DNA of 62,107 bases, the filler included, from Sphacelaria rigidula (taxonomy: Eukaryota), in NCBI GenBank assembly GCA_964200075.2. It is 6 parts of 6 records of this genome, joined end to end, with 100 filler letters (N's around TTAATTAATTAA, not from the genome) between each part and the next. Parts side by side here need not be neighbours in the genome. Positions count along the whole stretch, not along the records: positions 10,371 to 20,638 come from CAXNAA020006822.1; 5 more parts are not named here. One strand, written 5' to 3'. Below are positions 1-62,107 of this stretch, piece by piece. The position numbers and the translations under genes are program-made. Numbering within the stretch: position 1 is the first letter of the stretch; each line of letters starts with the position of its first letter. Below the pieces are notes generated by a model. That model was not told the DNA's origin. It saw only the letters and a list, made by a program, of their open reading frames with translations, and made no database searches.

Positions 1-113
1 ATGAATTTAGGTCAGGGAAAGCACGGGTTTTGAGTTGAATATCATTTTTTTTTTCAACCCCGTTTTCGAAAATCGGCTGTTTGTTGGCCATGGTGTGGGA
101 AAAAAACCCAGAT

Positions 114-189
114 CGCTTCGAGATTTGAACCCACGACCCAAACGGTGAAAGGTTTTGAGGTTACCAACTGAGCGATCGGGACGGCCGGC
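114..189 (-). mobile_element. tRNA-derived SINE-like head
   Basis: Reverse complement has an A-box-like GCTCAGTTGG and a B-box-like GGGTTCAAATC. It aligns by eye to a second copy at about 35244-35330. No clean cloverleaf. Confidence 0.55.
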
Positions 190-1213
190 AACAGTAGTTT
201 ATGAAAACATTAGAAAAATTAACTTCACGTCTGGGTAGTTGACCGAACGCAATTTCGCTGCGCCTAGTTGGGACAAATTGGACGGAATTACTCGAGAACA
301 CGATATTCGTTTCAAAACTGATGATGAGTTTTCTGTTTGCAGCTGTTGTCAGCACAAGGCTGTATAGCAAGTGTGGGATACCGGGTGTAGTATTGAAGCC
401 AAGTCAAGTACGCTTTGACATTCCAGTGCTTATGAGGTTGTCGAACACCTACCTGTCGAGCTGTTGCATGTGCGGCATGGATGTTATCCCGTCTAACCTT
501 GTACGACGGGCTGCCAGTGGCTACATGACGTCCAAACAGCTTTACTTCCTCTGTCTCATAAGTCTGGGAACTTATCTTTGTACGACCCCTTTCACGGTGT
601 CCGATTTGATTTTCGATTTTTTTATTGCATTCGTTGGCGTTTTTTTTAGCTAAGAACAACACTTTTCCTACAACGTGGGTGCTCGACGCGTGCAGTCTCG
701 CGGTCGAGAAAAAGTGTGTCAGCCAAAAAGCGGCATTTTTTCGCTCTTTTCCCCAGTAAGCATGGGGGGTCCGGGAACACGAAAAATCGCGAAAAACCGT
801 GAAAAAAACTTGAAAATCGCACAAGGAACATTGATTTTGGATATCTCCGTGACGTTACCCTACGCACACCCCATCACACATATTTTCAGCATACAACCGC
901 TAGAGTTTGACGTAAAAACGTCCAAAATTGGTCGATATTAGGGTGTACGTGGACAAAAATCGGCCAAAATGGGCATATTTTGACGTCATTTTAATATGGA
1001 AAACTAACGTTTTTTCAGTATTTTTTTTTGCATCAACTTCGTTGGCGCTTCACCTTCCCAGCGAAACCAACGATAGGATGATTGGAAGAGTTTGAATGCG
1101 CAAACGATTCAAAGCCCATAACTCCCCAGACTCATGAGACGGAGGAAGTACTATAGTTTCAAAAGTGAACGACGTAGCGCAGGAGATTTCTGTATCGAAA
1201 GACGGAATCAACG

Positions 1214-1457
1214 TGTTGTCCGATTCAGATGTGGTACCCCAGGTGGGGTCGACACTCCCACCTCGAGGTCAAACGCAATGGGGAAAATGCTGGTGAGTCC
1301 ACCTGGTGTAGGGCTTCGCCTTGGAAGCTAAATTTGAGCCTGATCATACTTGGTGAATAGCGACAATAAACTACAGGAGAACAACAAGCAGCCCACACGG
1401 CAGCAAGAGCCCCTCGCAAGACACCATGAGCGATGACTCCTCATTCATTTTACAACA
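1214..1457 (-). mobile_element. Probable solo LTR (244 bp)
   Basis: Bounded by TGTTGT...ACAACA. Its minus-strand start (tgttgtaaaatgaatgaggagtcat) resembles the start of the Copia LTR candidate at 60329. No target-site duplication found. Confidence 0.45.
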
Positions 1458-3426
1458 CGTGAAAGGTGCAGGCCAGTTCGCAATGCGTGCTGAACCCATT
1501 CACCAACCACATTTTCACCCGTCGCAAGAAAATGGGCGAAATGAGTGTGGAGACACTTGATGTTGGTGGGCTTGCTGATCCCGGCCACTCCGACGCTCAA
1601 CCCCAGAGACGGTTCCCATCCTCGTTGCCGAACAAAATCTATGTCGGCGTTCTGGCATCACACGACAGGTCACGAATACAAGGGCGCACGATGTCAGATC
1701 CAGCAGCAATCTGCTCTATCGTAGGCTGTCAATTGGCTGACGATGTTCGAGTCGCGAGCATGCTATAACGCAAGTATCAATTTGGCGATGGGGGTGCAGT
1801 GCAGCTGCGACGGTTTGACAATTCATCGTTTGCGCAACCGCTGGAAGCGAGGCTATAACAACCTATACACACCGTCAACATCTCCCAGCGTTCTTGGGCG
1901 TAGTTTTTGTGTGCGGTCTGCATTGCTGCAAGAACAGATGGGTCAGCCTGCACAAAGCGAGCACCGCAACATGGCACGTGGGATTGTATCGAGGGCACAC
2001 ACGAGAGCCGTCACGAGGAAATACACTACACGTGCACGGTAAGCCGTCAGCTAAAGGGTAATATGACTACAAAAGTGTGACAGCTATCTACCTATACATG
2101 CAGTACAAGAGTCGAGACATTGTGAGGTAATCACCGACTTGTAGACCACTGACTTGTAATCGTCGCTCCCAGTCGGCCACAAGCCCCTGATTCTCCAGCT
2201 GTGAGACGGCAGCCTTGAGCGATGGACATGATAGCCAATACATCGTAGGAAAGGGCTACGCAGGCAAGATGACGGCAAACGCGTGGGAAGAGGGGCTCAT
2301 ACTGGTAAGCAGTCGTTGGTCAGTGGTTTTATCGTCTGTGGTTTACATTGTGTGCATGACGGCACAAGTCATGCTCAAGATACAAGCAGTATAGGAATGA
2401 GTGTTTTGAGCCTCTTGACGAAAAGTAAGCTCATGTCAGCCAAACTATACCATGGAGTAGCTCTTGTATCTAGATTTGAAATATCAACACTCCTGCAGTT
2501 GAGGTCCTAAAGTAGTGCTTTGTGGCCGAAGAGGTGACGGTTTCGTGGCGCCAACAACACGAAAATATGGTGTGAAACATGGTGTGTACGTCCTCCTTCT
2601 GCAAAAACGCGCCGCCAACCTCACATTGTTTACACATTCCAGAACCTTCGGTTCATTCAACAATTCCGCGAGTGTTCAACCTGCACTGACGGGTCGCATT
2701 AAGCTATCGAGAGCAGGCCTCTGGGCGTTCTCATCATCGTGTCCGTATCTCTTCCGGGTGCACAGCACGGACCATGCTCGACCCTAACAGGAAAGGAGGG
2801 TGCGGCCTCTATATTTGGAAAAGGCCCTATACCGTTCTCGTTTTCCCTCTCCTTTGCATACATTAAACCCCCCCTACCTGCGCACGCGCCCTCCTCAGGA
2901 AGCGTCCTTAGTCTATTATAGGGTGATCTACCTGTCTCTCCCACGGTACATGGGTCGTGGTGTTTTGTCGAGGATGGAGTCAGCACTCTCGCATCCCATC
3001 GGCTTTAATTGGTCTTGGTTTCCTTCCCACATCCTCGTGCTTTCGACAACAGAACAAGATTATGTACAGAATTTTCAAGTCAGTCAGGATTTTAATCAAC
3101 GAAATATGTCCCAGCTGGTCGTTGATGTATCAGTTTGACCACTGGAGAGCGGCGCTACAAGTAGTGAATGTGTGATGTGCGCGCGTGCTCACCTGTCGAT
3201 CTCCGTTGCCAGCCCGAGCTCCCTTCAACGACACCGCTAGAGGGTAAAGCTTCAGCACTGTGGGTTCTCCTGTTTGAGGTAAGCAAGGCAAGGGCGAACG
3301 GTTAGCCCCCTGGGCACCAGACCCTCTCAGATGGACCCCACGTAGACCAGTGTACACAGGACGTGAGAACGTTTGTCACAAACTACCGAAATGAAGGCAC
3401 CCTCGTGTGGAACATGGTACCGGAGT

Positions 3427-3660
3427 TGATTGACTGATTCTCGCGCATCAGGTGATCCTATTATAGAGGGATCCACCCGTGGTTGCAAGACTTACCTACG
3501 AGTAACGTGAACAGAAAAAACACCCACTCAAGAAAATAAAAAGTAAAAAACAAGATGAAACAAACTGAGTGAACCGAACAAATAACGCAGACGAAGAAGG
3601 AAAGGGAAGGAGAAGAACGAAGAAAAAGATCAAGTGATCCCTACAAGAAGTAACTGAATG
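3427..3660 (-). repeat. SINE/LINE-type 3' end with (AATC)n tail, copy 1
   Basis: On +: (GATT)n, then a GC-rich ~60 bp core, then an A-rich tract. The same layout occurs at ~37765, ~43050 and ~49190. Confidence 0.4.
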
Positions 3661-3971
3661 AAGCTAGAAATGGCCGGCTCTTACAGTATGACTTTGGGTG
3701 AAAAAGGTTGTGCGCTGAAACGCACACAAACCCGTACAACAAACTGGGCAAAACGGCTGCGGAAGCAGATTACGGCTCAGCTGTTTCAGAACCCCACGAC
3801 TTGGATATGCGCTCTCACCCACGAGCTCTACGGAAGCTAGGCACAAAAACTGCTACTACACAACGCTGAGTTATGAAGGGAGAGACAAAAAATAGTAAAT
3901 CTCCCTGCTGACATACCGTGGCTATTCCTTCATCTTGTGCTTGTTATGTACGTGGGGAATAGATAAAACAA

Positions 3972-4118
3972 GGGGATACCGGGTGGTTCTAGGAACGAAA
4001 AAGGGTAGCGCACATCTCTGTTTAGGGCGCAGCGCTGGACGCGGGCTGAGCACCTCGAAAACACGTTCCAGCGCCTCAGCCCAACGCCCCACGTGCTCGA
4101 GTAGCTTGCCGAACTCCT
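3972..4118 (-). repeat. Dispersed ~150 bp repeat; inverted copy of 5850-5990
   Basis: cgcgggctgagcacctcgaaaacacgttccagc is the reverse complement of gctggaacgtgttttcgaggtgctcagcccgcg at ~5893-5925. Confidence 0.75.
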
Positions 4119-4937
4119 TTTTTTTACACATGGCAACAGGCTTTCACTAGGGCGCGAAAAGCAGAGCCTGCTAGAACACCCTGTTCTATCATCAAACCAG
4201 CAGGGTACACCCGACTCTGAGCTAAAGTTGTGCATCATACCAAGGGTCTACCGGCAGAAAATTCCTGGACACCTAGGCCCCAAGATCGAGCAATTGAGTT
4301 TTTGATGGGGGGGTGCGGGGTTTGGGGGAGGGGGGGGGGGGGGGGGGCGTGGACACTAAGTCTCTTATCTTTAGTTAATAGCCGAGGCGTGGGCGATTCC
4401 GGTCAGCTGCTGTGTACACTCTTGCGCACGAGTAAGCTAGGCAGACCAATTCGCGCCAACGTTCGCGACATATACCACTTACCATGATCACGTTCATGGG
4501 ATCATGTTTCGTGTCGAGTGCGTGGAGTACCTACCAGCAGCCCGAGTAAATTTGGCAAGGCGTGAGATAATGTTGCTACTTTGGCTACAGACGGTCGCTA
4601 CCGTGCGCTCGTGTGTATACATGTGTGTGAGCGTGGCCGGCATGTGAGGTCACCGGGACAGAGCGGATAAGGTGCAGAAGCAAATATACGAACGTCGCAA
4701 AGCCCACCAGACGTTTCGATTTTTGTCAGTGCTTCCCGACCAGTTTCTTCAACATTACTCCACGAAAAAAATCACAAAAGTCATGACAATTTTCGAAAAA
4801 TTGTCCTGCGGGACGGGGGGGGGGGGGGGGGTGGTGGGTAAACAAATTTTTTACCGGTAGGCCCGTGAGATGCTTTTTTTTAATTTCCCCCCCCCCGTAT
4901 TTNNNNNNNNNNAAAACAAAACACAAAAAAAAAAGAA

Positions 4938-4994
<57 letters not shown>

Positions 4995-5849
4995 CTGTGT
5001 GTCCACAGATTTTCTACCGGTAGACCCTTGATATGCTCTTTATTCATTTGCCCACCCCTGTATGTTCACGTGCATACCTCATTTTGTTCAATGGTGACCC
5101 TACCGTGGGCACCGCAGAGGATACGCCGAACAGTCACAAACATACACTATTTTGTCATATTCCACCTCGTCAAAAAGGCAGAAAAGCACAACGCCTAGGG
5201 AATTGTAGCCTGCTGCTGATTGCACCCCAAACCCAAAACATCCGACGATGCGTGCAGGGCGCGAACGCTTGTGTGCGGGAGATCACACGAAGATCCAATC
5301 ATGTGCGAGAAGTCTTGCCGGCAGACATACGCCCGCACGTCATCATGTGGCGTCATCATGTGGAGGATCAGAGCACAGTCATCACGTGGATTGTAGTCAA
5401 GTACAAATCGGATTGCGCATAAGCGGGTGTACTGCTGAGGGAGTTTAACGCAAATGTTCACGTTCTCGAGAGGATCAAGGCACAGCGCACCACACCGGAG
5501 AGGAACGATGCCAGGGCCCCTCACGAACGATGCTACGCAGCAGGGTGGCAGCGCCGCCGGCCCCTCATCAAACCGCAAATTAACCACCTCGGTCAACCCT
5601 CACGAAAAAGGAGATGCACGGGTAGCCGCTGGTACAAGTTATCCGCATTTTAGAGCATTCATAGGTTATGGTACCTTATGGACGGGTTTCAAGAGATACA
5701 TGCAGAATAATTCAGCTTGTAATCGCGCGCGTTATCGCGTCGTGTAATCAGTGTAAACCCGACCATCGTATATCGTCTTACATGTGTTTTGCAACCCGGT
5801 TCACACTGTACGCATGCTGTTCAACTTACAGTATTGACAACCCAAAAGA

Positions 5850-5990
5850 AGTTCGACAAGCTGCCCATGCACATTGGACGTGGGGTTGAGATGCTGGAAC
5901 GTGTTTTCGAGGTGCTCAGCCCGCGTGCAGAGCTGGGCCCTGCACCGAAAAGTGCACTACCTTTTTGTGATACCAACCGGGTATACCCGA
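5850..5990 (+). repeat. Dispersed ~150 bp repeat; inverted partner of 3972-4118
   Basis: Direct sequence comparison; the ORF track shows ERVFEVLSPR in both copies. Confidence 0.75.
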
Positions 5991-6449
5991 ATTTTGTCTA
6001 ATCCCCTTGTTATGTAACTGCCGTGGTGGAAACATGACGCGCCGTGTGAATCTACTTTTCAACCCTGCTACAGCCACGTTGGAGGTAACGGCTACGGCTT
6101 TCTCCGTGTGGTGCTGACACTCCTTGGGCACTTGGGCAATTTTTGTGCTGTAGGCGACGTCTTCGGGTGTTGAGCCGTAGCAGTTGTTATCAAAAGACAG
6201 CATATTCCAAGTGATGCAATCAGCCACAGTCACTGCTATACCTGTAAGGCACTGTAGCTCTCATCAGCCAACATACCACGCAAGACCCTACTTTTCTGCA
6301 TGTACGGTCTCTTGGCATCGCTTCCCTACAACAAGCTTGGTCCAGCAAAAACTCGGCGTGCTCTGTCCTGACTTTGCAGGGATGCGAGGTCAGTGGTCTA
6401 CGACTTTGGCATGCGAGATCATGAGTACACCCCCGTACGATATATGCAC

Positions 6450-7850
6450 AGGGTCATCTCCTTCGTGGCAAACGCTGGCAAAGTTATACTCAAGCTCGTC
6501 GCCACACGCTTGAACAACTACTGCGATCGCGAGGGAAACCTCCCGGACAACAAAGCGGCTTCCGTCCAGCCCGTTTAATCTACGCCCCCTTACGTCGCGG
6601 GAGAAGGGCACCCCGCTCTACGCGTGCCTCATCGATCTCACCAAGGCATACGTACGACTCCGTCGACAGAGAGCTGCTGTGGACCGTGCTCGAGACATTC
6701 GACGTGCGCACCAAGATGCTGGAGATCATCCGCCAGTTTCACGACGGCATGAGGGTGCGTGTGCGGATGGACGATCGGACGAGCTCCGACTGGTTCGACG
6801 TGGGGCAGAGGATCTGACAGAGATGCAACCTGTCACCGCTACTGTTCTACCCTTTCTCCGCCGCAATGCTCACGGTGTCAGTAGACAAGCTTGCCGAAAT
6901 ACAGCAGCTGTGGGGCATGCTCTATGACGACGATGCGGGGATCGTTTTGCGATCGCTGGGGAGCCTCGAGGGAATGATGCCAACTATCTTGCGCGTCTCC
7001 GGCTTATTCAGACTGATGGTGTCGGAGAGAGAGACAGATATCACGAGCTTGCTGCCGAAAGGGATGGAGGAGTGCCCGTTCAGGGTCAACACCAGCGGTC
7101 CGGTGTACAAGCACACCAGCAAGCATTTGTGCCTCGGAGTGATAGTTTGTGAGGGCGGGAAGGTGGACACGGAGATGGCAAGCCGTCTGTCCCGAGCATG
7201 GGGATGTTACAGACGGAACGGTCAACCGATGTACGATCATCGAGAGCTCCCCCCTCCGGCTCAAAGTACCACCGCTCCAAGCTGAAGTAGTTGAGCCCCT
7301 TCCTTCTGTACGGGTGCACGACGTGGAAGCTGAGTTCGAAGCACTACGACAAGCTCAACGGGGCCCACCACTATTTTATCACGCGTTGTATCGGGTGGAA
7401 AAAGAAGACGCGCACGAACCGTCCTCTGTGCTACGCGAAGGTCCTTCTCAAGACCGACTGCACCGAGACCACCGAGGCCACACTGTGCGCAAGTGGACAC
7501 TATTGACGGGATTCGTCATGCATCGAAGGGCGTCATGCTGGGAATGTTGGAGGGGGAAAAGAGATACAGAAGGAAGCCGGAGCGCGACGAGATGCATTGT
7601 CTAAAGTAGAAGAGGACCTTGAAATTTTGGATATGGAAGAAGAGAAAGAGGAGGGCATTGGAAAAACCAGCGTCAAGAAACTGGACGCATGGTATAGCAA
7701 GGGAGAGAAGAAGGTGGAACGGTTAATGGCGAAATAGCACCCACGAGAACGGTGAGCACCGGCGAAGCACCGTTTGGAGAGGGCAAATAATCGAGCGAAC
7801 GAAAAAACAAGGGAGGGCAAGGTTGCGGACGGATCGAAAAGAAGGCGAAA
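6450..7850 (+). mobile_element. Degenerate, 5'-truncated non-LTR retrotransposon (RTE-like LINE) reverse transcriptase
   Basis: Across frameshifts: [37 protein letters not shown](D)SVDRELLW, IIRQFHDGM, LSPLLF, LWGMLYDDD (YADD site, ~6923), KHLCLG, LLYGCTTW. There is an in-frame stop at ~6815 and several frameshifts. A T-rich tail follows to ~8410. Confidence 0.9.
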
Positions 7851-10270
7851 CGACAAAGGCTACAGGAGGACAAAGACAAATAAATCGGAAAGCGGCGGGG
7901 GGATGCAACACTGCCGGAGAAGATACAAATATCAAGGAGACAGAACGCGTGGAGAGATCTGTTACCGACTGGCGATATTGCTCCCTCTCTCACCCCTGCT
8001 TGTGTTACAATGACTGTAAAATCTACATATAGTACTTCTTTTTCTTTTTCACCCTTGCCCTCCGTCCTTTGTTCTTGTTTTCCTATCTTGGTCTTTTTTG
8101 TAGGCTTTTACATGGATTCTGCCATCCTTCGGCTCTTGTTTTGTCTTGCCTTGCCTTACGTTGTCTTGCCTTGTCCTGACTTGTTTGGTATGCCGACTGT
8201 GCAATTCCCCTATCTGGCCCTTATTGGCCTCTCTGGCCTGCGTACCATACAACCGACAATTGTTCCTCATTTAATATTGTTCTTGCGAGCCGCACGTATA
8301 TTTGTTGTGTATGTCTAACTTGTCGTTCACATGTTTTTAGAGTCCTGTTTTGCGGGGCGCCGTGTTTTCATGTTCGTACGCGTATCATTTTATTTCATTT
8401 TGTCTTGTCTCCTGTCTTTTCGTGCCACGTCTTTGTGACCATGGGCGCTAAATTTATGGAAAAGAGCTGATGTGAGAAACAACAATAGCAACAACATCCC
8501 CATGTCAGCTGTGTGGAAAGCATGTGTCTTGTTGTTGTCGTTGTTGTTGTTGTCTTCACATTGACATTGAAAACCGTTCCGGTATCTGCGCGGTACATTC
8601 GTACTGGGCATCTGATGCCGATGCCTTCCGTGGTCACAGGCTAGCAAAAACTAAACAAAAAAACAAAATAGACCTAGATTAAAATTCACAATTCGCGATA
8701 CAAGCAAAACAGGGATAAGTAATAAAGAAAAAAGATAATACATGTGTCTGCCCGTTGCAATCCATTGGTTTTGCTTGTGTAAAGGACAAGCTGACCGCTA
8801 CAATCCATCAGTTTTACTTGTGTGTGTCAAGTTGTGTCTGCCGTGCTCATTGACTGCTGGGGATGGAGGGCGGGGGGTTTCCGCAACCCCTACGTCGTAA
8901 CCCAAAATAAAAACACCACTCAAGACACCCGCGCGCGCGCCGCCTGCAGCACGTACATCCCACATCACATGGCCACGTGCTTCGTTCAGCAACACACACG
9001 TGTGTGCGTTGACCACAAGCATGTAATGCTGTTAGCGGTATCACTGCTTCATTGGTAATGATACCATTGTGAAACCGCTGGCTCCGCCTTATGATTACCA
9101 ATGTAATCGAACAAGGGGTATATTTAATGGGGCAAAATACACAGATTTATTCGACTTTTTTGGAACATTTGGACTTTGTTCATGACCTCTCTGAAAAAAA
9201 TGATGAAAAACGTCCGACACTGTATCTTTGGAGATATCTGCACTCAGTCCACATCTAATGTATGACAATGAAAAAAATGTATTGAAAACTGTTTTTTCGG
9301 CCTTTCTCTCCGTCGTTTTACGCCGTGTAAGAGCGCTAGGCAAATGTCGACGCCTTGGAACGACTTCCTCTGCTCGTTAAGAATGTTCTGGAGCACCTGT
9401 GCGTTTTTCGGTAGCCGCAGTTTCTTTTTTATCAAAATTGCGTCTTCAGTAACGAACGGTCGAGTCACCAAAAAAAAAACAGTCGCCAGTTTTTTTCATA
9501 CAGGCTGGTCCAGCCTAGAAACGGGTTTAAGCTCTCAAAGCAATATCTCATCGACACAGACGAGTTGGGCCGTGATCCGCATATTATATTAATGGTGGAA
9601 GCAAAGGGAAGGTGCCCATCTGCTCAAAACTCTGGGCCATTTTTTTCTCGTTGATTAAACCCCATGTCTAGTAATTCCTGTACCGTGCGTCTATACCGAA
9701 GTCTATATGAACCCCGACCAATGTATACAGAGGATGATGACGATTTTGTTGAGGACATTCCCCGGAGCACGGAGATACGATAAATGCACTCACCTTTACC
9801 TAATTCGCTATCCATCTCGAGTTATAGCGCACATAAATTTTCATACTAAAATCAATCTATTACGAGAAGAGGCACTTAGTACACTAAATTTGGATATCGC
9901 GTCTCAGTTTTTGAGAGTTGTGCTTTCAAAGCTCGTATGGAGAATGGCTAGTGTAAAATGATGAAAATAAACGTTTTTTTTCGCTTCTTTTTTTTCTTTT
10001 TTTTTTCGTTTTTTAGGGGAGTTTTGAGGAGAAGTAAACACTGCTCTTGAACCTTACCTCAGTTTTTCAACTCAATTTTTAGAGTAGTGACGTGAAACCC
10101 AGCATGGAGAATCGCAAAGACATGCTGTAGAAAAAATATGGGCCTTCACTCTTTTTTTTTGGAGAGGTTAGGGCGTTCTCGTGCAAAATGCTTTTCACCA
10201 TACGAAAACATCCACGGTTAGGACAAATAATGATTCGTCAGAAAATTACTTGGTTTTAGTATAATAATTT

Positions 10271-10370
10271 NNNNNNNNNNNNNNNNNNNNNNNNNNNNNN
10301 NNNNNNNNNNNNNNTTAATTAATTAANNNNNNNNNNNNNNNNNNNNNNNNNNNNNNNNNNNNNNNNNNNN
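10271..10370. other. Artificial contig spacer (N44-TTAATTAATTAA-N44)
   Basis: The same 100-nt linker recurs at 20639-20738, 31007-31106, 41374-41473 and 51741-51840. Confidence 0.97.
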
Positions 10371-10624
10371 CTTAGCAAGATGCAGCTCACCCTTCATGCG
10401 ACTCGCCGAACACACCACGGCGCGACGCGCTTGGTGGTTTGAGTGTAAGCCTGGTCCGGCGAAAACCCGGCGTGCTCCGTCCCGGTATGCGAGGTCAATG
10501 GTCTTATGACTATGGCATGCATGATCATGAGTACACCCCCCCCCACCCACCGCCCATACACACATATCTGTCGATAAGCGCGACCGAAACAATGGCTGTG
10601 CAAGCGCTGCCTACATTTACCCAC

Positions 10625-12562
10625 CTTTTTGTTCCTCATGTAGAAGTATATAGCAGTTTGGTGCGGCATATTTTGCACGTACATTTCTGCGTATCTGTCG
10701 AGGAACGCCAGGATTTTGTTTCGGTGAACAGGATTCCTACCATCTCCTGGGCCACCGTCGCCCCCGACGCAACACCCGAAACACAACATTCGTGAGATTC
10801 AGAGGGTTGTTTCAGATTCGGAGTGAGACCCGAAACAATCGACTTTCCCGTCGATTTTGACATCGCCACAGATCGAGGAGTAATGCGCTCAGCTGGTGAT
10901 GCGGTGGCTTCAATGAAAACTGTTAGCTACACGATCATTTTGACACACCACTTGATCGCAACAAATGATAAAGCTCAAGGAAGAAACAATAATAATAAAA
11001 TTTTGCTGTTGGGAACGCTGGAGTATCTACCTCGACTCTGATACTACCCTCTGAATCTCACGAATAGCGTCTTCCGGGTGCATCACGGTGAAAAACCAAG
11101 TTGAGCAATAATTTTTCCCGTCACAGGTGTTCAACGGGTCTATGTCGCATATAAAACCGCATGTGGACTGGGTTGGACCATGGCATGTTCGAGATTCAGA
11201 ATCATTATTTCGCCATAATATCACACGCCTCTTGTCATGACCATGTGTGTGTAGTACATATGCATAGACACCAGTACACGAAAGTCCTTGACCGGTTCTG
11301 AGCGCAAAATGTGTCTCCACCCACATAGGCGGATCCAATGGGCCTTACAGACTGGAAAACGGTTTATACCCCGCCCCCCCAGTACAGCACTATCGTCATT
11401 TCAAAGCTCGATTACCCCATGACGAAGAGGGTGCCAATACCAAACGACGCGTTTTCGGACAGCTATTGACGAGATCTTTTCAGCGTCACCCTTTTCAGAA
11501 CTGATGCTCTTCTCGTTGTGAAGTAGTCGAGCTTTGAAATTCGGTCGAGGGGGTCTGCGATGGGTCGCGACAATTACGGTGTACCGTTTTCACCGTACTG
11601 TAGGGTTCGAGGTCACATGCGGTGCACGTCCTCGGCAGTGGACACAGAAACAGAGGATATGACTACTGCATACTGCCTGCACTACGGTACTACACGTGAA
11701 GGCTTAACTTCGTTTACTGTGCGTGTGTTACTGCTGTGTACTACGGCCTGGACTACGGTACCACGCGTGAAGGCTTCGTCTAGCTTAAAAATTTCCGCAA
11801 CGGGCAGCCGATTCGGAACAATTGGGCTCCTAAATTAAAAAACAATGCGGAATCGGTCATAATAAAACCGTGGAAACGAGGATCCTGATGGACACATCTG
11901 ATCTAACTCGGAGATCACACTCGTGTGATTCTCAACACCGATGGGGCACCCGGGTTCTTCTTGGCGTTCTCGATGAAGTTCTTCGACACCCCATAGGCTC
12001 GAGCGAAGAAACGATTACAAACCACGCCGTCGGAAGCATGCATGGATCCCATGTTCTTACCTGGTTTCTAATACGGCACGTGCCCTCGTACCCGAGCCAG
12101 TCTTGCTTGGCGCGCGACGACACGGTTGAGGTCATCTTGCTCGAACGCCAACCTCCGAGCATCAAGTGTCCCTTCAAGGAACCGCTCTACACACCGTAAA
12201 CTGCGGCAGCATTCGAAACTCAATGCAATCATATCGTGCAGCTCCATCGGCCGTGTGGGGAGAGCTACAGCCGACACCGGAACGATCGGTTCGAGGAGGG
12301 GTTGCTCTTGTTGCCGTCCTTGTGGTGTCAAGCCGCCGGCATACCCACATGATGATTCGATGTTCCGCTCTGCGGGTTCAACCGAGGTCGCGAACAGGAG
12401 GCGACCTGCCTCTGTAATAGGCATAGACGCACGCTGCACACTAATTCCTCTGGTGAGTGGATGTTTCAGAGTGGGTGATGCCGATACTTTATGACAGCTG
12501 GGGCAGGGCGGTGGTGCTCTGACAGTAACGACAGTGCAGCCGTTGTTCCGCATCTTGACCAT
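10625..12562 (-). pseudogene. Putative DNA transposase N-terminal region (Sola-like/DUF7869-type motifs); spliced, degenerate, runs off the contig
   Basis: Reading through the TAG at 12068-12070 gives ECCRSLRCVERF...DARRLAF...DGVVCNRFFARAYGVSKNFIENAKK. Further down are CDGKNYCSTWFF...IREIQRVVSESR (11130-11030) and NKILAFLDRYAEMYVQNMPHQTAIYFYMRNKK, ending at a GT donor at 10624. From memory these match the CC-x-C-F, VC-xx-F-xxx-YGVS and Y-x-(D/N)MP motifs of that family. No catalytic DDE region is visible. Confidence 0.45.
11365..11555. mobile_element. Short MITE-like insertion
   Basis: Internal inverted repeat tttcaaagctcga...tcgagctttgaaa. It lies in an intron of the minus-strand gene. Confidence 0.4.
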
Positions 12563-12877
12563 TCTCGCCGGGATTTAAAACCAACATGCCCTGACTGCTA
12601 GAACGTCGGGACAAATATGCTGTGGTTCTGTGCGCAACCGGCTATGTGCACCAGAAGCGCGATTAGAGAATGGGACACATGTCGACAAATATCGGGATCG
12701 TTAGGTCTTTTCACCTGCCTGACTGGTGTGATTGTTTTGATGGCATGGCAACCGACGTGCTGCAAACGGGTCGCCATTCCACAGAAAGTGACGACCGTAA
12801 CAAACACGCCGCTGTACTAGTCACTAAGTACGATAATATCGGTAAACACGGCTTATTCGTACTCATGCGATTCTGAT

Positions 12878-15800
12878 ATGACCCAGATACGTCGCCACGT
12901 TCCCAGTGCAGGTGGCTTCGTGGGTGACCTGGGTAACGTGTCCCGATCTTCATCGACCAAGTACACCCCACTCCCCCCCCCCCACCAACCCCCAACGTGA
13001 CACAACCCACTACGCTGCTGCCTGCGACCTGCATACTAATACACTCAAGCAGCAGGCTACCATTGTTTCAGGCGAATGTATTCCCCTGATTTCAGAAGCC
13101 AACCGTCAGGTGCAGTAGCGCCAGTACAGCGGAACATGAAAAGCCTCCTCACAAGCCACTACGTTGGTACGTTTCCGATAAAGTTATCTCAAATCACCGT
13201 GACGTCCCTCACGCGCGAGCTGAACCCTCGTGGAGTGGAGAAGGTCATCACTTCGTTGAAGTCAAAGGGGTGGCTCCCTCACAATCCGCCAGCCATCGTG
13301 ATGCCGCACAAAGGAGTCCCAGAGAATGGAGGAGTAACGCCGGAGTTTCTCGCGACGTGTGCTTTCCGCGTCTTGGACGGAAAGCATCGGATATCTGCCG
13401 CAAGATTGATTTCGAGCAAGATCACTGCGTGCCCTGTCGAGTGTACCACGAATTTGGGCCAGAGGTCATGCGCATCCTCGGCGACGGTGAGTCGTGATAT
13501 TGATCGATGGTATTTTCTGTGGCCACGTGCCCCCGCAATCGTTTCGAGAGCACCGAACTATCTGATGCCAAAACAAATGTCGCACGGCCTAGTGTTTGAA
13601 AATTGCCGACACAATGGTTGGGTCATCCGCCTCAAGTATGTACAAAAAAACGGTTGTTGTGGCTGCACACTAGTTTAGCGCTAGGAATTGAGGCTCGGCC
13701 TCTCCCACGGCTCGTCCGCGGGTCTATGATTCAAGCGACGGTTCGCGTGTGCCTGATGTGTAGACGTTGGATCTTTGACTACTTTTCCTCGTGTTTTTCG
13801 GGTACTGTTTTCATGCTTTTCGCCTCTACTTTTTTTCGTTTTCGGCACATTTTTGCTATTTTTTTGCGCATTTTTTTTGGGGGGGTGCCTTATTTCTTTT
13901 TCAGCCCCTAAAAAGAGGAAATCGGCACCTCAAGTGTTTTTAGGCGCCTTTTCTCTTTTTCGGGCTCTAAAAAGACAGTATGGCCCTTCACTTCGCATAC
14001 ACGAGTGTGCTGGCGTGTATATTTTTGCTTCAGCGCCTGGGTGTTTCCGGTTGCCGTTTGCATACATATATTTGGTAGCGAGAATTCGCACGTCTCAGGG
14101 CGTGTCTTCGCACTTTTTTCTCGAGCGAACAAAAAGAGCGGTGGGATTGAGTCAAGTGAATAGTTTTCGTTTTGATGCAGTTGGGCCCGGATGGATTTTC
14201 AAGCTTCCGATCCAAAAAAGACAGTGAATTCGTGAAATGGTACATGGTCTGTGCCGTTTGCACTGCTTGCAAGTACGATGTCTCGAGTTCTTGTGTGCGT
14301 GCTTCTCGCAGGAGAAGATAAAGGGAAAGTGGACAATGTGCAGTTCAGACAGCCCAAGGCTGTCGATTCTCTCTGCTTACAACTACTGTAGTGTATCTAT
14401 CCCTGTGCTCAACTCGTGCTCTATGCTACATGGTTGCGGTGGTGGCTGTGAATGAGTTGGATGGGCTTTGCATGGTCCTGTAAACGGGTGATATTTGGCG
14501 TGGTGGTCCATAAAACAAGGGTCAAGAGCCGCTTCGTGCCTTCCGACTTCATGGTTTCGATCGAAAAAATATGTTCTTTCACTCCTTACATTCTTCTCCG
14601 CGCGCCGCTGATTATAATTCTGAGTTGAAGCCTTTGAGACACGTAAGGGCAGCGGACCTATCAGATGGGCAGAAAAAACTTCGATCGCACTTTTTCGATC
14701 GAAAAAAAAGGTGCTAAGACACGCCCTCACACACCCAATGTCGTCCTTGCGGGAAGTAGCTGCGAGACTTGCGACACATCTGGGACGTTTACCCGAAAGT
14801 CCCCAAATTTTCATATTTGTTCTGCGATGATGTGTGACGGCCGTTTTTCTCCGACAAAATGCAGAAATCTGTTCCGTTTCTCACTTCTTTTGTACGTCCC
14901 GGTGAGGTGGGCCAACCTCGCAATTTTGTGCATGACAAGGCTGTGATCGGTCCACACATGTTGCCATTCATAACCTTCACCCTTATCTCCGAGCCCTGTG
15001 TGAAAAATTGGCGGCGGGGGGGGGGGGGGGGGGGGGGGTAGTGGCCGATCGTCATCGACGGGACGTGTTTAGGCGCATTTTTTTCAGACCTTTCGTTCAA
15101 TTCTCAGATTCCAAACGAAAATAGAACATAGCAGATTCCAACGCCACAGTTCTGGGGTAACATGCAGTCGGACTTACATCGTGCGGTCTGTCGACATGAT
15201 CGACAGCTCGGCTGTCGCCGCTTATCATGCCGATTCTCGCCGCAGGCAATAACAACCTGACACGAACTGTCTGTGTGGTCCAGATGCGTCGGGTTACGGC
15301 CCAAACGCAGACACCTTCGAATGTCGTGCTTCAGCCGTGAAGATAATTGCAGGACACCTGCGCGTTTTTCTGGTGGCCGTTTTTCATTTTGGCCGAACGA
15401 ACGACCTCGTCCGCGATTGTTGACACCTGCGATTGTGTTGCTGCACTCGTTGAGACGATTCAATAACACCTTTGCGTTTTCCGGTGGCCGCCGGTGAATT
15501 CTGCAATAATTGCGTTTTTGTCCGAGAACGGTCTGTTGGATGAAACACGGGGCCTGTTGTTTCCCGGCTGACCGTGCTCGGACAAACATGCGAGCCTCGC
15601 AAATGTTTTACCTCTGTCCGCCTTCAAACGCAAAGTGTCTTGGGATCGTCCGAGCGAATAGATAAAGACATATGAAGGACCAAAGGGACGACTTAATAGA
15701 TTTATATTGTTGCTGACCAGCATCAGCTGTGTCAGAGAGGAAATGTTTTCGAAAAAGAAGTCCGGAACATCGGAGAATAATAACCGCGTCAACCGTTGCT

Positions 15801-18800
15801 GCTGCATGTATGCCTTCGAACAGCTTTAAACGATGTCGGCGAAACTCTGTCACCCCGCAACACGTACGACAAGCTTTCCATGTTCGTTGGGATCATAACA
15901 TCGGTCCAGGAGAGGATGGGGAGCGATGCCGTCACGGGGGAACAAATAGCGAAGGAGTTCAAGGAACGTGAGTAATGGAATGTGAAACACGGGGTACTAC
16001 AAAACCGGGTCTTCATTACGCGGGGACGATGGTGGGCATTGGGTGAAGTTTAAAGTCGTATTGTACCACACGTGCGCTGCGGTTCATGTACGTTACATCT
16101 CGGAACCGAGTCAAGTCCGCTTGTATTGTGGTAAACTAGTTGCCGGACGGTCTACGACGCGTGCACTGCGTCTCCCACCCACTCGTACGCCGCAAAACAA
16201 TCCAGTGTGCAGCGAACACGACATTCACCGCATCTGATGCATGTTTTTCTGCACGGTCCGATGGTGCCCCCTCGGTACCGAAAACAGCTGGGTTTGAGTT
16301 CTCTGTCGCTGGTGACGATGCGGCACTGGCGGAAGGCCTGCTTCTCCACTACACCGGAAGCAATGAAGGCCATTGCCTGGGCGTTCCAGACGTCGGACCC
16401 CGGTATCGACGCAAAATGTGTTTCGCTGACGTACCTGAAGAGCAAGGCTTACAGCGATCTACACGCCAAACCCGCAGCGCAATCGATCGCCGTCAATATG
16501 CTTGTAAGGTATGCACCACCGGCACATCCAGTCGCTTGTTGTGGTAATCTAGAGTTATCTTCCATTAATTCGCCGCACCGAAGGATGACGAGAGTGTGTC
16601 ATGTGGTATGTCCTGGTTGACAGACCGTCATAACCAATTTATCCAAGGTACAACCACAAATACCCCCCACCTCCGCGCGAAGCAGTCCACTTTCAAAATT
16701 GAGGATAGAGTTTTGGTAGAGGACGAACCTCGGGAACCTTCATCAAGATCGAAAAGGTTTCGAAATCAAAATACAAAAGCATTCTCCGGTTGGGATGTGT
16801 GACCTCAGTCGTTGTAGCAAAACAATATATAGCATGAACAGTGTTTTGCTCCAGAATCGCTGGAGGACGATAGCGACCCGTATAAACGCCGGCGGTCACG
16901 AATTGCAGATGTGAAAATTAGTTATTAATTAATCAAAGATTGTTTGAGGATGGTTGGTTTGGATGGTTGGTTGGATGGTTGGTTGAATTTTGAATATAAT
17001 TAAAACTGTATATAAAAATATATTATTAATTAATTTAATATTGTTTGAGGATGGTTGGTTGGATGGATGGTTGAATTATGAATATAATTGAAACTGTATA
17101 TAAAAGTTCATTTATTAATTAATTAAATATTGTTTGAGGATGGATGGTTGGGATGTATGGTTGAGTTTTATTTTTTGGAGAAAGGAAAGACAATATCGAC
17201 CCGTATGAACGCCGGGGGTCGCGAATTGCAGATGGTTGCATTCGAGGATGAGCGAGGCCACACATGACAGGCGGAGAGTGCAGATGTGTGTTTATTTCGA
17301 ATATATCGCGATGCTCATGAAAGATCCCAAGGGCGGTACCCAGATGACATTCATCCTCGATTTTCGACCGTGCCACGCCAGACATTCGAGGGCGAACAAG
17401 ATGACACCCACACCGAAAGATTGGGATCGGATCACCAAAAATGCCCGCATCGCGCACGACCTGGTGGAGAGAATCGAGAGCGTGGTCCCTCGTCTTGCTT
17501 GGACGGACAGGTTTAAGGAGTGAGTGCCGTTAATCTGTAGCTTGGTCACCGCTCGAGATAAGACGCTCTGTCCATATCGATACCACGTTAAAATGCGCCG
17601 CCGTGTATGTGACTATCTCTGCACACTAGTCGACCTGTCACGGACTGTGGTGCGACGTCTGATGTTTTCGATTCCAATTTCTGCGAACAGCGGCGTGCAC
17701 AGAATGATAAACGGTACGTACGGGTTGGAAGATTTCCAGCTGTTCGTGGGGGACTACATATCGTCCGTAGACAAGACGATATCAGAGACAAGAGAAGCCT
17801 GCCGGCCGAAGAACAGGAAGGCGAAGCCATGAAGGAATTCGAGGCGGTCTACAATGGAAGACTTCCACGGACCTTGGAGCTGGTGCGTTGCTCCCGTCGG
17901 TATTTGACTTTATCCTAAGAAGGTGGAGACATATATTCGCTGCCGCGAGCTGATCGGTGATCGGCCTCGCTGCTCAGGCACGGAAGTCAACTGTATCTTT
18001 CTCGGCAATACTGGTCAAGGAGAGTAAACCACCACCACCGCCCACGTACATTTGCACTCCAGAGACGAAGCAGAGACGTGCTGCCGGTCGTCCCTTCTGT
18101 TGTATCTTAGTTCATACTTGTCATACCAAAGATACTGCCGTCACCCCCGATCGCAGATGACACAAAGAGGGAACCTCAAGTCCTTCAGCGAAACGTGGAG
18201 AAAAAAATGGAAGGCGATAAACGACAAGACAGCGCGTTTAAAACTCGTGGGTAGCGGCGGTGAGGGAAATGTGGACGACGCATCCGTTGGGGAGGCCGAC
18301 GGCGAGGGTGAGGAGGGCAGGGACCGTCCAGCAGCGGGTAGTCGCGAGGGCAAAGTGTGCGAGTCGTGCAAACCCACCCTACACGTCAGGTGAGAGTGAA
18401 AATAGCGCACATGGAGTATCTAGTCGGAGGGCGGGCACCGAGGTACACACCCATCGATGAAGGCATTGCTCGCGAGACTGTCGATCGATTCGCCGCCGAC
18501 ATATATTCCTCTGTCCTCATTCCCGCAGGTACCGATGCACGCACTGCGGGGTTGCACACTATACGTTCTGCGACCTGCTCGCCCCTATCTCAGAAGATGC
18601 GACTCTGACCGAGCGAAAAAAGCACCTTTGCATATGGTGCGAGGGCGACCCAGAGCGCCGGAAGAGGAAAGAATCTCAGGCACCAGCCGGAGACGGCGTC
18701 ACATCAAATAGCGGGAAGAAAGCGAGGAAGGCAAGCGTTCCCCGACCGCCCGCCGGCGCCACCATGGAAGAGCAAAGGTGCGATGATCCCAGATCCAGTC

Positions 18801-20005
18801 GAGCGTTTCCTCGTGTAAAACCAGTCGCCGGTGCATTTCATCTTTTCGCCACGTGTCTCTCAGTGTGTGTAGTTGGTCACATAACCCTTGCCCCCCCCGC
18901 GGATACACCAACGCGAGAAACGACCGGTCGGTTGGCAACTATGGCTGTGTCGCGCTTATACTCTCGGAGTACACCGTGAGAGTGTTACTACGTCAGGGTG
19001 GGGGAGGGGAGGGGTGCGGCGGCGTAAGGCAGTACCGTAGGTCTTAATCAGACCCCAGCACTCGATACATATTTTCATCTTCTATACTGTGTTTGTCTCC
19101 ACGCTCATAATACTTGCGGTTTGTTTGTGCCGCGATTCTTCGAATTTGACAATGTGCCGATGTAGCCCCCCCTCCCTCCCCCCCCCCCAGGAGTTGCGCC
19201 CGTAACAAACCACAGCGCAGGTGAAGGCAATGAGATCGTACATTAAAGGGAGTCGGTGATAACTGCAGGCTAATAAAAGTGAAAGCGGAAATACGTAATG
19301 ATGACCCGTCGGGTAGGGTGCGTGTTTCGACGGTGCTTTGGTTGTCTGCCTCAGGGTCACACTTCACCCGTGTATTTCCGTCGGATATCGATATGTACCG
19401 TGTGGAATGGCCTCTGTTTTTTCGCGCAGGCGCAAGAATTTTACCACGCACGCGGTAAACCTGCTTCGCAGAGGGCGTGAGCTCATCGATGGAGGCGACC
19501 CCCTGTCTGTGGCACGCCAGCCAAAGCTCATCCTCGTCTCCTTGGATGCCGAGAAAAGCATCCTGTCCCTAACAGACGACCACGTCAAGAGGTTCTTCAA
19601 GCGGTTCGTGGGCAAACTGCTGAGCGCCTTGCATCCTTTAGGGACGATCGCATTTGCCTTGCCGCGGCCGTGGTTCCCGCATGAAAATCGAATCAGAGGT
19701 ACCACCCCACACGCAATACATAGAGGGGGGGGGATTCGGGATTTAAATGAAGGTGGTATGGCATTGTTTGGCACCTAGAAATGTAGCGAGATAACGATCG
19801 CTATACTCGGAGATAGATGGTCGCCACAGAAGGTGAAGCAAGAAGGGGATAAGGTCTGTAAAACATTTCGTGTCATATATGGAAGAAGCGTCATGAGTGC
19901 CGAAATGTTCGAGGTATTTATTCATCAGGTGTAGGAACGGAGCTCCGGCTGAGTGTCGCGCGGTCAATGGTCAAACGGCGAAGGCGAGCAAAAAAAGACT
20001 ATGCG

Positions 20006-20058
<53 letters not shown>

Positions 20059-20478
20059 CCCCCCGCCCGACCGCCCACCCCGGCCCGGCCCTCGCTGTCG
20101 CCGACCCGCCTGCACCACGTGACAGACGCCATCACTCAAGACCACACCATGGCGCTTAAAGAAGACCCTGTCCTCATCGAATATCCAAGCAAACACGGGG
20201 GCTCTCGGAAGAGAGAAGAGAAATTCTATTTTTAACCGCATCACGAAGCCATCATGGTGGCCCGCAAACGGTCAGAGCAAGAGGGGAAATGTTTCACGGT
20301 GAACCAGAGGGTCACATTCAAAGAACCCTACGGCAGCACAATCAGGGGGAAAATGCCAGACTGCTGGCAGAAGATCGGCGGCGGGCACACCGAGATGTTG
20401 ACGTACAAGCAAGGAGCTCCGGCCGGCGGCCCCGAAAATTCTTTACCCCCGGGATTGTTGCGCGCCTTCGTTTGGAGG
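12878..20478 (+). pseudogene. Multi-exon ParB/Srx-like + HTH + PHD finger + beta-class N6/N4 DNA methyltransferase-like gene (3' end off the contig)
   Basis: Hand-spliced GT-AG exons: 12878-12932 (tentative), 13110-13486, 15824-15967, 16288-16508, 17232-17519, 17691-17882, 18157-18389, 18529-18777, 19430-19698, 20126-20477. All junctions are phase-consistent except 15967/16288, which is off by one. Motifs: RVLDGKHRISAARL..VPCRVY..ALND (ParB); TGEQIAKEF..LGLS (HTH); CESC..CTHCGVAHYTFC..CIWC (PHD); IDGGDPL..LILVS..LHPLGTIAF..LIEYPSK..HHEAIMVARK..DCW..LPPGLLRAFVWR (MTase). Lesions: frameshifts at ~13411 and ~17800, TAA at 20233-20235. Confidence 0.75.
16874..17234. repeat. Intronic AT-rich insertion bounded by 38-bp imperfect direct repeats, containing ~90-110 bp tandem units with (TGGA/TGGT)n
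   Basis: cgacccgtat(a/g)aacgccgg(c/g)ggtc(a/g)cgaattgcagatg occurs at 16874-16911 and 17197-17234. Confidence 0.7.
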
Positions 20479-23400
20479 TGATGGCGTGTCCGGTGGTTAA
20501 TGGAAGGTATTACTCCACCCTTCATGATGTTGTATGTTCCATCACTACACTGCTGGGTCTTGTTTTTTCTCCGTTATACGAGCGGAAGGCAACTCGTCAC
20601 GCGACAAGCGGGTTGTTGTATGTACTGTTATATCAGGGNNNNNNNNNNNNNNNNNNNNNNNNNNNNNNNNNNNNNNNNNNNNTTAATTAATTAANNNNNN
20701 NNNNNNNNNNNNNNNNNNNNNNNNNNNNNNNNNNNNNNATTGTCCACCCCTTCCCTTCACTAGGCGCATTTTGCACCCAATGTCGGAAATTCTGGAAATG
20801 GCTGACCAGGGGGGCGTACTCATTTGTTGCTTGCCTCAGTCGTTTGACCATTGACCACGCATCCCTTTCGAGACGGAGCATATATAGAGGGGGGCGGATT
20901 GACTTGCGCGAGGCTTGGTGACAAATGAGAGGAAAAGGTGGCATTGTGGCTGGAGGAGTGTAAGAGTTGAGTAAGGTATGAACAACAGTAGAAGCAGCGA
21001 CAACGGCAATCGGGTGGGCTTCTGTGGGTCTTTGTTCGGGTTTACCGCGAAGGCGGCAGAAAATGGGTGGAGCGCCGGGCTTGCGAGGAGTCACAGCGTT
21101 GTGATCATACTTGCAGGACTGTACCACACGCGGTGGGACGGGACGCTGTGCGGTCAAGTGCCATGTCTTCGGGAAGTTGGGGTTGCTTTCAAAAGCTGGC
21201 CCATGTCTTCTTCGGGAGCGACGTTCGATCCATGTTTTGAGGTGATGTGTTCCGGGTGACGGGCTTGTTGGCAAATACGTTTACTGAAGTTGTGTCTGAA
21301 ATGGCTATGGGAGCTGGCCCATATCTGAGTTGAGAGTCTTGAATGACCTTTTGAGGCGCAAGTTACCTCGGATGAGGAGAGGAAAGGAGCTATGGACACA
21401 CCGTTGCAAGAGTATTGGGACTTGGCCTGGGGCGCACGGGAGCACATGATGTTTTATCTAGTGAGAGCCGCAATGAAGCCATCGCAATGTGTCAAAGATG
21501 GGGCGTTTCTGAAGTCCGTGGTATACGATATGGTATTGCTCTCATAGGTTCACATTCCAAACCTTAAGGGGTTCACCAACGATAGCCAGACGAAAGACCA
21601 TTGAGAATGCCCCTGAGACATGTTCAGCGAAGATACATGATACTCTCGAGAGTGAGGTGCGATGCCGTCCGTCGAGGCTTGGCCAAGTAGGAACTCACGC
21701 TCGAGTTGGAGGATAGTAAAGTGTAAAACACTGTCACTCGAGGGAAGGTCGGGCAAAGTAGTGCTCGTGTAAATTTAGGCTACGATGTAAATTTCAAAAG
21801 GCTTGGTTTAATCGATCAAACATCCACTCTCGAGTTTAGGGTGTAATGGAATACTGGCAAGATGTCATCATTTCGAACTGACAAAGTTTGAAATGTATGC
21901 CGTTAGAGTGTAGACTGCGCCGTGCGTGTGTTGGAAAGTATGAAACCCTCGGCAAAACGAGGCCCACATTCGAGCTAGAACCTAGCTAAGTGTGATACTG
22001 CACTGTCACTTTCGACGGCTGGTCAAGCAAAGACCAGGGCGTTTGCGTCGAGCGTGAAGTCTTAAAATCATTTTTCGTTCTCAGGCATCAGGTGTGGTCA
22101 TTTTGCATTATTGATTGGCACTGATAGTTGATATATCCGATGTAACTACTAGAACAAATAGTGTTCTCTGGCCTTGCCGGAGATGATAAGGCGAATGCGT
22201 ATAAGCTGAAATCGATGGTTCGACGAGTTGTCTATGCATAGTTTGTTAACTCGTGATATGTGGCAATAAGATTCTGTTAGGACAGGATAATCGTCATGCC
22301 CTTGTCATGATTACAATTGTACATGCTTTACAGCTCGCTGGAAAACCAATCGTGTTTGGTATTCCATGTTCTACCTTCCCCCCCTGAAACGGCAGCGCAG
22401 GGAGACTGAATCTGCGTTCAGATAAATGAATTTGTATATCAGGTATATACACATAATGTTCTTCCGGAGCACGCAGGAGACTGTCGCTTGTTGTCATCCG
22501 AGTCGACTCGAAAATTCCTCCAAGTGCTCCCGTGCCATTTATGTATTTGCTCATATTGTTTGCATGAAATGGAAAAGAGAAACTGGCCGGCGTCCGCGAC
22601 TTTCGACGGTGGGAAGAGCTAGAATCATGCAAATTCCGTGCGATTTTCACGGCTTCCGACAAACCGCAGCGCTTCTAATCTTTTCTTTGTTTTCAGCTGT
22701 ATTCTGCTGCATTAGAAACAACGTATCCCTCCTTAAAGTGTGTGCGCCATATAAACAACCAACACATACCCAACCGTGACGTCAAATCTCAAAATAAAGA
22801 GGTGGTGGAGTAGGTGTTGACGTGGTGAAATTATGTGGTGATGTGACGTTGGAAATATAACATCATTCAGAATATGCGCTGGTTATACCAGCTGCGCTGG
22901 TTGTATCAGCTGTTCGGAGTAATATGTACACGTATAACACGGGACAATGCACCCAATTGATGGCCAAATTGTCATTCCTTCGTGCCTCCTGTGTTGTATT
23001 CACACCACGGTCACCTTGGGTTTCAAGAAAACAACCCTTTATCCACCCTTTCTCACCCTCTCGACTCTCGAAGCGAGCAAGAAAAGGGCGGAGCAACAGG
23101 TGAACAAGAGTAATGGATGGAATATACCCCTGCTGCTGTATGAATCTATTCCCTAGGTGGTTGTGTCACAATCGACTGGAGGTAGCGTTTCCTCCCAGCG
23201 TGTGCATCGATGGGGAGAGGATACCAATGAGGAACCCCAATGAGAGCGAGACGGTGGTCATGGCTGACGATAAGCCGGTGTACGAGCTCTCACGATGCCA
23301 CCTGATAGAGTCGCTGAAGGAGAAGGTGGGCACTGTAGCAGTATCTCCACTGACCATGGGCAGCATAGAACAGCTTGTTTTCGTTTTTGAGGTTCAACAT

Positions 23401-23675
23401 CTCATTGAGGTTCAACGGATCATCGAAATTTCATTTACTTTGTTCAAAAGGCTCGGGATTCGCAACTGCTTTCGACCATGTGCCCCTAACGCAGAAGTTT
23501 CTGCACGGCAGCGAAAGCATGATGGTGAGCAGTCTTACGGAAAAGCCACCGTCATTTATTGTGCCGCATCGTTTGAGCAAGCCCTGCGTCTAAGCGCTAC
23601 GGAACACGTAACGAAGCATGCTGAAAACATACTTATTTGGAGCAGTCATCGGATTTTCCAGCGCCTCTTGTTGAG

Positions 23676-25260
23676 TATCTGAGAGAGACTTCATACTGTT
23701 GCGTCGGCGACGACCGCCGTCAGCGAAACGATCCAATGCGGCGGCAGACGACAACGATTTTTGAAACGCAGCATCATTGAGCAGTCTGCTGAGATATACC
23801 ATCATCACCAGAGTACAGCATCCCTACAATACAGGGGTCAGTTGGATCAAATGGGTGTCCCGCAATAAAGCTGCAGACACACACAACAGGGGTAAGGGTA
23901 AGCCGCACACTTGGGGTTGCTTTGCCAGTAGTGCGCATGCGAGGCGCTTCATCCAGTCTGAACCAGCTATCACGCCTTGTATGGCCACCTCCGCCGTGGC
24001 TGTGTTGAGAACCGGTTCCGCGGTGAGCTTTTGAACAATACTTAGTCTACTGTAGTGCAACGCGCTTGAAAGTCCGAGCCATTTCTATATAATTTGGAAT
24101 ATACGGCAGCTGTAGTTTCAATATCTCTCCTGACGGTCCCAAACGGGATCTGATGCAGCGACGGAAAGCGCTGGCACCCTCCCCCTCAGATGGGATTTGT
24201 GACAACGGTGGGGGTATTCGGTGAACATCGCTCGGAATCCAACATAAAGAATAGTTCCGGGGGTATCGTAGTACATCTTTCCCTGTTGAGAATCGAAATT
24301 CCCCTGGTTGAACACTTTATACCTGTTACGATGAACGACAACTTTCAACGAAAACAACCCGTTATTTCCGGATCTCCCCTAGGGTGTCGAGTGATGCTAC
24401 GGTAGGGGTGCACAAATATTTTCTGAGGTTAGAATTGTTAGGAGCCCTTTATCTCATGCAAAACACGACCTATGAAAATATGTGAAAGTATGGCAGGATT
24501 ACTTTTCCAATGTGCGGGAGGTTTCCCGCATAAGTTTTTAAACGGGGATATCCTAATCCATATTTGTGTGCATCTAGAATCGTTAGGAGCCTCTGAACTA
24601 GACATAATTTCGCGAAAAAAGTGCACCCCTACCGTAGCATTGCTCCGTCTCTCTGTTGTCAGCGAGCTCCCTCACTTTACAGAGTGCACACTCCTCTGTA
24701 CAAAGTCTTACATGATTTCTCCGCAGCTGTCCACAGCTGACAAACCTATTCCAGGAACCAGCGGGTTTCTTTAAATAAACGATTATTAGAGAGCTGTCCT
24801 GGACTCAGGATAAGGTCACAAGCTTGTTCCGCGTTTTTCAAGCTTGCTAATGATCAAACGATACCAAAGCGCACCCTGGCACTACCTCAGAACCTTCTCG
24901 GCTCTACTCTTGCGATCCTCCTGCGCGCTGCCATCCTTCCAAAGGGCTTCTGTACTTCAGTTGCCTGGCTTCTGTACTTCAGTTGCCTTGGCTTATATGA
25001 CCAGCGTCTCTCTTTCCCCCGCTTCCTCCACTCCTTGTTCTTCAACGTGAGCGTCCCCCGTTTCACAGACTATGGGGTGCGGCTTCAAAAACCTAATCCA
25101 GAAACGACAAGTTTCCTGAATGAGCGTTTATTGTGAATCTGCCTGGAATCAGAACAAGGTTACAGTGCTGCTCCAGAGACTTACTTCCTCCCTGTCACGG
25201 GCTTCAGAGGTTTCAAGACTCAAGCAGTCTTACAAACAGCAGTCTTTCGTGAACCAGAAG
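23676..25260. repeat. Modular dispersed repeat shared with contig 6
   Basis: 23676-24200 is an inverted homolog of ~54000-54510. 24405-24645 is a direct homolog of 54566-54775. 24930-25260 is an inverted homolog of 55095-55405. Further partial copies at 26715-26950 and 27590-27700. Confidence 0.75.
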
Positions 25261-28200
25261 CGTCCTTGCACCTCGTATGCAACATCATACATCACGGAGT
25301 CCATCGATCATACTCTTAGACCCGTTATCCATCAACCAGACTATAAACGCCTGCAATGCATTTTTCCCACGGCAGTCATGTAACGAGTCAAGGTAACAAT
25401 GTTGCCCGAAGTCTACAGGTAACATATCACCGAACAGTAAGGCACAATTGATGTAGAATAATGGTGAGGAATAACTGGTAGCATTAAAGTGGCAACAGTA
25501 CGCCGCATCAGGTTACAGAAAGATGGGATATCAGCCTGGTTCGTGAGCTGTGTAGGCGTTGTGCGAATTCATGTTTAGTGACGGGATGCACACGGCAGAT
25601 TGCACGCTTTCATGCCAGTTCAACAGCAACAGACAGTACATCAAAGTTTGATTTAAAACAGTCAAGGCATCGAATATCTCCAATTTTTAATGGGCACAGC
25701 AAGCTCCGTTTTAAGCAGGCAGCAGGATTGAAACGGCATCCCCGGACCATAGGATATAGACATACATATGTGCGCTTATTGCAAACACATCGTAGTTCGT
25801 CATAGATGCCGTAGAAACGCGGCTTCACGTGGACGAGAATAAGCGCTGCATGGATGCGGTAGCTTGACTCCCGCAAACAGCAATGAACTCAGCATCATTT
25901 CGGCATATATCGGGCTAAACAAACAGTCGAACGTTTCCGTTTCACAGCACTCACGATTCATCACATTTGCTCTTACCCAGATGCAGCATGAGGCAAGCCT
26001 TATCCACACGATATCCCGTAAACCGTGAAATGAATCCAAGCGAGTAGCACGATGTTATCAGCATGAGCCATCATTATCTTTTCTTTCCTTGGTTGTAGCT
26101 TGCCATGACAATAAGCAAGATTGGACGCTGATTCATCACCATCATCAAATTCTTTAAAACGCATGAATTCAAACTTGCCCAAACGTTGCATCCAGAGCGG
26201 CGGCGAAATAGGGTTCAAATATCCGCATTGTACCCTGAAATGTATACAGTGTGTACTGGCTGTACATCACATGCGGTGTCATTCAGGTCAGCTGACTCGG
26301 CTCAGGTTCCCTGTCAAGGCACGGTCCGCAGGCATTGCATGAGCTAACTCGCATCACAGCCACAGCCACAATTCACAACTGTAGCATAGTAGAGCAGAAC
26401 GGGTGTCTTGCCTTCGCGTGGAAACATCATTGCAAACTGTTGGCGGACCTCGTCAACTGAAAGATATGGATCATGCGTGCACAAAAATCTTGTGTCTGTT
26501 AGAGAGTATTTGTCAGACGCAGTGCTACTTGAGCTGAGCTGACTTGCACAGTAGGGGTGCGTACACCCAGCACCCGCTGCGTGGTATACAAAGCTAGCAT
26601 CAAGGTGTCTTATCTCACAGCAAAAAGACGATGTACAACCACACCTGCGCGTTGTTTGCAGTAAGCCTAGAGCCGCTTCATGACGCGGTGCGGAGACGAT
26701 GTCAAAGCATGTTGCACTTGTCGCTTTCTGATTAGGGTTTTTGAAGCCGCATCCCATAGTCTGTAAAGCGGGGGACGCTCACGTTGAAAAACGGAGGGGG
26801 AGGAAGCGGCGGAGAGAGAGACGCTCGTCATATATCCGAAGGCAACTGAAAGGAAGAAGCCTATCGAAAGGATGGCAGCGCGCAGGAGGATGGCATGAGT
26901 AGAGCCAAGAAGGTTCTGAGGAAGTGCTAGGGTGCGATTTGGTATTGATTGGTCCAGCTGAGTTGCCAGGAGAGCCTGCCAAAAAACGCGGCGCAATCAC
27001 TACTCGATACGGGAGAACTGTGAAAGGGCTGGTTCAAGGTTGGCCAGCCGCATCCAAGAAGAGGGGTCTAAGGACTTCCAAAACGTGGTGAGATGCGTGA
27101 GGAAGAGGCGCTGTGGCCATTGTCGTTTGGTAGACAAGCGCGTCTTGGTGTATGGAGAGCTGTTGAAATGCTGCTTTCTGATTGTTCATCATGTACAAAT
27201 GTCGTGAGTATGCTATATAACTGACAATTACCTCCGAATGATTGACTTCGCTGCGTTCGATTGAGACGACCTGTTAGAGTGTCGATGTGTAGGGTTGTGT
27301 AAGTTATCATTTTCTCTTGTGGAACATGACAGTGCATAGTCGTGTGTCACCCATAGGCGGACAAAGGTAGCATACATGTTAGTGACGATGTATACTGATA
27401 ATCGAGCTCATTTTTCTCCCGTTTAGTAGAACGTAGCTTGGGTGTGCTGTAGAGAAAGTACAGTACCACCTCTACCATGAGAAGTACAGTAGCAGGTGGA
27501 TATCAGGTTGGATCTCGTGATAATGGGTTGGAGGATGATTATTGGATGAGTAACATTTTGTGTCTGCAGGGAGAGCAAAGCAGGGGTCGATTCTGGTTCA
27601 ACGAAGACAGCAGTTTGTGTAACTGCTCGAGTCTTGAAGTCTCTGGAGCGCTTGACAGGGAGGAAGCCTCTGGAGCAAAACTGTGACCTTGTTCTGATTC
27701 CAGACTAGTCTACATACTGTGTAGCGTATAGCGGTGCATGGTAGTTTTTGTTTTGTGTAGGAGTTTATGAAGAAATTGGTGCAATGGACAAACTTCGAAT
27801 CGTTCAACTTCACCATGGACGCCTGGGGATCATCGTGTCGTGCTTGTCATGCATCTAAGCATTCACGCAGTTCTTTCCCCGTGGAATCTAGACATTATGG
27901 GCAATACCGTACGCGTACTGCAGACTGGTTATGCGTGACCGCCACACATCGACCTGCCATTGTGTCCGCATCACATGAGTACGCACAAACACTATTTATA
28001 CCACCCAACGCGGTAATTTGTCGCCTAAAATTCACCTCTCCATCCAGTAATCAGCACCAACGCTCTCGTCTTGAACACAGCTTCCCAGTGGTGTCGCTTG
28101 TCGGACCGGCGCTGCTTCGTGGGGAGCTCCCCGGTCGTGTGAAGTACCTCTACTTCGCGGCTAGTTCCAACTGAAATCTGATACTATGATTCTCGTATGC

Positions 28201-28709
28201 GGGCATCTTCGATCACATTTTCTTACCTTTTGACGCAACACTGAATATGTCGCAGTGGATGGCCATGTTGTCCGTCTGCTGCAACATGTTGCCATCGATG
28301 GTCGCGCTGTCTCTGTACGATTTCTGGATATGTCATACTACGGCCCCAAGTCCTCGAGTGAGAACCCTGCCCAGCTTTTGCGGCAGCATGAGGACCATGT
28401 TGGTCAGGCGCGTGCAGCGAATGTGCGTCAGGAACACTGAAATCTTCTTGAGGAGCCAGCGGTTTCTGATCTCACGCCTAAGCATATTGAGCACTGTTTG
28501 TGTGACAAGTTCTTCAACCATTCTCGTGATGTTGGGCACGAGAAATTGCTCTATGCGTTGCGCAAGCATGCGTCTCATGCATCGTTGAGTGTGGTGCACG
28601 ACAACGTGGAGGTCGAAATGGTCACACAGCATGTGTCTGTCGAAGAGAACAGGCACGATAGTGCACCCGTGGATCCAACAGCAGCTTTTTGCTCGATCGG
28701 CTGCTAAGC

Positions 28710-29870
28710 ATGCAGAGAGCAAGGGTGGACCCAGAACGTGCAGCAGAGGCCGTAGAAGCGGTACGCGGCGGACGCATGCCCTTCTGCGCTGCTGCAAAGA
28801 CCTTTGACATATCCATTGGTTCTCTTCAGAAGTGTGTCAGTGACAGCGTGGGCATAGCTGGTAGGGTTAGCCCGGGCACCGTGCTGTCGACAGCGGAATT
28901 CCATGGAAGATACTCTGAAATTTGCTGCAGCTCGTCATCTGGGTCTGGATAGAGATGACCTGAGACAGGCGGTTATGGCACTCTGCAGCGACAATCGACC
29001 GGTGCCATGGAACCCGGCAGTAGGCTCAGGTCGAAAATGGCTCGACTTGTTCCTTCAGAGGCACACGCTGCTAGCGAAGTGCTGCAGCCGCATCTACGAG
29101 GCCGACAGGGTTGCATGTAGGAGTTTTATGCGGCCTAGGAGGACTACGTGGATAGGGAAAAGCCAGCAACGGACTTCATATGGAACACAGACGAAACAGG
29201 TGCTTTCAAGTCTGTTAAGAGCCGTCCCGTTTATGTGATACAACGCATGTGTCTAGAGCTAGAGCCAGAGGGTGTTGCCGTGAAGTGGTATTTGTCTGCT
29301 TCGAATTATGCTGCGTTCGAAACGATATTATTCTCGCCGCGTTATAGCCTACGCAGCAGCACTTGGCGTTTGTCTGTGCGTATCATGTTACTGTCTCGGC
29401 TTTTTCTGTCGATTCTACTTGCTCATTATAGAGGTACGGCCTTTGCTGTCCGTAGAGGTGTTGCAAATACCGTCATGAGAGGTGGTGCAAGTACTGTGCG
29501 TACCATCCGATACTTGACGTACTGCTCGGTACCATACAGCAGTATCACGCTCTACCCCCGCCCCCCCTCTCCCCCCCCTACACACGTGGATATCTTCGCC
29601 GCAGGTATTACTCCGCAAGGGACCAAGGCGAAGAAGGTCATCGTCGAGAAAGGGTAAAAGGTCATCGGCACGAAGGGTTCCAACTCCCGCGAAAATGTTA
29701 CGGTCTTCGCCACCATCAATGCGGCGGGCGAGGTGACTCCACCGCTGAAAATGTTCCGAGGGCAACCAACGAGTGCAGCCGGCGTGGGTTAATGGCGAAG
29801 GTCCTCCGAGTGCGTTTTACGCTCCAATCGGATTGTCATTCATGCAAAGGTCCATGCTCATTAGCTAAAT
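28710..29870 (+). mobile_element. pogo/Tigger-like (Tc1/mariner superfamily) transposase pseudogene
   Basis: psq-type HTH (AVEAVRGGRMPFCAAAKTFDIS), CENP-B-type HTH (GRKWLDLFLQRH), then IWNTDETG, an intron at 29200-29604, and SRENVTVFATINAAGEVTPPLKMFRG. Frameshifts, a TAA at 29655, and 3' truncation. Confidence 0.9.
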
Positions 29871-31106
29871 ATTGACGTTCCACAAGCACGCTGTTGACAC
29901 TAGACCCGTTATCCATCAATCAACCTATAAACGCATCCTATGCATTTTTTCCACTGCAGTTATGTACCTAACCACGGTAACAATGTTGCCCGAAGTCTAC
30001 ACCACCCCCAAAGCTCGCTTACTACCAAAACGTAGTCAACTTAGAGCTTGATAAACTCACGCATCTTGTTGCCGAATTCTACCGTCATTTTTCACATAGA
30101 ATGGCAATCCCTACCGCAGTATACGATAACAGCCAAACAAAGTTGTCCAATTTCCGAATAACTCGCAAGAGATCCAAAACGTTCATCATGAACACGAAAT
30201 CACGCTACTTGCACCGCTCCGAACCATGTATACCAATCCAACAACGGCAGACGGACCTCGACTTCCGCCATCATTGATCACCGGTAGTGATATCGTTCTC
30301 AAACTCGATTTACCGAGTACATCCCGGAACGCACCCGGATATAACGTCCCAACTTGGATTTAGGACCGTCATATCCCATCAGTCGATCAACCGCGATGTG
30401 AAATGCAGTTCATGTCCCGACAGACTGGCAGCTCTCCTGCACCGCTTCCTTAAATAAACGGACACTCCATCAACATGATCCTTCCAAACGGAAATAAAAC
30501 ATTCGATCAAAAAACGTTCCATAGCCGAAGATCACTAATCTTAACCACAAGAAACTCTCGCGTTTCCCTTGCGCACATACGCGCCTGCGCATTTCGTAGT
30601 TACTGCTCATTTTTAACGCCAACAGCAGCAATGACCATCTCCTACAGTCTGTCCCCACGAACCGCACAAAGAGAACTAACTCCCCGTGTCAACCAGATCA
30701 GCACAGCACACCCGTCCCAAACATCCACGTGTACGCCAGAATTTTGCCCTGCGCTCGCGATACCATCATACTCGCTCAACAACTATGTTTATGCGCAGAC
30801 ATGACCACAAACCAGCAAATAAACGTCTGCTATGTATTTTATCCACTGTAGTAATGTACCCAACCACGGTAACTGTGTTGCCCGGAGTTTACTGGTACTG
30901 ACAAGTCGGCGAGACACCCTCGTTCTTCTTTTTCTACGCGTATACCGAGTCATCCTACGATAGCGGGGGGGGTATTTTGGGCCATTTGTCGCTCGAAATT
31001 TCGAGTNNNNNNNNNNNNNNNNNNNNNNNNNNNNNNNNNNNNNNNNNNNNTTAATTAATTAANNNNNNNNNNNNNNNNNNNNNNNNNNNNNNNNNNNNNN
31101 NNNNNN

Positions 31107-31916
31107 TTCTCATCCTCAATGAAAAGCACCATCCTCAACATAGATGATTGGCTGTTTCAACGAGAACCCGCTCAAGTGGTGGCTGCTGCATGCGCACAAG
31201 TTCCCACTAATTGCGCATGTCGCTCGGAACGTCTTGGCTGTTTCGGCATCGTCAGGCCGCTCAGAGCGAGTGTTCTCGCAGAGTGGGCTTGTCATGACGC
31301 AACAAAGAAACAGACTCAAGCCGGAACGACTTGCGACGCTGATGTTTCTGAACGGTTTTGGGAGGCGGCCGAGAAGTTTACTCGATCAGCAGGCACTTTA
31401 AAATATATTGACAGAGTCGATGCTGCGAGTAGTTGGCCGTGAGATCGTAAATTGTGCCCTTGCGGGAAGAGACGGAACAGTCGATGCAGTTGGTCATGGG
31501 ACATATATAACATGTGCTGTGGTTTGTAGTTTGTAATGGCCTTGCGAAAGTCGGAGGTTGCATGTCGTGATCGGACTTGGTGTTTCCGATTACTTGCCGT
31601 GGAAAAGGCGTTCCTTCTTGCACATCGCTATTAATAGTATAATGCGTGGATAACGACGACTTTCTCATTTCAATCATTTAATATTGTGCATCTAGCTCGT
31701 TGATTGTGACCCAAGGCTCCACTGCCCCCTTTCAGGCATGTGCAGCATGCATGTGGGGAGATTTGAGGAATGCCCATCGCTTGTTTTCCTCGAAATCCGT
31801 CTACGAATCGGATATCCGGATATCCGCCACTTGTCAATGCGCGGATTGATCCGGATAAGACTGCCCGAAATCCAAAATCCGCTTCGTTTCAAAAATTCAA
31901 ACGGAGCACAGCTCTG
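31107..31916 (+). mobile_element. hAT transposon 3' end: C-terminal dimerisation domain, subterminal repeats and probable TIR
   Basis: NPLKWWLLHAHKFPLIAHVARNVLAVSASSGRSERVFSQSGLVMTQQRNRLKPERLATLMFL at ~31165-31350. Clustered CGGAT/ATCCG motifs at 31795-31880. Terminus ...CACAGCTCTG, whose reverse complement starts CAG. Confidence 0.9.
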
Positions 31917-34900
31917 ATGAAAACCCTGAAGATTTCAAAATAAATATCGCCTACGGCATGGGACACGGGTTAGGGGTCCGTATGAACATAACGGACTTTA
32001 CTTATGGGACAGATGAAGTATGCGCCGTTACCGGCTAGTTTTCCTTCAACTCTGACTCTAAGATGGAAAAAAGATTTTCCGAAACTCTCCAATAATGTGT
32101 TCGTGAGATTGAGAGTAAAGGAAACGATTGAGAGTGAAAAGGTCAATTACTGGATGAACAGTTTATAGTTTCAGTTCCGAAACACTCTTCCACGAGGCCC
32201 GATACGCATTCAGCACTTTTTTGCCACTGAAGCCCTTGATATTTCTGAGTAGAATACCGACGTGTAGCTTTAAGCACACGCCAGTGTTACAAGCAAAAAA
32301 ACAAACACGCACACAAAATGAAAAATTGATCAAGTTGAAGCGAATGATTTAAACCCTCTCGATCAACGCTCTAGTCTCAATTTCACTTGAACATTGAACA
32401 ACCGATTCTAATTTTCGGGGTTGAAAACTCAAATGAGGTTCAAGTGGCATATATTTTTTGCAGAGATGGCGCGAAACAGTTACGCCGAGCGAAACCATCT
32501 TCCACCCCAAAAGCCTCCAGCAGTGAAGCACTTGTGCCTGGGTGCACTGAACGAATGCGGCGTACATGTGTGTCAATGACGATATCACCAGAGAGAGAAG
32601 CAACGACAGAGAGGAAGCGTCCTTTATGTGTCCTCGCTCGGCGATTTCCAATCGCTCGAGGGACTGGCACCATGCATATTACCAGCATGTACCCAATTTC
32701 TCATGTGCCGGTGCGCATGTTATATTGCTGCACAGCCCCCCCAAAAACATCGAAGTGCGGAGGGATGTCGTCTCTTCTTGTCTGTGGAGCTCACCAATGC
32801 GAAGATCGATTTCTCTCTGCCTCTCTTCTTGGACAGGACGCGCCTTTGTGCGCTGCAGAACACACGCCGTTGAAAAACAGGGCAATGTTCCCGTCACCGC
32901 TACTGTTCTATTTCACATACATGCCAGCACGGACGGTGCTGAGGCAATACCCGATCCACTCGCAACTCGGCGGGTGTTATTCGTCGATAATTTTACCCGA
33001 CATGTGACCCTGTGCATGCGCGACGATAAGAGCGTGCTACACGCCAGTTGGGGGGGTGTATGAGAGATCATACACTTGTGGAGACCTTCTTTCCATGCGG
33101 AGTGAAAAACGATACCTGCGGTGGTGACCTGACTGTTGCTGGCGTGGCGCATGGGGGTGCCTCCATGCCGCAATCTGGAGCACCCACTCGCTCTGCGGTA
33201 CACCGCGTTACAGTAGCTTTCCAGAATTCCCATGTGAGGAGGTCATACATGACAAGCTGAGGCGAGATACGCGTCACGAGGAACAAGAGTGCTTCATGAT
33301 CAAGCACTCGTCGTTGCATTTGAGACCCACGCCATGAACCGCCGACCGCAACGGTCTTGTGGCTTTCAAGCAACACTGGCGGCAGTACGGCAGGCAAACC
33401 AGATCACAGCTAGCTTTCGTTGCTCTACTGTACTGACTGTCGTTTGCACAGTGACCGCATCAACATGCAACGAATATTACAACGGCTATGAAAATAAAAC
33501 AGTTCAATTTTATCAACTAATTCCACACAAAACATCTACACGAAAAAGGACACCTACACTACGAAAGATCCGTACAGTATGAGACCGATTGAATTACAGG
33601 AGACCTACTTGTACCGGGATCTAAGAAGTCCCCGCGTGTGACCTCTTCGACTACTCTGCCACGTACTGATGTACACACAGAGTAGCAACAGCGAGTAAGC
33701 CGATAATCGAAAATGTCGCATAGAACAGAGATCAATCCCAAAATAGATCCACTGTCCGGAGTGCTGTTCGAAGAGATGCTCTACAGAGCCTGCGCACCGG
33801 AGACTGAACAACGCTAGGTAAGAAGATCCAAAAAAGACAAGGAGAACAAAAACGGGCAACCTGATGGCAACGAGGACGGGAAGAGAGGATTTATGACCTC
33901 CCTCGGGTTCTGGTCAAGTGAAGTCGCCATGGAAACACAACGAACAGGGCGTGTCTGGCCTACACACGGCATGTCGCTATCAGCAAAAAACAGATTCTGT
34001 TCAGAGTGTCCTAAAATCAACCATGAAAACATGGGATATCATCCGTACGTAGTATCCACAACAAACATCTGTACCAAAAATCCAACAGACGATATAATTT
34101 CGCCCTCAACGAAAAATAGCCGCCTGCTCTGTTCTTCTCCGCTGCAAGGTCCTTTCGAAGTTGACATCCTGACGCTCCCATCTGCCCTCACCAGCGTCCA
34201 TGGACAAACCAACTGCCCATCCTCCTTGGTGTCCATGATCCCCAAATAGTGCCCCCTCTGCTTCCTTTCGTGATGAAGCACTTCCTCCTCCGTTATGCAC
34301 TCCGGTTCTGGGCTGTGGTAAGTTTCTCGTCCAGGAGGCCCAACCAGACCTAACCTTTCCGTCGATAACCGCTCCTCCTCCATCTTTGTCGCCAAGGCCA
34401 GTCTACACACCCGCTCACCCTCCTTTCTATCAAGGGTATGCGTGCCAGCTGCGGTGTGTGGCCTGCCCCCGTTGGAGCAAGACCTGTATGTAGCAGATGC
34501 GCAGGTCCCCGGCTCATCAAGGATATTTGAGGTGATGATCTTATCATCATCGCCAACCCTTGCTTCGCCCCACCAGGCGTGAATTCGCATACGTAATGGC
34601 TGAGGTTTTAGAGTGGCAATTTTGTGCCGGTGGCAGTGTTCGAGTGCGGATGGGCTCGGCTGCCTACCAAGCGTCTTTGGATTCCTCATCATCGCTCTCA
34701 TTATTGGCAACAGCGGATAAAATCATCACCTCAAATGTCCAGTTTCCGGTCCGCTGTTCTCCTCCTGCTGATTCTTGGCGGCCTCCGTGCTGCAGTACCG
34801 CTGCTACTGCTTTCATCTTTTGCTGCTGGTGGTTGTTTTGTGCATGTGTGGTCGTGAGCTGTGGTACTGTGGTGCTGTGCGTTCGCGTGCAGTGCCATGC

Positions 34901-35243
34901 GCTGCGCTCGTCCATGTACCGGCTCTCTTGTGCGCAGATGGAAACAAAATGGTGTTCGTTGGACCGGCGCGTCTGCACAACAGCACCGTGAAACTGGTTC
35001 TACTCGACAAGCACGCTCTGTGAGCCGGCCTGTGCAGACAGAAATACGCCGGCTGTTATCTTTTACCCTGGAGTACTACATTCTAGTGCAGTGCTGGCTT
35101 GGTGTGTTACTTCCTCCGCGGTTATTGTGAATCACCAACAAATGCTTTGGGGGCCATTTTAGAACGAAAACAGGGAAAGTTTGCTCAAGTGGAGGCAGCA
35201 ACGGCGAACACGGCCTTTGAATCCATAGGTTTTGTGGTGTTTA

Positions 35244-35460
35244 TAGCCGGTCTCCCCAGTGGCTCAGGTAGTAACCTCGAAGCCTTCTGATGGTTGGATC
35301 GTGGGTTCGGATCTCGGAGCGATCGGGGACTTTTTCTCGCACAATGCCCAACAGGGGAGAGCGTCTATGTCGTGGGTACACAAAATTCGACCTGATGGTC
35401 GACGAGGACAAGGGACTACTGAACCCCTCCCGCGATAAAAAAAGGGAAGCACCGCAAAAG
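35244..35460 (+). mobile_element. tRNA-derived SINE-like element
   Basis: GTGGCTCAGGTAG (A-box-like) and GGGTTCGGATC (B-box-like). Homologous to 114-189 on the minus strand. Confidence 0.55.
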
Positions 35461-35598
35461 GAAGGTGGAGAACTAAAACGAAAAGAAAAAAAAACTCCTG
35501 TGTTGGCCTTCATCTTGTGTGACCCCGGCTGGTCCGACCACATATACCGAAAAGATATAGACCGTAGATTGAACGACAACACACACACGCGCGCGCGC

Positions 35599-36084
35599 GC
35601 ACGGCCATTTGGCTACCTCCAAATTTCTCCAGATCGGTCAACCTGTCGAGCCTCCAGAGGAATTGAACGCCTCCGGGATGAGATTTTTTGGCCATCTCCT
35701 AAGGAATAAACGCCTCAGGAGGCTCGTTTTTGCCTCAGGAGGGCCTGTTGCGGGTTAAGGGCAACGCCTGGTTAAGGGCAACTTTTCGCTTAAGGGCAAG
35801 CGGTCCGGATTAAGGGCAAGCGCCCCTGACTATGGGGAAGCGCCCCTGACTATGGGGAAGCGCCCCTGACTATGGGGAAGCGCCCCTGACTATGGGGAAG
35901 CGCACCTGGGTAAGGGGAAGCACACCTGAGTAAGGGGAAGCGCACCTGGGTAGGGGGGAGCGCACCTGGATACGGGCAAGCGCCTCTGATTATTGGCATC
36001 GGCCCGTAGCGACGGAGAAGCGATACACGTATCGTCAACATATTCCCGAATCAGCCGAAAAATGCCAAACTGTCTAGGGCGTGC
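35599..36084. mobile_element. Non-autonomous DNA element with a 20-bp tandem array (left copy)
   Basis: (CGCCCCTGACTATGGGGAAG)x4 at 35821-35900 plus variants. 35745-36084 is an inverted homolog of 36455-36838. Confidence 0.7.
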
Positions 36085-36087
36085 TAA

Positions 36088-36205
36088 GGACCCACGATAT
36101 GTGTGTCTCTGGCTCGTGGGTACACCATACAGGTGTCTCTCGCTTGTGGGCACACGATAAAGGTTAGGGTTAGGGTTAGGGTTAAGGTTATGGTATCGTG
36201 GATCC
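36088..36205. mobile_element. 118-bp MITE containing (TTAGGG)n
   Basis: TIRs GGACCCACGATA / TATCGTGGATCC (one mismatch), flanked by TAA and TTA. Confidence 0.65.
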
Positions 36206-36208
36206 TTA

Positions 36209-36451
36209 GTGTAATGCGTGAGAGGACCGCGTGCTTAGAGGACCGCGCCGTAGTTCAAAAGACCTCAGGATCGACGTTTTTCAAAACCAATCCGGCCAGT
36301 CCCTGCAGGTACTACGCCCCTGGCCATAACCCCGACACTAACCCTAACCCTAACCCTAACCCTAACCCTAACCCTAACCCTAACCCTAACCATGGGGATG
36401 TTCGAATTCCGATGCGGTCCTCTAAGCACGCGGTCCTCTCACGCATTACAC
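36209..36451. mobile_element. 243-bp MITE (PIF/Harbinger-like, TTA TSD) containing a (CCCTAA)n tract
   Basis: Perfect 38-bp TIRs at 36209-36246 and 36414-36451, TTA on both sides, telomere-type repeat at ~36338-36391. Confidence 0.8.
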
Positions 36452-36454
36452 TTA

Positions 36455-37020
36455 GCACGCCCTAGACAGTTTGGCATTCTTCGGTTGATTCGGGAATACG
36501 ATGACGATACGTGTATCGCTTCTCCGTCGCTAGGGGCAGATGCCAATATTCAGGGGCGCTTGCCCGTATCCAGGTGCGCTCCCCCCTACCCAGGTGCGCT
36601 TCCCCCTACCCAGGTGCGCTTCCCCTCACCCAGGTGCGCTTCCCCATAGTCAGGGGCGCTTCCCCCTACCCAGGTGCGCTTCCCCATAGTCAGGGGCGCT
36701 TGCCCCTAATCCGGGCCGTTCCCCCCTGACCAGGGGCGCTTCCCCATAGTCAGGGGCGCTTGCCCTCAATCCGGACCGCTTGCCCTTAAGCGAAAAGTTG
36801 CCCTTAACCGGGCGTGGCCCTTAACCTGCAACAGGGCCGCGCATCTCTCCGAAGGCATTCTGCTACCCCCGAATTCCTCCGGAGGGGTGGGCGCCCTCCA
36901 GATCGGTAGCGTTTGGTTTCCTCCAGAGGAGTTGAAGGCCTCCGGAGGCTTGTTTTGCCTCTGGAGTGCTGTGCATCCCTCCGGGGGCATTTTGGGGGGT
37001 AGCCAAATGGCCGCGTGTGC
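36455..37020. mobile_element. Non-autonomous DNA element with a 20-bp tandem array (right, inverted copy)
   Basis: Inverted homolog of the left copy. The outer ends share CGGCCATTTGGCTACC in inverted orientation. Confidence 0.7.
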
Positions 37021-37976
37021 ACACACACATGGTGGATGTGCATGTTCAACCCTTTGGGAATCCTCCCCTCCCGTCCCCGGCCCAGAGGCCTCATTATTTC
37101 AAGCGTTGACAAAGAAGAAGGGATGGGAAAGAAAATACCAACAAAACCATATTTTCGGCGGAAGGTCACAGAAAAATCCGCCAACATAAGTCATGCTCGC
37201 ACCAAAATTTCGCATCGGTGCGGTTGGATAAGTTTCATCGAATGAGGGGACGCAATGGGTCAAGTATGTTCAACTTTGTGCACACAGCAAAAACCAGCAC
37301 CGCGGCGTCTGAATTTCATACAACTAAAATCAGCACCACCTGTCTATTTTCTATATATGTAGTCGCGTGTGGCACTGCGGCACATATTTGCATAGGCGAC
37401 GCACTCCACCGGAGTATTGTTGTGCTGCAGTCCGGGGGTCGTACCCGCCCAACACTTGGCAAGCGTGCTAAGCCACATCACAGAAACAAAGTGGTATGGC
37501 TGAGCACATCAAAATTCCCTCACCACACGTGGAAGAATTGAGGTGCGATACAGTATAGACGAGATTCACCGCCAGCTGGAAGCGGTCGCGGGCCTGAAAA
37601 ACACCCCTTCCGCAAAATAGTCGTCCTCGGAAGCTGCAAACAATCAACCATATGTTGTTATAATAAATAGCACCTCGAAATGAGCACTTTTCCATTGCCA
37701 GTACCAAAAGGGTCAATTGACGTTATTCAGAAGTTGTTTCATGTTCATGTAAAAACGTTGTTCCATTTTGATTGATTAGTTGATTGATTGATTGTCGCAC
37801 TTTAACTGACCCCCCAGGGGTCCAGCCGTGGTCTCATAATAAACGTCCCCAAGATGAACGAAACTGAAACACGCTCTGAGAAAAAGAAGGAGCAGGAGAA
37901 AATAAGGGGGGTCGAGCAGAACGACATGGTAGACTAAGTCGTAACAAACAAAAGTAATAAAAAATCCAACACAAAA

Positions 37977-38417
37977 CACGGAATCTTACAAATTGGGGAT
38001 GGATCTTTTATTGGGAATGAGAAACCCGGAGAACTAACATCTTCGTATCCACACCAAATCGTTGAAATATGGCGTCATTTCTTCACCTACTGATAGCTAT
38101 TGCCAACTGCTACACGCCACAGAAATTCGGGTTTTGATCACCGAAACGTTGGGGTCCTAGGTGAAAAACCAATTTCGGAACCATTTTGGCGTCCGTTCGG
38201 ACACCCGGAATTCCCCAAAATTGGTTTTATCACCCAGGACCCCAGCATTTCGGTGATCGAAATACAAACTTCTGTGGCGTGTAGCAGTTGTCGATAGCTA
38301 TCAGTAGGTGAAAAAATGGAACCATATTCCAAAGATTTGGTGTGGATACGAAGATTTTAATCCTCCGGGTGTCCCATCCCCTATAAAAGATCCATCCCCA
38401 ATTTGTAATATCTCGTG
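37977..38417. mobile_element. Foldback MITE, ~440 bp, CACG...CGTG termini (copy 1)
   Basis: Near-palindromic, with ~200 bp arms. Confidence 0.85.
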
Positions 38418-38838
38418 TTACAAGCAAAGCACAGAAAGAAATGGATACTATACCGTAGTTTGAGGTAAACATGCTCCTTTACGGGTTTGGTCTGGCGATG
38501 AAGCACTTGACGTCGCTGGGCGTAGCTTTGCATTTGGTCATCGCCTTGTGGCTGCGAATGTCTGTCTACCATCCGGAGGATATTTTCATTTTGTGTGTTG
38601 GTATCCACGAACGGTGCTGGATGTTATTTGCGTTACTCTAAAATATGAACATTATCAGGTCGGCACACCACACGCTGGAGTACAACGAGAAAGAGCTGTA
38701 CCATTACCGTGGTGGCTGAATACCTCGGTAGATGATTCTACGGTCGAAAATCATTACTGGCGGAAGTCTTCAGAAAATAATAACGAGATGGTTTCACAAA
38801 TGATCGCATCGCAGTGCGAGGTCTAAGAGCTATACGAA

Positions 38839-62107: not shown

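Follow-up and report, generated by a model that had tools for sequence, protein, structure and literature searches.

An intron-rich Sphacelaria rigidula gene with ParB-like, zinc-finger and methylase-like modules is a damaged copy of a multicopy brown-alga family

Results

Nine exons of a gene cut short by a contig end

The window, that is the whole stretch of DNA analyzed here (62,107 nt), is composed of six Sphacelaria rigidula contigs of about 10.27 kb each (10270, 10268, 10268, 10267, 10267, and 10267 nt) linked by N's. On the plus strand we found a chain of nine exons from 13136 to 20477 with eight complete introns, all of them GT..AG (13487–15823, 15968–16287, 16509–17381, 17520–17690, 17883–18156, 18390–18528, 18778–19429, and 19699–20125). 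The remaining five contigs contain no copy of the gene. The reading frame has its first ATG at 13136, and homology begins at 13178. The original prediction had given the span as 12878–20478; the exon chain lies within it, but the start at 12878 is unsupported and 20478 is a splice donor and not the gene end. This donor is located 160 nt upstream of the contig end at 20638, and the gene continues beyond. The contig end truncates it at about residue 700 of 772 in the numbering of P0047, a 772-aa protein of Pylaiella littoralis. The missing 3' portion of about 70 or more residues, which includes a Gly-rich SAM-loop-like motif, lies past 20638. The adjoining segment (20639–20738, no strand, N44-TTAATTAATTAA-N44) is an artificial contig joint and non-genomic.

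A Pfam search of the 2.7 kb upstream of the gene gave no significant match. Fourteen flanking or intronic ORFs on the contig showed no significant family match and no transposase; a CxC4/KDZ hint among them (E = 0.078) was dismissed as noise level. No terminal or long inverted repeats marking element ends were seen on the 10,268-b contig.

The exon chain is real and constitutes one gene. Introns 1, 3, 4, 5, 6, and 8 (six of eight) are skipped by joints in the RNA-type runs X1 and X2. The DNA-type runs X5 and X6 carry none of these six spliced joints among the joints listed. Runs X1 to X4 are labeled "RNA?" as guesses, and X1 and X2 were counted as RNA because they carry spliced joints, and for this alone. 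The RNA-seq check of the junctions therefore came out positive for these six introns, while introns 2 and 7 have no spliced RNA joint listed; the latter two are supported by sequence, by the public model P0001, and by a contig starting at 16288. The possibility that the exons belong to separate genes was also checked, and a single 799-nt RNA-type contig spans exons 4-5-6-7. In tblastn, P0047 is co-linear with seven of the nine exons (exons 1, 2, 3, 4, 7, 8, and 9 with E = 3e-8, 0.04, 5e-6, 0.003, 9e-8, 4e-10, and 3.5e-9, respectively). P0001 is a public "unnamed protein product, partial" of 293 aa that joins exons 5b–9; it starts at ATG 17828, downstream of a frame break in exon 5, and its contig is listed at 10268 nt. 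Spliced RNA contigs, P0047 co-linearity, and P0001 together bear out the predicted single hidden intron-rich gene. Its junctions, frameshifts, and one out-of-phase junction (exon 2/3) are as described in that prediction, and the modules follow one another in the predicted order (ParB-like, helical region, C4HC3 finger, and methylase-like). A public record of the gene does exist, however, for exons 5b–9.

ParB-like N-terminus and helical region

Exon 1 (13136–13486, +) contains the ATG and a putative ParB/Srx-like N-terminus (...RVLDGKHRISAA...) and ends ...MRILGD|G; its P0047 match covers 13178–13396 with 37% identity. The ParB-like region would continue in exon 2 (15824–15967, +, ALNDVGETLSPRNTYDKL...), joined to exon 1 by the RNA joint 13485->15823. 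The junction GGCGACG|GTGAGT...CAG|CT reads ...MRILGD-A-LND after splicing, one of two split motifs that the original prediction had expected splicing to complete. The DGxHR sequence, which follows a hydrophobic strand and is of the G-x-[HR]-R type, is common in ParB-like nucleases and DndB. It is DGKHR in the window (RVLDGKHRISAA) and DGHHR in P0047 (RVLDGHHRISCL), the G-x-[HR]-R type motif being invariant between both. Among ESM neighbours of exon 1, which serve as a lead only, DUF6551/ParB_N reaches a score of 0.94, and all ten of the best family-assigned neighbours belong to the DUF6551/ParB_N family or clan. We therefore name the N-terminus ParB-like, from the DGKHR motif and the protein-language-model neighbours. 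The profile searches were negative: with cut-offs as loose as E ≤ 1 to 10, Pfam ParB_N (PF02195) or its clan matched neither exon 1 nor the intact P0047, the best relevant PHROG match ("ParB-like partition protein", E = 0.15) is insignificant, and NCBIfam and PADLOC gave no significant match for the exons or their relatives. The ParB-like part is poorly folded in AF2 models. Residues 1–100 of P0047 have pLDDT of 26–32 (under 35 throughout), and exon 1 alone, with P0047 as the single relative, has a mean pLDDT of 45.7.

Exon 3 (16288–16508, +) encodes a helical region matching P0047 residues 155–232, and an RNA-type contig covers 16288–16483. By its position, as in ParB, this region may hold an HTH. 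The RNA joint 16506->17380 leads to exon 4 (17382–17519, +), a helical linker region, and the joint 17520->17692 leads from there to exon 5 (17691–17882, +), which is contained in the 799-nt RNA-type contig.

An intron-split zinc finger

Exon 6 (18157–18389, +), flanked by RNA joints 17881->18156 and 18387->18527 and included in P0001, encodes an acidic/Gly-rich linker and the putative first Cys pair of a finger (...CESCKPTLHV|R). Exon 7 (18529–18777, +) encodes the remaining C4HC3 finger (YRCTHCGVAHYTFCDL...CIWC) and a basic NLS-like tail. The finger is thus split by the intron between exons 6 and 7, whose junction GTCAG|GTGAGA...GCAG|GTACCGATGC gives ...LHV-R-YRCTHC, the second split motif expected to be restored by splicing. 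The C4HC3 pattern (C-x2-C-x9-C-x2-C-x3-H-x3-C-x~20-C-x2-C) is complete in P0001, P0002, P0010, and P0047, and its second half is found in six further proteins that start at the exon border. From this ligand pattern the module is named a finger and is predicted to be of the cross-brace type. Pfam PHD (PF00628) did not match P0001 at E ≤ 10 or P0047 at E ≤ 1. ESM neighbours with PHD scored 0.75–0.76 only, and a PDB sequence search found a weak likeness of the first half to the p300/CBP ZZ finger (E = 0.059).

Methylase-like C-terminus

Exon 8 (19430–19698, +) encodes the first part of the putative methylase-like domain (a PKLILV strand, a helix, a GTIAFAL strand, and PRPW), and its block is the most conserved stretch of the family. 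The RNA joint 19696->20124 connects it to exon 9 (20126–20477, +, GT donor at 20478), the middle of the domain, where P0047 residues 589–700 are matched with a '*' inside the alignment. Pfam N6_N4_Mtase (PF01555) did not match the exons, P0001, P0025, P0046, P0047, or 20 other family fragments. The ParB_N, PHD, and N6_N4_Mtase matches that had been anticipated did not appear for the exons or for these four proteins. A profile of alignment A3 against PDB sequences found no methylase at E ≤ 10, and PDB chains gave no significant match by sequence.

The P0047 model has a mean pLDDT of 51.5 and is usable only at residues of about 410–460 and 520–610; its best part is the equivalent of exon 8 (pLDDT 86–95 over residues 530–600). 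The top Foldseek match in the PDB is CcrM (6pbd_B, E = 1.2e-3, prob 1.00, 122 columns), followed by M.MboIIA, TTHA0409, M.BceJIV, M1.HpyAVI, and rotifer N4CMT, and none reaches E ≤ 0.001. In BFVD, N4/N6 DNA methylases of phages lead the matches, starting at E = 1.4e-3 (a phage N4C methylase), and again none reaches E ≤ 0.001. Nearly all 50 VIA-align rows are class-I methyltransferase folds, aligned to model residues 499–644. The best Z values are 7.5 (rmsd 3.5, 114 aligned) and 7.8 (rmsd 4.2, 118 aligned); none reaches 8, and Foldseek or Z values short of the cut-offs (E ≤ 0.001, Z 8) can mean a common arrangement only.

None of the 54 family proteins compared has the catalytic [D/N/S]PP[Y/F/W] loop in frame; a DPPY-type motif occurs once, in an out-of-frame stretch of P0003. 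The strand-4 loop site is covered by 38 of these proteins, of which 32 have PRPW and three have PHPW. A placement of motif IV at PKLxxVxxDxE was rejected: in the P0047 model a helix separates this strand from the GTIAxxVPRPW strand that follows, which makes it a fit for strand 3 and PRPW a fit for the strand-4 loop. At the C-terminus P0047 has GIGMGST...RSVEMF, and P0025 and P0046 have GVGVEST...RRVEFY; only these three sequences extend that far, and they are degenerate versus FxGxG. The predicted model suggests, as a marginal assignment, a class-I Rossmann methylase-like domain in circularly permuted order (strand 3, strand 4 and its loop, then a C-terminal Gly-rich loop and an acidic strand 2). 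Of the N6/N4-methylase-like claim in the original prediction, the likeness thus survives as marginal folds led by CcrM-type methylases, but the DPPY-type motif is absent and PRPW stands in its place.

Four lesions in the window copy

The window copy is damaged and unable to make the protein. Its frame is broken four times, by three 1-nt frameshifts and one in-frame TAA, and intact forms at the lesion sites are present in spliced RNA contigs or sister copies. Exon 1 lacks one nucleotide after 13409, with TTT where TTTT is found elsewhere, and its frame is shifted. The missing T is present throughout the RNA-type depth of X1 and X2 and in roughly half of the depth in X5 and X6. In exon 2, one surplus nucleotide near 15961–15963, relative to the P0003 copy and the DNA contigs, leaves the exon 2/3 junction out of phase. 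Across this junction the sister copy P0003 reads ...GVHEPGFEF, and the DNA contigs have CGAAC behind 15961. Exon 5 has a 1-nt deletion after 17794 (AA here, AAA elsewhere), where all X1 and X2 depth carries the extra A and about 22% of the X5 depth an extra A or T. In exon 9, TAA at 20233–20235 is TAC in other copies (Y in P0007). All depth of X1, X2, and X5 shows 20235 A>C, and the window's A accounts for under 1% of the X6 depth. Two of the three frameshifts are homopolymer-length differences, for which assembly error is possible.

A multicopy family in brown algae

Annotated S. rigidula fragments of the P0001/P0047 family lie on at least eight contigs, all differing in length, and members are also found in Ectocarpus (P0025 and P0046) and Pylaiella (P0047). 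Forty-four library proteins matched at E ≤ 0.001. Within the one species, identity to P0001 ranges from 56% to 90%, and the 799-nt RNA-type contig differs from the window in 43 of 799 letters (about 5% divergence). Alternative letters at single exon or intron positions are carried by 5–23 DNA contigs. The introns are multicopy too, with 7–20 contigs having other letters at 13774, 14075, 14366, and 14647. P0003, another annotated copy, is also out of frame. Family ORF fragments often end with ...RIRG, the exon 8 border.

A word-index search with P0001 found no longer relatives; the full-length P0047 and P0046 were found through cluster look-ups only. The contigs of P0046 and P0047 are 46 kb and 535 kb, respectively. 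P0046 (589 aa) is without the N-terminal ~400 residues, and a full form of ~1000–1100 aa is therefore plausible. Intact family members would have about 770 to 1100 aa and four modules: ParB-like, helical, C4HC3 finger, and methylase-like. In JGI metagenomes, 120 pattern matches with P0047 yielded none confirmed. Three metagenome stretches (L001–L003) that matched a degenerate HPxGTxAxxVPRPW DNA pattern are full of stops and were rejected as chance matches.

Discussion

The locus is probably a pseudogenised, contig-truncated copy of a multicopy brown-alga family (Sphacelaria, Ectocarpus, and Pylaiella), with a DNA-transposon cargo gene of the Sola1-1_Ec32 type as its most likely origin. The observation behind the original prediction is confirmed and its interpretation partly supported. 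Its reading as a eukaryotic chromatin protein appears less likely than that of a transposon cargo gene because of the many, often degraded copies and the Sola1 cargo precedent, as far as the excerpted source describes it (PMC12477816).

A rival view is that the family consists of host genes for a chromatin or DNA-binding protein that multiplied by ordinary duplication without any transposon, the copy in the window being a dead paralogue. The gene's spliceosomal introns (at least eight, with conserved positions such as the ...RIRG exon 8 border), the chromatin-type C4HC3 finger, and the expression with correct splicing would suit such a family, and no transposase was found on the contig. Introns are nevertheless common in DNA transposon genes. 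In copy number and in range of divergence (56% to 90% identity to P0001) the genes resemble a repeat family, copies are broken (the window and P0003), the introns are multicopy as well, and the precedent in Ectocarpus is a transposon cargo gene in the available part of PMC12477816; we regard ordinary duplication as unlikely. Viral insertions occur in brown-alga genomes. The gene could accordingly be part of an endogenous giant-virus (phaeovirus-like) insertion with viral ParB-like and methylase-like modules, and BFVD did return fold matches to pandoravirus, mimivirus, and Megaviridae methylases (E of about 0.008–0.03). This origin is extremely improbable given the eight spliceosomal introns and the virus searches: BFVD had no match at E ≤ 0.001, tblastn of P0047 against 50,697 phage records had no match at E ≤ 1, an IMG/VR scan with P0047 gave 16 pattern matches and 0 confirmed, and one with the degenerate HPxGTxAxxVPRPW DNA pattern gave 0 viral stretches.

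The damage itself could be only apparent, the window copy being intact and the four lesions being draft-assembly errors. Two lesions are of the homopolymer-length kind (TTT/TTTT at 13410–12 and AA/AAA at 17795–96), the A of the TAA (20235) is found in none of the X1, X2, and X5 depth and in under 1% of X6, and the assembly is fragmented into ~10-kb contigs. Against this, the short form accounts for about half of the X5 and X6 DNA depth at 13409 and for about 78% of the X5 depth at 17794. Frameshifted copies therefore exist in the reads, although these runs may be the assembly's own source. Four separate lesions within 2.15 kb of coding DNA are also many for assembly error, P0003 is out of frame as well, and the public annotation offers a partial 293-aa product only. 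An intact window copy is quite improbable on this evidence.

Gene structure, splicing, homology, copy multiplicity, and the lesions are observed; for the family as transposon cargo, we infer carriage, DNA binding, and any enzymatic activity. The ParB-like and helical part may bind repeated sites in the protein's own element, the finger may dock on chromatin, and the methylase-like domain may mark DNA (6mA or 4mC). Should PRPW be catalytically dead, the domain would do no more than hold DNA or SAM. Such a protein would shield the element from silencing or help it to transpose. It is a rather unlikely idea that intact members are active transposon-borne DNA-modifying enzymes, in which PRPW is a new catalytic loop for DPPY/DPPW, the ParB-like module targets the own element, and 6mA, 4mC, or another mark is written. 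If true, transposons in brown algae would mark themselves and in this way escape host silencing or steer it.

As a dead truncated copy, the window locus alone matters little. The family would bring three more brown-alga lineages (Sphacelaria, Pylaiella, and another Ectocarpus) into the transposon ParB + methylase cargo class, which was noticed only recently. It also brings details absent from the cited transposon texts in their available parts, namely an intron-split C4HC3 finger and a nearly invariant PRPW where DPPY is expected. DNA modification by the family would bear on transposon control in brown algae, a group said in the abstract of PMC12477816 to be without epigenetic silencing machinery of the plant or animal type.

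The nearest known system is the giant Sola1-1_Ec32 transposon of Ectocarpus. As excerpted, the source describes a 1104-aa accessory protein with ParB-like DNA-binding and DNA methyltransferase domains (Dinatale et al., 2025; PMC12477816). By description only, and within that excerpt, the two are alike in their brown-alga host, ParB-like N-terminus, methylase-like C-terminus, multicopy state, and transcription. They differ in the zinc finger and the unusual catalytic motif of the window family, neither of which is mentioned in the available text, and no transposase or element ends were seen on the window's 10-kb contig. The methylase domain of the Sola1-1_Ec32 protein was called by InterProScan or HHpred according to the same partial source (PMC12477816), whereas Pfam finds none in the window family.

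Prokaryotic and phage beta-class N6A/N4C methylases (CcrM and M.MboIIA; some ParB-fused) supply the best PDB and BFVD fold matches. They would share with the window family the N-terminal ParB-type module and the order in which the strand 3/4 part comes first and the Gly-rich loop and acidic strand 2 come last. The window family differs from them by the absence of a Pfam match, PRPW for [D/N/S]PP[Y/F/W], the introns, and a eukaryotic-type finger, and P0047 has no tblastn similarity to phages. The 'chlorophyte-type Dam' family of chlorophytes and chytrids has an N-terminal ParB-type HTH, and a sister family carries PHD-X/ZfCW fingers, as far as the excerpt goes (Iyer, Zhang and Aravind, 2016; PMC4738411). 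Compared by this partial description, it likewise joins, in eukaryotic algae, a ParB-type DNA-binding module and an adenine-methylase-like domain. It is nonetheless of the M.EcoKI/M.TaqI-like Group 2, with no circular permutation described in the excerpted text (PMC4738411), whereas the window domain appears permuted and occurs in stramenopiles.

In the red-alga Plavaka elements, as presented in the available portion of Petroll et al. (2025; bioRxiv 10.1101/2025.02.11.637652), PAG2 combines an N6_N4 methylase with SET, and PAG3 a ParB-like domain with a 2OG oxygenase. ParB and methylase are there on separate proteins, in another algal lineage and another transposon superfamily. Within the same portion of that source, the likeness is in cargo proteins where chromatin-type modules accompany a ParB-like binder or a DNA methylase, and in the many degenerate copies. 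Much as profile searches missed the domains of the window family, InterPro missed those of PAG3, which HHpred alone found, at weak E-values (10.1101/2025.02.11.637652).

Exon structure and splicing

The gene sits in contig 2 (10371-20638) on the plus strand, with nine exons at 13136-13486, 15824-15967, 16288-16508, 17382-17519, 17691-17882, 18157-18389, 18529-18777, 19430-19698 and 20126-20477. Contigs from four public sequencing runs were aligned onto contig 2. X1 and X2 are labelled merely "RNA?" and were taken as RNA-type from their spliced joints; X5 and X6 behave as DNA. Among the joints listed, X1 and X2 contigs skip 13487-15823, 16509-17381, 17520-17690, 17883-18156, 18390-18528 and 19699-20125, and none of these six intron-skipping joints is found in X5 or X6. 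One 799-nt X2 contig unites exons 4, 5, 6 and 7. The joint reported at 17520/17692 is one base off GT..AG; a canonical GTGAGT...AACAG cut is possible there in the window sequence, with one mismatch in the expressed copy. Introns 2 (15968-16287) and 7 (18778-19429) have GT..AG borders in the window sequence. Intron 2 is supported by an RNA-type contig beginning at 16288, and intron 7 by contigs ending at 18778 or beginning at 19432 and by P0001 (the public partial S. rigidula gene model of this same copy); neither has a direct joint among those listed. A tblastn search of the contig with P0047, a 772-aa relative from Pylaiella littoralis, matched exons 1, 2, 3, 4, 7, 8 and 9 in that order (E = 3e-8, 0.04, 5e-6, 0.003, 9e-8, 4e-10 and 3.5e-9, respectively). 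With six introns spliced out in X1/X2 and P0047 co-linear over seven of the nine exons, the hidden intron-rich, multi-exon gene of the original prediction was confirmed. The proposed start at 12878 found no support. Homology sets in at 13178; position 13136 holds the first in-frame ATG. The sequence of the gene breaks off at a GT donor (20478) that lies 160 nt short of the contig end, at about residue 700 of the 772 in P0047.

Within intron 3, an AT-rich tandem repeat with an 88-b unit spans 16961-17169 (2.3 copies). A 46-nt direct repeat lies on either side of it, at 16866-16911 and 17189-17234 (89%), and the block as a whole (16866-17234) resembles a small insertion or duplication. A natural TTAATTAATTAA, the same word as in the linkers, occurs at 17115. 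Homopolymers of about 26 G in intron 1 (15013-15038) and 63 C in intron 8 (20006-20068) were also noted, and reads appear cut at both.

Lesions and gene copies

Four lesions were mapped in the window copy. After 13409 the window reads TTT, against TTTT throughout the RNA-type depth and in about half of the DNA depth. After 17794 it reads AA; AAA is found in all RNA-type depth, and the extra base in merely about 22% of X5 depth. The stop codon TAA at 20233-20235 is TAC in all X1, X2 and X5 depth and nearly all X6 depth, and the sister protein P0007 has Tyr at this position. Exon 2 ends ...CAAGGAAC in the window. The exon 2/3 junction of P0003, encoded by another S. rigidula copy, reads ...GVHEPGFEF, and DNA contigs show CGAAC behind 15961; both point to an exon 2 end of ...CACGAAC, which would be one base shorter. 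By phase arithmetic, the shorter exon would bring the sole out-of-phase junction (exon 2/3) into phase. All eight introns are phase-consistent once the four corrections are applied, in agreement with the frameshift-corrected reading proposed before. The public annotation (P0001) is a 293-aa partial product that starts past the second frameshift. It was concluded that the window locus is a dead, truncated copy.

Divergence between the RNA-type contigs and the window is about 5% (43 of 799 letters differ), so these contigs derive from sister copies and not from the window locus. In the DNA runs, alternative letters at single exon or intron positions occur in 5-23 different contigs, intron positions 13774, 14075, 14366 and 14647 included, which indicates that the whole gene, introns too, is repeated at the DNA level. 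No further copy was found in the other five contigs of the window. In the P0003 gene model (on an S. rigidula contig of 11,384 b), exons 2-4 and the finger exon are read in wrong frames. Broken copies are thus not rare, and the public annotated proteins of the family are in part artefacts of frameshifted copies.

An exhaustive search with P0001 gave 44 matching proteins at E<=0.001, of which 13 reach E<=1e-10 and 2 reach E<=1e-30; most are fragments of 74-180 aa. Clusters were looked up for 30 of the 44 matches; eight of the 30 had an organism name, and the three brown algae represented are Sphacelaria rigidula, Ectocarpus sp. CCAP 1310/34 and Pylaiella littoralis. Two longer proteins also came from the look-ups, the 589-aa P0046 of Ectocarpus and P0047. 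P0046 (CAB1105503.1) is encoded on a 46-kb contig and P0047 (CAM9593859.1) on one of 535 kb. The S. rigidula fragments lie on contigs of 10268, 5560, 11384, 12000, 7580, 5700, 14780 and 6051 b and show 56% to 90% identity to P0001. A public "unnamed protein product, partial [Sphacelaria rigidula]", encoded on a 10,268-b contig, is identical to exon 8.

Window composition and repeats on contig 2

The window consists of six pieces (10,270, 10,268, 10,268, 10,267, 10,267 and 10,267 b), which are size-sorted contigs from a draft brown-alga assembly. They are joined by artificial linkers of the form N44-TTAATTAATTAA-N44 at 10271-10370, 20639-20738, 31007-31106, 41374-41473 and 51741-51840, and contig 1 contains a 10-N gap at 4903-4912. 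The window is not one genomic stretch, and features crossing a linker or the gap are artefacts.

A very high-copy repeat is located at 10371-10713 (core at about 10448-10548), with a summed X5 word depth of about 6.9 million; over the rest of the contig this depth is 5,000-100,000. Many aligned contigs step back by 91-97 b here, which suggests a tandem unit of about 94 b in other copies. Related pieces are found in contig 1 (6333-6434 of the piece, 79%), contig 5 (34 nt, 100%) and contig 3. The minus-strand ORF at 10636-10926 matches Pfam CxC4 (KDZ-transposase-associated cysteine cluster) at noise level (E=0.078, 13.3 bits versus a cut-off of 26.9). Upstream of the gene, RNA-type depth is about 1000-2000 at 12086-12428, and a minus-strand ORF (12068-12574, 168 aa) has no family match; a neighbouring gene in divergent orientation, or just a repeat, may account for this.

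Predicted domains

Searches of Pfam, NCBIfam, PHROGs and PADLOC with the exons, P0001, P0025 (a further intact Ectocarpus relative), P0046, P0047 and 20 other fragments gave nothing significant; the top relevant match was a PHROG ParB-like family (E=0.15). In the window copy and P0047, an RVLDG[KH]HRIS motif follows a hydrophobic stretch. Protein-language-model neighbours were DUF6551/ParB_N clusters at 0.94, and the 10/10 best family-bearing matches agree, a level of agreement also reached by a third of shuffled proteins. Both structural models of the region were poor (pLDDT 26-32 and mean 45.7). From the motif and the neighbours, the N-terminal part is likely to be ParB-like, followed by a putative HTH.

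The finger is split by an intron exactly as described in the original prediction. Its C4HC3 ligand pattern, in PHD-finger style, is complete in four stored proteins; six others begin at the exon border and carry its second half. The Pfam PHD model did not match the finger; its first half shows a weak likeness to the p300/CBP ZZ finger (E=0.059). We describe it as a PHD-like cross-brace finger of uncertain type.

The AlphaFold2 model of P0047 (40-row alignment) was poor overall (mean pLDDT 51.5), good at residues ~520-610 (86-95) and fair in the finger (69-87). The top Foldseek match in the PDB was CcrM (6pbd_B, E=1.2e-3, probability 1.00, 122 columns), and none reached E<=0.001. The list was mostly SAM-dependent methyltransferases (among them M.MboIIA, TTHA0409, M.BceJIV, M1.HpyAVI, rotifer N4CMT, METTL3-14), and a BFVD fold search placed phage N4C/N6A methylases on top, from E=1.4e-3. 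VIA-align of model residues ~500-644 returned class-I methyltransferase folds in nearly all 50 rows, with Z 7.5 (rmsd 3.5, 114 aligned) and Z 7.8 (rmsd 4.2, 118 aligned); none reaches 8, below which a score may reflect a common arrangement alone. The model runs from a strand (PKLIVV) through a helix, a strand (TIAIG), PRPW and a helix to further strands, and the C-terminus has ...AVGIGMGST..., a helix and ...RSVEMF. We read these elements as strand 3, helix C, strand 4 plus the catalytic loop, and then strand 1 plus the Gly loop and the acidic strand 2. So read, the order would be the circularly permuted one described for M.MboIIA/M.MunI/MT-A70-type enzymes (PMC4738411). The domain probably has a permuted methyltransferase fold.

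PRPW or PHPW occupies the loop site in 35 of the 38 proteins covering it, so the polar residue at the start of the catalytic loop is missing, as is one of its prolines. In-frame [DNS]PP[YFWH] is absent from all 54 stored family proteins. Catalytic activity of the predicted domain appears doubtful. The fusion reading was partly supported: the order of its modules is right, but the three Pfam families it named gave no match, and the catalytic motif of the methylase family is absent.

Nature of the gene family

The original prediction took the gene for a rebuilt chromatin enzyme. We consider this less likely than an accessory gene of a transposon, a type of gene already described in the literature. 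By analogy with such genes, the family appears on balance to be transposon cargo; no transposase or element ends were found on the 10-kb contig. A host gene family would be a rather improbable explanation. Viral origin is unlikely, given the eight introns and the lack of viral matches in searches of phage records, IMG/VR and, at E<=0.001, BFVD. The PRPW loop of the family, and whether intact copies modify DNA, are worth following.

According to PMC12477816, the 21.5-kb Sola1-1_Ec32 element of Ectocarpus encodes a 1104-aa protein, with a ParB-like and a DNA methyltransferase domain, opposite in strand to the transposase. It is suggested there that such proteins bind the transposon that carries them and alter it epigenetically; domains were called by InterProScan or HHpred. 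P0046 lacks about 400 N-terminal residues found in P0047, and by simple arithmetic the complete Ectocarpus form could plausibly have about 1000-1100 aa. The likeness to the Sola1-1_Ec32 protein is drawn from its published description. Plavaka elements of red algae encode PAG2 (methylase plus SET) as well as PAG3 (ParB-like plus 2OG oxygenase, detected by HHpred only) (bioRxiv 10.1101/2025.02.11.637652), and chlorophytes and chytrids have ParB-HTH fused to a Dam-type methylase (PMC4738411). Features of the present family that agree with this accessory class are an origin in brown algae including Ectocarpus, many copies that are often degraded, transcription, and ParB-like and methylase-like modules seen by sensitive methods only.
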